DNA of 64,000 bases from a virus (IMGVR_UViG_3300020156_000001:106321-170320); one strand, 5' to 3'; positions 1 to 64,000 are shown, numbered from the stretch's first letter. Notes: generated from the letters alone by a model not told the origin. Numbers and translations: made by a program.

Positions 1-19
1 TGGTGTCAACCAATTCTGG

Positions 20-670
20 TTACAGGGAAAGCTTCATAAGCATGAGGCGTTGGAAGATATCCTTGGTCATGCGGCAGCATTGCTCACCATTTTTCAAGCG
101 AGTTTCGTATTGGTGCAATTTCTTTTCAGTCTTCATGTTGGTCACATAAATCATACCAACTTTGGAAATCTTAGTCACGTGGCCAAAGCTCATCTGACCC
201 CAAGCGTTGGTATAAGCGACAAAATCGTCCAACTCAATCACATCGCCCATGATATCCGTAAACACGTACTTGGGCTTGGCTTCCTTGGTCTTAAAGTTCC
301 AAACCTTTGGGCCCGTATAATCGGGCAACCAGTTGAATCCAGCCTTTGGTAGCGCCATTTTTGTGGACTTACCATCTTGGAAACTTACGGTAAAATTATC
401 GTCCAGCAGTGTGCTTCCGTAGGAATATTTGTTCTTAGGGCGAGCATGCCAGTTTGTACGGTCTTCATCAGTAAGACCAAAGGGAACGATAATTCCAATT
501 GAACCACAACGAGCAGAATCCGGATCTGTAACTTCAATCCACACGGTTTGCGTTGGATCCCAAAGTGCTTCAGTAAAAGCTTTGAATTCCTTTTCGCACG
601 CATACGTGTACCATGTATCGTAGATTTTGATCTTGCGTGGTGCTGCTGGTGCTGCTGGTGTTGTGGACAT
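20..670 (-). CDS. Hypothetical phage protein, paralog family A (C-terminal SH3/KOW-like module)
   Basis: 216-aa ORF; shares motifs with 11265, 15994 and 43857 ORFs; ends LMLMKLSL. Confidence 0.8.
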   Translation of the reverse strand: MSTTPAAPAAPRKIKIYDTWYTYACEKEFKAFTEALWDPTQTVWIEVTDPDSARCGSIGIIVPFGLTDEDRTNWHARPKNKYSYGSTLLDDNFTVSFQDGKSTKMALPKAGFNWLPDYTGPKVWNFKTKEAKPKYVFTDIMGDVIELDDFVAYTNAWGQMSFGHVTKISKVGMIYVTNMKTEKKLHQYETRLKNGEQCCRMTKDIFQRLMLMKLSL

Positions 671-726
671 TTTGAACTCCGTTAAAACTTTACCTAGTTT
701 TAATGGAGAGGTACTCTGGACGTCAA

Positions 727-753
727 TAAAAAGGACGGAAAAACCGTCCTTTT
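727..753. terminator. Bidirectional terminator-like hairpin
   Basis: AAAAGGACGG-AAAAA-CCGTCCTTTT between minus-strand genes. Confidence 0.6.
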
Positions 754-841
754 TGGTGCTCCCATCCGGAATCGAACCGAATTATCCGGATTACAAAACC
801 GGCGCATCACCATTTATGCTTTGGGAGCATTATCTTACGTT

Positions 842-1627
842 TTATTTATGCCTGCGCCACTTTGCTTTTAACTCTTCCAAAGTTTCCCATTGAACATTTT
901 GAATATTTTCAACCATTGGATCGTTGATAAAATCAGCCTTTGACAGCTTTGCTCGGAACAAAGCGTCTTTTTCCTCCGGATCATTAAAAGCAAATGGCGA
1001 TTTGGAAATCAACGCTAACATAGAAAATGCTATTGGTTTCTCAATCTCCAGTCTGCTATCGTCGCTGAGAATCACATCCAGAATCTGTGCTTTGACTTCA
1101 TCCATAACTGAGTCAAGAGCTTCGCCGAAAATGTCCAAGAGAATAAGATCATCCTCTTGAAGATCATCCAATTTTAACAGTTGCTGGTACAAATAAAACG
1201 GCGATAATGTGCCCATCATTTTACGGTAACGGAACATTGGAGCAGTTTCATACCGTTCCATACCCATGCGTAAAAAGCTGTTGAGGTATATTAGAGCATT
1301 TGCAATTGCCCCAATATAATAGGGTGGATTTACCGTATGGTGATATAAATGGTTTACCACATAGTCACGGTTGCTGGGCCGCGCTGATGATCCCAAGCAA
1401 AATCTGACAGGATCTCTACGTCCAGCTTTTGCTGCGGCATCTTGTAGCGCCTGACGTTGTGCGACTGATCCATCCATCCAAGCTTTTTTTCGAGCTATAG
1501 CACGAGCATTTTTATAACGACGTGGCTCGTCCTTTCTAGGTTTGATTAAAAGCTCCACAATCTCATAACGGGCATCATAGTCGCCGCTACGAACACGGTT
1601 TAACAATTTGTTAAGTGGCTTTACCAT
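842..1627 (-). CDS. Hypothetical protein
   Basis: 261-aa ORF tightly packed with upstream ORF. Confidence 0.75.
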   Translation of the reverse strand: MVKPLNKLLNRVRSGDYDARYEIVELLIKPRKDEPRRYKNARAIARKKAWMDGSVAQRQALQDAAAKAGRRDPVRFCLGSSARPSNRDYVVNHLYHHTVNPPYYIGAIANALIYLNSFLRMGMERYETAPMFRYRKMMGTLSPFYLYQQLLKLDDLQEDDLILLDIFGEALDSVMDEVKAQILDVILSDDSRLEIEKPIAFSMLALISKSPFAFNDPEEKDALFRAKLSKADFINDPMVENIQNVQWETLEELKAKWRRHK

Positions 1628-2079
1628 CAGCTTGCCAACTTTCCGATCATAAACAAACGAGCCGCTTCTTGCGGCACAACAATGGGTTCCTCAAGTTGTC
1701 TCACAGCGTTGGTGATCATCATATACGACATGAATATGCGATCATCGTCAAGCATCCAAGGATAGCTGCTTATGAGGGAGAAATACTTTCGGATAAACTT
1801 CCTAAACTTTCTGTCCGCAACATGCGCGTTGGGTAACAATTGTCTGGCCAACTTAACGTCTTTGCCCTGGAGTGCCTGATCCACATTGTGCATCATGATC
1901 ACATAAGTGGAAGTGATATTCAGCGCATTACAAACGATATGGTAGCCGCGAGTTCTTGCAAGCTTGTGACAAAAGTCCTTTGGATACGCCCAAAAACTTA
2001 TCATATCCCCTGGCATAGAATCGAAATTGCAAAAACGATACTTTGTGTCCAGGATATATTTGAGCTTTTCGGGCTTCAC
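1627..2079 (-). CDS. Hypothetical protein
   Basis: 150 aa, GTG start with AGGA RBS, overlaps next start. Confidence 0.7.
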   Translation of the reverse strand: MKPEKLKYILDTKYRFCNFDSMPGDMISFWAYPKDFCHKLARTRGYHIVCNALNITSTYVIMMHNVDQALQGKDVKLARQLLPNAHVADRKFRKFIRKYFSLISSYPWMLDDDRIFMSYMMITNAVRQLEEPIVVPQEAARLFMIGKLAS

Positions 2080-2082
2080 GAG

Positions 2083-2523
2083 CTAGTTCCTACCCAGCTT
2101 TGCCGTGAGAATTCGCGCCGTGATATGCTTGCCGATCTCAAAGTGGAAGCCCATTTCACGCGAGATTTCCGCAATGCTCAGGAGAACCATGATCCGACCT
2201 TCATCCTTTTCCGGATCAAACATGTTCAAGTTGAGCTCAGCAACACGGAAGATATGGCAAACATATCGTTCCATGCGCGAGTACATCTGTGCGTATGCGG
2301 TCTTCACACGTTCGTCGGCTTCATCCTTGTACAGGTGCTTGTAACGGGAAAGCTCCATAAAAGGCTCATAAAGCTTGAGAAACTTTCCTGGGCCCATATC
2401 GCTGTCGCGCACATCCGTGGGAATCTTTTCCATCACATAGTTGATCCGGCCAATAGCGGAATCAATGCGATTGCGTTCGGCAGCATCCAAACGGGCAAAA
2501 TGATCCATTTGCTTTCGTGCCAT
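2083..2523 (-). CDS. Hypothetical protein
   Basis: 146 aa; TAG stop in frame with 1627..2079. Confidence 0.7.
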   Translation of the reverse strand: MARKQMDHFARLDAAERNRIDSAIGRINYVMEKIPTDVRDSDMGPGKFLKLYEPFMELSRYKHLYKDEADERVKTAYAQMYSRMERYVCHIFRVAELNLNMFDPEKDEGRIMVLLSIAEISREMGFHFEIGKHITARILTAKLGRN

Positions 2524-3041
2524 TATGAGAACTCCAACTCGTTGGCATCATGCAGCTTGGCCCAAAAACGGCGCTTGCCCTTTAAGCCTTTGCCCGGATT
2601 GAATCGAGGATCTGGGCTGCTGATAATGTTGAATGTAATTGAGGAAAAATCGGCCATACCCTTGCGGATATAAATCCGATCAACCTTTAGCTGAGTGCCC
2701 GTGGGAATGGTGATCGTTACCGTTGGCAGATTGCTAGACAAACCAGTATAGGTTTCATACGCCAACATCTCTGCCTTATGTTCGGGCGAGTTCTTCCAGC
2801 GGTCCCAATCAAACCCATTCATCATACGGCGCCGCTTATCATAGTTTTCCCTATGAAGGGTTTCATATGCTTGAAACGCATCATTGAGGATCCGCTTGTG
2901 TGCGCGAACCATAGGATTAGAGTCACCGCTTACTGCATCCCACATTGTTTGATTGCGCGACTCATCATGCAGCGCAAGGGTCCAATCCGCGGACAATGTG
3001 AGAAGTGTTCCAATTTCCGGAACGAAAAGCTTTGACATCAT
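2523..3041 (-). CDS. Hypothetical phage protein
   Basis: 172 aa, GGAGATC RBS behind early promoter. Confidence 0.75.
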   Translation of the reverse strand: MMSKLFVPEIGTLLTLSADWTLALHDESRNQTMWDAVSGDSNPMVRAHKRILNDAFQAYETLHRENYDKRRRMMNGFDWDRWKNSPEHKAEMLAYETYTGLSSNLPTVTITIPTGTQLKVDRIYIRKGMADFSSITFNIISSPDPRFNPGKGLKGKRRFWAKLHDANELEFS

Positions 3042-3060
3042 GATCTCCTATATCAGCATA

Positions 3061-3090
3061 AATCTAACATAGGAACCAGTGTTGTCAACC
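3061..3090 (-). promoter_or_regulatory. sigma70-type early promoter (representative copy of a repeated motif)
   Basis: GGTTGACA-ACACTGG-TTCCTATGTTAGATT; similar copies near 13117, 16851, 23521, 24333, 27768, 28241, 50096, 62071. Confidence 0.7.
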
Positions 3091-3512
3091 TACAAGCAAA
3101 GCTTTTTGTGCATCAGTATTTTCTTGAGCTCATCGGAAAGCTCATACTTAAAGCCGGCTTGATCCATCAACTTTAGTGTATCAAGTAGAGCAACCGCACG
3201 GCGATCGTTTTTGAATTCCATTGGAAATTTGTTGCAGATGTGAACAAAGTGAACAGCATGAGATTCAAGCTTGCCGCGAAGCGCATCATACGCTTCCATC
3301 ACATGCTTATTGGTTTCTTTACCAATTTGATTTTGATAGCCAGCGAATTGTTCATAGGGATTTGATCCACCTATGGTGTGGCGAATCATACCCTTCTTTG
3401 AAGTGTAGCGGAGGTTTGCTCCAATCTCTCGGAGATAAGCGATTACATTCTGCGCACGGCGGATTTCATATTGCGAAGGCTGCTGGTAGCAAACGTTATC
3501 GAAGGCCATCAC
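3090..3512 (-). CDS. Hypothetical protein
   Basis: 140-aa ORF in packed run. Confidence 0.7.
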   Translation of the reverse strand: MMAFDNVCYQQPSQYEIRRAQNVIAYLREIGANLRYTSKKGMIRHTIGGSNPYEQFAGYQNQIGKETNKHVMEAYDALRGKLESHAVHFVHICNKFPMEFKNDRRAVALLDTLKLMDQAGFKYELSDELKKILMHKKLCL

Positions 3513-3810
3513 ACCTCACCCAATCTCCCAAGCGACGGCAAACATTAAGCTCCGCAAGCTTGGCTTCGTATTCCTTTCGGATCTCGCTATAAAGGGAAAC
3601 TTTGATCCAGTTCTGCTCATACTTGCTGGCTTTGATTTCGCCGTCAGCCCAAAGCCAACGAGATTTCCACTTGTCGATTTCAAAGCTGGTTGGAACTTTA
3701 GCTTCAAGGATAAAGGGATCGTGCTGAATTGGCTTTGATGTGTAAAGCCAATCCGCAGAACCCCAACCAATAGCCATAGCACCAGCGATGCCCAACAAAG
3801 TGTTTCTCAT
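3496..3810 (-). CDS. Hypothetical protein with N-terminal hydrophobic segment
   Basis: 104 aa, MRNTLLGIAGAMAIGWG. Confidence 0.65.
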   Translation of the reverse strand: MRNTLLGIAGAMAIGWGSADWLYTSKPIQHDPFILEAKVPTSFEIDKWKSRWLWADGEIKASKYEQNWIKVSLYSEIRKEYEAKLAELNVCRRLGDWVRCDGLR

Positions 3811-3998
3811 GACCGCCCCATTTGCCTTACAATATCACTAACGATAACATCGTTTGGCGTGAGTTTGAGCAGCTTCAGAGCTTGATGCACAAAAAAATCT
3901 TTGGATCGGCCCATCCCAACATCGGGATAGGCATTATCCAAAGACTCCAGCAACTCTGCAATTATGAGAGTGGCTTCGCTTGCGTCAACGGTTTTCAC
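3807..3998 (-). CDS. Hypothetical protein
   Basis: 63 aa, ATGA overlap with next gene. Confidence 0.6.
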   Translation of the reverse strand: MKTVDASEATLIIAELLESLDNAYPDVGMGRSKDFFVHQALKLLKLTPNDVIVSDIVRQMGRS

Positions 3999-4446
3999 TG
4001 GGGCTCACTGACCGAGGTGTTTCACTGCCGTTGGAAAAGTATCGACCGCTGCGGATTACCGGCGGAACGCACATCCGTTCCGTGTCGGCCATGCAGATTC
4101 TAGCCGGATTGGAACCATGTGAGAATGAACCGCCGCTGCTATGGCTGGAGCCAACAATGCAGCGAACCCACTGCTTATAGTTGGCTGGCAGCAAGCTTTG
4201 GCACCAGCCGCGCTGTTCGAGGATCTTGGAAAGTGCCGTGCGATTCATACATGCGGGAATTATTTCGCCGGTGAGATTGGCACTGCATGTGGCATCCATG
4301 TCCGCGTGAAGCGCGATAACATCCTGCGTGGGCATGTCGTGCGTGATTTCCTGCAGTGTGCGGGCTTCTGCGATTGCAGCACCAACGCTTGCAAACATGC
4401 CGGCTATTGCAAAAAGACGAATTCGTTCAAACTTACTTCTTGCCAT
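3985..4446 (-). CDS. Putative exported Cys-containing protein
   Basis: 153 aa, signal-like N-terminus, several Cys. Confidence 0.6.
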   Translation of the reverse strand: MARSKFERIRLFAIAGMFASVGAAIAEARTLQEITHDMPTQDVIALHADMDATCSANLTGEIIPACMNRTALSKILEQRGWCQSLLPANYKQWVRCIVGSSHSSGGSFSHGSNPARICMADTERMCVPPVIRSGRYFSNGSETPRSVSPSENR

Positions 4447-4597
4447 TTCTCGATCTCCAGTTGTGACTAGGAGTATCCTTTACATGGCATTACCAGTTTG
4501 TCAACCAGGTAAAAAGAAGTGGATGGACCTGAGGGGGACCATCCACTCTCCCTTGGATATCAACGGCCGGGTGTAACAGCCGTCTCAACCAAAGTTT

Positions 4598-5275
4598 TTA
4601 CCAGCGAGACGTACCAACGCCGGAGCTACCCGTGGAATACGAAGAACCAGTGTGCGAGAATCCTGCACTACCGTTACCAGTAATGCCGGTCTTACCGGAA
4701 AACGTACCGCTCGTGGAACCTACTGCGGTTGTGCCGGAACCGCTGGTCGAACCAGCCAAGTTTGACTGGCTAAAGCCAAAATCAGCAGTTCCCTTTGAAG
4801 TGTAAGTTCCCGATGCAGCGTTATCGCCAGTACCGGACTGCCAGCTGGTACCGTTACCGGAGATCCCAGTTCCTGTACTAGCAAAGCCACTACCCTGGGC
4901 GCCATCGCTGAAGCCCGGGCCGTTAGTAAACGCATTTGCATTGCCGCCAACGCTTGCTGCGCCGTTTGTGCCATAGGACTTGCTTGTGCCGTAGCCAACG
5001 TGATCACGAACCTGAGAGTTCGAGCTTACATCGCCGCTTGCGCCAGCTTCAAAGCCGGACTGACCAGCACCGTAGAACGAGCTGTTCTTACCACCAGTAA
5101 AGCTGTTGGATGGATTGTTGCTATTGCCGCTGGCAAAGCCGCCATTGCCGTTTGACCATGTGCCACCCGACTGGCTGCCCCAAGAACCGCTTGATCCGCC
5201 TGTGTCAAAGGACTGAGCAGAGGCTACGCCAGACATCAGCCCAAGCACTGCAAATGCCAAAATCATCTTTTTCAT
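4598..5275 (-). CDS. Secreted Gly/Ser/Asn-rich low-complexity protein
   Basis: MKKMILAFAVLGLMSGVASA signal peptide, then G/S/T/N-rich body; start set at RBS-supported ATG. Confidence 0.75.
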   Translation of the reverse strand: MKKMILAFAVLGLMSGVASAQSFDTGGSSGSWGSQSGGTWSNGNGGFASGNSNNPSNSFTGGKNSSFYGAGQSGFEAGASGDVSSNSQVRDHVGYGTSKSYGTNGAASVGGNANAFTNGPGFSDGAQGSGFASTGTGISGNGTSWQSGTGDNAASGTYTSKGTADFGFSQSNLAGSTSGSGTTAVGSTSGTFSGKTGITGNGSAGFSHTGSSYSTGSSGVGTSRW

Positions 5276-5373
5276 TGTTTCGATCTCCATTGTTCAACGA
5301 CTTTTCAAGTCGAGTGGAAGTGGTCCACCATACTCCTGTCCTTCACGGGGACAGGAGAGAACTAGGCCACCGG

Positions 5374-6060
5374 TTAGTTCAAGCGATAATCTTTGAATTG
5401 ACCAGGCTTGCTACCCACTACACGGGCAAACGGAACACCATCACGCTTCATGTATCGTACGTTATCACGCTTCGAAGCCGGAAGTATCGGAAGACGATCC
5501 ACATAAGAGGACTGCTTCGTCGAAGCATTCATTGTTCTTTCCGCACTTGCGAAAAGTGGCCGGGAATTAGTAGCGTATGCAGCTACACGATCGCCTGAAG
5601 GACGATCATATCGAACCATACGTGGACTATCGCCACAGTCTAGACCTGCACGTCGCATTGCACTGCCTGGCATATCGATGTCGCAAGCAATATAGTGGGC
5701 TGCACGTAGATATCGACGATCACCAGTAGCAGCAGCCATTGCACCCATTGTGCTGATCCAGCTGCGACCATTACAGTCTTCGTCTTTTCGTGTTGTACCG
5801 AACGAAATGCCGATACCTGTTACTGAACCACCACCGCTTGCCGATTGGGCGCAAACAATTGATCCCGCTGCAAGCCCTGGGGCAATAGCTGATGGAGTAG
5901 TGTGAACCCGTGTATTACGGGGAATATCTGCACCATACGTGCTAACACCAACATTGACGTTATTGTTAGCATTTGATCCAGCTGACGAAGTTTGTGCCAT
6001 AGCTTGGCCTGAAACCAAAGCAATTGCGGACGCAAACAATGCGATTTTAAGAGTTTTCAT
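5374..6060 (-). CDS. Putative secreted protein
   Basis: MKTLKIALFASAIALVSGQAMA signal peptide; Cys-containing core. Confidence 0.75.
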   Translation of the reverse strand: MKTLKIALFASAIALVSGQAMAQTSSAGSNANNNVNVGVSTYGADIPRNTRVHTTPSAIAPGLAAGSIVCAQSASGGGSVTGIGISFGTTRKDEDCNGRSWISTMGAMAAATGDRRYLRAAHYIACDIDMPGSAMRRAGLDCGDSPRMVRYDRPSGDRVAAYATNSRPLFASAERTMNASTKQSSYVDRLPILPASKRDNVRYMKRDGVPFARVVGSKPGQFKDYRLN

Positions 6061-6393
6061 GTTCGATCTTCCCTCAGGTTAGGCCACTGTTGCGGGCCCT
6101 TTACAACGCTATACTAAAGCTTACTGAGGATATACTTGCTGTCCCACTTTCCATCCCCTGCAAGTAGCCGCATAATTGCTAATAAAATGTGCATTGTCAA
6201 ACGACATTACTGGTAAAACCATAGCATTTTCGTTTAGGACTTGGCACATCAACAAAAACATGATGTTGTATAGTTAATATATTAGGAAAAACTTGCGTAT
6301 TGTTAATTGCAAAGCGTTTTACTTCGCTAAAGCAATAAAATTACGACATCCGTATAGCGGGCGCAAAAAAGTTTTATGAAACCGTTGATATGG

Positions 6394-6417
6394 AAAAAGC
6401 TCCCTCGTGGGAGCTTT
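6394..6417 (-). terminator. Intrinsic terminator after tRNA-Ser
   Basis: AAAAGCTCCC-ACGA-GGGAGCTTTTT on minus strand. Confidence 0.75.
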
Positions 6418-6505
6418 TGGCGGGCGCCTGAGGATTCGAACCCCATCCCTTGCGGGACCATCAGTTTTCAAGACTGCGCTTGTAACCCGTACAAGCTAAA
6501 CGCCC
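6418..6505 (-). tRNA. tRNA-Ser(UGA)
   Basis: Cloverleaf, loop CTTGAAA, long variable arm, GCCA end. Confidence 0.9.
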
Positions 6506-6552
6506 AAATCAGGGGAAGCAGCTTTCCTTCCCCTGAGCATCGTTCAGGTCTT

Positions 6553-6653
6553 TGGCACCTGCCCCGAACCGGATTCGAACCGATCCAGCCGTCGGAATCG
6601 AACCGATAGCTCACCTAAAGTGGAGTTCCAAACCCCAAAGCACCGCGTGTGCT
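6553..6653 (-). ncRNA. tRNA-like RNA with two tandem T-arm hairpins
   Basis: TCGG-TTCGATT-CCGA and ATCGG-TTCGAAT-CCGGT; ends GCCA. Confidence 0.45.
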
Positions 6654-6657
6654 AGAT

Positions 6658-6780
6658 TTAAACGTTGTTACGACCAATACGTGAAAAGCCAGTGATCTTG
6701 CGAATCTCTTTTGAGATTGCCTTTTCCTTTTTACGCTGAGCTTTTTGCTCGGGCGTTAGCTTTTTACGTTTTTGTTTCAT
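6658..6780 (-). CDS. Small basic hypothetical protein
   Basis: MKQKRKKLTPEQK..., 40 aa; longer track ORF overlaps a tRNA. Confidence 0.5.
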   Translation of the reverse strand: MKQKRKKLTPEQKAQRKKEKAISKEIRKITGFSRIGRNNV

Positions 6781-6789
6781 AGCAAACCT

Positions 6790-6877
6790 TGGAGGACGGC
6801 TGAGGAATCGAACCCCCGGCCTTTCGGCCCCATCTGATTTCGAATCAGTGACCGTAACCCGTACGGCTGAACCATCC
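6790..6877 (-). tRNA. tRNA-Ser(CGA)
   Basis: Loop TTCGAAA, long variable arm, CCA. Confidence 0.9.
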
Positions 6878-6899
6878 ATCAAGCTTATTTATAACGTGC

Positions 6900-7349
6900 T
6901 TAGAAGAAGGTGTCAAGAACGGCGTTTGGCTTTACGGCAAGAATTTCATCAGTGGATGTGATTGGAACAAAGCGGTCCATAGAAACCATGTTATCATCCC
7001 TCACATATGTTCCGATTTGTGTGACAAAATCGGACATAGCCAGGCGAAACATTGAAATGTCGCGAACCGACGTAAAGCATACGGGTATCTCTTCACCTAA
7101 GCTTTTTGAACTTTCTTCCCAGTCACCAATCTGATCAAACACATCATACATAAAGATAGGCAGCAAACACATGCCTTCGGTACGATGGAGTAGATGATCA
7201 AGCATTGCATCAAAATGTGGACGATTTTTATCCAATAGGATTTCGTCGTTGACTAAAGCGGAAACAACAAACTGGTCACTGGCCCGAGCCTTGCTGAAAT
7301 AGCCGGTATTGGTTTCACCAGTGGCCGCGTACCGTTCAAAGACTAGCAT
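6900..7349 (-). CDS. Hypothetical protein
   Basis: 149-aa ORF. Confidence 0.7.
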   Translation of the reverse strand: MLVFERYAATGETNTGYFSKARASDQFVVSALVNDEILLDKNRPHFDAMLDHLLHRTEGMCLLPIFMYDVFDQIGDWEESSKSLGEEIPVCFTSVRDISMFRLAMSDFVTQIGTYVRDDNMVSMDRFVPITSTDEILAVKPNAVLDTFF

Positions 7350-7548
7350 TGTAATCCCGCTTGATTTCCATCAGCAAAAAGAACAAAAGTATCGGCCATA
7401 CTAGGACGAATACAAAGTAGGACCACCACTGAAATCCAAACAGTGGATATCCATAGCGTTTGATGTTATAGGCGTTCCACCACTTTTGAAGGAGCAGGGT
7501 AATTGCTGCACCAGCCAGATAAAGCAGAACACAATCAAACAGCGTCAT
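7336..7548 (-). CDS. Small membrane protein
   Basis: 70 aa, two hydrophobic segments. Confidence 0.65.
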   Translation of the reverse strand: MTLFDCVLLYLAGAAITLLLQKWWNAYNIKRYGYPLFGFQWWSYFVFVLVWPILLFFLLMEIKRDYNASL

Positions 7549-7809
7549 CCAAGCACCGTACCCATAATCAGGCCAGTTACCGAGATCATAAACCCGCTGG
7601 CCAGTGTTGCGCGGAAAAGAAACTTTACTTCTTCAGACATTTCAACTCATGCAAATTGTGCGACGTATTGCAGTTCTAATACTGCATGATCGGCTACCGC
7701 GTCAATCCTCTCTTCAGCTTCTTCGGGTGTTTCTTCCCGCTTCTGCTCAATTAGCATCCGCCGCTGCTCAAGACCAAGCTTGCGACGATATGCTTCCATT
7801 ACCTGTGAT

Positions 7810-8028
7810 TCAGTTATCATTTACAATCTCCGCACAAACCAAACGTTTTGTGCCATGCTCTCGGACTAGTACGGAATGTTGTGGACAATTAGACCGTTGG
7901 GCTTCATTGTCGCGCCAACCCAAATAAAGGGCACCCGCTAAAAGCGCGGCACCAGCAAGAATACCTAATCCGGAAATGATTTCGTTTTGAATTACGAGCT
8001 TTCTAGACAAAGCTTCATTATCATCCAT
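7810..8028 (-). CDS. Small membrane protein, TM-CP...C family
   Basis: One TM then CP-x15-C. Confidence 0.65.
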   Translation of the reverse strand: MDDNEALSRKLVIQNEIISGLGILAGAALLAGALYLGWRDNEAQRSNCPQHSVLVREHGTKRLVCAEIVNDN

Positions 8029-8374
8029 GTGCTATGGTCCCTTACAGTACAGGAGGTTGGTATGCCGTTCCTGACTATTAGCGGCGTCATGAATAAAATT
8101 CAAATTGTTTGTGGAATAGTTGAAGTAACGCAAAGGCCGGGTTTCCTCTCACTTCCCGGCACCTTGGCCACTAGCCCTCTGGAGGCAGCGCCTGCAAACC
8201 AACAAAGACCGCAAATTCGAGGCGACCTCATCGCTCATTTCCGGAATTTTACGTCCTAGCTTTCCCCGTGGCCTTTGGGTTCCACTAGACCAACTTCGTC
8301 CAATGCGTTACTTCAACTTAGCCCGCATATAGCGGAGTAAGTACCAGTTGTCAACACTGTGAGGTGAAAAAATT

Positions 8375-8450
8375 TGGTGCGGGGTACGGGGTTCGAACCC
8401 GTGACATGCGATTTTAGAGATCGCCGCTCTACCAACTGAGCTAACTCCGC
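8375..8450 (-). tRNA. Amber suppressor tRNA (CUA)
   Basis: GCGAT-CTCTAAA-ATCGC anticodon arm, normal D and T arms, ACCA end. Confidence 0.85.
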
Positions 8451-8467
8451 ATTAGCCGCTTTATATG

Positions 8468-8881
8468 CTAGGCGTCCTGTTTTGTCAACACATCATTTGT
8501 ATCTATGTTGGACAAGTGGATAAGTTTTTCGATAAAGTAGGCAAACGCATGTGGAGCACGAGTATCAAACTGTGCAAGCCCTGTACCAAGCCCAGCCTCT
8601 GGCATTACCACAGTCACACCGCGCCGTAGAAGCTCTTCCACTACGGCTAAGTCGGCGTCAACTATCTCGCATACCGCATCGTATTGATCGTCGGAAAAGT
8701 AAGCCTCAGGTGTTTCCTTAGGAAGCCATTTTGTCCGCACACCTAGCGTGTTGGGTTCATCACGGATAACAGCTTGTCCTTTTTTACCACGGCGCTGATT
8801 GTTGTCACCGAACAAAAAGACCTTATCCGGATGAGCCCGAACAAGGTCCAATGTAACCCACGATTCAGTAATCAGCGGCAT
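8468..8881 (-). CDS. Conserved phage protein (VFLFGDN...GKKGQA motif)
   Basis: 137 aa; motif recalled from phage proteins, function unknown. Confidence 0.7.
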   Translation of the reverse strand: MPLITESWVTLDLVRAHPDKVFLFGDNNQRRGKKGQAVIRDEPNTLGVRTKWLPKETPEAYFSDDQYDAVCEIVDADLAVVEELLRRGVTVVMPEAGLGTGLAQFDTRAPHAFAYFIEKLIHLSNIDTNDVLTKQDA

Positions 8882-9288
8882 TAGGCAACCACACGCATAC
8901 GACCTTCTTCAATGTAACGGGCAATACTCTCAACAAAGTAGCGCTCGTTACGCTTGAATAAACGCCCCAAGGGCGAGCAAAGTTGCATGTCATAGACCTT
9001 GCTTGCGATAAGTCCATCGTTGATTTTTGTGCTGATCGAATCCTTAAGACCCAGAATCATAAAGCACTGATTAGGCTTTACATCGTTCTGCGCGGTGGAA
9101 CCCTTGAGTGTTTCGGAGTCAACCCACTGAACAATGGTTCCAATTGGATACGCATGAAGACTGGCCCGCCATGCTTGGTAAGCATGAAAGTTTACTTTTG
9201 CATTAGGAACGGCCATACATGCGATCCTTTTGTTCCTGTGGGACAACGTTGCCGTTTGAGAAGTAGAGGGTTGGTTCACCCGCAGCAA
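8881..9288 (-). CDS. Hypothetical protein
   Basis: 135-aa ORF. Confidence 0.6.
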   Translation of the reverse strand: MLRVNQPSTSQTATLSHRNKRIACMAVPNAKVNFHAYQAWRASLHAYPIGTIVQWVDSETLKGSTAQNDVKPNQCFMILGLKDSISTKINDGLIASKVYDMQLCSPLGRLFKRNERYFVESIARYIEEGRMRVVA

Positions 9289-9478
9289 CTAGCTGTGTAG
9301 CTTCTGCGCGAGGACAATCTTCACCGCAAAGCGTGCAACAGGGATCCTCATCGGCGATAGAAGGATCTTCAAGTTGATCCTCAAGGCTTTGAAACACTTC
9401 AAGCCCATCATCGGACCCAACTAGCTTATCGTTGCATATTGGGCAGAACCGATAAAAATTTAAATCCTTGGTACTCAT
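9203..9478 (-). CDS. Small Zn-finger-like protein
   Basis: CPIC...CTLC. Confidence 0.6.
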   Translation of the reverse strand: MSTKDLNFYRFCPICNDKLVGSDDGLEVFQSLEDQLEDPSIADEDPCCTLCGEDCPRAEATQLVAAGEPTLYFSNGNVVPQEQKDRMYGRS

Positions 9479-9496
9479 TACAAAACCCTACGTGTT

Positions 9497-9573
9497 TGGT
9501 AGGTGCTCCGGGGCTCGAACCCGGGACCCTCTGCTTAAAAGGCAGATGCTCTAACCAACTGAGCTAAGCACCC
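9497..9573 (-). tRNA. tRNA-Lys(UUU)
   Basis: Loop CTTTTAA, CCA. Confidence 0.92.
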
Positions 9574-9586
9574 ATATTTTACGCTC

Positions 9587-9714
9587 GAGAAGAATGAGGA
9601 CTCGAACCCCAGCGCCCAACACGTATCAGCACGATTTCGCTTCAACGCAAGGGGAATTGAACCCCTACCAAGCACGGCTAGCCTTTGCAGGTGTGCCCCA
9701 ACCCTGGTCTTCTC
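9587..9714 (-). ncRNA. 128-nt acceptor-stem plus T-arm RNA with a second internal T-arm
   Basis: GAGAAGA/TCTTCTC closing stem; AGGGG-TTCAATT-CCCCT and TGGGG-TTCGAGT-CCTCA. Confidence 0.55.
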
Positions 9715-10122
9715 TAATCGTCAAACTAGTAGATCATCTCCATCCAATTAAGTCGACGTCCTCGGACTTAAATGGTCTACCAATGTAACAACTATTGGAA
9801 TTATAGCTGATATGGAAAGTCTGTCAACCAGGCTACCAGTTGACAGACAAAGTATTAGATAAACGGATGGCGCTTTGCAACTTCGTGAATGTCCGAACGG
9901 TTCAAACCGATGTCGTTGAGTTCACGATCAGTGAGACGATTGAGTTCAGCAACTGTCTGGCGCTGCTTATTGTAACGCTTAACGGCGTTTTTGATATTCT
10001 CGAGCATTTTAGATTTCCTAAGTTTGTAACTTCCTCTTACTTAGAATTTATACTAAATGGTGCTCAAAAAGCTATACTGGTTCCGCATAGCTGGTAGCTA
10101 TATGAGTTAGGACTTAATTAGT

Positions 10123-10470
10123 TCAAGCATAGCGCCAAAGACTTACCGCCAGCCACATGCTGAGACGACGGATACGCCCCACGCCATCGCTTTTCAAAGC
10201 TTGATGAAATTGCGCACCTGCGGTGATACGATCCCAGCCATTTTCCAGCATGTGGTCGTGAAGTGCAGCGGCTTTTAAGTATGTGCGCTCATGTGGGGAA
10301 TAAAGCCAGTAAAGGAATGGTGGGATAGAAACTTCAAATGTAAAGCCCGCGGGGACCAAATACTGTGGACCATTGGGATGGCCAATATTCCAAACGAGGT
10401 CTTTATTGAGACGATACTCAATGCCTCCGACAAAAGTGAACGTTACAGTGGAATGTGTGAAATCGCTCAT
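10123..10470 (-). CDS. DUF1353-family protein
   Basis: VPAGF...SIP...AAALHD motif. Confidence 0.75.
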   Translation of the reverse strand: MSDFTHSTVTFTFVGGIEYRLNKDLVWNIGHPNGPQYLVPAGFTFEVSIPPFLYWLYSPHERTYLKAAALHDHMLENGWDRITAGAQFHQALKSDGVGRIRRLSMWLAVSLWRYA

Positions 10471-10545
10471 ATTGTCCTCCCCAGGCCCCAAAATATTTAC
10501 CGGGGGAGACGACTAAATAATCACATGTTAAATTAGGAGAAGGCA

Positions 10546-10737
10546 ATGCGTGTTTCAGAATTGCTTACAGAAGATGGCAAGATCGTCAAAGGCGTAAACA
10601 CTACCGTGGACGTTGGCGTTGATGAGATCGCCAAGCAAGCTAAAAAGTTTGGTAATGAAGTGAGTAAGATCGGCGTGCCAAACAACGATATGTGGCGTAG
10701 CGTAAAGAAGCCAAAAGGCCCTAAGCCTGTTCGGTAA
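10546..10737 (+). CDS. Small late/virion-like protein
   Basis: MRVSELLTED N-terminus, GGAG RBS, TAAATA upstream. Confidence 0.6.
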   Translation: MRVSELLTEDGKIVKGVNTTVDVGVDEIAKQAKKFGNEVSKIGVPNNDMWRSVKKPKGPKPVR

Positions 10738-10912
10738 ACAGCATCCGCACCCAAAGTGCAACTACGATCGGTGCTAAGATTGCAGCCCAGAGAAAAGCTC
10801 TGGGCGGTGCATACAAATCGTATGCAAAAACTCTAGGAGACATTGAGTGGATTTTCCACACGTGGATCAAACCTACCGCTATGCAAAACATCACGTAGAA
10901 GATCATGTCCAT
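10721..10912 (-). CDS. Small membrane protein
   Basis: 63 aa, two hydrophobic segments. Confidence 0.55.
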   Translation of the reverse strand: MDMIFYVMFCIAVGLIHVWKIHSMSPRVFAYDLYAPPRAFLWAAILAPIVVALWVRMLFTEQA

Positions 10913-10922
10913 CCCAAAGTGT

Positions 10923-10997
10923 TGGCTGGGGCTCCAGGATTCGAACCTGGGAATGCCGGTACCAAAAACCGGTGCCTTACCGCTTGGCGAAGCCCCA
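10923..10997 (-). tRNA. tRNA-Gln(UUG)
   Basis: Loop TTTTGGT, U1-A72, GCCA. Confidence 0.92.
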
Positions 10998-11005
10998 AAA
11001 CTCGC

Positions 11006-11227
11006 TTAATGCAAAGTCCGCTCTTTATGGTCTAAGTTGAAGCTTTTGTCAACAATTTGTTCCAAATATTCACGAGCAGAATCTTTATTGTCACTAACAT
11101 GAATCAGGTACTGAATTGCAAAACTCAACGTGTATGTGAGCATTTGAACAGCATCCATCTGATGCTCTTCCGCAACAGTTTCCAATGACTCGGCGATTGA
11201 ACTTGTAATAGATTTCTTTTCCGACAT
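11006..11227 (-). CDS. Hypothetical protein
   Basis: 73-aa ORF. Confidence 0.6.
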   Translation of the reverse strand: MSEKKSITSSIAESLETVAEEHQMDAVQMLTYTLSFAIQYLIHVSDNKDSAREYLEQIVDKSFNLDHKERTLH

Positions 11228-11264
11228 ATTCCTAATATATAGGAATAGCTCAATAAAATCAATA

Positions 11265-11591
11265 TTATATCCTGAGTTTAGCGATCATTGCCAGCTGTTT
11301 CATGTCCGGTGTGATCACCATAACATTAGAAATGCCAGCAGTGGTTGTAGTCTTGGGACGCTGATAAAAAGCTGAGGGATCAGCATGATACTGGATCAGT
11401 GTGGATGACAGCACGATTTCAAGATCCACACGGATTCGATATTCCGAGTAACCGCCGGCTTTGCTGTTGTAGATGCGGATAACTTTGGCGACAATAACTT
11501 CGCCTTGACCCGTACCAGACACCACATAGGAATCAACGTTTATTTCGTTGCCCAGGAGGTCGTATTGCTGCTCAACTGCTGGTGCTGACAT
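11265..11591 (-). CDS. Hypothetical protein, paralog family A (module only)
   Basis: YDLLGNEINVDSYVV...VAKVIRI; ends AMIAKLRI. Confidence 0.7.
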   Translation of the reverse strand: MSAPAVEQQYDLLGNEINVDSYVVSGTGQGEVIVAKVIRIYNSKAGGYSEYRIRVDLEIVLSSTLIQYHADPSAFYQRPKTTTTAGISNVMVITPDMKQLAMIAKLRI

Positions 11592-11643
11592 AGTTTGCTC
11601 CTTTTGAACAAACACTAACACGGAACGCCTGTATGTCAAGAAT

Positions 11644-11722
11644 TGGTGCCCCCGGAGGGAGTCGAACCCACAACTGACGCGGGGTTTAAATCCGCCGCCA
11701 CTACCAATTGGGCTACGAGGGC
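11644..11722 (-). tRNA. tRNA-Leu(UAA), short variable loop
   Basis: Loop TTTAAAC, A73, CCA. Confidence 0.8.
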
Positions 11723-12169
11723 TTAACCTGCTGCTAGGGCCATAAAGCCGTAGTCACGGTCCATAACACCATTAAGACTGGATATCCACAAGAGAGCATC
11801 TTCTTTACTCTTGAACCGTTTGATCAATCCACATTCGGATTCGTGACCAGTCAAATATAACACATATGGATGACATATTGCATATGATAAATCATCGTCA
11901 TCCGTAACCCAGTCAAAGAGGTCTTCCGCATATACTAGAAAGACACCAAAGAATCGGCGCCCATTGTGATATTCCTCGCCAGGAAGCCACCAGTCCTCAG
12001 GCATTTTATCTTCGAGAAACCCTTGAAACACAAAGGGGTTCTCAGGATATCCATATTCACCCTCGACGAGCATTTTAAACTCATCGGGGTTGGCAAGCTT
12101 CATCAGTAGAATATCATCGGACGATTGTATCATACCAGTACCAATAGCGCCGTAGATACCAAAGTTCAA
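11723..12169 (-). CDS. Hypothetical acidic protein
   Basis: 148-aa ORF. Confidence 0.65.
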   Translation of the reverse strand: MNFGIYGAIGTGMIQSSDDILLMKLANPDEFKMLVEGEYGYPENPFVFQGFLEDKMPEDWWLPGEEYHNGRRFFGVFLVYAEDLFDWVTDDDDLSYAICHPYVLYLTGHESECGLIKRFKSKEDALLWISSLNGVMDRDYGFMALAAG

Positions 12170-12303
12170 TTTCTAACGCAAAGCTTCGTAGATGATAATA
12201 CCAAGCAGAGCCAGTTTAGGACCGCCGATAATGATGCCTAAGACGATACTTGCAAATATGTCTTCGCCTTTGGGACCACCAGGAAAATGATAATACATTT
12301 GAT

Positions 12304-12657
12304 TTACTCAGCTGGAGTGGTCACCCGAATATAGAAGCCGATAAGCCCACGCGAAGTGCGATTTGCATCCTTTAGTGGAACCACGACTTCCTCTTTGGCT
12401 TTTTCATCCCACTTTGTGCAAGTGTAAGTAAGCCATTCGCCGAGGGTTGTTTCAAGCTGACCAATCTCAAAGGGCTCTTGAGTTACTTTGGAAATCGAAC
12501 GGGTAATAAACCCTTTCTTTCCCTTTTTCACCCAAGCCATAACGCTTTCGCCGCTGCCGGATGATCGAGCAACAAATTCAATTTTTCCACCAGCAGCAAG
12601 GGCATCCGAACAAATCCGTCCGTGGCGTGGATTTGTAAACTCGATTTTCTGTTTCAT
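12304..12657 (-). CDS. Hypothetical protein
   Basis: 117 aa, ATG abuts upstream TAA. Confidence 0.7.
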   Translation of the reverse strand: MKQKIEFTNPRHGRICSDALAAGGKIEFVARSSGSGESVMAWVKKGKKGFITRSISKVTQEPFEIGQLETTLGEWLTYTCTKWDEKAKEEVVVPLKDANRTSRGLIGFYIRVTTPAE

Positions 12658-13092
12658 TTAAACCTCTACGATCTTTCCCTTAAGGAATTCATCATGATTG
12701 GGTCGGAAATCGTCTTTAAAGATAGCCCAAACCACCGGAACTTTTGCTATGCCACTCATCAACGGCGGATTAAAGAATCCATCCGTAATTATCACCAGCA
12801 AATCCGGCCTTATACCCCTAATGAGCATGTGAGCCCAGTTTACTTCAATGTCGGTGCCGCCACCTATAGGAAGATGTTTTTGAACGCGATAGATTTTTCC
12901 CGGCGCATATGTGGCGGAATATTCCATCATTACTCTGGTATCAAAGCACCAAAAGTCCAACCGAATGGGATGATCAGCAAGTTGATAATCAATCCAATCA
13001 AGTGCCCGTTCCTTTTGCTCATCAAGAGTACCACCGGAACAATCCAGTGCGATAGCAATGTGCTGAGCATTTGAAAGGTCAAGCTTAACCAT
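12658..13092 (-). CDS. vWA-like domain protein
   Basis: IALDCSG...GGGTD...LLVIITDG MIDAS-type motifs. Confidence 0.75.
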   Translation of the reverse strand: MVKLDLSNAQHIAIALDCSGGTLDEQKERALDWIDYQLADHPIRLDFWCFDTRVMMEYSATYAPGKIYRVQKHLPIGGGTDIEVNWAHMLIRGIRPDLLVIITDGFFNPPLMSGIAKVPVVWAIFKDDFRPNHDEFLKGKIVEV

Positions 13093-13164
13093 ACGATCTC
13101 CATCTGTTAGTACCAAGCTAACATAGGAAACCAGTTTGTCAATACGTGATATTTTTAGGGAGTT

Positions 13165-13240
13165 TGGTGCGCGATAACGGACTTGAACCGCTGACCCGAG
13201 CCGTGTAAGGACCCTGCTCTACCAACTGAGCTAATCGCGC
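13165..13240 (-). tRNA. tRNA-Val(UAC)
   Basis: Loop CTTACAC, CCA. Confidence 0.92.
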
Positions 13241-13491
13241 ATTTTAAAGTTGAAGCCCAGGCGAGGTTTCCTCTCAATCCCTCACACCGTCATGTCCACC
13301 GGAGTGGATCATATAATTCATAATTGACTTAACCGCAACCAAATATAAGGAAAAGTACCCGTATTGCTGGGCCCAGCTCGTATAAAACCTTGTCAACAGC
13401 ATCCTAATGTGCTGCCTATTCCTTACATTTCTGTGCTTCAACTTATACCACATATTAACGAACCGTATGGTTAACGTCAATATAAAAGTTA

Positions 13492-13566
13492 TGCCTTTAA
13501 TAGGATTCGAACCTATATCCTCGAGCTTATCAACCTCGCCGTTTTCTCCGTTTAAACTACAGAGGC
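13492..13566 (-). tRNA. Degenerate tRNA-Ile(GAU), no encoded CCA
   Basis: Loop TTGATAA, T arm ATAGG-TTCGAAT-CCTAT; acceptor extended by flanking pairing. Confidence 0.55.
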
Positions 13567-13833
13567 ATAACCTTTGTAGATCCGGACCAATATTTTGGTT
13601 ATCTCCGGATCATATTTAAAGCCCGCGAGTAACAGATCTTTTTGTATCTCAATCTGATGCCGCTGACCTTTGTCGAGCTCAACCCAACCCTCGCCATGCG
13701 CGACTACGATACTATCGTCGGTGCCCACTCGCATATAAGCGGGCATCTTAGCCGCTGGCACGTGGCCCATTACGATGATAACGGTGCCATCATCGTATAG
13801 TCCGAATGAGGGTTTATCGGTTGAGGAAGTCAT
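13552..13833 (-). CDS. Hypothetical protein
   Basis: 93 aa; 3' end overlaps degenerate tRNA. Confidence 0.6.
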   Translation of the reverse strand: MTSSTDKPSFGLYDDGTVIIVMGHVPAAKMPAYMRVGTDDSIVVAHGEGWVELDKGQRHQIEIQKDLLLAGFKYDPEITKILVRIYKGYASVV

Positions 13834-14707
13834 CTAGCTCCTGCGAGAATTTAAAGCCTGCGGCCACGAGATCATCGATAACCTGTTGCTTGGTGATTGT
13901 CGGCGGATACAGATGGCCAACTGCCATACCATCTTCCCATACAGCAAAGTAGTTTTCAGCATCTTCGCCCAAATAGCTGGGAAGCCTAAAGCCACGCTTT
14001 TCCAGTACGTGCTCCAAGTGACTGTCTATGATATGACCGTCACGGGCGAACTGTTCAGGAGTACCAAAGCTTGCAACAATTCCATCGCCGTTATCTGGTG
14101 CTTGCTTTTGGTCAAACACGCCAAAGATGACATCGCCGCCAGCGAGAATTTCCTTCTCATAGGCGGTCAACTCTTCATCATCATCGGCTTCAAGATCTGC
14201 GTCAATGCGTTCTTGATCCAAGTGGGCTTGCTTATAAACGGGACCACCGTAGTCCTCGTTGAGGTCATTGGCCATATCCAAATCGAATGAGAACCCACCG
14301 GCAACCATATCAGAGACTAGCTTGTCCCTGCTGTGGAGACCAGCATCGCAACCCCATTCGGTTTCATCGATCTGTCTCAGATATGGAGGAAGCGTTTTGC
14401 CAATATAGGAAAGGATGTTTACCAGCCCCTCGCTGGATTCTCCCACCTTGAAGTAGAAGGGTTCTGCAATGCGAATGATGAGATCATCTTCACTCTGCGC
14501 AATGCCGAAAATGATCTTCTCGCCATTGTAAAGTTGAGTGTCTTGGGTTTCTCGGTGCGTGTAAGCGTTGATGATCACGCCCGACTTTGGTTCACGGAAC
14601 TCACGTAGTTCATACGTGCTGTCAATCCGTACTTTACTCAAACGCTTCCAGTCGGCAGTGCCGTAGATAGTGTTGAGCTGTTCTTTGATGATGTCACTTG
14701 TACTCAT
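13814..14707 (-). CDS. Hypothetical acidic protein
   Basis: 297 aa, GGAGATCGC RBS. Confidence 0.8.
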   Translation of the reverse strand: MSTSDIIKEQLNTIYGTADWKRLSKVRIDSTYELREFREPKSGVIINAYTHRETQDTQLYNGEKIIFGIAQSEDDLIIRIAEPFYFKVGESSEGLVNILSYIGKTLPPYLRQIDETEWGCDAGLHSRDKLVSDMVAGGFSFDLDMANDLNEDYGGPVYKQAHLDQERIDADLEADDDEELTAYEKEILAGGDVIFGVFDQKQAPDNGDGIVASFGTPEQFARDGHIIDSHLEHVLEKRGFRLPSYLGEDAENYFAVWEDGMAVGHLYPPTITKQQVIDDLVAAGFKFSQELDDFLNR

Positions 14708-14762
14708 GCGATCTCCCCTTGCGGAGCCCTTATATAGCGGCTTTGGAGATCGAGATCAAGCC

Positions 14763-15212
14763 TTACTCGGACACCCAGCCGCAAGCTACCCATTCGGTCT
14801 TCTTGCTTGCTTCTGCCTTGCGGAGACGGGCAGCCTTGATCTTTGCGTAAAGCTTTTCAATGGTCTTCTTCGTTTGCGCCTTAAACTTTTCGTCGTTGGA
14901 GCGCCAGACCATCTGGTTGAGTTCGCGGGCTTCCTTAAGCCAACGCTCAATTGTTGGGGAATCCTTGAACACCTTCATCTGCACCATGTAAGCGACATCT
15001 TTGTCGTTGAGGTTGGTGATGAAAGCTTGCATATCCTCGTACAAGTTGAAGACCTTTGTGGTCCAAACAATCTGAGAGAATTCAGCGGCCGATCCAGTGT
15101 AGCCGCCGTGGCCACGTTCGTGCTTGGCTTGCTTGACTGTCTTCCAGAAATTCTTCGTGAGAGCTTCGCGATCTTTGCCCTTAACAGTAAAGCTGCAATC
15201 CGTAGCACCCAT
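14763..15212 (-). CDS. Hypothetical protein
   Basis: 149 aa, GGAGATCGG RBS. Confidence 0.75.
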   Translation of the reverse strand: MGATDCSFTVKGKDREALTKNFWKTVKQAKHERGHGGYTGSAAEFSQIVWTTKVFNLYEDMQAFITNLNDKDVAYMVQMKVFKDSPTIERWLKEARELNQMVWRSNDEKFKAQTKKTIEKLYAKIKAARLRKAEASKKTEWVACGWVSE

Positions 15213-15277
15213 TTCCGATCTCCTTTGCGTTTTCCGTATTATCAGAATAACACAATTCAGGAAGCCGTCAACCGATT

Positions 15278-15718
15278 TTATACCTGAATTGAAACAACAC
15301 GATTCAGGACAAATGCTGGGAACTTGCTGGCCATTGTTGCCTCAGGGCAAACCATAATCACACCAGCACCGCCAGTGGAAAAGTAATTGCGGATCATTAC
15401 CAGCGTAGGCACCGGAGTAAATGCGCGTTTGAACCAGCCGGAAACGTTGAGGATCAACACCGAGTTGTTGTTGAGGTGCGCTGCGCGATGCTCCTTGAGT
15501 ACCTTGTTGAGCTTTTCTGCGAGAGTTTTGGGGTTACCAAAATCGCCGCGATCGACGTCGATAATGTGACGTTCAAGATCAAAGTAGGAGACGGGTGTTC
15601 CAAGCTCGGAGAGTGTTTCGCGAATGTCCTTTACAATCGCCGTATCATCGGCGCCAAAGATTGCAGCATTTGGAAACTGTCCACGTGCAATAACACCGGT
15701 AAAGATTTTTGTTTCCAT
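15278..15718 (-). CDS. Hypothetical protein
   Basis: 146 aa, GGAGATCG RBS. Confidence 0.75.
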   Translation of the reverse strand: METKIFTGVIARGQFPNAAIFGADDTAIVKDIRETLSELGTPVSYFDLERHIIDVDRGDFGNPKTLAEKLNKVLKEHRAAHLNNNSVLILNVSGWFKRAFTPVPTLVMIRNYFSTGGAGVIMVCPEATMASKFPAFVLNRVVSIQV

Positions 15719-15728
15719 TTCGATCTCC

Positions 15729-16010
15729 TTAAAAGTCCGCCTTGAGCATTAGCGTTTTTGCGTCCCACCGCACATGCAAACGTCCCCAGCTTTTATCCTT
15801 TGCGTCGTGAGGATTTGCCATGATCACATCGTACATGCCATAACCCCATGCGTCTTGCCCCGCATAACGGGCGTCAGCAATAACAAAGTCACCATAGCCA
15901 GCGTTGGCGTGTGCTTGGGTTAGTTGATCCTTTGTGAGATTTGCCGTGAGAGGAAGCGTGGGCTGTTCCGGTGCAGTGATCACTTTGAACTCCTTAGGAA
16001 AGCTTTGCAA
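15729..16010 (-). CDS. Hypothetical protein
   Basis: 93-aa ORF. Confidence 0.65.
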   Translation of the reverse strand: MQSFPKEFKVITAPEQPTLPLTANLTKDQLTQAHANAGYGDFVIADARYAGQDAWGYGMYDVIMANPHDAKDKSWGRLHVRWDAKTLMLKADF

Positions 16011-16815
16011 GCATTGCGTTGGTCTTGGTCTTATCGTTAATTACCAGCATCTTGCTGCCGTTCACAGCGGACACTTCCTTGCCTTCAGCAAGCTTAACAT
16101 AAGCTGTTTTGCCCGTTGCCGTAAAGCGCGTAACAACACCAACCTTCATTTCAAAACCAACAACCAAAGCAACAAAGTCGCCAGCGTTGACTTCAACACC
16201 CAGCATATCGATATAAGTTTCCTTCTTTGCCGCAACCCGAGCCTGGCGTTCCTTCTTGGAAACCTTAACAAACAAGTTAACGGTTGGGCCTTCGTAACCT
16301 TGGAGCCACGTAAAGCCGCGAGGATCTTCAACACGCTTAGAATCATACCGGCAAGTAAAGTCCGCCGGCTTTACAATCTTGCCGTCGTCCATTTGCAGCG
16401 TGAATGCAGTGTACCAGCTGCTCGCATAGTAAGCGATAAAGCCTTCGTAGGAATGATCGATCGAAATAAGTTTGCCTTTAGATGCAGCTTCACGCTTTTC
16501 AATGCCGTTGATGATCATGTCGTTCATCTGACGATGGTGTTCGGGAAGAACCAGTTCGCCACTCTTGTACTTGGCGAACAATTCGCGAGACATAAACGCC
16601 CGCGAGTTCAAATATTGGGGGTCGTATTCAAACACAACCTTACCAATAGTGCCGGAACGTGCCGAACCTTCAAGCCGAACATACTGGGTGCCGTTGAGAG
16701 CAGCGATCAAAAACTCGGTCTTACGAGTACGTTCCAGTTCAAACCGGTCGGAGATCGAACCACCGTTATCTTCAATGTTGAAGTACCCGATAAATGCGCG
16801 CTCAACAGTTGCCAT
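15994..16815 (-). CDS. Hypothetical protein, paralog family A
   Basis: 273 aa; IDMLGVEVNAGDFV...VGVVTRF; ends AMLAKLS. Confidence 0.8.
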   Translation of the reverse strand: MATVERAFIGYFNIEDNGGSISDRFELERTRKTEFLIAALNGTQYVRLEGSARSGTIGKVVFEYDPQYLNSRAFMSRELFAKYKSGELVLPEHHRQMNDMIINGIEKREAASKGKLISIDHSYEGFIAYYASSWYTAFTLQMDDGKIVKPADFTCRYDSKRVEDPRGFTWLQGYEGPTVNLFVKVSKKERQARVAAKKETYIDMLGVEVNAGDFVALVVGFEMKVGVVTRFTATGKTAYVKLAEGKEVSAVNGSKMLVINDKTKTNAMLAKLS

Positions 16816-16880
16816 GTGTTTCGATCTCCTTTGTTCCTATGTTCTGAATTTAACATAGAATAGGAAGGTGTCAACCGCTT

Positions 16881-17174
16881 TTACAATCTGAGTTTGAATT
16901 CCAGCATTTTATTGCGGTCGAAAAACTCAATTACCGGACCTTGGCTGATAAAGATGCCTTGTTGGTAATTGCGTGTTTCGTAATGGATTATATGAGTGGA
17001 GAGACCTATTTCCTCACGGAGTTCCTGGAACTTAACATCAGCAAACATCCAACGTTTCCCACGCTCTGACCAATAATAATGGCAATGAAAATCCCTTAGC
17101 ACAAATGCTAAGGGTTTCTTGTCCAGATCAATGTAGGAAAAAGAAGTCTTTCCAACTTTATGGGGTGGGGTCAT
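16881..17174 (-). CDS. Hypothetical protein
   Basis: 97 aa, ends MLEFKLRL. Confidence 0.65.
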   Translation of the reverse strand: MTPPHKVGKTSFSYIDLDKKPLAFVLRDFHCHYYWSERGKRWMFADVKFQELREEIGLSTHIIHYETRNYQQGIFISQGPVIEFFDRNKMLEFKLRL

Positions 17175-17186
17175 TGGAAAGTACCT

Positions 17187-17275
17187 TGGAGGAGCAACAC
17201 GGAATCGAACCGTAACCCTTTCGGATCCAAAAGCTTAGCAAGCTCCGCTAGCGTTCCCAGGCTAGATGATGCTCC
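17187..17275 (-). tRNA. tRNA-Ser(GCU)
   Basis: Loop TTGCTAA, long variable arm, CCA. Confidence 0.88.
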
Positions 17276-17430
17276 AAGATGATGCGAAATATTTTGGGTA
17301 TCAATCCACATCACAATCGACTTTTACGCATTTGCGCGTACCCGCATAACTATCCGTATTTATAGTTGATACTTAGTTGGATGTCAACCTTTGGTACCAA
17401 CTTCCTGCATCTTTGTTTCCACTTCATCAG

Positions 17431-17604
17431 TCATTTAGCAGGTGTCCCCACAACACAAATAGCGCCACTGGTTCCACGAGCTTTTACTTGACCCTCAGGG
17501 CAAGTTAACTGCGAACCCTTGTAAACTTCATAGCCAAGCCATGCAGTCAACGCCCCGTAGAGGATCAGGTAAACAAGGGATGGAACTTTCTTTTTCTCAG
17601 ACAT
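17431..17604 (-). CDS. Small membrane protein, TM-CP...C family (not in ORF track)
   Basis: MSEKKKVPSLVYLILYGALTAWLGYEVYKGSQLTCPEGQVKARGTSGAICVVGTPAK, 57 aa, GGAG RBS. Confidence 0.7.
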   Translation of the reverse strand: MSEKKKVPSLVYLILYGALTAWLGYEVYKGSQLTCPEGQVKARGTSGAICVVGTPAK

Positions 17605-17662
17605 GATGGTCTCCTATTCGCACAAACTAGCATAGGAGACCTTTGATATCAAACAAAAGGAT

Positions 17663-17739
17663 TGGCAGGGGCAGAGGGATTCGAACCCCCGACACATGGT
17701 TTTGGAGACCATTGCTCTACCTGGCTGAGCTATACCCCT
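17663..17739 (-). tRNA. tRNA-Trp(CCA)
   Basis: Loop CTCCAAA, GCCA. Confidence 0.92.
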
Positions 17740-17804
17740 AGATTGTGAACTGGCCCCACCACACGCCGTTCACACAACACAACCTTGTAACTCTCCGTTT
17801 TTAG

Positions 17805-18260
17805 TGGAGCAACAAATCTGTGTTTTACCTTTAAAGGGTGCTGGGGAAGGAGCAAGCTCGACCTCCCCAGCTATCCGATCCTACCGTGCGCGGCTAGACC
17901 ATGCACCTCGGATCGAATGGGGTGGTCTAGGACGAGGAGTCGTTCCTTACTCAAGTCCTAGACCAAGAGAGTGCGTGTCCGGTAAGGGGGGCTGCACTCT
18001 CTGTTCGTTCCCAGGGAGAGCCAAGACTCTTCCCTGGGGGATCGCCGGTGACCTCTGCGGCGGCGCGGGTCACAGCAACGATTCTTAAAGGATCCGGAGG
18101 AGACACTCAGGGGTCCTCATATCTCACTCCGGCCATCCAGGCGACCTTTATGCCGAAGCAAATTTGCGCCTAGATTCGAATTAGTCCGGAAGCAACCTTG
18201 AAGTTAATCGTCAGATAAACTAGCCACTTCCGGTGCTAGAGAAGCCGCGTAAACTCCTCT
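17805..18260 (-). ncRNA. Large multi-hairpin structured RNA candidate (~450 nt)
   Basis: At least 8 helices plus long-range closing pairs, between tRNA-Asn and tRNA-Trp; no credible CDS. Confidence 0.7.
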
Positions 18261-18270
18261 AACCTCTTTT

Positions 18271-18345
18271 TGCTCCCCGACCTGGGCTCGAACCAGGGAC
18301 AATTCGATTAACAGTCGAATGCTCTACCAACTGAGCTATCGGGAA
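18271..18345 (-). tRNA. tRNA-Asn(GUU), incomplete CCA
   Basis: Loop CTGTTAA; ends G-CA-AAA. Confidence 0.85.
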
Positions 18346-18541
18346 AAACACAGCAACAAAGTGTTGTCCAGCCTTGTAGTGGTCCCTAGAGGTCTAGGGC
18401 TCTCACAACCTAAGTTGCTTTGCTGTTAAGCCTTGTCCAGCTGAACAACACTTTGTTGCTGCATCATGTTCTTGTTATAGCAAAGGAACTCTGTGTGCGT
18501 CAATTATTTTTTAAAGTTATTCACAGCCTTAGATCGATCGC

Positions 18542-18916
18542 CTAAGCGTTCTTTACGATGAACGCAACATTGCGGTCCTTGGTGTCGATAAAGTAGGTTT
18601 TCGACGCATCGTAGGGATTTACAAAGGCACTTTGTGCATAGCTTACATTGCCGTGGTTGCCGATCTGTTCATAAACAAACGAGCGACAGAAGCAAACAAA
18701 CCCTATACCAACAAGCTCATTTACAAGCTGAGTTATCTCGTCGGAAAGCTGCATGGTATCAGTGAAGGAGATTTCTACCTCTTCATCACCGAAGAAGCTA
18801 TCCAATACTAGGATTGGCTTGGATGCCTTACCATAGAGGTAATCCGATTTAGTGCCAACGTTTTCGGAGCCGAACTGATTACGAACGAGATTGAGAATTT
18901 TACGTGCGTTCTTCAT
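18542..18916 (-). CDS. Hypothetical protein (MKNARK paralog)
   Basis: 124 aa; similar to adjacent ORF. Confidence 0.75.
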   Translation of the reverse strand: MKNARKILNLVRNQFGSENVGTKSDYLYGKASKPILVLDSFFGDEEVEISFTDTMQLSDEITQLVNELVGIGFVCFCRSFVYEQIGNHGNVSYAQSAFVNPYDASKTYFIDTKDRNVAFIVKNA

Positions 18917-18927
18917 CTTCGATCTCC

Positions 18928-19251
18928 TTAAGCGTTACGCACGCAAATCTGGGATGCCATCTGTGTTACGTGGAGTTCACCCTTGTACATGCCGATCACA
19001 ACGCTGCTCGACACTACAAAGCCAGCGTCAACCAGTGCTTGCGTTACAGCTTCTGCGTCCGAATAAAGACCACGGAAAGTGCGGCCGTTGTCGTCGTACT
19101 GTTCAGGATAGTGGACCACAACATGGTCTGCTGGAGTGGAGTCGAAAGTGATTAGTTGGATATCACCAAACTTGACCTTGCTGATCGTGTTAACGCGGTC
19201 TTCGCCGAAAGTTTCTTTGAGAACCTTAAGTGCTTTGCGTGCGTTCTTCAT
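18928..19251 (-). CDS. Hypothetical protein (MKNARK paralog)
   Basis: 107 aa from RBS-supported ATG. Confidence 0.75.
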   Translation of the reverse strand: MKNARKALKVLKETFGEDRVNTISKVKFGDIQLITFDSTPADHVVVHYPEQYDDNGRTFRGLYSDAEAVTQALVDAGFVVSSSVVIGMYKGELHVTQMASQICVRNA

Positions 19252-19324
19252 TTCCGATCTCCGCTTTGTTGTTGTATCCAACATAGCATATTCAGGAAGA
19301 ACGTCAACCAGAATTATTCCTGGA

Positions 19325-20089
19325 TCAGGCTTTGCCGCGAGGCTTGCCCGCGTGGTGCGTGTTGCGGAAGCTAACTTGGTCAAAGCCGTGCTTGGCTATC
19401 AACTCCTTATCGGACAGTTTGACCATGTTGTCTTCTTCCTTGGCCAGCTGGGAACCAATCCACATATCAATTTGCTGATATGCTTGCCAAGGGTCCACCG
19501 CACTAGCAAAGCCAAACATTTTCAATCCGTCAGTGTTGTCGTGCCATTTGATCGCACCATACCGATCGTCAAAACTTTTAAAGCCAATGCTGTGGACAAC
19601 GTTATCGCGGATCAGCTTGTCAAGATCAGCTTTGGAAACATCAGCGGGTTCAAAATACGCATCGAGCGTATCCTCGCTTACCGCGTTGCTACGAAATGCC
19701 CATAGCTCGGCTTTACGCTGGCGGATCTTTGCTTTTTGACGAACTAGCTCGGCTTGAATTGCCGTGGGGTTCCAAAACGTATGAAACGTTTGGGACCAAT
19801 GGCTGCTATCCTTGTGGTAAACTGATTCGCGTCTAACCACACCCTTGTAATGGCGACCGCAAAAGATAACATGGAGCTCGTGCAGATCAGCTTCTTTGGA
19901 ACGAAGACCATTATCGTTGGTTATGTAGGCGTCCCAGCGCAATCCCGCAGTACCGGCTTGATATCCATCGTCCTTTGCACGTGGTACAGCTTTGTTGAAA
20001 TTCGTACGGACGAATGCTCTACGGTCGTCCGTTTCGTATCCAAAACCGGTTACACCATCATAGTAGTCTTTGCCGCCAATTAGTTTCAT
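19325..20089 (-). CDS. Conserved hypothetical phage protein
   Basis: 254 aa; MKLIGGKDYYD...LSDKELIAKHGFD. Confidence 0.8.
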   Translation of the reverse strand: MKLIGGKDYYDGVTGFGYETDDRRAFVRTNFNKAVPRAKDDGYQAGTAGLRWDAYITNDNGLRSKEADLHELHVIFCGRHYKGVVRRESVYHKDSSHWSQTFHTFWNPTAIQAELVRQKAKIRQRKAELWAFRSNAVSEDTLDAYFEPADVSKADLDKLIRDNVVHSIGFKSFDDRYGAIKWHDNTDGLKMFGFASAVDPWQAYQQIDMWIGSQLAKEEDNMVKLSDKELIAKHGFDQVSFRNTHHAGKPRGKA

Positions 20090-20268
20090 TCGTCGTACTC
20101 ATCCCTTGGTGTGTTGTCGTCTTCCGTATAGACGAACAGCATGATAGGCCAGCCCATCATAAACGCGGCAAGTTCCAAACTATCCAGTTTGATATCATAC
20201 TTGCGTTGGATCCAGAGGGCAAAACATACGCCTATTAGAATCCATCCTCCGAGAATGATCAGCAACAT
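20086..20268 (-). CDS. Small membrane protein
   Basis: 60 aa, hydrophobic. Confidence 0.65.
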   Translation of the reverse strand: MLLIILGGWILIGVCFALWIQRKYDIKLDSLELAAFMMGWPIMLFVYTEDDNTPRDEYDE

Positions 20269-20513
20269 CAGCGTTTTCCATGTCTGTGGGTTTTGGGACG
20301 GGCTGGTACAAAGTTATCAACTGGCTGCTTACCAATGGCGCCGGAATTCAACTCATCCAGCGTAAACTCATAAATCGGATATGATTCAAATGAGCTTGCG
20401 CCATACTCAGCGATATAATCGGTGCGACCTTTCTTGGCCTTCTCAAGCGTGGAGAAGAGACCAAGGTCATAGCTGCCATCGTAATCGCCGATAACGCCCT
20501 TTAGCAAGAACAT
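20268..20513 (-). CDS. Hypothetical protein
   Basis: 81 aa; start abuts a terminator-like hairpin. Confidence 0.6.
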   Translation of the reverse strand: MFLLKGVIGDYDGSYDLGLFSTLEKAKKGRTDYIAEYGASSFESYPIYEFTLDELNSGAIGKQPVDNFVPARPKTHRHGKR

Positions 20514-20514
20514 G

Positions 20515-20560
20515 AAAAAAGCTCCGTTAGGGTTCCAGCTTAGCGGATCTAACGGAGCTT
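20515..20560 (-). terminator. Terminator-like hairpin containing the downstream RBS
   Basis: GCTCCGTTAG/CTAACGGAGC then TTTTTTC-ATG. Confidence 0.6.
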
Positions 20561-20571
20561 GTCAATGTAAT

Positions 20572-20647
20572 TGGCGCGCTTGGAAGGACTCGAACCTCCA
20601 ACTTCCACGTTCGAAGCGTGGCACTCTCTCCATTGAGTTACAAGCGC
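20572..20647 (-). tRNA. tRNA-Arg(UCG)
   Basis: Loop CTTCGAA, GCCA. Confidence 0.9.
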
Positions 20648-20669
20648 AAGAACTACACCCGTGTGTAGT

Positions 20670-20746
20670 TGGTGGGTAATGCAGGATTTGAACCTGCGAC
20701 CTACGGCGTGTCGAGCCGGCGCTCTACCAGACTGAGCTAATCACCC
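20670..20746 (-). tRNA. tRNA-Val(GAC), C33
   Basis: Loop TCGACAC, ACCA. Confidence 0.85.
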
Positions 20747-20786
20747 AAATATTGAGATCCATTCCAGGATCCCGTATATTAGAAGC

Positions 20787-21077
20787 ATGTTTATCTATGT
20801 TATCGGACCCGCTGAGGGACCACAAAAGATTGGTCTATCAGGCGATGTTGAGAAACGTTTGCAGACGTTGCAAACGGGCTCACCAGTGACTCTTATAATC
20901 CATCACACCGAAGAAGTAAATCCTAAAAAGGTGAGATTGTTGGAAAAGAAGATACATAATGAGCTAAACCACAAGCGAGTTAAGGGCGAATGGTTTGATT
21001 TGTCACCAGAGGATGCCAAAGCGTTTGTGGTGTTCTTCGTGATCCGATATGGCGAAGATCCACTCCTTGGGATTTAA
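20787..21077 (+). CDS. GIY-YIG (T5orf172-like) nuclease domain protein
   Basis: IYVIG...KIGLS...KRLQTLQTG...E..IH...KGEWF. Confidence 0.8.
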   Translation: MFIYVIGPAEGPQKIGLSGDVEKRLQTLQTGSPVTLIIHHTEEVNPKKVRLLEKKIHNELNHKRVKGEWFDLSPEDAKAFVVFFVIRYGEDPLLGI

Positions 21078-21340
21078 TCCTTGATCTGGTGTTGAAGTTT
21101 CCAAAGCACCATTTGCGCTTTAGTCTTGAACTCCACGTAACCAATTAGTTGGTAACCAATATTGTATTCAACAATGTTGCTGGTCTGCGTCATGTACCAG
21201 CTGTTAACGCCGCGTTCCTCAGAAAAATCCCAACCAAACACCAACTGAAGCAGTGATTGCTTGGCGTTATCGTCGAGCCCATCAAAGTATTCAAATTGGC
21301 TATTGCTTGTTGAACGAGAGAGATGGATAACAAACTCCAT
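21074..21340 (-). CDS. Hypothetical protein
   Basis: 88 aa from MEFV; ends VLWKLQHQIKD. Confidence 0.6.
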   Translation of the reverse strand: MEFVIHLSRSTSNSQFEYFDGLDDNAKQSLLQLVFGWDFSEERGVNSWYMTQTSNIVEYNIGYQLIGYVEFKTKAQMVLWKLQHQIKD

Positions 21341-21474
21341 CTCTTTGGTTTCCTCTTGAGCAATACTGTGTGCGGCGTTTTGTTGAACCTTTGCCAACTT
21401 TTGCACACACCAAAGCAAAGCATCGGTTATCTTGCGGCGATAACGGAGTGGTATCTTTCGGACTAACGCCCGGA

Positions 21475-22203
21475 TCACTGCCACAAACCCTTGGCTTGAA
21501 CGGCCTGTACGCGCGGAAAGAACGCCATCCGTGCGAACTCTTCGATTTCTGCAACCGGCGTAAAGAAGTCTCTTGGCTTGCGTTGACAAAGCTCTGTGTT
21601 CGGTACAACAAAGCCCAGCTTTTGATTCAGCTTGGGATTGTAGACAACCTTGAACAAACCATCGGGAACACGAACGCCACGACCAATTGTGCGAGGCTCA
21701 CCCGTATAAAGTGGCCCAGTGACCACATAAAGCTCACCATAGCCGGCGGCCCAATCCCTCACAACACGTTCGATTTGACTCCACACGCCACTGTTGTTGC
21801 AGCGTTGAACCTGAGGAATCATGTTGGAGAGATAAAAGCTTTCGTCGTTTTCCACCGGACTATCTTGGAAGTTGCCAGCGGGACTTAAATGTCCACGTGC
21901 GTAGCCGCTGTTGGAGTAATCCGACAATTGTGCTTCCAACGCATTTGGAAGCATTGGATCTGGGCGAAACTTGTCACCGCGATTCAAGTTGCCCTTGACT
22001 TCATGCGCTTCAATATGTTCGGCGCTCCAGTAGGCAGTTTTGAATTCAGGTCTATACAGGAGTTCGTAACCACTCCGGCAAATTGAAATGCCTGGGGTTT
22101 GCGTTACAGGAGCTCCAGTGCGTTCGGTATTCTCACATGCGCTGGCGATAACCGGAACAAGTGTGAAATATACGAACGAAGCGGCAAACAACAGGGATTT
22201 CAT
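21475..22203 (-). CDS. Exported DNA/RNA non-specific endonuclease (NucA/EndA-like)
   Basis: Signal peptide; YARGHLSPAG and SNMIPQ catalytic motifs. Confidence 0.9.
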   Translation of the reverse strand: MKSLLFAASFVYFTLVPVIASACENTERTGAPVTQTPGISICRSGYELLYRPEFKTAYWSAEHIEAHEVKGNLNRGDKFRPDPMLPNALEAQLSDYSNSGYARGHLSPAGNFQDSPVENDESFYLSNMIPQVQRCNNSGVWSQIERVVRDWAAGYGELYVVTGPLYTGEPRTIGRGVRVPDGLFKVVYNPKLNQKLGFVVPNTELCQRKPRDFFTPVAEIEEFARMAFFPRVQAVQAKGLWQ

Positions 22204-22775
22204 TAGGACCTCAATTTGGCAACAATAGCCTGCTGTTTTAGCTTGCGGATGTTGGTGCCGTCAATACCAAAATGATCAATCCACTTGGCAGTTTTGCCCA
22301 TGTGGGTAACCGTTTGAGATCCAATGCGTTCCCGCTTTTTCTCCAACTCTTCCTGCTCGGTGAGGAACATTTGCAGATTCAAATCCACCGCATATTCAAC
22401 GGCATCAAACAGGAACTGACCATCATCGGGTAGTTCGGCTTGAAAATCCTTGTACGTGCGAAATACCTCATTAAGCTGACGAATCTGCTTGAGCGGGGTA
22501 TCGGTCTTGTCTCGATTGTGATAGTAGATCGAATTGGCCATCAGCGTGTAAGCGAAGGAAAATGCGCCCCAATACGCCTTGTGGCCGTTGGAGCAAAATG
22601 TGCCATAGACATTGCGAAAGTCATAACGACCTTCGCTTCGAGCGAGTTCTGAAACAACAATGGTAATCATACCCGCAACACCCTTTGCGCCATTAGCAGC
22701 GTGGGCAGCTCGTAATTCACTCATGTAGTTCACAGAACTTCTCCAATTGGTACCGGATGTGGGGATCGAACCCAC
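22203..22775 (-). CDS. Hypothetical protein
   Basis: 190 aa, ends AIVAKLRS; start overlaps tRNA-His so true start may be internal. Confidence 0.65.
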   Translation of the reverse strand: MGSIPTSGTNWRSSVNYMSELRAAHAANGAKGVAGMITIVVSELARSEGRYDFRNVYGTFCSNGHKAYWGAFSFAYTLMANSIYYHNRDKTDTPLKQIRQLNEVFRTYKDFQAELPDDGQFLFDAVEYAVDLNLQMFLTEQEELEKKRERIGSQTVTHMGKTAKWIDHFGIDGTNIRKLKQQAIVAKLRS

Positions 22776-22822
22776 ACTTCAACGTTCACAACGTCGCTTG
22801 CAGACCACTACACTAATCCGGC
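22748..22822 (-). tRNA. tRNA-His(GUG), no G-1, A73
   Basis: Loop TTGTGAA; base -1 is T; ACCA. Confidence 0.88.
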
Positions 22823-22836
22823 ATATTGTCAAGTTT

Positions 22837-22910
22837 TGGTGCTCCCAGAAGGAATCGAACCTTCCGCTGCCCCCTACCAAAGGGCTGTTTTACCACTAGA
22901 CTATGGGAGC
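22837..22910 (-). tRNA. tRNA-Thr(GGU)
   Basis: Loop TTGGTAG, CCA. Confidence 0.88.
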
Positions 22911-22972
22911 GAATTCCAACGGGTCGCTACTCCCGTATTACCCAGCGTTGCTGGGCGTCCTGCTTTAGACGA

Positions 22973-23062
22973 TGGCTCACCGGTGGCTTGCGAAGTTCCA
23001 CATCTTTCTCCAATACGTCAAACGAGTCGGAGACTGCTCTTGCGCCCTTGAGCTACGGTGTT
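22973..23062 (-). ncRNA. tRNA mimic with expanded anticodon arm and 11-nt T loop
   Basis: TAGCTC...GAGC D arm; TCTCC/GGAGA around 17 nt; GTGG/CCAC; ends CCA. Confidence 0.55.
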
Positions 23063-23064
23063 TG

Positions 23065-23138
23065 TGGTGCCCAAGCAAGGAATCGAACCTCGATCGTCTC
23101 TTTACGAGAGAGCTGCTCTACCATTGAGCTACTCGGGC
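23065..23138 (-). tRNA. tRNA-Thr(CGU)
   Basis: Loop CTCGTAA, CCA. Confidence 0.9.
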
Positions 23139-23144
23139 AAACTG

Positions 23145-23498
23145 TTATTCTTCGATGTCGTCGTGTGTTTTCCAACCAGCAAGCGTTGCAGCGGTAAACA
23201 ACCGATCATAATACTTGGCCGCGTATTCCACACCGTCGCCGATGATTGGCGTAGGCTCACCAACAAAATGGTTGCTTACGGCGTCACCAACAAGTTCTCG
23301 TTCCCAGGTATCCAGGCCGCCGACACCATTGCTGCCCTTGTAATAGCGATTAAGCCGGTTAACAAGTTGGCGATCGGCGTCGATGATTGGACGAAGCTGT
23401 TCGGCCGTTGGAAACAACCCCATACGAGGCATTTCGTTTAAGCAGTTCTGCAAAATGTTTTTGCGAACCTTTATCGGCTTTGGCTGCTTCTTTTCCAT
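23145..23498 (-). CDS. Hypothetical protein
   Basis: 117 aa, own promoter and GGAGATCG RBS. Confidence 0.75.
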   Translation of the reverse strand: MEKKQPKPIKVRKNILQNCLNEMPRMGLFPTAEQLRPIIDADRQLVNRLNRYYKGSNGVGGLDTWERELVGDAVSNHFVGEPTPIIGDGVEYAAKYYDRLFTAATLAGWKTHDDIEE

Positions 23499-23541
23499 AA
23501 CGATCTCCTATGTAAGCAAGCTAACACAGGAGACTAGTTTG

Positions 23542-23955
23542 TCAAGCCAAATTTGCCAAACGAATCTTGAATATTGTTTTGGAATCGAACGTTAAGGGGT
23601 CTATAACAAACACCCGAAAGATCGAATACAGCGCCACACACTTATTGAAGACAATTTTATCCTCAACATAGCTGAGCAGATCCTCAAAAGTATCCGCTGC
23701 ATGACTTTGCACTTCAATCTGTTTGCCATCAATATGACCGACTGGAGCGGTCATCATAAACACGTTGCCCTTATCCACGCGCTTGATCATGTCGGAAAGC
23801 ATGATAATATGGCGTGGACGAATTATAGAGTCTTCATATTTGAAGTTGCGAACATCATCTTTGCGATCTATGTTTCGGAGATGACTCTCCAAAACCCATT
23901 CCAGATCTAGTGGCACAACTGAAGTTACACCGGCAAAACGGTCTTGTGGCAGCAT
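23542..23955 (-). CDS. Hypothetical protein
   Basis: 137-aa ORF. Confidence 0.7.
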   Translation of the reverse strand: MLPQDRFAGVTSVVPLDLEWVLESHLRNIDRKDDVRNFKYEDSIIRPRHIIMLSDMIKRVDKGNVFMMTAPVGHIDGKQIEVQSHAADTFEDLLSYVEDKIVFNKCVALYSIFRVFVIDPLTFDSKTIFKIRLANLA

Positions 23956-24007
23956 AGGATTTCCTTTTTGTTTACTCTAGTTGAGCAACTGTAGGAAATC
24001 AATATTT

Positions 24008-24082
24008 TGGTACTCCCAACGGGGTTCGAACCCGTGCTTCTACCTTGAGAGGGTAGCGACCTGACCACTAGTCTATGGGAGC
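24008..24082 (-). tRNA. tRNA-Glu(CUC)
   Basis: Loop CTCTCAA, CCA. Confidence 0.9.
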
Positions 24083-24085
24083 ATA

Positions 24086-24307
24086 TTAGAGAATGTTTAG
24101 GTCGTCATCAACCTGAACCACACGGAAGCTTTGCCGATGGTTTGGCGAAATTCCGTATTTGACTTTTGCATTTGCTGCTTCAGGGGTATCAAAAACAACC
24201 GCAGTTGCCTTTGAATATACCGGCGAAGTAGGCCACTGTGGAGACATTGCAGGTGTTTCTCCAGCGAAGAAATAACCCTTTTTATCTACCAGTGCGTGTC
24301 TTGCCAT
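24086..24307 (-). CDS. Hypothetical protein
   Basis: 73 aa, promoter and GGAGATCG RBS. Confidence 0.7.
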   Translation of the reverse strand: MARHALVDKKGYFFAGETPAMSPQWPTSPVYSKATAVVFDTPEAANAKVKYGISPNHRQSFRVVQVDDDLNIL

Positions 24308-24359
24308 TTCGATCTCCTATGTTTTCATCAAACTAACACAGGATATCTATTTGTCAAGT

Positions 24360-24437
24360 TGGTACCCGTGAGCAGACTCGAACTGCTAACATCTGGAGTT
24401 TGAAACCAGCGCCTCTACCAAATTGGACTACACGGGC
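24360..24437 (-). tRNA. tRNA-Leu(CAA), short variable loop
   Basis: CTGGT-TTCAAAC-TCCAG, variable ATGTT, ACCA. Confidence 0.82.
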
Positions 24438-24442
24438 ATAAG

Positions 24443-24516
24443 CATCCTCGGCTGGATTTGAACCAACATCGTCCACCTAAACAAAGTGGGACTTTCTCCC
24501 TTTAAGCTACGAGAAT
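24443..24516 (-). tRNA. Degenerate tRNA-Asn(GUU), no CCA
   Basis: CCACT-TTGTTTA-GGTGG; G73 then CTT. Confidence 0.6.
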
Positions 24517-24522
24517 ATTAAT

Positions 24523-24600
24523 TGGTGTCCCAGGCGAGATTCGAACTCGCAACCTCCAGAATCTCGGTCTGGCACCTCTACCAAATTGGGCTACAGGGAC
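24523..24600 (-). tRNA. tRNA-Leu(GAG), C33, short variable loop
   Basis: CCAGA-CCGAGAT-TCTGG, ACCA. Confidence 0.82.
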
Positions 24601-24621
24601 ATTTGCGCCGGAGCGCGGAAT

Positions 24622-24705
24622 TGGTGGGGGCAGTGGGACTCGAACCCACGGTGTTTGTATGCCGGCTTAAAAGGCCGGACCAGTCGCCGCTCCGGTCATA
24701 CCCCC
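24622..24705 (-). tRNA. tRNA with Lys(UUU) anticodon and 12-nt variable region
   Basis: CCGGC-CTTTTAA-GCCGG, variable CATACAAACACC, ACCA. Confidence 0.75.
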
Positions 24706-24728
24706 AATTCGATTTTAGGAAAGTTGTT

Positions 24729-24809
24729 TGGTGGACCAGACGGAGCGCGTGTCCCTCCGCAGACACGCCCCGAAGGCCACGTGCCCTACCAGCCACTTGT
24801 AGCTGGCCC
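24729..24809 (-). ncRNA. CCA-ended tRNA-shaped RNA lacking T loop and anticodon loop
   Basis: GGGCCAG/CTGGTCC-A-CCA; internal CTAC/GTAG, GCC-TTCG-GGC, GCGTGTC/GACACGC. Confidence 0.6.
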
Positions 24810-24818
24810 ATACAAACT

Positions 24819-24896
24819 TGGTGAGTGTGGTCGGGATCGAACCGACATGTCGCGAGTTAAGAGCCCGCCCTGATTCCCACTTCCAGGCACACACCC
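24819..24896 (-). tRNA. tRNA-Lys(CUU)
   Basis: Loop CTCTTAA, CCA. Confidence 0.85.
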
Positions 24897-24898
24897 AT

Positions 24899-25123
24899 TT
24901 ACGGAAAGTAAAACGTTCCGATAATTGAGATCCTGCCCTCAAATGGAGCAGGAATAGTTTTTAAGTTGTTGATATCAAAGCTCAATCCATCCGTGTAGAT
25001 GAAGTTTGAGTCATCCATCGCTTTGCGAACTTCCGTATATTGGTTCTCATCGAGTTGATAGATAGCGATATCAGTACCGCTACTTTCCTGATATACGATG
25101 TTTGCGCAAATATAGTAGAACAT
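24899..25123 (-). CDS. Hypothetical protein
   Basis: 74-aa ORF. Confidence 0.6.
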   Translation of the reverse strand: MFYYICANIVYQESSGTDIAIYQLDENQYTEVRKAMDDSNFIYTDGLSFDINNLKTIPAPFEGRISIIGTFYFP

Positions 25124-25131
25124 TCGCTACC

Positions 25132-25331
25132 CCAACTTTATACGCCAAACGATCCTATGATCGGAGCAGGATTTCGAAACCTGCATCTCTTGAGCTTCAC
25201 CGTCGCGGACACCAGTCCGCCCAGGGAATTGAACCCTGATCACCCGTTGCGTTTTACCTTTAAACTACCTCAATTGGACCCGGGGTTAATTACGTCCCTG
25301 TCCGATAAGATCGCTTGGCGTATAAAGTTGG
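25132..25331 (-). ncRNA. Structured RNA with D-arm and two T-arm hairpins inside a ~30-bp inverted repeat
   Basis: CCAACTTTATACGCCAAGCGATCTTAT pairs with ATAGGATCGTTTGGCGTATAAAGTTGG; CAGGG-TTCAATT-CCCTG; GCAGG-TTTCGAAAT-CCTGC. Confidence 0.65.
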
Positions 25332-25474
25332 ATTCAAACAGGCCGTTTCTCCACTGTTTACCCCAACCATTCCCAGTTGGGTACCTATCTAAATCCGTCC
25401 CAAATTGACCATGTTACCAGCACATTTCTATGCCTTGTAGGCTATCAACTTGTTATCGCTGTTTTAGCACCGTT

Positions 25475-25831
25475 TTAGGATGCGTCAACCTGTTCTTTGT
25501 TAGATTTGCGAACATTTTCGACAAGCTTTCTGTTGCTGTCTCTGAATGCTCGCAGACCAATCAACGAGTATTGAACCCGCCGACGTTCTTCGGGAGTTTT
25601 AACTTCCTTGAGTTCATCAAGCTTGTTACGGCGAAGAGTTTCATAATGATTGGCAATCATTGAATCAACACTTGTCGCGCGTTTGGGTTCGCGATCGGTT
25701 CGGGCTTGAACAATGTATTGATAAGTGATTGCACGGAAATGGAAAATCCATTCCCTTAGAAGTTTCTCATTGGAGTAGAGACCCAACAGCTTGAACTGTC
25801 CGAGACCCTTATTGATTTTCTTGCGAAACAT
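25475..25831 (-). CDS. Hypothetical basic protein
   Basis: 118-aa ORF. Confidence 0.65.
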   Translation of the reverse strand: MFRKKINKGLGQFKLLGLYSNEKLLREWIFHFRAITYQYIVQARTDREPKRATSVDSMIANHYETLRRNKLDELKEVKTPEERRRVQYSLIGLRAFRDSNRKLVENVRKSNKEQVDAS

Positions 25832-25888
25832 TGGCGGACTCCTCTATTGGAGTCCAGCCTAACACGTTTCCCTTATACGTCAACCAGG

Positions 25889-26962
25889 TTAACCAGCTGG
25901 CGGAGCAGTTTTGTATGGATGGTCTACTGGAAGCAAACTTGTTTGGCCCCATCGCCAAGCCAAGTAACCTTCTACTTTGTTTCGAATCACAGGTGACATC
26001 AAAGAACTGAATATAATAATCTCTGAAAGTGCGCCACTAAGAAATTCGTCAGTACCAGTGCTACCGGTTGTAGCATTGGAACAAAACAAAGCAGTGTTAG
26101 TTACCGAGCTACGATTTCCTGCTGTCAATTTAGTTGCTGGACCATTTTGCAAACCATTCAGGTAATGCTTGACTTCACCATCAAAATTGCCACGAGTATA
26201 ACCAATAATCATCGGCGTGTTAGTGTTGACAAGTGTGGTACCATTTGCACGAGTTGTATTGGTTGCGCCATAATAGGGAATACCACCGCCAATACCCCAA
26301 CCAAAATCGCTAACTGCGCCAGCGTGTTCCGCACCCCATATACCAGGAGTAGAATACCAGCTAGTTGTTGTTGATCCTTTAGTATCTGCGGTTTTCATCA
26401 CCGCCATAACTGTTTGGTCACCTGCGGCTAGAACCGTATTGATAACCATCATTTGCGATGTACCATTGGCCACAACTGCAGGATATCCTGTTGCCAAGCC
26501 ATCAACCGTATATATGGGACGCCTTGTGGTAGTGGATTGCATCGCATTAAACCCACTGATCTTGTTGATCCAAGTGCTAACTGTATTAGCAGGGGTTTGC
26601 AAAACAAAATCACCAGTGGACTGAGCAGAAAACCATCCTTTAATGGAAGGTTCATGATTTGGCATCCACATTTTGATTGCATTGGATATTGCAGCGCCAC
26701 GACGATAAGTTATTGACCTACCTTCGTTGCCAACCACCATCGTATATGACGTAGCTGAAACACCTGTTGAATTTTCATCAGCATACCAAAGACCACCAGA
26801 CGAGCCGCTGCGATAAACAGAACCAGCGTAGCCATCGCCTGAGAAAATGCTAATTGTGCCCGCTGCGGGAGTAACACCCGGATTGAGAACTTGGGCTTTG
26901 CCGCGCAAAATGTGACTAGCGCCTAGAATGCCGCGGGCAATATTGTTGCTGCCAAAACGCAT
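25889..26962 (-). CDS. Putative virion protein with LamG/concanavalin-like C-terminal domain
   Basis: 357 aa, G/T/S-rich beta protein, KVEGYLAWRWG...HPYK; TAAATA upstream. Confidence 0.7.
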   Translation of the reverse strand: MRFGSNNIARGILGASHILRGKAQVLNPGVTPAAGTISIFSGDGYAGSVYRSGSSGGLWYADENSTGVSATSYTMVVGNEGRSITYRRGAAISNAIKMWMPNHEPSIKGWFSAQSTGDFVLQTPANTVSTWINKISGFNAMQSTTTRRPIYTVDGLATGYPAVVANGTSQMMVINTVLAAGDQTVMAVMKTADTKGSTTTSWYSTPGIWGAEHAGAVSDFGWGIGGGIPYYGATNTTRANGTTLVNTNTPMIIGYTRGNFDGEVKHYLNGLQNGPATKLTAGNRSSVTNTALFCSNATTGSTGTDEFLSGALSEIIIFSSLMSPVIRNKVEGYLAWRWGQTSLLPVDHPYKTAPPAG

Positions 26963-27005
26963 ATTGATTCTCCTTGTTAGGATATTTACCTAAACAAGGA
27001 TGATT

Positions 27006-27083
27006 TGGTGGACCGGGTGGGACTCGAACCCACAACCCTCCGCTTAAGAGGCGGATGCTACTGACCAATTGAGCTACCAGTCC
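27006..27083 (-). tRNA. tRNA-Lys(CUU)
   Basis: Loop CTCTTAA, CCA. Confidence 0.92.
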
Positions 27084-27094
27084 ATGAAGTGTGT

Positions 27095-27165
27095 TGGCTA
27101 GGTCTGTCGTTTTAAGGCAACTGTCCGGTTGCACCCAAGCTGCTATCGGGAGGCGAACCTAAGCC
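27095..27165 (-). ncRNA. Small stem-closed RNA, possible Y-RNA-like
   Basis: GGCTTAGGTTCG...CAGACCTAGCCA with two internal hairpins. Confidence 0.4.
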
Positions 27166-27206
27166 GAATAGCCGAGCCGTTTGGCCTTCAACACAAAGTA
27201 TTTATT

Positions 27207-27470
27207 TTAGCAGAAACTAATGGGCTTGATGATCTGCGCACCTTCTTTGATCAGTTCGACTTTTTGGTCGTACCGGCCCTTTTCGTAAGCTGCCTTTGCG
27301 AACGCTTCCAAAGCAAATTCAAGCTTTGCGTCGAACATGTTAAGTTCAACAAATTGTCCGCGAGTAACGGGCACTTTAAGTTTGAATTGTTTTTCCTTGA
27401 CGTCCATTTCAGTGATCTTGCCACCATAAGCGGCAAGTGCTTGGAAATCTTCTACCGAGTTCTTTGCCAT
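27207..27470 (-). CDS. Hypothetical protein
   Basis: 87 aa from MAKNS. Confidence 0.65.
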   Translation of the reverse strand: MAKNSVEDFQALAAYGGKITEMDVKEKQFKLKVPVTRGQFVELNMFDAKLEFALEAFAKAAYEKGRYDQKVELIKEGAQIIKPISFC

Positions 27471-27487
27471 TAGCCGACCCATTTCCA

Positions 27488-27742
27488 TCAAATGATTTCA
27501 AGAACAATTGCTTGTTCTACAGGCGTTCCAGGAAACTTTTCCTGCAGTTCATCTTCCGGCCAAAAATTCGGTTCCACACTCGGTGGATGCTGCCCAACAA
27601 TCGAAGATGAGAATCCAACGATAGGAGCATCTATTGGTAAACTGATCGGCCGCGTAACAAGAACCAGTGGGTCGGGGTTTTCAACTGTTATCTGCGATTG
27701 CAGATAAGCAATTATTTGGGTTGCGCGAAGTGCTGTTTCCAT
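27488..27742 (-). CDS. Hypothetical protein
   Basis: 84 aa, promoter and GGAGATCG RBS. Confidence 0.7.
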   Translation of the reverse strand: METALRATQIIAYLQSQITVENPDPLVLVTRPISLPIDAPIVGFSSSIVGQHPPSVEPNFWPEDELQEKFPGTPVEQAIVLEII

Positions 27743-27794
27743 GTTCGATCTCCTTTATAGGAATAAACTAACATGGTCTCCAATTTTGTCAACT

Positions 27795-27872
27795 TGGTCG
27801 GAATGGTGGGATTTGAACCCACGACCCTTACCTTCCCGAGGTAATACGCTAACCAGGCTGCGCTACATTCCG
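27795..27872 (-). tRNA. tRNA-Pro(GGG), C33
   Basis: Loop TCGGGAA, ACCA. Confidence 0.87.
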
Positions 27873-27873
27873 T

Positions 27874-27950
27874 TGGTCAGGGTGAGTGGATTTGAACCAC
27901 CGCTGCCACCGTCCGAGGGTGACCGACTAACCAAGCTATCTTACACCCTG
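27874..27950 (-). tRNA. tRNA-Pro(CGG)
   Basis: Loop CTCGGAC, ACCA. Confidence 0.88.
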
Positions 27951-28214
27951 TTATACTGAATATGTTTCAGCAAAAATACTCTGCGAATCGCAGTAGGTTG
28001 CCATTTCTTCGGCCGAGTGGCAAAACGTTATAAGGTGTCCGCCTACCATCTGGGACGGCGAATCACCCCAAGCATCGGAGTTTGCATAGTATTCGGACTG
28101 AGCCAGCTCAACTGAAGCCTCATCGCTGTCAGATTTAAGAACCACGTTTGCAGTACGATGATTTCCTTCACACGAAATATACTGAACTTCGTACAAGTGG
28201 AAGAACTTAGCCAT
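27951..28214 (-). CDS. Hypothetical protein
   Basis: 87 aa with own promoter. Confidence 0.7.
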   Translation of the reverse strand: MAKFFHLYEVQYISCEGNHRTANVVLKSDSDEASVELAQSEYYANSDAWGDSPSQMVGGHLITFCHSAEEMATYCDSQSIFAETYSV

Positions 28215-28273
28215 GTTTGTCTCCTATGTTTGATTTGATCCTAACATAGGAACGATACAAGTCAACTAGGAAT

Positions 28274-28351
28274 TGGCGATTCGTACGGGATTTGAACCCG
28301 TGATCTCCGCCGTGACAGGGCGGCGTCCACTCCAGACTGGACCGACGAACC
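28274..28351 (-). tRNA. tRNA-Asp(GUC)
   Basis: Loop CTGTCAC, GCCA. Confidence 0.92.
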
Positions 28352-28361
28352 ATGTGTTTTG

Positions 28362-28433
28362 CTCTAGTGGAAGGATTCGAACCTACATCTAGCCCGTTAA
28401 CAGCGGGGTCTCTTACCAGTTGAGTACACTAGA
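28362..28433 (-). tRNA. tRNA-Asn(GUU), no CCA, inside 18-bp inverted repeat
   Basis: Loop CTGTTAA; ATGTGTTTTGCTCTAGTG/CACTAGAGCAAAACACAT. Confidence 0.8.
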
Positions 28434-28447
28434 GCAAAACACATCTT

Positions 28448-28524
28448 TGGAGCTCCTGAGAGGACTCGAACCTCCATACGCGCGGAGTAGAAATCCGCCG
28501 TTCTTCCGGTTGAACTACAGGAGC
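28448..28524 (-). tRNA. tRNA-Arg(UCU)
   Basis: Loop TTTCTAC, CCA. Confidence 0.9.
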
Positions 28525-28527
28525 ATT

Positions 28528-28577
28528 TGGAGAGAAGGGACACACTTGTGGTTTACATCCGACCTACAAGTGGTCCC
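28528..28577 (-). ncRNA. Hairpin RNA with CCA-ended tail
   Basis: GGGAC...ACTTGT/ACAAGT...GTCCC then TTCTCTCCA. Confidence 0.35.
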
Positions 28578-28604
28578 GGGGCATCCACGTTAAGGCGTGG
28601 AAGT

Positions 28605-28675
28605 TGGTCGCGGCACCGAGAATCGAACCCGGAGTATCAGCCTTATGAGAGCCGTACCATTCCAAATGTACCGCG
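28605..28675 (-). tRNA. tRNA-Met or Ile2 (CAU), reduced D arm
   Basis: Loop CTCATAA, 71 nt, ACCA. Confidence 0.7.
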
Positions 28676-28682
28676 TTGGGGT

Positions 28683-28770
28683 GGGAGCAAAGAGGCCAAT
28701 CGACGGACATCTACTCGGGCTTAGTCGAATCTTTACCGAGGTCAGCGAGTCCTTTTCCGCATTTGCTCCC
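28683..28770 (-). ncRNA. 88-nt stem-closed RNA
   Basis: GGGAGCAAA/TTTGCTCCC; inner GGAC/GTCC and CTCGG/CCGAG. Confidence 0.45.
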
Positions 28771-28810
28771 AAACGCGAATATAATGAACCCGCACGATGA
28801 TGTCAATAAT

Positions 28811-28885
28811 TGGTTGCGGACCTACGAATCGAACGTAGCTCTCAGGCGTATGAAACCCGAATGGTCACCTGACCACCTGACCGCC
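28811..28885 (-). tRNA. tRNA-Met(CAU), initiator-like 1:72 mismatch
   Basis: Loop TTCATAC; G1:A72; ACCA. Confidence 0.7.
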
Positions 28886-28890
28886 ATAGT

Positions 28891-28965
28891 TGGTGCGCAC
28901 GGAAGGAGTTGAACCTTCTACCACTCCCTTATCAGGGGAGGCCCTCACCGTTCGGACTCATGCGC
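28891..28965 (-). tRNA. tRNA-Ile(GAU)
   Basis: Loop CTGATAA, ACCA. Confidence 0.88.
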
Positions 28966-28969
28966 AAGT

Positions 28970-29164
28970 TTAAGCTTGTTCTGCAAAGCCTCGATTGATG
29001 TAATCATTGCCAGCAGCACCTGTTACCGTGTGTGTTTCGCCCTTTTTGAATGGACCAAGATCTTTGATGAATTTGACATCCATCTTTGGACTTGCATCAA
29101 CAAACGCTTTAAGTCGTTTGCGACGGTCTTGCCAATGCTTGTCACGTTGTGCTTGGGTTACCAT
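28970..29164 (-). CDS. Hypothetical protein
   Basis: 64 aa, GGAG RBS. Confidence 0.65.
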   Translation of the reverse strand: MVTQAQRDKHWQDRRKRLKAFVDASPKMDVKFIKDLGPFKKGETHTVTGAAGNDYINRGFAEQA

Positions 29165-29215
29165 AGTTGTCTCCTTTAGCAGGATCCTAGCATGGCATCC
29201 AAGCGTGTCAAGAAT

Positions 29216-29290
29216 TGGTCCCAGCGGTGGGAGTTAAACCCACTAAAACACGCTTATCGGGCGTGGTCCGCATCGTTTGGATTCGCTGGA
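29216..29290 (-). tRNA. Atypical tRNA-Ile(GAU), C33
   Basis: Loop CCGATAA; T loop TTTAACT; ACCA. Confidence 0.65.
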
Positions 29291-29300
29291 TTATAAGGAT

Positions 29301-29375
29301 TGGTGGACCCTAAGGGAATCGAACCCTTACCCACGCCGTGCAAAGGCGTTGTGCTCCCATTATCACTAAAGGCCC
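29301..29375 (-). tRNA. tRNA-Ala(UGC)
   Basis: Loop TTTGCAC, G3-U70, ACCA. Confidence 0.92.
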
Positions 29376-29381
29376 ATGGGA

Positions 29382-29774
29382 TTATTTCTTTACTCGCTTG
29401 CCTGCGCTATTGATCCAAGCTTCAGCTTTCTTCTGATCCAAAAACGCTTTCTTTGTTCCATCAGCGCGTTTGGCAACAAAACCAGGAACACGTTTGCCTT
29501 GGTAACGAACGTCTCTTGCAACAATGTCGCCTGAAACAGTTAAAAGAACTGTTTTTGGTTTGGTTGCAGCCGGTGCTGATTGAGTAGCAGGTGCAGCCTT
29601 TGGCGCAACTGGTTCATCCGAGCCGCATCTGTAACCACGAGGATTACGAAATCTTTCACCACAATTACCGCAATAAGCGGGATTGCAGTTTTCTGTGTCT
29701 TTACCCAAGTCTTCATCGCAGTTTGGGCAATACAAACTCACAGCTTCGAACAGATTCATTTCCGACAAACGCAT
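29382..29774 (-). CDS. Late/virion-like Zn-finger protein
   Basis: MRLSEMNLFEA; CPNC...CGNC; TATAAATA upstream. Confidence 0.7.
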   Translation of the reverse strand: MRLSEMNLFEAVSLYCPNCDEDLGKDTENCNPAYCGNCGERFRNPRGYRCGSDEPVAPKAAPATQSAPAATKPKTVLLTVSGDIVARDVRYQGKRVPGFVAKRADGTKKAFLDQKKAEAWINSAGKRVKK

Positions 29775-29879
29775 AGCAGTAACCTCTTGATTTTACTGCC
29801 GTATTTATAGAGCGTGAGGGTTATTTCGGTACACCCTCAAAACCGGCCGCCGTACACGGGCTGCACGATGGCAAAACTT

Positions 29880-29954
29880 TGGTACTCTCGACGAGAATCG
29901 AACTCGCTTCCTCAGGGTGAAAACCTAAGAGATTAACCAATATCCTACGAGAGT
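29880..29954 (-). tRNA. tRNA-Glu(UUC)
   Basis: Loop TTTTCAC, ACCA. Confidence 0.85.
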
Positions 29955-29979
29955 ATAAGCGGGGCCGAAGCCCACGCCG

Positions 29980-30195
29980 TTAGATGTCTTGATTGAAGTG
30001 GCGATCCTTGCGCTGCTTTTCGCGCAAATATTCCTCACTTACACCGCGGTCGCTTACGGACTCAACGCGCCAAAGGCCGCTGAATCCATCGTCCTTTACT
30101 TCGACCAGCTTGCCCACTTGGGCTCCACGCTGCTCAATGTAACCAGTAAAACGACCAGTTCCTTGAGACAGGGTGCATTGGAAATACATCGTCAT
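29980..30195 (-). CDS. Hypothetical protein
   Basis: 71 aa from RBS-supported ATG. Confidence 0.65.
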   Translation of the reverse strand: MTMYFQCTLSQGTGRFTGYIEQRGAQVGKLVEVKDDGFSGLWRVESVSDRGVSEEYLREKQRKDRHFNQDI

Positions 30196-30232
30196 GATTG
30201 ACTCCTGTCTGTTAGTGTTGATGTATTGGGGT

Positions 30233-30307
30233 TGGTCCCTGGACTTGGAATCGAACCAAGCTAACCGGCTCCACAAACCAGCGTAATGACCACTATACGA
30301 TCCAGGG
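30233..30307 (-). tRNA. tRNA-His(GUG), no G-1, A73
   Basis: Loop TTGTGGA; base -1 is T. Confidence 0.85.
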
Positions 30308-30312
30308 ATATT

Positions 30313-30594
30313 TTATCTTAGTAATTCCGGCTCATGCTTTTTAGCGTGGCGCTTGATGATATCAACGATTTCCTCATCATTGTAAGCGCGGCCGATAACT
30401 TCTTCTTCGTCGGCACCATCTTCAAAATGGACGACTTTAAACACGGCGTCAAAAGCGTAAACTTCTTCTTCAGACCAGAAGTGTTGGGGAAGTTGTTCAA
30501 CTTCATACCCAAATCCACCAGCTCTACGCAGGAAATCCTGTGCCGAAAGGTTGGATTTCTTTGGTTTAGCTTCTTTGATTTCGTTGTAACGCAT
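30313..30594 (-). CDS. Late/virion-like acidic protein
   Basis: MRYNEIKEA; TAAATA upstream. Confidence 0.65.
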   Translation of the reverse strand: MRYNEIKEAKPKKSNLSAQDFLRRAGGFGYEVEQLPQHFWSEEEVYAFDAVFKVVHFEDGADEEEVIGRAYNDEEIVDIIKRHAKKHEPELLR

Positions 30595-30650
30595 TGTGTT
30601 CTCCGTGTCCAATAGTTTACACGAATATTTACGTATCACAATGCTTGATT

Positions 30651-30726
30651 TGGTACCCCCAACGGGAATTGAACCCGTGTCTTCACCTTGAAAGGGTGCT
30701 ATACTGGACCACTATACTATGGGGAT
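30651..30726 (-). tRNA. tRNA-Glu(UUC)
   Basis: Loop CTTTCAA, ACCA. Confidence 0.88.
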
Positions 30727-30730
30727 GCTT

Positions 30731-30958
30731 TTAGACAAGCTCCCAGGAACCGTTGGGCTCAACTGTAAGAGTCATGTCAACCTCGTCCCACGCGACATCA
30801 ATTAGAACCTGCGTGGAAAAGGGGTAACCTTTTTCTTCGATGAGAACCTCGGCGGCCAGTGAGGCCAACTTGGTTTCATCAGGATTTACATTATATGTAA
30901 AGCCATTGTGTCGTTCCACAATGGCCTTAGCGTCGGCGTAACTTGCGCGAACCTTCAT
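30731..30958 (-). CDS. Hypothetical protein
   Basis: 75-aa ORF. Confidence 0.65.
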   Translation of the reverse strand: MKVRASYADAKAIVERHNGFTYNVNPDETKLASLAAEVLIEEKGYPFSTQVLIDVAWDEVDMTLTVEPNGSWELV

Positions 30959-30959
30959 C

Positions 30960-31169
30960 TTAGCTGCACCAGTAGGATTCGCTACGGGGAGAAGCGTGGA
31001 ACGGAGTATCTTCAGCTTCCATAAAAGTCTTGCCGGTCATTGCGTTGCGGCGTTCGACCATCTTGGGAAGACCCATCATGTCCTCGCGGGACACCTTTGG
31101 AAGCTTTACATCAACAACAGCAATACCACGCTTTGCTGCAACTGCCTTAAGAATATCCGACTTGCGCAT
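30960..31169 (-). CDS. Hypothetical protein
   Basis: 69 aa from MRKSD; ends TPFHASPRSESYWCS. Confidence 0.7.
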   Translation of the reverse strand: MRKSDILKAVAAKRGIAVVDVKLPKVSREDMMGLPKMVERRNAMTGKTFMEAEDTPFHASPRSESYWCS

Positions 31170-31256
31170 TTTGATCTCCGTGTGTTTGTGCTTCCGTATT
31201 ATTAGAATAGCACAGCACACGGAGATGTCAACCACATAGGAAGAGAAATCTTCCTA

Positions 31257-31658
31257 TTAATTGCCTGTTGTCGAAACCTTCAAGTCGATGTCTGGAATGA
31301 TCGCCTGGGGCTTGAACTTAACATCGTAATGGTAAGTGCTAACCTTGGACGGCTCCAGCTGTTCGATGAAATACGTGACGTTGTCCGACAGGCCCAAAAA
31401 ATGCTTCTTGAACTGATTGGGCCCAACCTTACAAGTGATCGATACCTGATTTGCAGTGTCGTTGTTGCCGCGGCTGCAAAGACCTTCGATCTTTAGCATG
31501 TAAGAATCAGTGATGCCGTTGTAGAAAACAACACGGCGATTGATTTCAAAGTTATCGGCAGCCGTTGACAAGTTGCGCGAAGCAACGTCTGCGTCCGAGC
31601 TACAGCTTGCGAGAAGCGCCAAACTTGCAATCATCGAGCCGAATAGAATCTTTTTCAT
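31257..31658 (-). CDS. Conserved phage lipoprotein
   Basis: LLASC lipobox; ASRNLSTAADNFEINRRVVFYNGIT. Confidence 0.8.
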   Translation of the reverse strand: MKKILFGSMIASLALLASCSSDADVASRNLSTAADNFEINRRVVFYNGITDSYMLKIEGLCSRGNNDTANQVSITCKVGPNQFKKHFLGLSDNVTYFIEQLEPSKVSTYHYDVKFKPQAIIPDIDLKVSTTGN

Positions 31659-31722
31659 GTTGATCTCCAGTTGAATTACTTGTTCCTAAACTAGGTTAGG
31701 AAAAGTGTCAACCTAAATCAAT

Positions 31723-31813
31723 TGGTGGGGAACGGGCTGAATCGAACACCTTGCCCTAAGGGACCTGGGTTACAACCAGGCTTAGCGACCACGCTAACTT
31801 ACTTGCGCTCCCC
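31723..31813 (-). tRNA. Atypical tRNA-Tyr(GUA): 8-bp acceptor, 6-bp D stem
   Basis: GGGGAGCG/CGTTCCCC; TTAGCG-TGGT-CGCTAA; loop TTGTAAC. Confidence 0.65.
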
Positions 31814-31834
31814 ATGAGCGACTTACGTCGTTGT

Positions 31835-31908
31835 TGGCATCTGCCGTAGGAATCGAACCCACGTCAACCGGGTTGGAGCCGGTTGCTCTACCATTGAGCT
31901 AGACAGAT
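31835..31908 (-). tRNA. tRNA-Trp(CCA)
   Basis: Loop CTCCAAC, GCCA. Confidence 0.9.
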
Positions 31909-31916
31909 ATGTAAGG

Positions 31917-31990
31917 CTTTCTGGACGACCCTGGATAGTCGTGTCTCCCACTTGCGCAAGCGGGTGTTTTTCCTGTTAAACTACCAGAAA
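31917..31990 (-). ncRNA. tRNA mimic with 8-nt anticodon loop and non-canonical T loop
   Basis: TTTCTGG/CCAGAAA; CCCGC-TTGCGCAA-GTGGG; ACGAC-TATCCAGG-GTCGT. Confidence 0.6.
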
Positions 31991-32001
31991 CTCTACGTGT
32001 T

Positions 32002-32077
32002 TGGTACTCCACCTCTGAATCGAACAGAGTCAATGTCGCCGTGTAAAGGCGATGCCGTCCCATCTGGCGCGTGGAGC
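32002..32077 (-). tRNA. tRNA-Val(UAC)
   Basis: Loop TTTACAC, ACCA. Confidence 0.85.
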
Positions 32078-32090
32078 ATATAGGTTGTTT

Positions 32091-32166
32091 TGGTGGAGAG
32101 TATGGGAATCAAACCCATCGGACAGTAATCCTGCCAGGATCACCCGAGTAACTCAGCTCACTCCCC
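32091..32166 (-). tRNA. tRNA-Ala(GGC)
   Basis: Loop CTGGCAG, G3-U70; T loop TTTGATT. Confidence 0.75.
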
Positions 32167-32182
32167 ATGAAACTGATTTGTT

Positions 32183-32256
32183 TGGTGGACACGCCCGGAA
32201 TCGAACCGGTGTCAGCAATCTTGCAAGGATTACCCGCTAACCCAGAGCCACGGCCC
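32183..32256 (-). tRNA. tRNA-Ala(UGC), bulged acceptor
   Basis: Loop CTTGCAA, G3-U70, ACCA. Confidence 0.72.
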
Positions 32257-32273
32257 ATAAAAGAAGTGCTTAG

Positions 32274-32355
32274 CTGACAGGGCGGGACTCGAACCCGCAG
32301 TTGCTATTCGCGTCGCATTAACAGTGCGGTGCCTTACCATTCGGCTCACCTGCCA
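32274..32355 (-). tRNA. tRNA-Asn(GUU) with long variable region, ends CTA
   Basis: Loop CTGTTAA; 14-nt variable region; flanks pair. Confidence 0.75.
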
Positions 32356-32377
32356 ACTAAACACTTCCTATAGTTGT

Positions 32378-32453
32378 TGGTTGGGAAAGAAGGGCTCGAA
32401 CCTTCAACCTTCGCATTCAGAGTGCGCTGCGCTACCAGTTGCGCCATTTCCCA
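32378..32453 (-). tRNA. tRNA-Gln(CUG)
   Basis: Loop CTCTGAA, U1-A72, ACCA. Confidence 0.88.
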
Positions 32454-32468
32454 ATATTCACGAAACTT

Positions 32469-32552
32469 TGGTGGGCGGCAGTAGAATCGAACTACTCCCT
32501 TAACGGCGCGGTTTTACAGACCACTTGCTGAAACCATCAGCTTTTGCCGCCC
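32469..32552 (-). tRNA. tRNA-Tyr(GUA)
   Basis: Loop CTGTAAA, variable arm, 5-bp D stem, ACCA. Confidence 0.82.
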
Positions 32553-32565
32553 ATGTTGTGCTTTG

Positions 32566-32649
32566 TTTGCGAGGTAGGACTCGAACCTACAAAACCTTCC
32601 CGGCCTTCGCATTCAAAGTGCGAGATGTTACCAATTCCACCACTCGCAA
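32566..32649 (-). tRNA. tRNA-Gln(UUG) with long variable arm, no CCA
   Basis: Loop CTTTGAA; variable AGGCCGGGAAGGTTTT; flanks pair. Confidence 0.75.
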
Positions 32650-32666
32650 ACAAAACACAACGATAT

Positions 32667-32741
32667 TGGATCCCCTTGATGGATTCGAACCACCGACCAA
32701 CCTGCTTTGCAGGGTGCTCTACCTGGCTGAGCTAAAGGGAC
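32667..32741 (-). ncRNA. tRNA mimic with 3-nt anticodon loop
   Basis: Canonical D and T arms and CCA, but CCTGC-AAA-GCAGG. Confidence 0.7.
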
Positions 32742-32748
32742 AGATAAT

Positions 32749-32824
32749 TGGTGCAGCCCGTCGGGATCGAACCGACATATCTGGGACTTCAATCCAGCGC
32801 ATGAACCATCACTGCCAGAGCTGC
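32749..32824 (-). tRNA. tRNA-Phe(GAA)
   Basis: Loop TTGAAGT, ACCA. Confidence 0.88.
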
Positions 32825-32849
32825 ATATGAGCCGAAGCTCGTTGTTTGT

Positions 32850-32927
32850 TGGTGCCCCAGGTCAGACTCGAACTGACATCCTTCGCATTCTAAGTGCGAC
32901 ACCTCTACCAAATTGGGCTACTGGGGC
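32850..32927 (-). tRNA. tRNA-Leu(UAG), short variable loop
   Basis: Loop CTTAGAA, ACCA. Confidence 0.87.
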
Positions 32928-32930
32928 AAG

Positions 32931-32999
32931 TGAGAGCAAGTGAGCGATCTGGGGTCGGTTTGATTTCAAGTCAAGATAACCCAAATCAGTCGGCTCTCA
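32931..32999 (-). ncRNA. Y-RNA-like hairpin, copy 1
   Basis: TGAGAGC-CGA...TTTGGGTTATC...CCCCAG...CTCACTT-GCTCTCA. Confidence 0.6.
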
Positions 33000-33004
33000 A
33001 AAGT

Positions 33005-33081
33005 TGGAGTGTCTGACAGGACTCGAACCTGCATACAATCACCTTCGTAGGGTGGCGTTCATCCAGTTGAACTACAGACAC
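33005..33081 (-). tRNA. tRNA-Arg(ACG)
   Basis: Loop CTACGAA, CCA. Confidence 0.88.
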
Positions 33082-33095
33082 ATAGATGTACTTAG

Positions 33096-33169
33096 TCAGG
33101 GTAGCTGGATTTGAACCAGCGTTGCCACTTTCCAAAAGTGACCGAATAACCAGGCTTTCTCATACCCTG
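33096..33169 (-). tRNA. tRNA-Pro(UGG), ends CTA, inside long inverted repeat
   Basis: Loop TTTGGAA; GATGTACTTAGTCAGGGTA/TACCCTGACTAAGTACATC. Confidence 0.82.
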
Positions 33170-33189
33170 ACTAAGTACATCAAATTGTT

Positions 33190-33268
33190 TGGAGCACCCG
33201 GTCAGACTCGAACTGACATCAATCCAATTACCTTTGACCACGTTCGTAGCGTGGGGGGTTACGGGTGC
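33190..33268 (-). ncRNA. Rearranged tRNA-like RNA (anticodon arm precedes D-like arm), ACG loop
   Basis: GCACCCG-TAACCCC-CCACG-CTACGAA-CGTGG-TCAA-AGGTAATTGGA-TTGA-T arm-CGGGTGC-T-CCA. Confidence 0.7.
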
Positions 33269-33304
33269 ATTTGTTGGGACTTACCGGCTAACCGTGCCCT
33301 TAAT

Positions 33305-33380
33305 TGGCGCCCCTGACGGGAATCGAACCCGCCTTTCTGCATAGACAGTGCAGAGTCTTCACCAGATGATCTACAGGAGC
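33305..33380 (-). tRNA. tRNA-Asp(GUC)
   Basis: Loop CTGTCTA, GCCA. Confidence 0.85.
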
Positions 33381-33384
33381 AAGT

Positions 33385-33446
33385 GTGGACAAGTGAGTTG
33401 CGCTGGGGAGCATCTAAAAAGGATAACCCAAAGCAGTTCGGTCCAC
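33385..33446 (-). ncRNA. Y-RNA-like hairpin, copy 2
   Basis: GTGGAC-CGAA...TTTGGGTTATC...CCCCAG...CTCACTT-GTCCAC. Confidence 0.6.
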
Positions 33447-33452
33447 GAGACT

Positions 33453-33527
33453 TGGAGCGGATAGCGGGAATCGAACCCGCTTCCAAACGTTGGCAACGTT
33501 TGATAATAACCAATATAATATATCCGC
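33453..33527 (-). tRNA. tRNA-Gly(GCC)
   Basis: Loop TTGCCAA, TCCA. Confidence 0.9.
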
Positions 33528-33542
33528 ATAAGAAAGCTCATC

Positions 33543-33751
33543 TGGGCGTCGAATCGGCCGTTACTAGAGATGAACTTGCCAATGCGGAGAGCAAACCTAT
33601 GACAGTTTGCCTCCGAATTGGATCCTACACTTGAAACCAGTCCAACATTGGAGCACTCGAAGTCTCCGTCGTCCTACAAGCTGTAGTCTGCTTCTATAGG
33701 GAAGCAGCCACCTTATTCCTCAGAGCCAAGCTTTCGCTGCGCTCTTGCCCA
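33543..33751 (-). ncRNA. ~210-nt multi-hairpin RNA at the 5' end of the tRNA transcript
   Basis: TGGGC/GCCCA closure, six internal hairpins, begins right after promoter. Confidence 0.65.
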
Positions 33752-33753
33752 AC

Positions 33754-33782
33754 AGTCTAACAGTTTTGCGTTTCCGTGTCAA
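33754..33782 (-). promoter_or_regulatory. sigma70-type promoter of tRNA array
   Basis: TTGACA-17 nt-TAGACT. Confidence 0.8.
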
Positions 33783-33802
33783 CCGTTTTCTTGTTGTATC
33801 TC

Positions 33803-33832
33803 GTTATATGCTTTGTTTCTTTTCCGCGTCAA
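33803..33832 (-). promoter_or_regulatory. Second tandem sigma70-type promoter
   Basis: TTGACG-18 nt-TATAAC. Confidence 0.6.
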
Positions 33833-33885
33833 CTACTTTTTTTATTTCTTTTGAATTTTTATTTTAAGCAGTTTGCGGAAGCTAG

Positions 33886-33921
33886 AAACGACAAAACCCG
33901 GATTAGTTGCCTAATCCGGGT
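33886..33921 (-). terminator. Intrinsic terminator of leader (attenuator candidate)
   Basis: ACCCGGATTAG-GCAA-CTAATCCGGGT-TTTGTCGTTT. Confidence 0.75.
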
Positions 33922-33949
33922 CCGTTAACCTTTTTGGGGAATTCTAAAG

Positions 33950-34108
33950 TTAAATTACTTTAGTTCCTCCTCGGAAAACCGACCCGGTGGTATCTGGGCG
34001 CATATTAAAGCGGTTGCCCAGATACTGTTCGAGTGCCGCGACCACGATAGCCGCAGGCAAGGCTTTAAAGCCCTTAATTTGCCAGCTATGTTGGGTCGTT
34101 GTTTGCAC
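33950..34108 (-). CDS. Leader peptide candidate, 52 aa (not in ORF track)
   Basis: AAAGGAAA RBS, GTG start; MQTTTQHSWQIKGFKALPAAIVVAALEQYLGNRFNMRPDTTGSVFRGGTKVI. Confidence 0.7.
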   Translation of the reverse strand: MQTTTQHSWQIKGFKALPAAIVVAALEQYLGNRFNMRPDTTGSVFRGGTKVI

Positions 34109-34165
34109 GGTCAGTTTCCTTTGAATTCGTTTAAGGCGCCACGTTTGTGGACGCGTCTATGTTTA

Positions 34166-34194
34166 TATTTATAGTTCCTGTATGGAATTGTCAA
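34166..34194 (-). promoter_or_regulatory. Promoter of leader (TTGACA plus TATAAATA)
   Basis: TTGACA at 34194-34189; TATAAATA at 34173-34166. Confidence 0.55.
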
Positions 34195-34231
34195 CTACTT
34201 TAATACAGGAATTACAAATCTTTTGAACTTT

Positions 34232-34483
34232 TTATTCCTCGTCCGCACGGGGCGGCGCAAGTCCAAGCCGTTCATGTGCGAGTACTAATGCGTCGAACGT
34301 AAGTTTTGTTTCGAGTCGAAGCATATCGCGGTGAGATTTTTTCAACTCCGCTAGGCCGGCCTCAAACTGCTTACGCGAATCACGGCCCGGATTCTCCATC
34401 ATTTCCTTGCGGAGCATTGTAAGGGTGATAGTGTCCAGTTTGTACTGATACACCGCTTCTTCATATGCTTGTGTGTCAATCAT
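34232..34483 (-). CDS. Hypothetical helical protein
   Basis: 83-aa ORF. Confidence 0.65.
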   Translation of the reverse strand: MIDTQAYEEAVYQYKLDTITLTMLRKEMMENPGRDSRKQFEAGLAELKKSHRDMLRLETKLTFDALVLAHERLGLAPPRADEE

Positions 34484-34703
34484 CTTTTTTCAGCGCCTTT
34501 GTTCCGCTAATACAATAATAAGTGCCACCGGATTCAATCCGAATTAGATCATCAGGGCAGTAATAGGAACTACTGTGTATGACTGCAAATGTTATTCCAA
34601 CGACTGTAAAGCTTATGGCCCCGCCAATAATAAGTAATCCGAAGATATCTTCCCATTCTGGCAAGCTGCGAACACTGATCGTTTTTACTTTTAGCCGGCT
34701 CAT
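34476..34703 (-). CDS. Small membrane protein, TM-CP...C family
   Basis: TM then YCPDD...YYC. Confidence 0.7.
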   Translation of the reverse strand: MSRLKVKTISVRSLPEWEDIFGLLIIGGAISFTVVGITFAVIHSSSYYCPDDLIRIESGGTYYCISGTKALKKDD

Positions 34704-34897
34704 TTGGGCTCCACCACTGGGCCGCCCATGCAAACGATCTGATCGTTGTTGTACAAACGAACCTTAACAAGATCCGCTGGGCATTCCAACTGAGAGTTGG
34801 TATACTTGCCATACAGGGAACCCAATATCATTCCAATGAAGATATAGGCGATGATGGTAAAATAGTGCTTGCGAAAAAAGTCCACCACTGGGTTCAT
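34700..34897 (-). CDS. Small membrane protein, TM-CP...C family
   Basis: TM then SQLECPAD...IVC. Confidence 0.7.
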   Translation of the reverse strand: MNPVVDFFRKHYFTIIAYIFIGMILGSLYGKYTNSQLECPADLVKVRLYNNDQIVCMGGPVVEPK

Positions 34898-34955
34898 ATG
34901 GCAAGAGTCTCCAATACTTTGGAGACTCTATAATTTCTACTCCTAAGAGTCAACC

Positions 34956-35429
34956 TTATCGGATAACTCGATAGAACTTGAGGAACTCGCGAACTTCAAC
35001 AAGGTTTTCCTTAGACTTTGCAAACATGATAAGCTGCTCGGCCTTTTCCTTCCACCACACGAGAACCATGTGGGCGTTTGCAAAACCACGGCTTTCATAG
35101 CCCGCACGCAAATACTTTTCCTTTTGCGTGAACTTATTTTCAGGCTTAAAGCCCTTCATTAGTTCCAAAAGATTTGTTGTGTCGGTAACGCCGGACTCTT
35201 TACGATACTTTTCAATAAACGGACGAGGGTCGTCCATAATGTCTTGAAAAGTTAGAAAGCCTTTGTTGAACGGATACATGGCCTTGCAGCCCTGTGGTAC
35301 TTGGCGAGCTAGAGTCTCCAAGTTTACCTTTACGTCCTTGTTCTTGTCCGCGCCGTTTTGTGCGGATACTGATTTGCCCATCTCTGTGACGAGATCTAGG
35401 TTTTTTCTAATTTCGTTTGTGTTTGTCAT
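34956..35429 (-). CDS. Hypothetical protein
   Basis: 157-aa ORF. Confidence 0.7.
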   Translation of the reverse strand: MTNTNEIRKNLDLVTEMGKSVSAQNGADKNKDVKVNLETLARQVPQGCKAMYPFNKGFLTFQDIMDDPRPFIEKYRKESGVTDTTNLLELMKGFKPENKFTQKEKYLRAGYESRGFANAHMVLVWWKEKAEQLIMFAKSKENLVEVREFLKFYRVIR

Positions 35430-35507
35430 GACCTGGTCCCTATCTAGAGGTATCTTTTATTTACCAGGCATGGTAAAGCCGAGGGTGTTAACCTCGGCTT
35501 AACAGGA

Positions 35508-35774
35508 TTAAAGATAACGGTAATTGTAAGCGGGCAGCCCAGCACGATTACGAACGTGATCAGCGTGAGCGCGGGCAGCGGCGATACGAGTTCCGATAGT
35601 CGCGTGGTCCGCGACCATGTCGCTCGTAAAACCCGGCAGAGCCGCATATTGCGCCTCATTGCGTTCGCGAATCTTTTCCAAGCTATTGTCGCGAATGCTC
35701 GCGTAAACGAGATACAAACCGTAAACCAAAGCACCTACAAAAAAGATTGCTGCACCGGTGTAAAAAGCGTCCAT
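35508..35774 (-). CDS. Membrane-anchored hypothetical protein
   Basis: N-terminal TM, 88 aa. Confidence 0.65.
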   Translation of the reverse strand: MDAFYTGAAIFFVGALVYGLYLVYASIRDNSLEKIRERNEAQYAALPGFTSDMVADHATIGTRIAAARAHADHVRNRAGLPAYNYRYL

Positions 35775-35897
35775 TTAGAAGTTCCTTTCCTTCAGATACC
35801 CCTGTGTAAAGCTTCTGGTAGCTAAAATGCAATATATTTTTAGACTTGATTTCTGATTCTTTCCTATTATAAAAGTGGGTAACAGGAAAGGTACACA

Positions 35898-36479
35898 ATG
35901 AACATCTTACAGTCGGCAATGGTTGGAGCTTTATGCGGCGCTGCTGTAACGCTATTGCCCGCGTGTAAGAGCAACAGTGTACTTGATCGCTTTGCAAATA
36001 CGCCAGTCGTGGCTATGTTGGCTTCCGATGTTTCAACCGATGAAACACTCAAAGTTGTTTTCTCCCAAACCAACAGCATTCTCATCCGCGAAGGCGTGGG
36101 TGGAAGACTCAATGGTATGCTTGAAACACTTGAATATTTGGATCAACATCCAGAGAAAACTGTTATCATCGACGGCCCTTGTGCCAGCGCGTGTACGCTG
36201 TTGTTGGGCAAGCCCAATAATGTAATGTTTACCGAACGTGCTGTGTTCCGTTTCCACAGTGTAAGCTGGCGCTACTTGGACGATTTGGATAGTCCGATCG
36301 CCCTTAGCTTGGAGGGCAACCTCAAGATGATGGAAGTGCTTCCCGCTCCTGTTAGAGAGTGGGTAGTTGAAAACAATGCGCTGGCAAGTTTGGATCTCAC
36401 AGATATGGACTTTGCCACAGCCAAGCGTTTGCTCCCACATATGGTTACTTCAAGCAAACAGGTTGAGAAAATCTTCTAA
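35898..36479 (+). CDS. Exported ClpP/crotonase-fold peptidase-like lipoprotein
   Basis: LLPAC lipobox-like; GVGG...IIDGPCASACT...FRFH. Confidence 0.65.
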   Translation: MNILQSAMVGALCGAAVTLLPACKSNSVLDRFANTPVVAMLASDVSTDETLKVVFSQTNSILIREGVGGRLNGMLETLEYLDQHPEKTVIIDGPCASACTLLLGKPNNVMFTERAVFRFHSVSWRYLDDLDSPIALSLEGNLKMMEVLPAPVREWVVENNALASLDLTDMDFATAKRLLPHMVTSSKQVEKIF

Positions 36480-36528
36480 GTATTAGAATTTCCTTAAATA
36501 GCTGGTAACAGCCGTTTGGGGATTTTCT

Positions 36529-37134
36529 ATGGCCAAGCTTACCAGACTCTTTATTGCATTCATGCTCTTTACGTTTTTGGGTTGCTCGGCAATGGCTGAA
36601 CAACCCGTTTTCTTTTCCGCTAATATGACCACGCTTGATGGACCCACTGATGATAACCTCATGAGTTTGCTCCATCGCTATGATACGATTGTTATCAAGT
36701 TCGGTGGTGGCGGAAAAGTTTATGGAATGTTCGACACGCTCGATTATCTCAAGACACGCCCACACAAAACAATCATCATCGACGGTGGCTGCTATAGCGC
36801 GTGTACAATGCTGTTGACGTCACCAAATGTTCTGCTCACACAAAATGCTCGCATATTTTTCCACAGCGCAACTTCCACAGTTTGTGAAGATGGGAAGAAT
36901 GTAACCCGTTTGGGACATAAAGCGAACAAGGATATGCTGGGCAAGTTCAACCCCATGCAACGCGCATGGATTAAGCTGCATAAGGCTTACGCGAGCACCA
37001 ACTTTACAGAGATGCCAAAGAAGCTAGTACGCCAGCTATACAAGAGCAAGTTTATCGACGGCTTTGGTAGCGGCGAAAAGATCATGAGCGTTAAGGTTGT
37101 ACCTGGTGCGCCTTATGATGCTTGTAAGTCGTGA
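36529..37134 (+). CDS. Exported ClpP/crotonase-fold peptidase-like protein (paralog)
   Basis: Signal peptide; GGGG...IIDGGCYSACT...IFFH. Confidence 0.65.
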   Translation: MAKLTRLFIAFMLFTFLGCSAMAEQPVFFSANMTTLDGPTDDNLMSLLHRYDTIVIKFGGGGKVYGMFDTLDYLKTRPHKTIIIDGGCYSACTMLLTSPNVLLTQNARIFFHSATSTVCEDGKNVTRLGHKANKDMLGKFNPMQRAWIKLHKAYASTNFTEMPKKLVRQLYKSKFIDGFGSGEKIMSVKVVPGAPYDACKS

Positions 37135-37439
37135 CCGTACTTGCGTGCCCACTTATTGCATTTTGCAAACATGATTGCGGCAAGCTGTTCGTCGGTAATA
37201 TCGGGAGCGGCTTCAAAGATGGAATCCAGTGCGCAGGCGATCACGTCAATGTTTTCGCCTACGATTCCATCTGGGCCCGGTGGTAGGCCCAGCTTTACTT
37301 TTTCGATTTCTTCGCGGAGTTCCAAGACTTCGCCATCCATATGATTGACGATATCGTCTTGGCTGCGACCGTTTCTAACTTGCTTGTTGAAGTGGCGGAC
37401 GACCGAGGTTATCGATTGTAATATCGGATCCATCTGCAT
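37113..37439 (-). CDS. MazG-like nucleotide pyrophosphohydrolase
   Basis: HMDGEVLELREE...GENIDVIACALD. Confidence 0.75.
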   Translation of the reverse strand: MQMDPILQSITSVVRHFNKQVRNGRSQDDIVNHMDGEVLELREEIEKVKLGLPPGPDGIVGENIDVIACALDSIFEAAPDITDEQLAAIMFAKCNKWARKYGHDLQAS

Positions 37440-37824
37440 AGTACACCATCCAATGTTTAAGTTTGGGACCAGTTTGCTCCATATAGCTGAGCTTTTTTAT
37501 TTGGTCAACCAGCTTCTTTTCATTGGCTGCTCTAAGCGCGTTCCACGTCGTCGGTAGTTTCTGTAGACGCTCACCCAATGCGGCTAACTCATTTAGAGCA
37601 TCTGTGTACTCGGGTGTTGTTGGAAGCATTACTGGCGCTGTTATGGCCCGGTATGAATGTAACAGTGGGAGTTTTAACTGAAGAAACTCGATTGCTTCCA
37701 ACCGAGTTTCAAAAGGCTTTTGTCTAACAATTTTCAAGGTAGCCGGTGATAGCCGCGTTTCCGCGTAAAGTGTTGATGGAAATTCAGCCTTATATAGTTT
37801 GTAATGGAACACTCTTGCACTCAC
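37375..37824 (-). CDS. Hypothetical protein
   Basis: 149-aa ORF. Confidence 0.65.
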   Translation of the reverse strand: MSARVFHYKLYKAEFPSTLYAETRLSPATLKIVRQKPFETRLEAIEFLQLKLPLLHSYRAITAPVMLPTTPEYTDALNELAALGERLQKLPTTWNALRAANEKKLVDQIKKLSYMEQTGPKLKHWMVYYADGSDITIDNLGRPPLQQAS

Positions 37825-37887
37825 AATTATGGTATTTCAACGTCAATTGTAACTGAAGTACCATAAAAGTCAATTAGCTACAAGTGT

Positions 37888-38541
37888 TTAGTTGATTTCC
37901 GTACGGTGAGCCTTAATGTAATCGAAAAGTGTCTGCGCCGTTGACTTCATATTCTTCATGCAAGCTTCCATACGTTCCTTAACTTCAGTGCGTTCTTCAT
38001 AGAAGTCATCATGTAGGGAAAGGAACTTTTTAGAAGCCACAGGATTACCATTCTTATCCTGCGTTGTTGTAATGCGATTCAACTGCCAAACAACTTGCCC
38101 CAGTGCGCTTTGGATTGAATTCAAGTTGCACGATTCCGTGTAGTGGACATCAAACTCCGCATACAATCTTTCAATTTCCTTGACGTCCAAGTCGCGGTAC
38201 ATTTCGATAAGTCGGCAGCCATTCTTGCTTACGTTTTCGTGATTCAAACGAAACCACATGGCATCAGCGGGCGTTTCAACTGTGATGATATGCCCACACA
38301 TATGCGTGTAAAGGTAACCATTGGGAGGCGCCAAATTGATGCGTGATTCAACGTCCCAAATAGACTTTTGAAAGGCAGTGTTTCCAAAACCCGTAACAGT
38401 CCAGCGTGACTTGATTGAGCCACGGATTGTATCAAGCTCAAGCTGATTATGTGTGGAAGCACGATCAATACGACGACGGGCTCCATAATAGCTACGTGGG
38501 GCCAAATGCTTGTCTGGGTAATGAAAAACTAGATGGTACAT
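37888..38541 (-). CDS. Hypothetical protein
   Basis: 217-aa ORF. Confidence 0.7.
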   Translation of the reverse strand: MYHLVFHYPDKHLAPRSYYGARRRIDRASTHNQLELDTIRGSIKSRWTVTGFGNTAFQKSIWDVESRINLAPPNGYLYTHMCGHIITVETPADAMWFRLNHENVSKNGCRLIEMYRDLDVKEIERLYAEFDVHYTESCNLNSIQSALGQVVWQLNRITTTQDKNGNPVASKKFLSLHDDFYEERTEVKERMEACMKNMKSTAQTLFDYIKAHRTEIN

Positions 38542-38632
38542 AACGACTTCCTCTTTCTATGCCTATGTTCTGCACGGGCGGATAATCAGAAGTCAATAAA
38601 TAAGGAAAACTTTTAATTAAATTGAGGAACCT

Positions 38633-39463
38633 ATGGCTAACCATACTGAACAGATGCGCTTGTTTATGGCGCTCACAGAAGCCGACTATACGGGCCCGGT
38701 TGACCATCCAGAGGTTAGCTATTCCCACAACGAAACAAAGGGCGAGATCACAAAGGTTATCGCCAATCTCAAAGGCAATTATTCGGGCAAGTTTACCAAG
38801 CTTGGACGCACGCTGAATCGCATCAGCTGGCTCTCGGAAAAGCTTGATCAGCTAACAGCACAAGCAAAGCAGGAAACACGCGAGCACATCGCTGAACTAT
38901 TCCACGCTGAGGATGCAGTGCGTACCCGTGTTATCGACACTGTAAGCTTTACGCTGACAATGACGAAGGATCCTACGCCTTCCAAGACTGTAAAGTATGC
39001 AAAGGTTCTCGAAGAGCTTGAAGAGCATTTGACGCCAGACCTACTAGCGATCATGAATGCGCTTGTGGAAAAGCACTCCAGCATTACAACAAAGGCTCCT
39101 GCGTTGATCAAACGCGCTGACAAAGCAGTTGCTGAAGAAGGCATTGATATGGATCTCAACGAGGGCGTTTGGGATGGTATCAAGGCATTTGTTGCCAAGT
39201 TCTCTGCCAAGATCATGAGCTGGACAAAGTCCTACGATGCAAAGCTAGACAAGCTCAAGGCAATGGCTCAAACAAACGAGTCCATGTATGAGATTCCAGA
39301 AGCTGTAGTTGAAGGTTCTAGCGATGGCGATCAGCTTGTTGATCGTTTGGTAACCGCTTGTGTTAGCTTTGGTTCCAAGGCCGCCGGTAACCCAGCAAAC
39401 CTATCAAGCCTACAAAAGGAAGTTCTCACCTTGGCCAATGAAGTCAAAGCGAGAATCAAGTAA
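38633..39463 (+). CDS. Putative late/virion coiled-coil protein
   Basis: 276 aa; TAAATA upstream; LTEA and LNEG motifs. Confidence 0.75.
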   Translation: MANHTEQMRLFMALTEADYTGPVDHPEVSYSHNETKGEITKVIANLKGNYSGKFTKLGRTLNRISWLSEKLDQLTAQAKQETREHIAELFHAEDAVRTRVIDTVSFTLTMTKDPTPSKTVKYAKVLEELEEHLTPDLLAIMNALVEKHSSITTKAPALIKRADKAVAEEGIDMDLNEGVWDGIKAFVAKFSAKIMSWTKSYDAKLDKLKAMAQTNESMYEIPEAVVEGSSDGDQLVDRLVTACVSFGSKAAGNPANLSSLQKEVLTLANEVKARIK

Positions 39464-39504
39464 TCAAGGAAATGGGGCTGGAGTAATTTCCAGCCCCAGC
39501 CATG

Positions 39505-40974
39505 TCAGCGGATACGAACCACGCTTGTAACAACAGTTGCGCCCAAACGGCCGCCAGTGCGCTGGTAAATGACCCAACCATCCTTGTTTGGATCAGTGCG
39601 CGATACTGCCATAACAGCGGTTGCACCCATGTTAACCGCACCATGTTGGGTTACGTTGACCATGCCTGCAACGCCGGTGATTTCGCGAGAAGCATCCGAA
39701 GTAACACGACCAAACGTGTCGAACGGAATAAGCGACTTTTCACCAAGCTGGCTGTTGTAGGGGTAATCCTTCACGCTTATCGAGCTTGCGCGAATACCCA
39801 GGTTTTCCAGTTCCGATTGCAGCTGAGTTGGAAGGTCTTCCCAATCAACATCATCTTCGCCGAACAAATCGCAGCCGCGGAACGTACCTTGGTCGCGCTC
39901 CTGCTGTGCCTTGAAGTCATTCTCACGACGAGTTTGATCCATCGCATTGGCTTCTGCTGCGGCCTGTGCATCACGAGCAGCATTTGCCGCATCGCTGAGA
40001 CTTGCGCGATCAACCGGCGGAGCGTGAACACGATCTTCCTTGTTGCCGCGGATACCCAAGTGATCAGCGGAACCATCGCCGGCTAGAATCGCTGCAAAGT
40101 CCTCGGGGCTAAACGTTTTGCGACCAGCAAGCTTTTCAGCCTTCTTCGCTTCAAACGCTTCTTCCTTGGCCTTCTTCAAGTTTTCGTCAACTGGGCCACC
40201 CGTCTTGACGGCCGTAATCTTCGAAATGTCCAGCGAACCATCAGCACGGATGATGCCATCGGTGTCAGTAATGCTGAGCTTGCCGTTTGGCGAAGCTTCA
40301 CCTGGCTTGCCCATACGTTCAGGAGTTGCTGTGGGATCCGCAGGAGGCGACGAGAAGGAATCATCCGACATCGTGCCGGCTTCCTTGGCCTTGCGCATCA
40401 TTTCCTTCATTTCGCGATCCTGTTCCTTCTCCTCTTCGGAGCGGCGGTCCCAAGGATCATTTTCTTCAAGACCATGCAGTTCTGCCAGGGTCTTTTCACG
40501 AGGACCTTTGTATTCAACGCCGGCGTCTTCAGCTGCCTTTTCCGCAGCATTGCGAGCAGCCTTTTCAGCGTTTTCATCACGGAGAGTTTTTTCAAACAAC
40601 ATGTCGGATTGCTTGTCGCGGGCCTGGACGCCGTTTTCAAGAACCTTGATGTTCCACTCAGTCATGAATGTTTCGCGCTGGGCTTCATCATCGTGATAGA
40701 AAACGTGAATGGGCTTTTTGAAACCCTTGTACAAGTCTTCAACTAGGTGTTGGAGCACCTTGCTCGTGTACATTTCGTTGAAGTTGCGCTTGTCGATTGC
40801 CTGTCCGCGTACGACGTCTAGGAATGACATATATTCCTCGATCGTGCTTGCGGAAGTCACCAGGGTCGCCACCCGGTTATCGACCACTTCCTTATGACCG
40901 TAAAGCATGAGTTCTCCTTGTAGCTTTGCGCCTACACTAGCAGGAGTAACCTGTGTGTCAAGCTTTTGTTTCAA
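39505..40974 (-). CDS. Large charged hypothetical protein
   Basis: 489 aa, E/K/A-rich centre. Confidence 0.8.
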   Translation of the reverse strand: MKQKLDTQVTPASVGAKLQGELMLYGHKEVVDNRVATLVTSASTIEEYMSFLDVVRGQAIDKRNFNEMYTSKVLQHLVEDLYKGFKKPIHVFYHDDEAQRETFMTEWNIKVLENGVQARDKQSDMLFEKTLRDENAEKAARNAAEKAAEDAGVEYKGPREKTLAELHGLEENDPWDRRSEEEKEQDREMKEMMRKAKEAGTMSDDSFSSPPADPTATPERMGKPGEASPNGKLSITDTDGIIRADGSLDISKITAVKTGGPVDENLKKAKEEAFEAKKAEKLAGRKTFSPEDFAAILAGDGSADHLGIRGNKEDRVHAPPVDRASLSDAANAARDAQAAAEANAMDQTRRENDFKAQQERDQGTFRGCDLFGEDDVDWEDLPTQLQSELENLGIRASSISVKDYPYNSQLGEKSLIPFDTFGRVTSDASREITGVAGMVNVTQHGAVNMGATAVMAVSRTDPNKDGWVIYQRTGGRLGATVVTSVVRIR

Positions 40975-41347
40975 AAAGGAGTTTGAAGAAGTTTTCGGAA
41001 TTCTGCAAATTCTGTACCATCAAATAGTTGATGCGGCCGGTTTGCATTTGGTACTCCAGTTGTGTGCTGGGTGCGCCCACAGTTATCACACGTTGGTGTC
41101 GTGGTATAGAAAACACATCCATATGGTCTACTTGAAACGCAGGCTGGCCATACGGCTTTTCTGAGAACCAGCAACGCAAGCTTAGATCTTGACTTTGCTC
41201 GCGCGTGTGGAGCATTTTAAAATCAATAGCTTGCCCTGGTTCGATTTGAAATTCAAAGCAGTAGGTGCGGCCATTTGCGATTTGGTACATATCATCCCAA
41301 TCGCGTTGTTCTTCAGTGATAATGGAAACTTCTTCAGGTAGGATCAA
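40958..41347 (-). CDS. Hypothetical protein
   Basis: 129-aa ORF. Confidence 0.7.
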   Translation of the reverse strand: MILPEEVSIITEEQRDWDDMYQIANGRTYCFEFQIEPGQAIDFKMLHTREQSQDLSLRCWFSEKPYGQPAFQVDHMDVFSIPRHQRVITVGAPSTQLEYQMQTGRINYLMVQNLQNSENFFKLLFETKA

Positions 41348-41586
41348 AATATCGGCTCCAGTGGCGGGTCTTGGTTTCTTGTATAGTTATAAAACTGCTC
41401 ACTTATTTCCAAACTATATAATTGATGTTTCACAACCTTTAACCGTTGTTTTAACTCATCTACCGTGTAGAATGGAACCCAATTTGGATCCTCTGCTTTC
41501 CGAATGGGATGGTTAACTGAAGCACGCTCAATGGCTGCTTCAAGTTGCTTGCGCCTTCTCCGGAAAAATGCGATATCGTGATTCAT
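41344..41586 (-). CDS. Hypothetical protein
   Basis: 80-aa ORF. Confidence 0.6.
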   Translation of the reverse strand: MNHDIAFFRRRRKQLEAAIERASVNHPIRKAEDPNWVPFYTVDELKQRLKVVKHQLYSLEISEQFYNYTRNQDPPLEPIF

Positions 41587-41597
41587 ACTTTGTTTAT

Positions 41598-41674
41598 TGG
41601 CGATCCCTGAGGGACTCGAACCCCCGACCTAGTGATTAGAAGTCACTTGCTCTATCCAGCTGAGCTAAGGGACC
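41598..41674 (-). tRNA. tRNA-Arg(UCU)
   Basis: Loop CTTCTAA, GCCA. Confidence 0.93.
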
Positions 41675-41679
41675 AAAGC

Positions 41680-41940
41680 TTACCTAATGTCGTTTTCCTT
41701 TTGCGGTGCGCCAAGCCGCTTTTTAAACTCGTCAAGTCGTTCAGGTGCGCGTTTCCGAATTACTTCTTCAAGCACCTTGGTTGAGTTTTCCTGATATGCG
41801 GCACGAGCTGCAATTCTCGTTCGCTCCAAATCCCATTTCAAATAGGATTCGTAAGCATTGCTGGAGGACCACATTCCCACAACAGCCAAAACAATAACGA
41901 TTTTTTGCTTGCGAGTAAGCCGGTTGGTGTCTTCCATCAT
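41680..41940 (-). CDS. Membrane-anchored hypothetical protein
   Basis: 86 aa, single TM. Confidence 0.6.
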   Translation of the reverse strand: MMEDTNRLTRKQKIVIVLAVVGMWSSSNAYESYLKWDLERTRIAARAAYQENSTKVLEEVIRKRAPERLDEFKKRLGAPQKENDIR

Positions 41941-42794
41941 TTCAGGAACATCTCCACATACTCGGCGGTCTTATCGTGAAGGTATTGGAAACCATAAGGT
42001 TCCGCTTCAAGCCCATCGAGTAACTCAGGATCCAAATCATTGGCAATAGTGGGATCAGCCCAAGCAAGTGCCATAGCAATTGCCGCAACCGTGTCCACAT
42101 CACCACCAAAGCGAATCGCGTTCTTCAACACTTCGCTTGCGCTGGTAGAATCACGCCAAGCCGTAATAGCGTTTCGCGTACAAGGTTCAGCATCAACACT
42201 GGCCCATTCGCGCCGGTCATGAGTCCAGTCAACTTGTGGACTGCCCAAGTTGAAATTGACAAACTCTCCAAGCTTTTCGCGTGGACCCTTGCGATGAACC
42301 AAATAATGGAAAGCCAGCGCAACTGCACGAGCACATTCAATGGCAATAGGCGTATTGTGGGTAATTGCGGCTTGTTCAGCAGTTAAGCGAAGCACCGTGC
42401 TAACGTCCGAATACGCACCAAGTACCGCGCTACGCATGGGCGCGCCGCTTCGAACAGAATGCGGCACAATCGATAGCAATAAGTCTTCACCATTTTCTGT
42501 ACTGTCAAGCAGCTTTGCAAAGCCTGATGAATAACCTGGGCGTGGATCACGCTTATAGGTTTCATGAAAGAAGTCCGCCCACTTGATTGGCTTGCGTGGG
42601 ATTCGTCCCCCGCTAAGCATTGCGCGAACCACCGCAATGCTCATTTGCGCGTCGTCGGTGTATCGGCCATTACCCAAAGGAAGCTGTGGATGCTTGCCGT
42701 AGGTTTTACCGTCGTTGGGACCTTGATCCTTGGGCTCTACAAATTCTCGTGAAGCCCCATAGGCGTCACCAACGGCGATATAAATCAGCGGCAT
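41937..42794 (-). CDS. ADP-ribosylglycohydrolase (DraG/ARH family)
   Basis: GDAYG, YTDDAQM, GGDVDTVAAIA motifs. Confidence 0.9.
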   Translation of the reverse strand: MPLIYIAVGDAYGASREFVEPKDQGPNDGKTYGKHPQLPLGNGRYTDDAQMSIAVVRAMLSGGRIPRKPIKWADFFHETYKRDPRPGYSSGFAKLLDSTENGEDLLLSIVPHSVRSGAPMRSAVLGAYSDVSTVLRLTAEQAAITHNTPIAIECARAVALAFHYLVHRKGPREKLGEFVNFNLGSPQVDWTHDRREWASVDAEPCTRNAITAWRDSTSASEVLKNAIRFGGDVDTVAAIAMALAWADPTIANDLDPELLDGLEAEPYGFQYLHDKTAEYVEMFLK

Positions 42795-42795
42795 C

Positions 42796-43152
42796 TTACA
42801 CCTTCTTTAACTCGTACTGGTTTTTAGCCGCAATGGCCAAACCAAACCCATGCTCACGAAACAATCCACCTTCTTGCGGATTATATGCGAAATCTTCGAT
42901 ACGCGCATATGTATAAATGAAGTCACCAATTTCGATAAAGTCGGTTTCACCCTTATATCGGAACGTGAGCTTGCCATCGTAGATACCAAGGGGAAAGTCT
43001 TCTTCATCGCCATTGCCGAGAATTTGCTTAACGCTGTAGAAGTTGGAACCAGTCCAAATAACACCTACAACCTTGCCATCCATATAATTGTATTCGGCCA
43101 GCGAGTGACCCTGCTGACCAAATGATGAGCTCGTATATGTAAAGGTGTTCAT
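42796..43152 (-). CDS. Hypothetical protein
   Basis: 118 aa from MNTF. Confidence 0.65.
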   Translation of the reverse strand: MNTFTYTSSSFGQQGHSLAEYNYMDGKVVGVIWTGSNFYSVKQILGNGDEEDFPLGIYDGKLTFRYKGETDFIEIGDFIYTYARIEDFAYNPQEGGLFREHGFGLAIAAKNQYELKKV

Positions 43153-43517
43153 TCTTCGCCTCGGCGCTTGCGTTGAAGCTCCGCAATAGCAGCCTGGCAC
43201 TCCTTGTTCAAGCCCTTCGTGAGACCCGCTTTTACAGCAAGATCAGCAAGATGACAAAGCACCCGAAGATCATCATCCACAAACGTGGCGTTGATGCCGA
43301 TAATTTCCTTTGCCCACTTACGGGTAAATTCGGCCACCGCGTTGTCCGCGTCAGCCGAGAAACTTGCTACACGCCACTTATCGCGCCAAGTTTCAACTTC
43401 AGTCTCGTTGGCATTACGCTCTGCAAGCAAAGCTATTGCAATTGGTGTTGGATCCACATCCGGTCCAATTGCCGTTGCAACATCAATAGCTTTTCGGTAG
43501 ATATCGTCGGGAAACAT
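43149..43517 (-). CDS. Hypothetical protein
   Basis: 122-aa ORF. Confidence 0.65.
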   Translation of the reverse strand: MFPDDIYRKAIDVATAIGPDVDPTPIAIALLAERNANETEVETWRDKWRVASFSADADNAVAEFTRKWAKEIIGINATFVDDDLRVLCHLADLAVKAGLTKGLNKECQAAIAELQRKRRGEE

Positions 43518-43855
43518 TAGCCAATCGCCGTTTTAGCTGCCAACACATGGTCCATTGTGCGAAAGCCCAAGGTCAATGGAATCAACGCTTGAACTTGCCA
43601 ATGACAGTCATCCAGCGAGGGCTGACAGTTCTCATTGTGATGAAACTGTACTTCTTCTTTCCAAATGGTAATGCCCGGTCCGATAACCGAAACAAGGTCA
43701 AAGACCACTTGACGATACTCAGACCATGACATGACATGAGCTGCTGACTCACTGTATGTGGGTGATTCAAACACCAAAGTATGTGTGAAAGGAATCACAC
43801 TTTTGAAGATTTCCGGACCTTCAACCGTCAAGCGTTCTTTGTACACGAATCCCAT
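43517..43855 (-). CDS. Hypothetical protein
   Basis: 112-aa ORF. Confidence 0.65.
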   Translation of the reverse strand: MGFVYKERLTVEGPEIFKSVIPFTHTLVFESPTYSESAAHVMSWSEYRQVVFDLVSVIGPGITIWKEEVQFHHNENCQPSLDDCHWQVQALIPLTLGFRTMDHVLAAKTAIG

Positions 43856-43856
43856 C

Positions 43857-44612
43857 TTATGCCGAAAGCTTTGCTAACATCAGTTGCCGCATTAGATCAT
43901 CAGTAAGGATGGTAATCAACCTATTGTCTTTAACAGGCTTCTCCGCTACACGCTCATTTGATTTCAAAGGAACGTTTTTGCAGAATACCTGCCCATCCTT
44001 TTCTATTCTAGTCACAGTCCCAAAATAGATACCCGCTGCCCCACTGCCATCGAATTGATACAATATATACGTGCAAAAGTCACCCACTTTTATTTCGCGC
44101 TCAAGGCGGTCAAACGCAGGTTTTTGTGCAAAACGCTTGGCACGGTCGCGATCGTACTTCCAAACAGTTTCACCTGTATATTTGGGAAGATATTCAACCG
44201 AGTACTCATATGTGGAAAATCTTGGACGATTGCTTCGCTTGTCCCATTGTAGATCCGTATAAAGGGTACGGATTTGTGCAAGTTGCTGAACCGCAGCATC
44301 TTGTTCCGCAGGAGTATGAGCAACTCGTCCCATTGGTGCGCTCCAGGAGTGGCGAAAGTTGGGACGATTTACTAGCTTTGCAATGGATCCAAAACGTGGG
44401 TCGCATGGATCAACAAAGCGAACATAGATTGTACCTGGATTATACCCATAATAGATGCGACCAAAAGCTTCCCACTCTTTGTCGCTGGCTTCGTTAAGCC
44501 ATGGGAATGATTTACCAAAGCTGCTCTTTGCTACGCTAAACAGGGCAAGACCGCCCATTGGATCTAGGGTATCATCAAAAACTTTGGTGGCGTCTTTTGT
44601 TGTGAGAGTCAC
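43857..44612 (-). CDS. Hypothetical protein, paralog family A
   Basis: 251 aa; DRLEREIKVGDFC...FGTVTRI; ends LMLAKLSA. Confidence 0.8.
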   Translation of the reverse strand: MTLTTKDATKVFDDTLDPMGGLALFSVAKSSFGKSFPWLNEASDKEWEAFGRIYYGYNPGTIYVRFVDPCDPRFGSIAKLVNRPNFRHSWSAPMGRVAHTPAEQDAAVQQLAQIRTLYTDLQWDKRSNRPRFSTYEYSVEYLPKYTGETVWKYDRDRAKRFAQKPAFDRLEREIKVGDFCTYILYQFDGSGAAGIYFGTVTRIEKDGQVFCKNVPLKSNERVAEKPVKDNRLITILTDDLMRQLMLAKLSA

Positions 44613-44637
44613 CTGAATACTCCTGAATAACTAAAAT

Positions 44638-44961
44638 TTATCCTATTCTAGTTTTCAGGAGTTCTGGTGTCAATTTATATTGCTCAAGCGCAAATTTGAG
44701 GAGAAAGCAAGCGGTTAGTTCCTCTGTTGCAAAGGTAAAACCCTCTGCATAGGAGCCCCAAACAAAGGCACCATCTTTGTCGTACTGGCTGCCAAAAAAC
44801 TCACGTATCCAATCGCCCATTGCCCATCTATCAGACGTTATTGATCCCAAAGGGATTTGTGGATCAAATTCACCATCGATAAAATGAATATCATCAACAC
44901 AACAACGGACTTTGAAGAGGTAATCCCAATCCTCGACTTCAAAGTTCCAAAGGAGTTTCAT
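44638..44961 (-). CDS. Hypothetical protein
   Basis: 107-aa ORF. Confidence 0.65.
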   Translation of the reverse strand: MKLLWNFEVEDWDYLFKVRCCVDDIHFIDGEFDPQIPLGSITSDRWAMGDWIREFFGSQYDKDGAFVWGSYAEGFTFATEELTACFLLKFALEQYKLTPELLKTRIG

Positions 44962-45197
44962 GAGTGGTTGAAACGCATGTAAATTTCAATCATGCGAGCT
45001 TTATCACGGAAAAAGAAATCAATAAGATTTCCATCATCCGTATATAAATGAGTTTTGTGGTCCCACTCTCTGCTTGATCCACTTGGACCTAGAAGATTGG
45101 CAATCGTATAACGAAGAGAGTGGCCATGATGAAAGGCGACCCTAAATCCATACTTTAGCGTTGGATGCTGTATCTCACTCAGCAGCTGGAAATTCAT
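44958..45197 (-). CDS. Hypothetical protein
   Basis: 79 aa from MNFQ. Confidence 0.55.
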   Translation of the reverse strand: MNFQLLSEIQHPTLKYGFRVAFHHGHSLRYTIANLLGPSGSSREWDHKTHLYTDDGNLIDFFFRDKARMIEIYMRFNHS

Positions 45198-45513
45198 TGT
45201 AGAGCTTTTCCATAAGTACTCGTGCTCCATTCGGCCTATTGCTTGTGTGATCACCCGTAGCAAGTTGCAGGCGTCGACGGGCGTCAACAGCGGCGTGGCG
45301 CATAAATTGCTCTCGGATGGTGCGATTGGCGAAGAAGAAGTATCCTCGGGCTTGGTACCATGTTGCTGCATGTGGCTTCTCGTCTGCTTTCTTTCCTAGA
45401 AAAGCATAGCACCAAGCTTCATAGTTCTTCAACTCTTCTGAGCGCGTGGCCTGAACAATGTAGGGCAAATCCGCGGGAACGTCATAACGTTGGATTGCCA
45501 GAAATTCAGACAT
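45175..45513 (-). CDS. Hypothetical protein
   Basis: 112 aa from MSEFL. Confidence 0.6.
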   Translation of the reverse strand: MSEFLAIQRYDVPADLPYIVQATRSEELKNYEAWCYAFLGKKADEKPHAATWYQARGYFFFANRTIREQFMRHAAVDARRRLQLATGDHTSNRPNGARVLMEKLYNEFPAAE

Positions 45514-46138
45514 TGTTCGCCTCCATCGCTTTGTGGACATGCTCGATAAGTTCAAGCTGCGAAAGCAGCATATGCTTGATGTTTTCGTAAGCCAGCGTGT
45601 GGTGAGGGAAGTTTCTCTTCGCCTTTTTGAGCATTGGGAGAAACAGCTCAAGTACCTCACGAACGTATTCGGCTTGTTTGGCCAGCGTAAAAACGCCTAC
45701 CATCGTTTGCAAGTTATGTATCCGATCACAAAGTTTTGCAAGGGATCCATACTCATCGGAAGCGAGATTTTCAAAAACAGTTTCTTCAACCTTTTTGACG
45801 CCGCGGAAGACCTTGGTCATGTTTTCAACGGAGAATCCAACCTTGTGGCCGAACTCGCGATCGTAAAACCAACCTACAAGCTCCTCGTGTGCGATATCGT
45901 AGTCCTCGCGTACATCGTGCAGTAGGATAATGCAAATGAGACGCTGCATGTCCTTGATGCCCGGAAGGGTCATCGCAAACAGCGCGATTTCAATTTGGTG
46001 GATTGCTTCGGGATCGCCGCCCTTGCGCTTGCCTTTGTGGTAAGCCAAGCACTTTTCAAGCGCGACTAGTGCTTCCGTATAACCGGCACCGATAAGCTGA
46101 GAACGGAGAATAAGTACCTTTTTCTTAAGCTTGTCCAT
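45506..46138 (-). CDS. RelA/SpoT-type HD domain protein (Mesh1/SAH-like putative (p)ppGpp hydrolase)
   Basis: YHKGKRKGGDP...H, LLHDVRED, KLCDRIHNL. Confidence 0.85.
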   Translation of the reverse strand: MDKLKKKVLILRSQLIGAGYTEALVALEKCLAYHKGKRKGGDPEAIHQIEIALFAMTLPGIKDMQRLICIILLHDVREDYDIAHEELVGWFYDREFGHKVGFSVENMTKVFRGVKKVEETVFENLASDEYGSLAKLCDRIHNLQTMVGVFTLAKQAEYVREVLELFLPMLKKAKRNFPHHTLAYENIKHMLLSQLELIEHVHKAMEANNV

Positions 46139-46192
46139 GTGCGGCTCCTTTGTTATGCGTTTAGAATAGCATAACCAGGAACCGTGTCAACT

Positions 46193-46591
46193 TCAGAAAG
46201 CCAATTTTAGGATCATAATTGTCTTGGGGTCTTTGGCTTGAACCATAAGCACACCAAAACTTAGAATCTCATCGTTTACGTAGGATCCAACAAAGAAGTC
46301 TTTGCCCTCTTTTAGCTCAGCGCGGGAAAGGATTTCACGAGCATGAAGCTCAGCATTTTGATTCGCTTCCCTTGATTCTTCAGTTAGAAACACCGTTAAA
46401 TGCCCGGGATGGACATAAAAGCGTTCATCCACCACAAGCTCGGCTTGGCACGTATAGATGGGATGATTTATTTCACGGTGAATAAAATCAAATTGCAACT
46501 CATCGAACTTATAGGTGTCGATGTATTCGGCCAAACTTACCGCTTTGCGTTTTTGGAAATAATCCTTAACTTTTTGGGTTATGCGGATCAT
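46193..46591 (-). CDS. Hypothetical protein
   Basis: 132 aa, ends MILKLAF. Confidence 0.7.
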   Translation of the reverse strand: MIRITQKVKDYFQKRKAVSLAEYIDTYKFDELQFDFIHREINHPIYTCQAELVVDERFYVHPGHLTVFLTEESREANQNAELHAREILSRAELKEGKDFFVGSYVNDEILSFGVLMVQAKDPKTIMILKLAF

Positions 46592-46956
46592 CGACGGCGC
46601 TTGTAACCCACACGCAGGGCATCACGGCCGGCGCTGGCATTATATGCGGCAACGTATTCTCGAACACTTTGGTTGCGAGCTTCAACTTCCTCGGCCGCAT
46701 TGCCTGTGCCGCGAATGGGCGCTATGAGATTTGTGCGAGCAGTGCGGTTTAAGCTGTAAACTTTTAGAGCGTGGGTAACAGCGTAGAACGCATTGGTGGA
46801 GCTTGCAAACCCATCCACCTTAACAGTGCCGGATCCGTCAGTAATTCGGGCGGACCAAGTTCCATCCTCTTGAGCAGTGACCATACCAATGGTCTTGCGC
46901 TTGTAGTCGATGTTGAACATACGAGCGTTAAACGGCTTGAGAATGTAATTGGACAT
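46588..46956 (-). CDS. Hypothetical protein
   Basis: 122 aa, promoter and GGAGATCGC RBS. Confidence 0.7.
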   Translation of the reverse strand: MSNYILKPFNARMFNIDYKRKTIGMVTAQEDGTWSARITDGSGTVKVDGFASSTNAFYAVTHALKVYSLNRTARTNLIAPIRGTGNAAEEVEARNQSVREYVAAYNASAGRDALRVGYKRRR

Positions 46957-46993
46957 TTGCGATCTCCTGTTGTTGTCCCAAATTTAGCAGGAT

Positions 46994-47359
46994 TCAGGAA
47001 TATGTCAACCGAATCAGAGCTGCATCCGTCTTATCTCGCAGATAAAGGATGTTTTGCTCTCTTTCGATATGCCATCGAAACGGATCAGAGGTTCCAAATT
47101 GTTCCCTGCAAAAGTCCACAATATGTAGAATAAACGCTCTGGCTGCGTTGTTGTTACGCCAGCGTTCTTCTGGAATGACGTTTCCCTTATCATCGACCAA
47201 CTTGGCTTGATGGAAACCATACCAAGCACGATAACAATGTTGGCCACGCCAAGCCCAACGACCCCAAGAATTAATGTCGTCTCTGCTTTCAACCATAAGA
47301 GAGAACTTCCCCAGTTTTTGAAAATCCTCAAACGGGGGAAGCTTTGGGCTAAACGGCAT
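46994..47359 (-). CDS. Hypothetical protein
   Basis: 121-aa ORF. Confidence 0.7.
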   Translation of the reverse strand: MPFSPKLPPFEDFQKLGKFSLMVESRDDINSWGRWAWRGQHCYRAWYGFHQAKLVDDKGNVIPEERWRNNNAARAFILHIVDFCREQFGTSDPFRWHIEREQNILYLRDKTDAALIRLTYS

Positions 47360-48384
47360 TAGGCTGCCTTAACATCGGCAAGAGTTTCAGCATCCACCAG
47401 CTTGGAGTCGAGATCAATCGAGCATTGCAGCTTGATCATCATAGCTTGGGAGCGATTCTTGAATGCAAATGCCACAGTCCGATAATCGGACTTCATGATA
47501 TAGTCGGACTTTGTGACCTTCTGCGACTTAAAGAAGTCCTTGAACTCCTTGATCTTTTCCGACGTTTCATCCGAATAAAGATCACGATTTGTGTCCTGGA
47601 ACATAAGCAGGGTTGTGAAGTCCTTGCCCTTTTCTTCCATATCCTTGAACACGCTGCGAATTGAACTGCCGTACTTGAGGGTCAGCGGGCGCAAGCGGAA
47701 AGCATTGTCCAGGTAATCCTTGGCCTTAAATGTTTCCTTGACCACCTTTGTGGCTTTGTCGATGGTCTGAACTTCAAGATCGTCTGGAAATTCAACCGTC
47801 TTGCCGCCGGGTTCGAACACATAGTAGATATCGGACGTATCGATACCATCATAGTAACCGGAATGGCTGAGCAGGAACAATTTCGTATCCTGAGAGCGCT
47901 TTTTCTTCATTGCCTTGGTCAGCTTGTCCGAATAAAGAACGCCGCCAGTTTTGTCTGCTTGTTTGATTTCTTCCTTGGATTTATCGTCCCAAGAAGAGTA
48001 AGGGATTTTCACGATATAGCCGAGACTTGGGCTGTGGAAAACGTAGATAAGCTGCTCAACAGCTTCTTCAAGTTCCACGTTGCCCTGCAAGTCTTTGAGC
48101 GTAAAGATGCCCTTGCCGCGGCCTTCAATTTCCAGAGGAATGTAAACGCCGCCGTGCGAGTAATCAACTGGATGATATGTGCTGGACTTGTCTAGAATGT
48201 TGATCGTTTCACCAGCTTTGAAGTCGGTCATCTTCTTGACCGTTTGAACGTGTTCTCGATAGGGAGGACCGTTTGGCAAATCACGCCAAACGTATTTGGC
48301 TGCAAGATGGTTTTCTGCGGAAAAGTCCTTGGTAACTTTCCACTTGCTACCTTTTGCCATTTGCTGGCGAATCGTTAAAGACAT
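47359..48384 (-). CDS. Hypothetical protein
   Basis: 341-aa ORF. Confidence 0.8.
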   Translation of the reverse strand: MSLTIRQQMAKGSKWKVTKDFSAENHLAAKYVWRDLPNGPPYREHVQTVKKMTDFKAGETINILDKSSTYHPVDYSHGGVYIPLEIEGRGKGIFTLKDLQGNVELEEAVEQLIYVFHSPSLGYIVKIPYSSWDDKSKEEIKQADKTGGVLYSDKLTKAMKKKRSQDTKLFLLSHSGYYDGIDTSDIYYVFEPGGKTVEFPDDLEVQTIDKATKVVKETFKAKDYLDNAFRLRPLTLKYGSSIRSVFKDMEEKGKDFTTLLMFQDTNRDLYSDETSEKIKEFKDFFKSQKVTKSDYIMKSDYRTVAFAFKNRSQAMMIKLQCSIDLDSKLVDAETLADVKAA

Positions 48385-48388
48385 TCGA

Positions 48389-48739
48389 TCACTCCACTAG
48401 TTGCTCAAAGAAAACTACGAACTTGTCGCTTGTGTAGTGGGTGTCAAACATTTCGGATTCTTCACCCAGCCCTTTTTTATAACAGGCGACCGTTCCGTCG
48501 TCAAGGAACGTTATGTCTGCATAATTGTACCGAGAGTTTTCGTGGAATTCAAATAGCGCATTGCCTTCATCAGTAACACCAATGAGAAACGGCTTTGCAA
48601 TGTAATGGGATTCAATTACCTCACGAGCCATATCAAAGGTCTTTTGAATTGGCTCCTTCTCATTTTCACCACCATGATCCTCACCAAGATTGCGAACAAT
48701 ATCAAGGCGCTCGAGAAGCTGAGTTTTGATTGAATTCAT
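48389..48739 (-). CDS. Hypothetical acidic protein
   Basis: 116 aa from MNSIK. Confidence 0.7.
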   Translation of the reverse strand: MNSIKTQLLERLDIVRNLGEDHGGENEKEPIQKTFDMAREVIESHYIAKPFLIGVTDEGNALFEFHENSRYNYADITFLDDGTVACYKKGLGEESEMFDTHYTSDKFVVFFEQLVE

Positions 48740-48890
48740 ATGGGTTCCCTCGTGTTGAACGAGAAAGAGCGGGCTGTCAGGCCCGCCCAATCCCGCAAGT
48801 CACATCGTTACAATGTGATTGTTGGCGTCACACCAACACAAACAAATTAACGTGAGGTTTTGCCATTGCAAGGCACTTTTTAAGAAAAAC

Positions 48891-49011
48891 ACGGGACGCC
48901 TGGACTCGAACCAGGAAGGGGACCATCCTCATAAGCCCACGCTACTCCTTTTGATCCAGTAGCCGATGGTCCAGCTATCCTTCACTACTCGTTTCACGAC
49001 TACTCGCCCAT
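48891..49011 (-). ncRNA. ~120-nt acceptor+T-arm RNA with complex interior
   Basis: ATGGGCG/CGTCCCGT; CCTGG-TTCGAGT-CCAGG; GGACCATC/GATGGTCC. Confidence 0.6.
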
Positions 49012-49049
49012 AAAAGAGACCAGGAGTAACCTCAACTGGCCAAACTTTG

Positions 49050-49208
49050 AAACTTTAAATGAAGTTTGCTACCAGAAAAGGACTCGAACCCTATTCCCTA
49101 GCTGCATTGAAATCTCAGATCAGCGTGCTGAAGACCGTCCTTGATTCATCAATACACCATCATTGGGACCACCCCATGCGTACTGATAGCAAACCACATT
49201 TAAAGTTT
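49050..49208 (-). ncRNA. ~123-nt acceptor+T-arm RNA inside a 24-bp inverted repeat
   Basis: AAACTTTAAATG-TG-GTTTGCTATCAG pairs with CTGGTAGCAAAC-TT-CATTTAAAGTTT; AGGG-TTCGAGT-CCTT. Confidence 0.6.
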
Positions 49209-49210
49209 AA

Positions 49211-49277
49211 GAGCTGCTTAGCTACTACTTTCACCCGACACCGTGAATGCTTAGGCGATTTCTTTGCCAAGCAGCTC
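49211..49277 (-). ncRNA. Stem-closed RNA at 5' end of ncRNA cassette
   Basis: GAGCTGCTT/AAGCAGCTC; promoter TTGACT-16-TACATT at 49313-49286. Confidence 0.4.
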
Positions 49278-49309
49278 ATATTCCGAATGTAATGCCAGTT
49301 AGAAGAAAG

Positions 49310-49627
49310 TCAACCGAGTTTTCGCATAACAATGGCAATTAATTCTCTTGGCGTTCCTGGAAATGTTCCTACGGCCATTTGACTTGCGTAGTGGAAAAAC
49401 TTGCGGCCACGGATTTCTTTCTTCCGTGGTGGATTCTTCTGATAGTTGGTAAAGTTATCACCCTGCATCATCTCCGTACGTAGGTGATGATGATCCCATC
49501 GGTATCTCGGAAATACCCGTAAAAGGTGGACTTCACTTGGATCATATTGTCGTTTTCCGCTGCTTCGCTTTCGCAATGCAGGATCACCTGGAGGAGTAAA
49601 ATTACCATAACGCGGGATATAACTCAT
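49310..49627 (-). CDS. Hypothetical basic protein
   Basis: 105-aa ORF. Confidence 0.65.
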   Translation of the reverse strand: MSYIPRYGNFTPPGDPALRKRSSGKRQYDPSEVHLLRVFPRYRWDHHHLRTEMMQGDNFTNYQKNPPRKKEIRGRKFFHYASQMAVGTFPGTPRELIAIVMRKLG

Positions 49628-49794
49628 TCGGGTAACTCAAATATTTGTTCGCCACTGAGGATTTTATCCTCAAGTAGGGTCCATATCTTGGACAACTGGC
49701 TTTGTTCCTCAGTATCGGCTTCAGCAGCCTTTTTTGCAAGCTCTTCCATTTTCAGCCTAAGTTCACGGATCGTGATAGGCATTTTGTCATCCAT
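49624..49794 (-). CDS. Hypothetical protein
   Basis: 56 aa from RBS-supported MDDK. Confidence 0.55.
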   Translation of the reverse strand: MDDKMPITIRELRLKMEELAKKAAEADTEEQSQLSKIWTLLEDKILSGEQIFELPE

Positions 49795-49870
49795 CTCCGT
49801 CTCCTCAGGTAGGTTATGCGGGAACTGATCCCGCATATTATTGTGCCAGCTTATGAAATGCGCAAGACGC

Positions 49871-50068
49871 TTAGTAGAAAACTTCACCGCCGTCGTTGCT
49901 GCCCTTTTCACCCTTTACAGCAAAGCGAACATCGCTCTGTGCGAGGCCGCAGCCGTAGTGGAGACCGTTGACCTTTCCAACACCAATGCGCTGGATGATA
50001 TCACCGGCGCGGTTGAGGGCGCGGCGGATCTGACGGCGGCGGGACTGCATGTTCTTGCGCTTGCTCAT
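49871..50068 (-). CDS. Small basic protein
   Basis: 65 aa, promoter and GGAGATCGG RBS. Confidence 0.65.
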   Translation of the reverse strand: MSKRKNMQSRRRQIRRALNRAGDIIQRIGVGKVNGLHYGCGLAQSDVRFAVKGEKGSNDGGEVFY

Positions 50069-50126
50069 TTCCGATCTCCTTTGTTATTCCCAAACTAACA
50101 TAGGAATAGGAAGTGTCAACCTGTTT

Positions 50127-50357
50127 TTATCTGAATAGTGGACGAATATTAGAATCGCGATCATAAACCAAATGGATGCCCTTGGTCTTGGGTACCGCAG
50201 GAAGTGTTGGTTCACTAAGCTCGTCAAACTTCAAAAAGAGTTCGTTGATTTCTTCCTTATCCGCGGGGTTTAGGTGTCCCGCGTTGAGAAGAGAATCCAA
50301 AGCCAATGCAATTAGGTCGCATTGTTTACCAGTAAGTTCCACGTGTATATCCGCCAT
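50127..50357 (-). CDS. Hypothetical protein
   Basis: 76 aa from MADIH. Confidence 0.6.
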   Translation of the reverse strand: MADIHVELTGKQCDLIALALDSLLNAGHLNPADKEEINELFLKFDELSEPTLPAVPKTKGIHLVYDRDSNIRPLFR

Positions 50358-50419
50358 TTTCTTGCCTTTGTGTGGGAATTGCTTCCCACACTGCATGATA
50401 CTCAACCCAGGTGTCAATA

Positions 50420-51277
50420 TTAACCAGTCCAACCTGCCGGTGGCTTACACCCCACACCGGGGAAAGGATTAGGCCGCACACTAAGCGAGTCTCGGCGCTC
50501 TACGATAATACCTCTGCGCTCAAGATTCTTGCGCGTATCATAGTACAAGACAATCTGCGACTTTTTTTCACCCTTGTCAAATGTAGTGGCAGTTGTATTG
50601 AAATTGGTGCTTGCGCCCCAACCTACGCCAAGTTGCTCAGGCTGTTCAGTTTGGGCAGTACCAAAATACGCATCCATTGTTGCCATGGGATCATAGGAAT
50701 CCGACAAAGTTGACTTTGCATTGGAATCCGCAATGCCCATTGACACGCTTGTTCCTACCATATTGTAAGTGGCAGAATCCGCAGTATTGTTGGACCAAGT
50801 GATTGGACTCGATGGCATCCAAGGATCGTAACGACGAACATAAGTGTCGCGATACAAAGGCAAAATTGTTGTCGTGTGGATTACCTGCGGCTGCTTTACC
50901 GCCTCAGCAAACACCATTACGCCAATAACACCGGTGTTGGTTGTGGTAGCATCAATGCCGCGTGCGTAGGACGAATCACGATCCTTAAACACGAATTCAG
51001 CAGCCTTGGCCGAGTCTACCATCCATCCTGGGATTTCAACTTTGCCATAAGCGGGTACAACCAGACCTGGGCTGTCCGGACCTGCTGGATTACCATCCAA
51101 CGTGCTAATGCCATCAACCGAGGGTACCACAAGCACTTTACCGCTGGAACGATTTGAAAACATCAGCTTGAACGATGAACCCTTGCGACCCTCGATAAAA
51201 GTATCGCCTTGATGTGGATATTCGTAAACGGGCTTGCCGTTTACGATAACCTCAAGAGAAAATTCCTTATCCTGCAT
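50420..51277 (-). CDS. Conserved hypothetical protein, translationally coupled to vWA gene
   Basis: 285 aa; FIEGRKG...VPSVDG...IPGW. Confidence 0.8.
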   Translation of the reverse strand: MQDKEFSLEVIVNGKPVYEYPHQGDTFIEGRKGSSFKLMFSNRSSGKVLVVPSVDGISTLDGNPAGPDSPGLVVPAYGKVEIPGWMVDSAKAAEFVFKDRDSSYARGIDATTTNTGVIGVMVFAEAVKQPQVIHTTTILPLYRDTYVRRYDPWMPSSPITWSNNTADSATYNMVGTSVSMGIADSNAKSTLSDSYDPMATMDAYFGTAQTEQPEQLGVGWGASTNFNTTATTFDKGEKKSQIVLYYDTRKNLERRGIIVERRDSLSVRPNPFPGVGCKPPAGWTG

Positions 51278-52011
51278 TACTTGGACTCCTCACCAAAGAA
51301 GTTGTGGTCTGTTAGGCCACTCTTGGAATCCGCTGCGCCCACGCTTCGCGCACTACGATAAGCAGTGGTTGCCATGCTGAGATTTGCCATTGTGCCGCTC
51401 ATGTCCGCAGTGGAATAGCTCATTGTTTGACCCTTGGAAAGACCAAATGTGGAGCCAACTTTCCATGCGTCTTGATTTGCGCCCAAGTAGACAAAAGTCC
51501 AACCCTTGGCTTGACGCTCTTCAACCAGCTTCTTAACGGAAGCCGCATTGTATTCGCGGGAGCAATTTTCCTCACCATCGGTCATGATAACAACGAGAAC
51601 GTTTTCAGCATCTGTTACAGTGCGATCCAAATGCGCAATGGTTTCGCCAATCGCATCATAAAGATTTGTACCACCGTTTGGTGTATAAGTGTTGCGGGAA
51701 AGTTGTGGAACTGCTTGAATGTCGGTACGATCGAATACGGTACGAACACTACGCCCACGTGATGGATCGTTGTCAGCGGAACGGCGGTACAAGCGAACAC
51801 CACCGGTGTCGGAGAATTTAGTCAAGCTTACGAGGGTTTTGAGACCATCGTTTACAGTTTTTTGGGAGCCCACATATTCGTTAAAGCTACTGATTGTGGA
51901 GTCAGTAATCCAATTCATACTGCCGGTTTCGTCTAGGACGAAATGGATGAGAGTTGCAGTTTTAGTTGTGGAAGTCACAGGTGCGACTTCAAACGCATTT
52001 ACGATAGCCAT
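51277..52011 (-). CDS. vWA domain protein
   Basis: LDETGSM, GGTNLYDAIG, VIMTDGEEN. Confidence 0.9.
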   Translation of the reverse strand: MAIVNAFEVAPVTSTTKTATLIHFVLDETGSMNWITDSTISSFNEYVGSQKTVNDGLKTLVSLTKFSDTGGVRLYRRSADNDPSRGRSVRTVFDRTDIQAVPQLSRNTYTPNGGTNLYDAIGETIAHLDRTVTDAENVLVVIMTDGEENCSREYNAASVKKLVEERQAKGWTFVYLGANQDAWKVGSTFGLSKGQTMSYSTADMSGTMANLSMATTAYRSARSVGAADSKSGLTDHNFFGEESK

Positions 52012-52165
52012 AATGTTTCCTTTCAGGACTTAAACTGCCAGCAACCGCGCTGGACTTATCTGCCTATGGGTTAACAACCCAGTTTATTTATGCCTGAGGA
52101 AATCACATATGGAAATAGGCGGAAAATATTTTCCGCCTATTGTTAAATGCGTATCGGGCCTGGCA

Positions 52166-52465
52166 TTATGCCTCTTCCTTGACCACGCGGAAATGTTCGA
52201 ACTGATACTGCTGAGCAAGCTTGCGCGTGTCGTCGACCTTCTGGCGAACCAGTTCCAGCGGACCCGTGTAAACGATTGCGCGGCCGTGATTGTGAATAGC
52301 CCTCATGAGCTCAACGGCTTCATCTTCAGTCTTTTCGAAGATCGAGATGAGAACCTGGACGACAAAATCCATTGGGGTGTAGTCGTCGTTCATCATGACT
52401 GCTTTCCACTGGCGCGGAAGCTTGATCTTTGCCTTGGTCTTAACTGCGGTTGCTGTATCGCTCAT
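52166..52465 (-). CDS. clpS: ATP-dependent Clp protease adaptor ClpS
   Basis: MNDDYTPMDFVVQVL...AVELMRAIHNHG. Confidence 0.9.
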   Translation of the reverse strand: MSDTATAVKTKAKIKLPRQWKAVMMNDDYTPMDFVVQVLISIFEKTEDEAVELMRAIHNHGRAIVYTGPLELVRQKVDDTRKLAQQYQFEHFRVVKEEA

Positions 52466-52518
52466 TGGTTTCCCTTTTGAATAACGTTGTTGCAACTTAG
52501 CTTAGGAAACTCTAACTG

Positions 52519-53085
52519 TCAAGCACTAGGTAAAGACCAATGAGCGTTGCAACGGGCTTCATAGGATTCCTGTGCACCAAGCTCAACAGAGCCAGTATTT
52601 GCGTCAGCGTGTTTCTTAAATGTCTTTGAAGCAGGGCGTCCACAAACCGTACAATGCGCTGTTAGCTTTTGTGCGTCGTTGGCCATGGCTAGAAACTTTG
52701 CGGTGAGTTCAAAGGGATCACCTTTCCAGTCCATATCCAAGCCCGCTACAACTACTTCGATGCCTTGGGCCAAGAGCGTTTTAACCCAAGCAACCACATC
52801 ACCTTCGAAATACGGTGCAGAGTAGAACTGGATTTCATCTAGGAACACTATATCGTTGGGAGCGAACTGTGTATCAGGAATCGAGCTAATGCTTATCGCT
52901 GGGGCTCTGAGACCATCGTGGGACACAATCTCCTGGTCTGAATATCGATCATCAAATGCGATTTTGAAAACGTGGACGTTTCGGTTTTCACCGTTCTTTG
53001 CCCATAGGATTCGCTTTAGAGTTGCCGTTGATTTGCCCCCAAACATGGGGCCAGCGATAGCAGTAAGGCTACCATAGTTAGACAT
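52519..53085 (-). CDS. tdk: Thymidine kinase
   Basis: GPMFGGKS, LDEIQF, AGLDMDW, C-x2-C...YEARC. Confidence 0.93.
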   Translation of the reverse strand: MSNYGSLTAIAGPMFGGKSTATLKRILWAKNGENRNVHVFKIAFDDRYSDQEIVSHDGLRAPAISISSIPDTQFAPNDIVFLDEIQFYSAPYFEGDVVAWVKTLLAQGIEVVVAGLDMDWKGDPFELTAKFLAMANDAQKLTAHCTVCGRPASKTFKKHADANTGSVELGAQESYEARCNAHWSLPSA

Positions 53086-53100
53086 TAAAACACCTTAAGG

Positions 53101-53126
53101 AAAAGGGGAGGATTGCTCCTCCCCCG
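53101..53126 (-). terminator. Terminator after Hsp20
   Basis: GGGGAGGAGCAATCCTCCCCTTTT. Confidence 0.7.
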
Positions 53127-53131
53127 ACTAA

Positions 53132-53587
53132 TTAGCCGATCTCAATGATCCGTGGCTTCAACGCTTCGGGCAGCTCACGCTTGAGATTGACCACAAGCAG
53201 GCCGTCCTTGAGTGAAACGTCTGTTACCACAACATAGTCCATCAGCTTGAACGAACGCTTGAAATCGCGCTTCGCAATACCCTGATGGATCATTACTGGG
53301 TACTTGTCGGCATCAACTTCGTTCTCATCCTTTTCAGGAGTTTCCTGGTAGCCACCGGTAACATGAAGGTAACCATTGTCGATGGAGACTTCAATCTCTT
53401 CACGAGCAAAGCCAGCGACAGCCAACGTGATACGATAGGCGTCCGCGCTGAGAGCTTCAATGTTGTAGGGTGGATAGTTTGGAGATGTCTTTGTTAGAAC
53501 GTCATCAAAGTAACGCTCAGCACCAATAGCAGTGCGGGTAAAGAGGTTCTGAATGTCAGAGGAAGTGATGGTACGAAAAGTAGTCAT
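53132..53587 (-). CDS. ibpA: Small heat shock protein (Hsp20/IbpA-like)
   Basis: PNYPPYNIE...YRITLAVAGF...GIAKRDFKRSF...DGLLVVNL. Confidence 0.93.
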   Translation of the reverse strand: MTTFRTITSSDIQNLFTRTAIGAERYFDDVLTKTSPNYPPYNIEALSADAYRITLAVAGFAREEIEVSIDNGYLHVTGGYQETPEKDENEVDADKYPVMIHQGIAKRDFKRSFKLMDYVVVTDVSLKDGLLVVNLKRELPEALKPRIIEIG

Positions 53588-53687
53588 GTTGTTTCTCCTA
53601 TTAAGCGAGACTATGTTTGGAACCCATCATTGGCGTTCCACGAGAGTTAAACTCCTGCTTAACTCTCGTTTCTATTTATGCCTCAGA

Positions 53688-54710
53688 TCATGCAATGCTT
53701 TCAAAAAAATCAGTTATATCTGATTCACACTTTTCTCTTTCCATCTCGTTTCGATATGTAAGATGTTGTAGGAACTTGGAATAAGGGTAATTCTTTGAGA
53801 AATTTACACGCCCATCTTCTTGCTCAAGCCAGTCGCATACCTTTTCATAATTTTCTTTAGATTCAAATATGAAACTTGGAGGGCGACGAGTTTCATTCCA
53901 CAATGGTTGCTTCCAAAGCTGTTTGAAAAAATCAATATCGTGACCCTGAGTAAACGTCTTGTGTATCTTTTTATGCTGGTAACTAAGAAGTGGAATAGTT
54001 GTCATCAACTCAAACAGATCAGAATCGGCAACATATTTTGTTCTCAAAATAGTCGAAGGTTCGTAAAACTGGTTTTTAAAGCAGCTTTGACCGAGATAAT
54101 TCAAAATGTGATGCAGATCGCAATCAATATCGTAAATGTTACGATATTCATCTTTAGTAATAAGTGGCTTACCCGAATAAGCACAAAGAAGTGGATTCGT
54201 ATCATAGGCTCTGCCCAGGTAGAACAGCTTTAAATACTTTTCAATATTATCAAGTTGCCTTTTTTGTCTGGATCGTTGCTTTGCAAGATTCAAACTTCTT
54301 GCAGTTCCTTTAAATGTTAGATAGTCACCCTTCAAAGCAACTTGAAAATCACTCCAGAAATGGAAACATCCACCAAGGCTGTTAGCTTCTTGACGAAGAA
54401 TTACTTTTCCAAAATCCAAATACTTATTCGGCCTATATGGAACGCGGAGTGCTTGCTCGATGTGCCCAAAAAGGTTAGAATCCCAAGACGAACAGAATTT
54501 CACAACCTCATCCCAGGGCTCAATATCCACATATGATTTTGGAACTTTGCCGCCAACAGAGATCCTTTTGAATCCATGGTTACGGCATAGTTCATTAATT
54601 TGAAATTGAGACAGATTTGCCTTTTCAGGTACACGAAAAGTAAACTCACGTGTTTCGGATTTAAAATTCACAAAAGGAATCGTGACTGTAGAAAAACTAA
54701 AATCGGACAT
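53688..54710 (-). CDS. AT-rich hypothetical protein, possible HNH-like nuclease
   Basis: 340 aa; CAYSG...LHH...H; visibly more AT-rich than neighbours. Confidence 0.6.
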   Translation of the reverse strand: MSDFSFSTVTIPFVNFKSETREFTFRVPEKANLSQFQINELCRNHGFKRISVGGKVPKSYVDIEPWDEVVKFCSSWDSNLFGHIEQALRVPYRPNKYLDFGKVILRQEANSLGGCFHFWSDFQVALKGDYLTFKGTARSLNLAKQRSRQKRQLDNIEKYLKLFYLGRAYDTNPLLCAYSGKPLITKDEYRNIYDIDCDLHHILNYLGQSCFKNQFYEPSTILRTKYVADSDLFELMTTIPLLSYQHKKIHKTFTQGHDIDFFKQLWKQPLWNETRRPPSFIFESKENYEKVCDWLEQEDGRVNFSKNYPYSKFLQHLTYRNEMEREKCESDITDFFESIA

Positions 54711-54819
54711 TGCCTGTCTCTTCTTTATTGTTGTGTTTGGTCTCTGCCAAACTTCATGCTCCTGTTTAACAATTCAGGAACACCAACTTCAATAAAGAAA
54801 AGACAATTTTATCTAAATT

Positions 54820-55080
54820 TTAGGAATTCTTTGCTTCCTGATAGCTCATTTCATCAATGATTTCAATTTCAGCAGTGGTTTCAATCCAAGCGCGTGCGCC
54901 GCAGCTCAGCTGCTCGCCCGAATATACCATGCGGGATGGTCCCAGGATATTCACTTCACGGCCATAACGGGTTTTGCCGCCGACCTTGATCGTGTAGACG
55001 GGACGATTGCCACCATCTTTGGCGTTAGCCGAAATATGGGCGCGGTTAACATGAATGATCTTCTTGAGTAGCTTTGTCAT
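54820..55080 (-). CDS. Conserved hypothetical phage protein
   Basis: IIHVNR...GPSRMVY...LSCGARAWIET. Confidence 0.8.
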   Translation of the reverse strand: MTKLLKKIIHVNRAHISANAKDGGNRPVYTIKVGGKTRYGREVNILGPSRMVYSGEQLSCGARAWIETTAEIEIIDEMSYQEAKNS

Positions 55081-55261
55081 GGAAATGGTCTCCTTTTGGG
55101 AGACCATACTAGGATAAATGCCTAAAATTCAATATTATTGGATCAACAGCAGGAATTCCGGGGGAATTGGTTGATTCATTTGATCATGACGAGAATAATT
55201 GATAAGAGCTGCCAGTACGATTGCCGCAACAAGAAACGCAACACACATATCACGAAACATT

Positions 55262-55459
55262 TTAATCAGGGATTGGAGCATTAGGATCAAAAATTCCAAG
55301 TTCGGTAGCTTCGGCTATGGAAATAATCACAGTCGTAAGCTTGCCAGTTTCATCATCCTGAATATAAACCCTGCCACCCTGAAATTCAACAAATCCCATA
55401 TATTCGCTGAACATATCCAGGAATGCTTCCTGGTTTGTGTACTTAGATGGTCTTTCCAT
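55262..55459 (-). CDS. Hypothetical protein
   Basis: 65-aa ORF. Confidence 0.55.
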   Translation of the reverse strand: MERPSKYTNQEAFLDMFSEYMGFVEFQGGRVYIQDDETGKLTTVIISIAEATELGIFDPNAPIPD

Positions 55460-56081
55460 TGTTAAGCTCCTCTTGAAGGTCTACGATGCCCTGCTTTATA
55501 TTGGCACGAGCACGATCATCACGTTCGGGTACGGTCCAATAGATTCTATCGTAGGTGAGAACCTTTTGATACCAAGCTATCCTTCCTCTGAGGACTTCTT
55601 CCCGCGTGTACTTGCTAGTGTACTCTTCAATAACGCGCCGTGCGTTGTGCGCAAATACGCCATAAGGCGCGGACAACTCTAGGATATCCGCATCGAGGAA
55701 GATCTTTGCCTCTATAGGAAGTGCTTCATTGGAGGCCATCCAGTGGTTTGCGCTCGAAACAATAGTCGCACTAACATGATCGACTTCATCTGCTACCAGA
55801 GTGCTTGCGGCTTCGCTATCCCGCCATATCTGAGCACTCTTGGTTTCGTTGCTGGTATCACCGATTTGATAGTATGCGTCATGATAGCTACTAACACGTT
55901 GAAAGTACCAAACCGGAATTGATCTAGCTCTTCCGTAGATTCCAGACTTTTCAGCCAAGTAGATGCAATAATCGTAGACATGGCCGGGATGGTCAATATC
56001 GTGGTATTGCCGATGGGGCTCCGTGTAGAGGATGTTGAGCAAGCGTTGGTCCATCGGAGGGAAATTGTGCCAGGGTAACAT
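55443..56081 (-). CDS. HD-superfamily metal-dependent phosphohydrolase
   Basis: YTEPHRQYH...H, YHDAYY, FLDADIL; start reset to avoid tRNA overlap. Confidence 0.8.
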   Translation of the reverse strand: MLPWHNFPPMDQRLLNILYTEPHRQYHDIDHPGHVYDYCIYLAEKSGIYGRARSIPVWYFQRVSSYHDAYYQIGDTSNETKSAQIWRDSEAASTLVADEVDHVSATIVSSANHWMASNEALPIEAKIFLDADILELSAPYGVFAHNARRVIEEYTSKYTREEVLRGRIAWYQKVLTYDRIYWTVPERDDRARANIKQGIVDLQEELNNGKTI

Positions 56082-56094
56082 TGCGCCGCCTATG

Positions 56095-56117
56095 AAAAAG
56101 CCCGCAAAGAGCGGGCT
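56095..56117 (-). terminator. Terminator-like hairpin after tRNA-Cys
   Basis: AGCCCGC-TCTTT-GCGGGCT-TTTT. Confidence 0.6.
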
Positions 56118-56120
56118 GTG

Positions 56121-56196
56121 TGGTAGCGGGGGCAGGACTTGAACCTGCGTAGTTCCGGCTTGCAACCGGATGCCTGGTCATCTCGGCCACCCCGCT
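56121..56196 (-). tRNA. tRNA-Cys(GCA), A73
   Basis: Loop TTGCAAG; ends ACCA. Confidence 0.8.
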
Positions 56197-56245
56197 TTGT
56201 ATTCGTTCTTTATAGCTGAGTTGGACTACCTTATCAATAAAAGAA

Positions 56246-56548
56246 TTATGAGATCGCAAGTTTCATCAACAGCAAGTCATCCATACTGTCAAATGCAACA
56301 TAAGTGATCCAATTCAATTCGGTTAGATAGGATTCACCCACAATTCTAAGCTTGTCAGCGTTTTCCGTAAAGTAGGTATCCGCAGTTAAATCATCCTCTT
56401 CTGATTGGGTTATCACACCCGCAACAATTGGATTGAGATGGAAAACACCTTTGTCTTCCATCCGTCGTTCTTCACGCCGTGCAGCCGAAGTAACATTGGT
56501 GTTGATGATGATTCTGGAAGCTTCCGAAGGAACCACGTATATGTGCAT
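56246..56548 (-). CDS. Hypothetical protein
   Basis: 100 aa, ends LLMKLAIS. Confidence 0.7.
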   Translation of the reverse strand: MHIYVVPSEASRIIINTNVTSAARREERRMEDKGVFHLNPIVAGVITQSEEDDLTADTYFTENADKLRIVGESYLTELNWITYVAFDSMDDLLLMKLAIS

Positions 56549-56769
56549 TAGAGGGCCAGTTTTAGGATCAAACGATCTTTATCATCGTTGATTAGGATTC
56601 TAACAATTTTCGATCCATAAAGGGCTAGAACTTTTGGGGCAGGAAAAACCTTATAGCCCAAGTCCAGAGCAACTCCGTGTACTCGTAGCGCCTCTTCCAC
56701 AGTTGTGCAAGCTAAAATTAACTCTATGTGGTCGTCGTAGAATGTTTCGGTGACAATAACATAATCCAT
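56548..56769 (-). CDS. Hypothetical protein
   Basis: 73 aa, ends LILKLAL. Confidence 0.65.
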   Translation of the reverse strand: MDYVIVTETFYDDHIELILACTTVEEALRVHGVALDLGYKVFPAPKVLALYGSKIVRILINDDKDRLILKLAL

Positions 56770-56871
56770 TCCTTATTTACGTGAATCCTAATTTATAGGA
56801 TAAAACTTTTGTTTCTAAACCTAAGACAGGAACTAAATATGAGAAACTAAGGTTCCCTATAGGAGGAATAT

Positions 56872-58611
56872 ATGGCGAGCAATACATCCCGTCCAGAAGG
56901 TTTGCGTAAAATCGCAAGCACCGCAGGCGACAACAATCCTAACCGCGTAAGCCTTGTCGACTTCTTCAGCGCAGATCGTGGCGTTGCTACGTTTCGTGGT
57001 CTTGAAGCAGGCGAAGGCATTTCGTTTGATCTAGTAGATGCTGATGGTCGTGCCAATACTTCTGGCAAAATTATCCGCATCACAGGCACTGGTGGCGGTG
57101 GTTCCGGCGGCAATGGCGCCAAGTGGTTTTCCGGCGCTGGTATGCCTTCGGCTGGCTTGGGTGCAGACAACGACATGTACTTGGACAATGAGTCCGGTGA
57201 TGTATTCTCGAAAGTTGTAGGCAACTGGCAGTTTAACCTAAACATCAAGGGCGCTGATGGCGCAACAGGTGCAACTGGCGCTACTGGTCCTGCAGGTGCT
57301 ACTGGTCCTGCTGGTCCTGCTGGTGAAGCCGGTCCTGCTGGTGAAGTTGGTCCAATCGGTCCTGCAGGTGCTACTGGTCCTGCTGGTGAAGCCGGTCCTG
57401 CTGGCCCTGCTGGTGAAGTTGGCCCAATCGGTCCCGCAGGTGCTACTGGTCCTGCTGGTGAACAAGGCGAAGCCGGTCCTGCCGGTCCACAAGGCATTCA
57501 AGGCCCAGTTGGCGCTCAGGGTCCACGTGGTGGCGGTCTAACCGTTGACGAATACGGTGATCTTACTGAAGCAAAGCTTTCTTCCATTGCAGCGGCAAAC
57601 CAGGATTGGGTATTCCTAGTAAACCCTGATGGCGACGATCGTGCAAACAAGACTGCACCGGCAAGCCTCAGCGGTGACATGGAACGTCACCTCCTAATGT
57701 ACGATGCAACAGCTGGTGAGTGGAAGGACTATGGTCAGTTCACAGGCGTTGAAGGTCCAGCGGGTCCACAGGGACAGCAAGGTCCAGCAGGTGTACAAGG
57801 CCCACAGGGTACTGCTGGTGCTGCCGGCGCTACAGGTGCAACCGGCGCTACTGGTCCTCAGGGAGCTAAGGGCGATAAAGGTGACAAAGGCGATAAGGGC
57901 GATAAGGGCGATAAGGGCGATGCTGGCGCAACTGGCCCAGCTGGTGCTGCTGGTCCTCAAGGTCCACAGGGTACTGCTGGTGTTAACGGTGCAACATTTA
58001 CACCAAACGAGCAAGGCAGCTTTACCGAAGCAAAAATCAGTCAAATTGTTGGTGCTAACAAAGACTGGAACTTCTACATTGCGGAAGGTAATGATGATCG
58101 CGCAGATAAATCAGTTCCAGCGGGTATTGCTGGTCTAAAAGACGGTCATATCGTTCACTTTGATGCGGCTACTGGTACCTGGTCAACTTATGGTAAGTTC
58201 CAAGGCGCAACCGGTGCTACTGGTCCTCAAGGCCCGCAAGGCCCGCAAGGCATAAAGGGTGATCTTGGGTCGGTTCCAAAAACTGTTCCAAAAACAATTG
58301 CCGTGGCCAACTATACTTTGACCCTAGCTGACGCAGAAAAATATCTGCGTGTTACCTCAAGCGCGGCCGGTAAAGCTATTACAGTTCCTAATAACACGTC
58401 TGTTGCATTCCCATTCGTTGATGGTGTTGAAACAACAACAATCTTGATTACAAATGAAGGCTCAACATCTTTGGCTATTACTCCTGCCGCTGGCGTAACT
58501 ATCAATAAAAAAGCAATTCTATCCAACAGTATGAGCCAATGGGGATCAGTAATGCTGATCAAAACAGGCACAAACACTTGGACACTTACTGGTGACCTAG
58601 ATCTAGCCTAA
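56872..58611 (+). CDS. Collagen-like (Gly-X-Y) fibre protein
   Basis: Three GXY tracts separated by two homologous ~70-aa modules; C-terminal beta domain. Confidence 0.88.
57255..57530 (+). repeat. Collagen-coding tandem repeats
   Basis: Repeated ggtcctgct/ggtgctact units. Confidence 0.85.
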
Positions 58612-58621
58612 GGAGATAACA

Positions 58622-59710
58622 ATGCTTAATGGATCTCCGATGATCTCGGTTCTGTCCACACTTAGTCGATTTGGAGAGAAGCCATCTGTGCCAACGTTTT
58701 TTGCGTTGTCATATAGTTCCTCTCGACCATCGCTATGGCGCTCTACTGACGGAATACTTTGGACACAGACTGATACAACTGTCTCAGGTCCGGCCGCAGC
58801 TTCAGTTGGTGGCTCTATAGCTATTGACCATAATGGCTTTATGATCGATTATAGAATCGATGGAGAACTTTATGGTTCAAATAATATGGGCGCAACCTGG
58901 TCAAGGATCGATAACTTTAGTACTCAACCACCAACTATGAATGCAATGCCAAGATCATCGGCAAGATATCTTCGCCATACACAACAATTTCAAGTAACAG
59001 TTGGTGCTAGTTCTTTACATTATATTAGTGGAAGAAACACACCAAAAAACACTCCTTTGACTTGGACTACTCTTAATGCGAGTACGTTTAATGGCGCTGG
59101 TGCAATGAATACCCTAGTTATTAGAAAAGCTCCCACTAATCCAGGAACAGCGGCTCCTGGAGCGGTTGCAAATGCGGGCAATGTGCCAGTTGGTGGTTTT
59201 ATGTATGGTAGCCATAGTTTTACTCCTGCATCATGGTCAACAAATACATCTGGCCCAAATAATGCTTGGGTTCGTGGAGCATATTCCCCCTCAAAGGAAA
59301 TTACTTTGTGGGCTTCTGCTAACACTACGGGTACGGGTTCAATCGCATATAGTAAAAATGCTTCGTTTATGACACCCTATGAAGGTGTATATAATACACC
59401 TAATTGGGCTGCCCGTCCAGGCGAGTTTTTCTGGTCAGAAATCCTGCAACACTTTGTTAGAACAGATTTCTTTACTGGTACTAACGCTGGTCAGCGTTAT
59501 ATTTTTGTATCGCCAACAGGCGAAACATGGACAAGAATTGATCTTGGTCAAAACCCTGGTACGGTATGGGGTTGGTGCGAAAACGATGATGTACTTTGCA
59601 TGATGACTTTGAACGGAAAGTCCATTGTAATGAAGTCATTAACTGACATTAAATTTGGTGCTGGTCCTGTAACAAACGGCATTGGTTGTTACTTTCCTCC
59701 GTCATCTTAA
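58622..59710 (+). CDS. Putative fibre-associated/receptor-binding protein
   Basis: 362 aa, S-x-DG/TW repeats, co-transcribed with fibre. Confidence 0.7.
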   Translation: MLNGSPMISVLSTLSRFGEKPSVPTFFALSYSSSRPSLWRSTDGILWTQTDTTVSGPAAASVGGSIAIDHNGFMIDYRIDGELYGSNNMGATWSRIDNFSTQPPTMNAMPRSSARYLRHTQQFQVTVGASSLHYISGRNTPKNTPLTWTTLNASTFNGAGAMNTLVIRKAPTNPGTAAPGAVANAGNVPVGGFMYGSHSFTPASWSTNTSGPNNAWVRGAYSPSKEITLWASANTTGTGSIAYSKNASFMTPYEGVYNTPNWAARPGEFFWSEILQHFVRTDFFTGTNAGQRYIFVSPTGETWTRIDLGQNPGTVWGWCENDDVLCMMTLNGKSIVMKSLTDIKFGAGPVTNGIGCYFPPSS

Positions 59711-59711
59711 C

Positions 59712-59740
59712 AAAAAGCCCGGCTTGTCCGGGCTTTTTCA
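59712..59740. terminator. Bidirectional terminator
   Basis: AAAAAGCCCGG-CTTGT-CCGGGCTTTTT between convergent genes. Confidence 0.85.
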
Positions 59741-59743
59741 TGA

Positions 59744-59998
59744 CTATACGAGTCTCAATTTGATTGTAAGCATGGTAGCCCGATCAACTGGGCCAAAATA
59801 AACCGCACGTACTATTTGAGCCGGAGGTACTATGTATTTGCTGGGATGGGGATGATAATAAAAGATGTGCTTCATAAATCTAGCATTGAATTGGTGTTCA
59901 ACGCACCACTCAGCTAGTTGGTCATGCTCACCACGTGTTTTGCATTGGATGATAACTTCAAACTGACCATCGCCATAATCATAGATAATAAGTTTCAT
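59744..59998 (-). CDS. Hypothetical protein
   Basis: 84 aa, ends LTIKLRLV. Confidence 0.65.
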   Translation of the reverse strand: MKLIIYDYGDGQFEVIIQCKTRGEHDQLAEWCVEHQFNARFMKHIFYYHPHPSKYIVPPAQIVRAVYFGPVDRATMLTIKLRLV

Positions 59999-60276
59999 GG
60001 CAATCTAAGCTTGAGTTCTAGAAGCTCGTTCCGATTAATCCCAATAAAATAGCCCAAGCATACGCCAGTAACTTCGGGCATAAACGATGGCTTACTAATG
60101 CCTAAGCGTTGCTGTTGGTCCCACTGAGCATGGATGCCAACCTCATCACACCAATCCCAATATGGAACTGGACTACCGTAAATGTGAAGGATAGCGTCAA
60201 AACGCCCATCATACTCGTTGACAACTAATTTTGGAGGTTTGTTGCTGACTTGTAGAACCACTGTAGATACCGTCAT
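59995..60276 (-). CDS. Hypothetical protein (paralog of 59744)
   Basis: KLVVNEYDGRF vs KLIIYDYGDGQF; ends LELKLRLP. Confidence 0.65.
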   Translation of the reverse strand: MTVSTVVLQVSNKPPKLVVNEYDGRFDAILHIYGSPVPYWDWCDEVGIHAQWDQQQRLGISKPSFMPEVTGVCLGYFIGINRNELLELKLRLP

Positions 60277-60341
60277 GGAATCCTTTTACGAAAAAGGACG
60301 AAACCGAAGTTTCGTACATTTTAGAGGGTATTGAGTATAGT

Positions 60342-60914
60342 TCAACCTTTAGCTGCACCTGTAAGTGGAATATCCCATTGAAAATAATTCTGCAAGTAAG
60401 CTCCAAGAACAACAAGAAATATCGCAAATAATATGGTAACAGCCGAAGAGATCCAAGGATGACTTTGACGTATTCTAAAAATAGAAAAGCGAATAAGTCC
60501 CATCGGAACCACTTGAATGCCTAGTTCAGTTAGTTCAACTTTCAATTTAACTTTTTTATTCACGTTATTTTGTTTGTTATACTCATTGTGTGCTCTAACA
60601 AACAATATCCCAAATGGATCATCTTTGCTAAGTCCTAAATAAAACGCATGGGCCATTACAGTGTCAAATGTATCTTCATCTAGTCCGGATGCTACGCCCA
60701 CATTATCGTATGTAAGATCGCTCGAAGCCCAGGTATTTGACCAGGCGCTAGAATCAGATTTTTCCAAACTTTTCAATCGCTCAAATTCGCGATCTCGTTT
60801 TCCCATAAATGCACCAATTGTCATTTTTTGGTTGCGTTCGGACACGAGGCGGATAGCTCTGAATAATTTATATAATTTCCAGTCCAACTGAATACGCTTA
60901 AACCAACGGCGCAT
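60342..60914 (-). CDS. AT-rich protein with C-terminal TM
   Basis: 190-aa ORF. Confidence 0.65.
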   Translation of the reverse strand: MRRWFKRIQLDWKLYKLFRAIRLVSERNQKMTIGAFMGKRDREFERLKSLEKSDSSAWSNTWASSDLTYDNVGVASGLDEDTFDTVMAHAFYLGLSKDDPFGILFVRAHNEYNKQNNVNKKVKLKVELTELGIQVVPMGLIRFSIFRIRQSHPWISSAVTILFAIFLVVLGAYLQNYFQWDIPLTGAAKG

Positions 60915-60929
60915 ATTTTAACCTTTTAA

Positions 60930-61349
60930 TTGAAATTTAATTATCTGCTCTGTTATTGCCAGAACATGACAAGATCAACCTGTAATTTCTGTGGAATTTC
61001 CTTTACCCACGGCGTTCAAACTTTAGGCACTTACTGTTCAACCCGCTGCACCGGTGACGCGAAGAAAGCTGACACCCGTAGGCGGTTCGAGGCTGGCTTA
61101 ATTACGGAGCGTTCCACAATTAAGAAATATGTGGAAGAGCGTGACGGTTATATTTGCGCTGAATGTGGTATCTCCGATTACAATGGCAAACCAATCAGCC
61201 TCCAGCTTGACCACATCGATGGATGCGCAGGCAACAATATGCCAGACAACCTCAGGCTATTGTGCCCAAACTGTCATAGCCAAACCGAACATTTTGGTGG
61301 GAAGAATAAAGGAAAGGGTCGGAAATCGCTTGGACTTCCGACCCGGTAA
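60930..61349 (+). CDS. HNH endonuclease
   Basis: CAECG...LDHIDG...NN...NLRLLCPNCHSQT; N-terminal YCS..C. Confidence 0.9.
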   Translation: MKFNYLLCYCQNMTRSTCNFCGISFTHGVQTLGTYCSTRCTGDAKKADTRRRFEAGLITERSTIKKYVEERDGYICAECGISDYNGKPISLQLDHIDGCAGNNMPDNLRLLCPNCHSQTEHFGGKNKGKGRKSLGLPTR

Positions 61350-61375
61350 AATCTGAGCTCGTGATTCTCAAATTT

Positions 61376-61449
61376 TGGAGCGGGCAGAGGGAATCGAACC
61401 CTCAACTAAACCTTGGCAAGGTCTCGAGTTACCACTACACCATGCCCGC
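61376..61449 (-). tRNA. tRNA-Gly(GCC)
   Basis: Loop TTGCCAA, TCCA. Confidence 0.92.
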
Positions 61450-61551
61450 AAACACTACCAGGTTACGCACACATGGCGCTTCCTAGCTAAACTTATTTAT
61501 GCCTTAACTTAGCTGGTTGGAGCTAAAAAGTCAAATAAAATTCAGCTTTTT

Positions 61552-61773
61552 TCAGAAAGTGTTTTTCATTTTGTAGTCGGCCCACTCATAAGTGTTGGCC
61601 AGTGTAAACGATGGATGCCACTGTCCTTCACTGGCTTTGAGACCCAGCTTTTTTGTTGCTTCGGCGCGAGCAGAAGGATAGTCGTGTGTGGTAACAGTTA
61701 CCACAAGCGGACCAGCAAGAAACTTGTACTGGTGGGATGGCTTGTCAGAAGTAGTGATGGCAATTACAGACAT
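61552..61773 (-). CDS. Hypothetical protein
   Basis: 73 aa, GAGATCG RBS. Confidence 0.65.
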   Translation of the reverse strand: MSVIAITTSDKPSHQYKFLAGPLVVTVTTHDYPSARAEATKKLGLKASEGQWHPSFTLANTYEWADYKMKNTF

Positions 61774-62048
61774 TTCTCGATCTCTTGGAGAATTTTATCA
61801 AGTTGTTCTTCGCCGCCTTTGCTGAATACGGGCGAGCGACTATACATCGCATACACATGCAAGTCTTCCGTTACAATAGCATGAGTGTAACCCTCATCCA
61901 TTAATTGGACTCTTAGGCCGGGAAGGTCCAAGTGTTCATAGGAATCAACGGTCCACATGCCACCCATTGTTTGGTAGTCGCGCGGAACGTTATATCCGTA
62001 TTGGCGAACAAACTGAAAGATATCTTCGATTTTGCGTTCGGCCGACAT
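61764..62048 (-). CDS. Hypothetical protein
   Basis: 94 aa with own promoter. Confidence 0.65.
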   Translation of the reverse strand: MSAERKIEDIFQFVRQYGYNVPRDYQTMGGMWTVDSYEHLDLPGLRVQLMDEGYTHAIVTEDLHVYAMYSRSPVFSKGGEEQLDKILQEIEKCL

Positions 62049-62098
62049 TGAACTCTCCTATTTCCCATAAGCTAACACAGGATAGGAATTTGTCAATG

Positions 62099-62521
62099 CT
62101 AGTTGAGGATAATCATATCCTCATTTTCCTCAAAATAGATCATTTGGGCAAAATATTCATCAAGTGTGGTTTCGTTCAAAAAGATCATATAATAGGAAAT
62201 GTCATCGTTGCCCATGAACATGAGAATCCACAAATCTTGATCTGTGGTTTCTTGATCCCACCAAGACCAATTCTGTCGGAACTTGTGAACCGGAATATAA
62301 CTTTGATGATCATCACCCAAGCCGATCCAATGTCTCTTTTCCTCAAGATAACCGAGGAACTGGGTATCTTTGCGCCACAGTGATCCATCACGAGAGCACC
62401 AGCCATTTTCCCAGTGGTTCTCATAATAGGCGATATTTTTAAAATTCGGGAGTGCCAACTTCAAAAGCACGCGCTGGTCTGGCCTGATAAGCCGCTGCTC
62501 GCCTTCTTTAAATTGTATCAT
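62099..62521 (-). CDS. Hypothetical protein
   Basis: 140-aa ORF, Trp-rich. Confidence 0.7.
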   Translation of the reverse strand: MIQFKEGEQRLIRPDQRVLLKLALPNFKNIAYYENHWENGWCSRDGSLWRKDTQFLGYLEEKRHWIGLGDDHQSYIPVHKFRQNWSWWDQETTDQDLWILMFMGNDDISYYMIFLNETTLDEYFAQMIYFEENEDMIILN

Positions 62522-62705
62522 GTTTGACTCCTGATATGGAAATTCTCGCCAACATACAAGATGTCAGCGAGAAGTCAATTAGGCGCCGAGCTTTGCTTTG
62601 GCCTTAGCGATCAGATCAGTTACGAACTGAGGCTGCTTTGTGTTCCAGCCTACGAGTAGACCAACAACACCACCGATGAGAAGTGAAAACATATTTGGTT
62701 TCCTA

Positions 62706-62969
62706 TTAACGGTCGCGGTTCAAACGGAGAGCCTTTGCATTTCTGCGTACGGCTTCCTTCTGCTTGCGGCGACGAACTTGTCCCTTTGTTTCAGCGTATT
62801 CGTTCTTACGAAGATCCTTTACAAGGCCTTCGGTCATGATACGACGCTTCAACAGCTTCATTGCGTGTTCCAGGTTGCTCTTGGCTTCCTTCTCGTCGCG
62901 GCCCTGACGGACCTCAACTGTAAGACCACGCTTGCCGCTGGACCGGTCGGCATTCTTATGTGCGCTCAT
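62706..62969 (-). CDS. rpsU: Ribosomal protein bS21
   Basis: VEVR...EHAMKLLKRRIMTEGLVKDLRKNEYAETKGQVRRRKQKEAVRR. Confidence 0.8.
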   Translation of the reverse strand: MSAHKNADRSSGKRGLTVEVRQGRDEKEAKSNLEHAMKLLKRRIMTEGLVKDLRKNEYAETKGQVRRRKQKEAVRRNAKALRLNRDR

Positions 62970-63086
62970 TTTGTTCTCCATTATTTTCGAGCTTGTCCCA
63001 CATTAACAGGTGTGGTTTCCAATATCAATAATTGACACGTTGACTTGGTACAACTTGGTGCTAGTTTTGTTGCAAAGGAGAACCCT

Positions 63087-63287
63087 ATGGAAGACCGCGA
63101 CCTAGGTAAGCAAGCCGTGCTTGTCAACACGATGAGCGATGGTATCATGCTTAGCAGCATCATTGAACTTGCTGAGGTAATGCAGCGGCTTGATGGCTCC
63201 GTATATTTGAAGGACAAGCCCGAAGCCATTGTAACGACGGATGCTGGTCCAACATGGACTTATACGGCAACGGTGGAGTGGGTTTAA
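63087..63287 (+). CDS. Hypothetical protein
   Basis: 66 aa from AGGAG-supported ATG. Confidence 0.6.
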   Translation: MEDRDLGKQAVLVNTMSDGIMLSSIIELAEVMQRLDGSVYLKDKPEAIVTTDAGPTWTYTATVEWV

Positions 63288-63407
63288 TGGAGGCTGAGCA
63301 GCAACTTAGCCCAAATTTAGCTGCGCTTCTTTACATTATTTTTCCAGTGTTTTTAGTTTGCTGGGGATTGATAATGACATGGCTTGCAGGGATTGGTGAA
63401 CCAAAAG

Positions 63408-64000
63408 ATGACTGAAATTTTTGATGAACAACTTCGTGCAGGTGGTTTTACCGCAGATGCTCGCAACTACCCACGTAGCCGTCGTCAGCTTGAAATGATT
63501 GCAGCGTGGAACAATTGCACGGTTGAACAACTTCCGCCGGCTGCTCACTTTTTCCCCAACGCACATATGCGGGACACGTGGGAACGGGTTGAACGCGCTG
63601 CTCAGTTGTACCACAATTTTAACCCGCCCACGATTTACGTGGGCTTGGTTTGGGTTGGCGATGAACTTCAAGGTGGTCTCCTTGTGGGGCGCCGTGCATT
63701 GCCCGGTTTTGGTCATGGTAAATGGGCACTTATCGGTGGATTTCAAGACATGGGCGAAGATTGGCGCACTTGCTTGACGCGTGAGCACAAAGAGGAAGTT
63801 GGCATAGATTTGGATCCATCGCGGTGGACCACTTGGGGCGATCCCGTAAGTGTGGAAAATAACAGCAGAAACTTGCAGTTCTGCGCTTACAAGCTGGTAT
63901 ATCCGGATACACCAAGAAAAGTTGCTCGAAACGATATCAGCCTCAGCGGCTTTGTTCCAAACAACGAAATCAGTGAAATCAAGGTTTGGGATGGATATCG
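63408..64000 (+). CDS. NUDIX hydrolase (runs off window end; not in ORF track)
   Basis: Hand translation gives Nudix box GGFQDMGEDWRTCLTREHKEEVG. Confidence 0.85.
   Translation, partial: MTEIFDEQLRAGGFTADARNYPRSRRQLEMIAAWNNCTVEQLPPAAHFFPNAHMRDTWERVERAAQLYHNFNPPTIYVGLVWVGDELQGGLLVGRRALPGFGHGKWALIGGFQDMGEDWRTCLTREHKEEVGIDLDPSRWTTWGDPVSVENNSRNLQFCAYKLVYPDTPRKVARNDISLSGFVPNNEISEIKVWDGY

What the first reader, a model, noticed from the sequence alone, without database searches (positions are those of the whole stretch)
33886..34194. Candidate translation-sensing attenuator: codon-sampling leader peptide upstream of the tRNA array
Seen: promoter, RBS (AAAGGAAA), then a 52-codon GTG ORF (34108-33950) absent from the ORF track. 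It uses 40 distinct codons and 19 of 20 amino acids, including all four Thr, all four Ala and all four Val codons. Codons 41-44 carry CCGGGTCGGTT (33987-33977), which pairs 10/11 with AACGGACCCGG (33926-33916), overlapping the 5' arm of the terminator ACCCGGATTAG-GCAA-CTAATCCGGGT-TTTG. A competing TCGG-TTTT-CCGA hairpin overlaps it. Established: this 2:3 versus 3:4 layout is that of ribosome-coupled attenuators (trp/his type), which normally sense one amino acid. Inference: this leader samples nearly the whole tRNA pool, so stalling after tRNA depletion or cleavage by host anticodon nucleases would antiterminate into the phage RNA/tRNA operon. Caveat: two promoters lie downstream of the terminator, so readthrough would boost rather than gate expression.
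Basis: partly seen in the sequence, partly recalled or inferred. Interest (0 to 1): 0.92.

Follow-up and report, generated by a model that had tools for sequence, protein, structure and literature searches.

The report
Translation-sensing attenuator before phage tRNA operon
In front of the large tRNA gene array of a 480-kb soil phage sits a small translated mini-gene inside a conserved RNA switch (ribosome-binding-site clamp, antiterminator, terminator), which most likely lets the phage send extra transcription into its tRNA genes when ribosomes run slowly; I found no published account of this kind of control for tRNA genes.

Summary
The 52-codon GTG ORF, its ribosome-binding site (SD), the terminator, the 10/11 pairing and the codon count are all as described.

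Comparison with nine relatives supports the attenuator anatomy, and I add one part. Segment r2 (codons 41-46) can pair with either of two partners:
- the ORF's own SD/start region (r1);
- the 5' flank and arm of the terminator (r3), which otherwise pairs with r4.

In all ten genomes the predicted equilibrium flips in three steps as the transcript grows: r1:r2, then r2:r3 with the SD released, then r1:r2 plus the terminator. The stop codon always sits at the tip of the antiterminator hairpin.

Several results point to an RNA element whose translation matters more than its peptide:
- Synonymous sites are far more conserved than in neighbouring genes.
- All indels are in frame.
- The peptide shows no confident fold and matches no known family.

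The codon-sampling idea is only partly supported. Diversity is extreme for this genome, but it mostly reflects absent codon bias and is not kept in all relatives. A link to tRNA nucleases is untested.

Two conserved promoters lie downstream, so readthrough can only boost tRNA transcription, not gate it.

This scan has reported similar leader attenuators before phage tRNA arrays on other DNA. I found none published.

Probability of a ribosome-mediated attenuator: about 0.6.

The parts
34166..34194 (-). P1, promoter-like site of the leader. TTGACA is at 34194-34189 and TATAAATA at 34173-34166.
   Evidence: Read. Both hexamer regions are conserved in all relatives. The spacer is atypical, so the consensus scan did not list it. 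The transcription start was not mapped.
34136..34154 (-). 5'-terminal hairpin of the leader transcript.
   Evidence: A hairpin is predicted at this place in all ten relatives, built from different stem sequences.
34106..34122 (-). r1: the SD (AAAGGAAA) and GTG start. It pairs with r2 and acts as anti-antiterminator and SD clamp.
   Evidence: MFE helix 34119-34109 with 33984-33974. The consensus helix is kept in nine sequences with compensatory A-U to U-A and C-G to U-A changes. The best partner of the SD is the same site in all ten loci.
33950..34108 (-). Leader ORF, 52 codons, 40 distinct codons.
   Evidence: Listed; codon counts. Homologues of 52-71 codons occur in nine relatives, and every indel is a multiple of 3. 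dN/dS is about 0.2-1.0. Synonymous sites are far more conserved than in neighbouring genes.
33990..34089 (-). Internal hairpins inside the ORF: 34089-34047, 34043-34033 region and 34025-33990.
   Evidence: Predicted; kept in the consensus structure. The whole transcript folds with z = -6.9 against shuffles.
33973..33987 (-). r2: the switch segment (codons 41-46). It pairs with either r1 or r3.
33936..33970 (-). Apical hairpin S of the antiterminator. The stop codon TAA (33952-33950) lies inside it.
   Evidence: Present in all ten relatives with different apical stem sequences, and the stop codon is always near the tip. The lower stem has three compensatory pairs.
33911..33932 (-). r3: the flank (AGGTTAAC) plus the 5' arm of the terminator. 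It pairs with r2 (antiterminator) or with r4.
   Evidence: The flank is conserved although neutral sites between these genomes are saturated.
33891..33910 (-). GCAA loop, r4 (3' arm of the terminator) and U-run.
   Evidence: Found by the scan. Stem pairs change in a compensatory way in L008, L009, L010 and L207. The hairpin alone folds at -21.1 kcal/mol.
33754..33832 (-). P2 (TTGACG 33832-33827, TATAAC 33808-33803) and P3 (TTGACA-17-TAGACT, 33782-33754): tandem promoters of the ncRNA/tRNA operon downstream of the terminator.
   Evidence: P3 was found (10/12 matches, with an extended -10). Both are conserved in relatives.
33453..33747 (-). Start of the downstream operon: a conserved ncRNA of about 210 nt, then tRNA-Gly(GCC), the first gene of the array.
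   Evidence: The ncRNA matches no Rfam family.

Best explanation
This is a ribosome-mediated (leader-peptide) transcription attenuator placed upstream of the phage's ncRNA/tRNA operon.

Shown by computation. Transcription from P1 yields a highly structured leader. Four segments can pair in mutually exclusive ways:
- r1 (SD and start codon) with r2 (codons 41-46);
- r2 with r3 (an extended antiterminator hairpin with the stop codon at its tip);
- r3 with r4 (an intrinsic terminator).

Inferred mechanism, by the position of the ribosome:
- No ribosome loads. r1:r2 forms as soon as r2 is made, r3 stays free, the terminator forms, and the released RNA has a closed SD.
- A ribosome keeps pace with the polymerase. 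It covers r2 or sits on the stop codon and melts the antiterminator, so transcription terminates.
- A ribosome has started but lags anywhere in codons 1 to about 35. r1:r2 is prevented, r2 pairs with r3 as r3 emerges, the terminator cannot form, and P1 transcription runs on through P2/P3 into the ncRNA and the tRNA genes.

Consequence. Slow decoding would raise tRNA transcription above the basal level set by P2 and P3, and fast decoding would lower it. That is negative feedback on the tRNA supply. The leader has no run of one codon and reads as a generalist sensor of elongation speed.
For: 1. The elements are real and stronger than chance.
- The transcript folds at -107.7 kcal/mol against -73.4 +/- 5.0 for shuffles (z = -6.9).
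- The r2:r3 duplex has P about 0.004.

2. The module recurs in nine relatives, always in the order promoter, SD, ORF, terminator, two promoters, ncRNA, tRNA-Gly array.

3. Divergence between these genomes is saturated at neutral sites.
- Four neighbouring genes compared with Phosso show pS about 0.8. The leader ORF shows pS 0.34 and pN 0.08.
- Invariance of r2 and r3 therefore indicates selection.

4. In each of the ten genomes the best partner of r3 is the same r2 site (P 0.000-0.020), and the best partner of the SD is that same site (P 0.004-0.068).

5. Covariation.
- r1:r2 shows A-U to U-A in three sequences and C-G to U-A in one.
- The terminator stem has compensatory pairs.
- Where the terminator arm changes (L008, L009, L010, L207), the bases just upstream of r2 become complementary to the new bases.
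- The lower apical stem has three compensatory pairs. 92% of cells are paired against 17-57% in slid registers.
- Apical stems differ in sequence but are always present.

6. The equilibrium flips with transcript length. r1:r2 has P about 0.8 until the r3 core is made. Then r2:r3 has P 0.99 with the SD released. Then r1:r2 returns together with the terminator. The same three stages occur in all ten genomes.

7. Translation matters more than the product.
- The SD and start are conserved (GTG, or ATG in two relatives).
- All indels are multiples of 3.
- The stop codon is always at the antiterminator tip.
- dN/dS is about 0.5.
- Conservation is nearly flat across codon positions.
- AlphaFold gives pLDDT 54.
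- There is no Pfam or PHROG hit at a useful level.
Against: - There is no experimental evidence of termination, readthrough or translation.
- Two conserved promoters lie between the terminator and the operon, so the operon does not depend on readthrough.
- The core r2:r3 helix is invariant, so it offers no covariation of its own. The formal covariation score is only moderately above shuffles (8/500), and the ten sequences are related.
- At full length the terminator state is more stable by about 14 kcal/mol, and it stays the minimum even with r1 blocked. Antitermination must therefore be kinetic, which I could not simulate.
- There are no regulatory codon runs.
- Some residues (W, GF, RPDT, GS) persist in distant relatives, so a peptide function is not excluded.
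- P1 has an atypical spacer.
Confidence: 0.6

Rival explanations
1. This is an autonomous small-protein gene. A promoter, a 52-aa protein gene and its own terminator happen to lie next to the tRNA operon. The r1:r2 clamp limits translation of a stable, structured mRNA, the terminator insulates P2/P3, and r2:r3 has no role in termination.
For: - Phosso annotates the ORF as a CDS.
- A residue motif (W, GF, A, E, Y, G, PDT, GS) survives in distant relatives.
- Synonymous sites still change about four times faster than non-synonymous ones against Phosso.
- The operon has its own promoters.
Against: - r2:r3 complementarity is significant in all ten genomes and follows changes in the terminator arm. 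A plain gene has no need for that.
- The three-stage energy ladder is conserved.
- dN/dS is about 0.5, with flat conservation across codon positions.
- There is no confident fold and no family hit.
- The conserved residues coincide with helix strands.
Confidence: 0.17
2. The terminated leader is itself the product: a stable RNA of about 270 nt with a closed SD. Either it acts in trans, as the Sinorhizobium trp attenuator RNA rnTrpL and its peptide do, or it is a translationally silent mRNA activated later by 3' processing, in the manner of hok. This reading could coexist with attenuation.
For: - The RNA is extremely stable (z = -6.9).
- It has a 5'-terminal hairpin and a GNRA-capped terminator.
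- The SD is sequestered in the full-length form.
- Attenuator-derived sRNAs and functional leader peptides have a precedent (PMC7298713, PMC7968998, listed).
Against: - No target and no antisense partner was identified.
- The peptide is not hydrophobic enough to be a membrane toxin (sequence).
- A trans-acting RNA needs no in-frame ORF, and no stop codon at the antiterminator tip.
- r2:r3 exists only before r4 is made, which points to a decision taken during transcription.
Confidence: 0.12
3. The terminator/antiterminator choice is set by a factor other than the ribosome, such as a protein, a tRNA or a small molecule binding the leader. The ORF would be incidental.
For: The leader holds several conserved hairpins with no assigned role. 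It sits in front of tRNA genes, as T-box leaders sit in front of synthetase genes.
Against: - No Rfam family matches, T-box included, even at E up to 10.
- About ten independent indels are all in frame, and the SD and start are conserved.
- The stop codon keeps its position in all ten genomes.
Confidence: 0.06

Closest known systems
Leader-peptide transcription attenuators of amino-acid operons (trpL, hisL, thrL, leuL, pheL, ilv leaders; textbook knowledge; modelling in PMC1183508)
   Same: Both have a promoter-proximal translated mini-ORF and four segments with 1:2, 2:3 and 3:4 alternatives. Both have an intrinsic terminator whose 5' arm is shared with the antiterminator. Both predict 'superattenuation' without translation, and a decision set by the position of the ribosome.
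   Different: - Here segment 1 is the SD/start itself, not codons inside the ORF.
- There is no run of cognate regulatory codons, and the ORF is long (52-71 codons).
- The controlled genes are an ncRNA and tRNAs of a phage, not biosynthetic enzymes.
- Two further promoters follow the terminator.
- No Rfam leader family matches.
Ribosome-mediated attenuators that sense general translation stress, such as BmrB upstream of bmrCD in Bacillus subtilis (PMC4191407)
   Same: The leader ORF lacks amino-acid-specific codon runs. Any slowing of the ribosome on the leader favours the antiterminator and switches on the downstream genes.
   Different: Those leaders control resistance or efflux genes in bacterial chromosomes and respond to antibiotics. 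Here the output is the phage's own tRNA supply, which would close a feedback loop on decoding speed.
Leader-peptide attenuators before phage tRNA arrays noted earlier in this scan (for example e1-4047519 and e1-3450868; AI notes, unpublished)
   Same: A promoter, mini-ORF and switchable terminator cassette lies directly upstream of tRNA genes in a giant phage.
   Different: Those leaders are about 30 codons long and are said to match the codons of the few tRNAs that follow. This one is a 52-codon generalist in front of a near-complete tRNA set. It has an SD clamp and extra promoters downstream. I tested none of those notes.
SD sequestration by long-range pairing in hok-type mRNAs and in the maturation gene of RNA phage MS2 (own knowledge)
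   Same: The 5' SD pairs with a distal segment, so the finished RNA is closed and ribosomes can load only on the nascent chain.
   Different: Those cases have no terminator/antiterminator competition. The peptide here is not a membrane toxin, and no antisense RNA was found.

Membership tests
Leader-peptide (ribosome-mediated) transcription attenuator | A short ORF with SD and start codon in the 5' leader of the transcript | tested here: met
   The ORF is 34108..33950 with AAGGA 8-9 nt upstream. The start position is conserved (GTG in eight genomes, ATG in two). Indels are in frame.
Leader-peptide (ribosome-mediated) transcription attenuator | An intrinsic terminator between the leader ORF and the controlled genes | tested here: met
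   A 13-pair stem with a GNRA loop and a U-run. The stem shows compensatory changes in relatives.
Leader-peptide (ribosome-mediated) transcription attenuator | An antiterminator that shares bases with the terminator 5' arm and overlaps or abuts the ORF | tested here: met
   r2:r3 is -19 to -27 kcal/mol, significant in all ten genomes and at the same site. It reaches P 0.99 before r4 is made.
Leader-peptide (ribosome-mediated) transcription attenuator | An anti-antiterminator (1:2) that forms without translation | tested here: met
   r1 (SD/start) pairs with r2, with covariation. This differs from trp, where segment 1 lies inside the ORF.
Leader-peptide (ribosome-mediated) transcription attenuator | A cluster of regulatory codons cognate to the controlled pathway | tested here: not met
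   There is no codon run. Thr-Thr-Thr at codons 3-5 is not conserved. The codon set is broad instead.
Leader-peptide (ribosome-mediated) transcription attenuator | Readthrough rises when the ribosome stalls in the leader | not testable with these tools
   This needs Term-seq or reporter assays. RNA-library contigs of relatives cross the terminator, but they may derive from DNA.
T-box riboswitch | Specifier loop and T-box antiterminator sequence (Rfam RF00230) | tested here: not met
   No Rfam hit on 33500-34200, even at E up to 10.
Type I toxin mRNA (hok-like) | A small hydrophobic membrane peptide | tested here: not met
   The longest apolar stretch is about 11 residues. Relatives carry R, E and Q in that stretch.
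Type I toxin mRNA (hok-like) | A cis- or trans-encoded antisense RNA | not tested
   Only one weak plus-strand promoter-like site was seen at 34148-34175. I did not follow it up.
Known protein family for the 52-aa product | A significant profile match or a confident fold | tested here: not met
   Pfam gives nothing and the best PHROGs hit has E = 0.44. AlphaFold pLDDT is 54.5 and pTM 0.20.

The most novel reading that the evidence does not exclude
A jumbo phage carries a generalist sensor of translation speed. A 52-codon test ORF uses codons read by 31 of the phage's 36 tRNA species and is wired to an SD clamp, an antiterminator and a terminator. Any shortage of usable tRNA, including cleavage of tRNAs by host defence nucleases, would raise transcription of the phage's own tRNA operon, and a restored supply would shut it down again. 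That would be the first feedback loop from decoding speed to tRNA gene transcription.
Probability: 0.4. Interest if true: 0.9.

Novelty: new variant of a known kind. Interest (0 to 1): 0.8.

Why it matters
Why phages carry tRNA genes is an old question. Recent work shows that phage tRNAs can replace host tRNAs destroyed by defence nucleases (PMC10264068, PMC11555353, PMC12409363). How phages regulate these tRNAs is essentially unknown.

A leader-peptide attenuator in front of a tRNA operon would mean the phage measures decoding speed directly and adjusts its tRNA supply. Leader-peptide attenuation is so far described for amino-acid and resistance operons.

The element is compact and conserved, and it occurs in a cultured phage, Sinorhizobium phage Phosso. 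The idea is therefore directly testable. It would also supply a portable part that converts translation speed into transcription.

Tried and rejected
**Searches that gave nothing**
- Rfam found nothing on the leader or the ncRNA, even at E up to 10. A sub-threshold 'drum' hit (E = 0.17) overlaps the terminator and I treat it as chance.
- Pfam and PHROGs found no family for the peptide.
- AlphaFold with an eight-sequence alignment gave no confident fold.
- The protein-pattern scan of viral contigs found nothing, and so did an exact terminator pattern.
- tblastn against isolated phages found only Phosso.
- The paper on the related Sinorhizobium jumbo phage AP-J-162 mentions no promoters, terminators or attenuation. 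Two literature searches found no phage or tRNA-operon leader attenuator.

**RNA evidence, not decisive**
- Public runs hold only small shares of the region.
- Contigs of relatives in three RNA libraries run from the ORF's 3' part across the terminator. Contigs show no transcript ends, and DNA carry-over cannot be excluded.

**Ideas set aside**
- Codon matching to the first tRNA block: by a hand count from the output, about 59% of leader residues are served by that block. That is about what I would expect from typical amino-acid frequencies (own estimate, not computed).
- A strict genome-wide terminator control found only four hairpins, too few to use.

Full report
**Context**

The window is bases 106321-170320 of a 480,347-bp virus record with direct terminal repeats. 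It carries 49 tRNA genes, all on the minus strand; the whole genome has 57, in 36 anticodon species. The nearest named relative is Sinorhizobium phage Phosso, 469 kb. A published jumbo phage of the same host, AP-J-162, has 66 tRNA genes, and its paper says nothing about their regulation.

**1. The observation**

- TTGACA and TATAAATA;
- AAAGGAAA followed by the GTG at 34108;
- a 52-codon ORF ending with TAA at 33952-33950;
- CCGGGTCGGTT at 33987-33977 and AACGGACCCGG at 33926-33916, pairing 10/11;
- a 13-pair terminator hairpin with a GCAA loop and a U-run, which the scan tool also finds.

The ORF has 40 distinct codons and 19 amino-acid kinds, and it fills all four codons of the Thr, Ala and Val boxes.

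Both features exceed chance:
- Only 0.03% of 52-codon windows in the phage's long ORFs reach 40 codons (mean 30.1, sd 3.4). For the first 52 codons of small putative genes the figure is 0.5%.
- The best duplex between the upstream region and the terminator's 5' flank and arm is -22.8 kcal/mol, against -15.4 +/- 2.3 for shuffles (P about 0.004).

**2. Relatives**

Protein and profile searches found homologous mini-ORFs of 52-71 codons in nine other phage genomes or contigs. These are Phosso, L003/L004, L005, L006, L007, L008, L009, L010/L011 and L207.

In every one the order is the same: promoter, SD, ORF, terminator, two promoters, a conserved ncRNA, then tRNA-Gly and a tRNA array.

These genomes are far apart. 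Against Phosso, four neighbouring genes have saturated synonymous sites (pS about 0.8, pN 0.29-0.51). The leader ORF has pS 0.34 and pN 0.08. The blastn match to Phosso also begins exactly at the intergenic region in front of P1. Conservation of non-coding and synonymous positions in the leader is therefore a sign of selection at the RNA level.

**3. The RNA**

The transcript is exceptionally structured: -107.7 kcal/mol against -73.4 +/- 5.0 for shuffles, z = -6.9.

In its minimum-energy form the SD/start region (r1, 34119-34109) pairs with codons 42-46 (33984-33974). So r2 has two alternative partners.
- The consensus fold of nine sequences keeps r1:r2. One pair is A-U in five sequences and U-A in three. 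Another is C-G, U-G or U-A.
It consists of 7 pairs, a mismatch, 3 pairs, a 2x2 loop and 2 pairs. It is topped by a hairpin (S) that contains the stop codon.
- As one extended hairpin it is worth -33.3 kcal/mol. In the other nine genomes the value is -25.6 to -35.5. Their apical stems differ in sequence, and the stop codon is always near the tip.

Comparative support for the pairings:
- In each of the ten genomes the best partner of r3 anywhere upstream is the homologous r2 site (P 0.000-0.020). The best partner of the SD inside the ORF is that same site (P 0.004-0.068).
- Where the terminator arm has changed, its partner in r4 changed with it. The bases just 5' of the r2 core also became complementary to the new r3 bases. 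A G appears opposite the new C in L008, L009 and L010, and only there.
- A covariance-model alignment of the r2-S-r3 hairpin has 92% of cells paired, against 17-57% in slid registers. Three pairs are compensatory. The covariation score is reached by 8 of 500 shuffles.
- The 7-pair core is invariant, so it gives no covariation. Support for it rests on invariance against a saturated background.

**4. The energy ladder**

I computed partition functions for growing transcripts.

| Transcript made so far | Dominant pairing |
|---|---|
| Up to just before the r3 core | r1:r2, P about 0.8 |
| r3 core complete, r4 absent | r2:r3, P 0.99, SD largely released |
| r4 complete | r1:r2 again, plus the terminator at P 0.95 |

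The same three-stage flip occurs in all ten genomes, including the most divergent ones. At full length the terminator state is about 14 kcal/mol more stable, and it stays the minimum even with r1 blocked. Antitermination therefore has to be a kinetic outcome, as it is in classical attenuators. I could not simulate the kinetics.

**5. Is the ORF translated, and does its product matter?**

For translation:
- The SD and start position are conserved (GTG in eight genomes, ATG in two).
- About ten indels in the ORF, one of them a long insertion in L010, are all multiples of three.
- No premature stop occurs in ten diverged copies.
- The stop codon keeps its place in the structure.

Against a functional protein:
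- dN/dS is mostly 0.3-0.9.
- Conservation is almost flat across codon positions: 0.79/0.83/0.78 in unpaired parts and 0.85/0.83/0.76 in paired parts.
- The conserved residue blocks coincide with helix strands.
- There is no Pfam hit and no useful PHROG hit.
- AlphaFold gives pLDDT 54.5.

A few residues (W, GF, RPDT, GS) persist in distant relatives even where the codons differ, so some constraint on the peptide cannot be excluded.

**6. Codon sampling**

The leader's codons are read by 31 of the 36 phage anticodon species, against 23.8 +/- 3.1 for ordinary windows; 0.5% of windows reach 31. Most of this comes from a varied amino-acid composition together with an absence of codon bias.
- With the amino-acid sequence fixed and the genome's codon usage, the expectation is 34.3 +/- 2.0 distinct codons (P = 0.002).
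- Under uniform synonymous usage it is 36.1 +/- 1.9 (P = 0.03).
- Among relatives the excess over the uniform null is present in some (L003, L006, L207). It is absent in others (L005, L008), and L010 falls below expectation.

The rare codons GGG, CGA and GGA sit in r2 and S, where the structure dictates the bases. The breadth is therefore real in this genome, but it is not shown to be a selected trait.

**7. Mechanism**

The geometry fits the classical logic.
- r2 ends about 20 nt before the stop codon in all the genomes.
- A ribosome on r2, or on the stop codon, keeps r2 and r3 apart and melts S, so the terminator forms.
- With no ribosome, r1:r2 forms first and again leaves r3 free for r4.
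- A ribosome that has started but lags in codons 1 to about 35 prevents r1:r2 and leaves r2 free for r3. That is the readthrough state.

Readthrough from P1 would add to transcription from P2 and P3, which are conserved and close to consensus. The effect is a boost, not a gate, much as regulated and basal tandem promoters work in stable-RNA operons (own knowledge).

What is shown: the elements, their conservation and their energetics. What is inferred: the role of the ribosome, the kinetics and the physiological signal.

**8. Comparison with known systems**

The closest known systems are the leader-peptide attenuators of amino-acid operons, and the stress-sensing leaders such as BmrB upstream of bmrCD (PMC4191407). 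The membership table lists what is met: ORF, terminator, antiterminator and anti-antiterminator. It also lists what is not: regulatory codon runs and a biosynthetic target. No Rfam leader family or T-box matches.

Two literature searches found no leader-peptide attenuator described for tRNA operons or for phages. Earlier reports in this scan describe similar cassettes before tRNA arrays in other giant phages. Those are unpublished AI notes that I did not test. This case differs from them in being a long generalist leader with an SD clamp and extra promoters downstream.

**9. Verdict**

| Reading | Probability |
|---|---|
| Ribosome-mediated attenuator feeding the tRNA operon | about 0.6 |
| Plain small gene with a structured mRNA | about 0.17 |
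| Leader RNA or peptide as a product in its own right | about 0.12 |
| Factor-controlled switch | about 0.06 |

Novelty: a new variant of a known kind. Interest: 0.8. The element is directly testable in a cultured phage.

Noticed in passing
window 33530-33747 (-): A conserved ncRNA of about 210 nt lies between promoter P3 and tRNA-Gly. It is present at the same place in all relatives; L010 has a longer version that shares only the first hairpin. It matches no Rfam family, even at E up to 10.
   Followed up: partly
L006:4881-5657: In one relative, a gene with T5orf172/MUG113 domains (typical of homing-endonuclease-like genes) is inserted between the leader/ncRNA region and tRNA-Gly. The leader module upstream stays intact.
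   Followed up: no
window 8375-8450 (-): ARAGORN calls a tRNA with anticodon CTA (reported as Pyl), which would be an amber-suppressor-type tRNA in the array. The AP-J-162 paper reports the same kind of tRNA.
   Followed up: no
window 32473-32552 (-): Rfam gives a sub-threshold tRNA-Sec match (35.6 bits; the gathering score is 47) where ARAGORN calls no tRNA. This looks like an atypical tRNA-like gene inside the array.
   Followed up: no
window 34232-35429 (-) versus L001:2863-4004: The protein genes just upstream of the leader are syntenic with Phosso but share only 30-58% amino-acid identity and have saturated synonymous sites. The non-coding leader, the promoters and the ncRNA are about 78% identical at the DNA level.
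   Followed up: yes
window 33827-33840, 33777-33785 and 34189-34200 (-): All three promoters share an extended -35 context ((A)GTAGTTGAC or GGTTGAC) preceded by A-rich tracts. This may be a promoter class specific to this phage group. I did not count it genome-wide.
   Followed up: no
window 33885-34024 (relatives, in RNA libraries X21, X22, X24): Short contigs of related phages in three metatranscriptome or RNA libraries (wastewater, soil, lake) cover the ORF's 3' part and the terminator and continue beyond it. This shows that relatives are widespread, but not that they are transcribed.
   Followed up: partly
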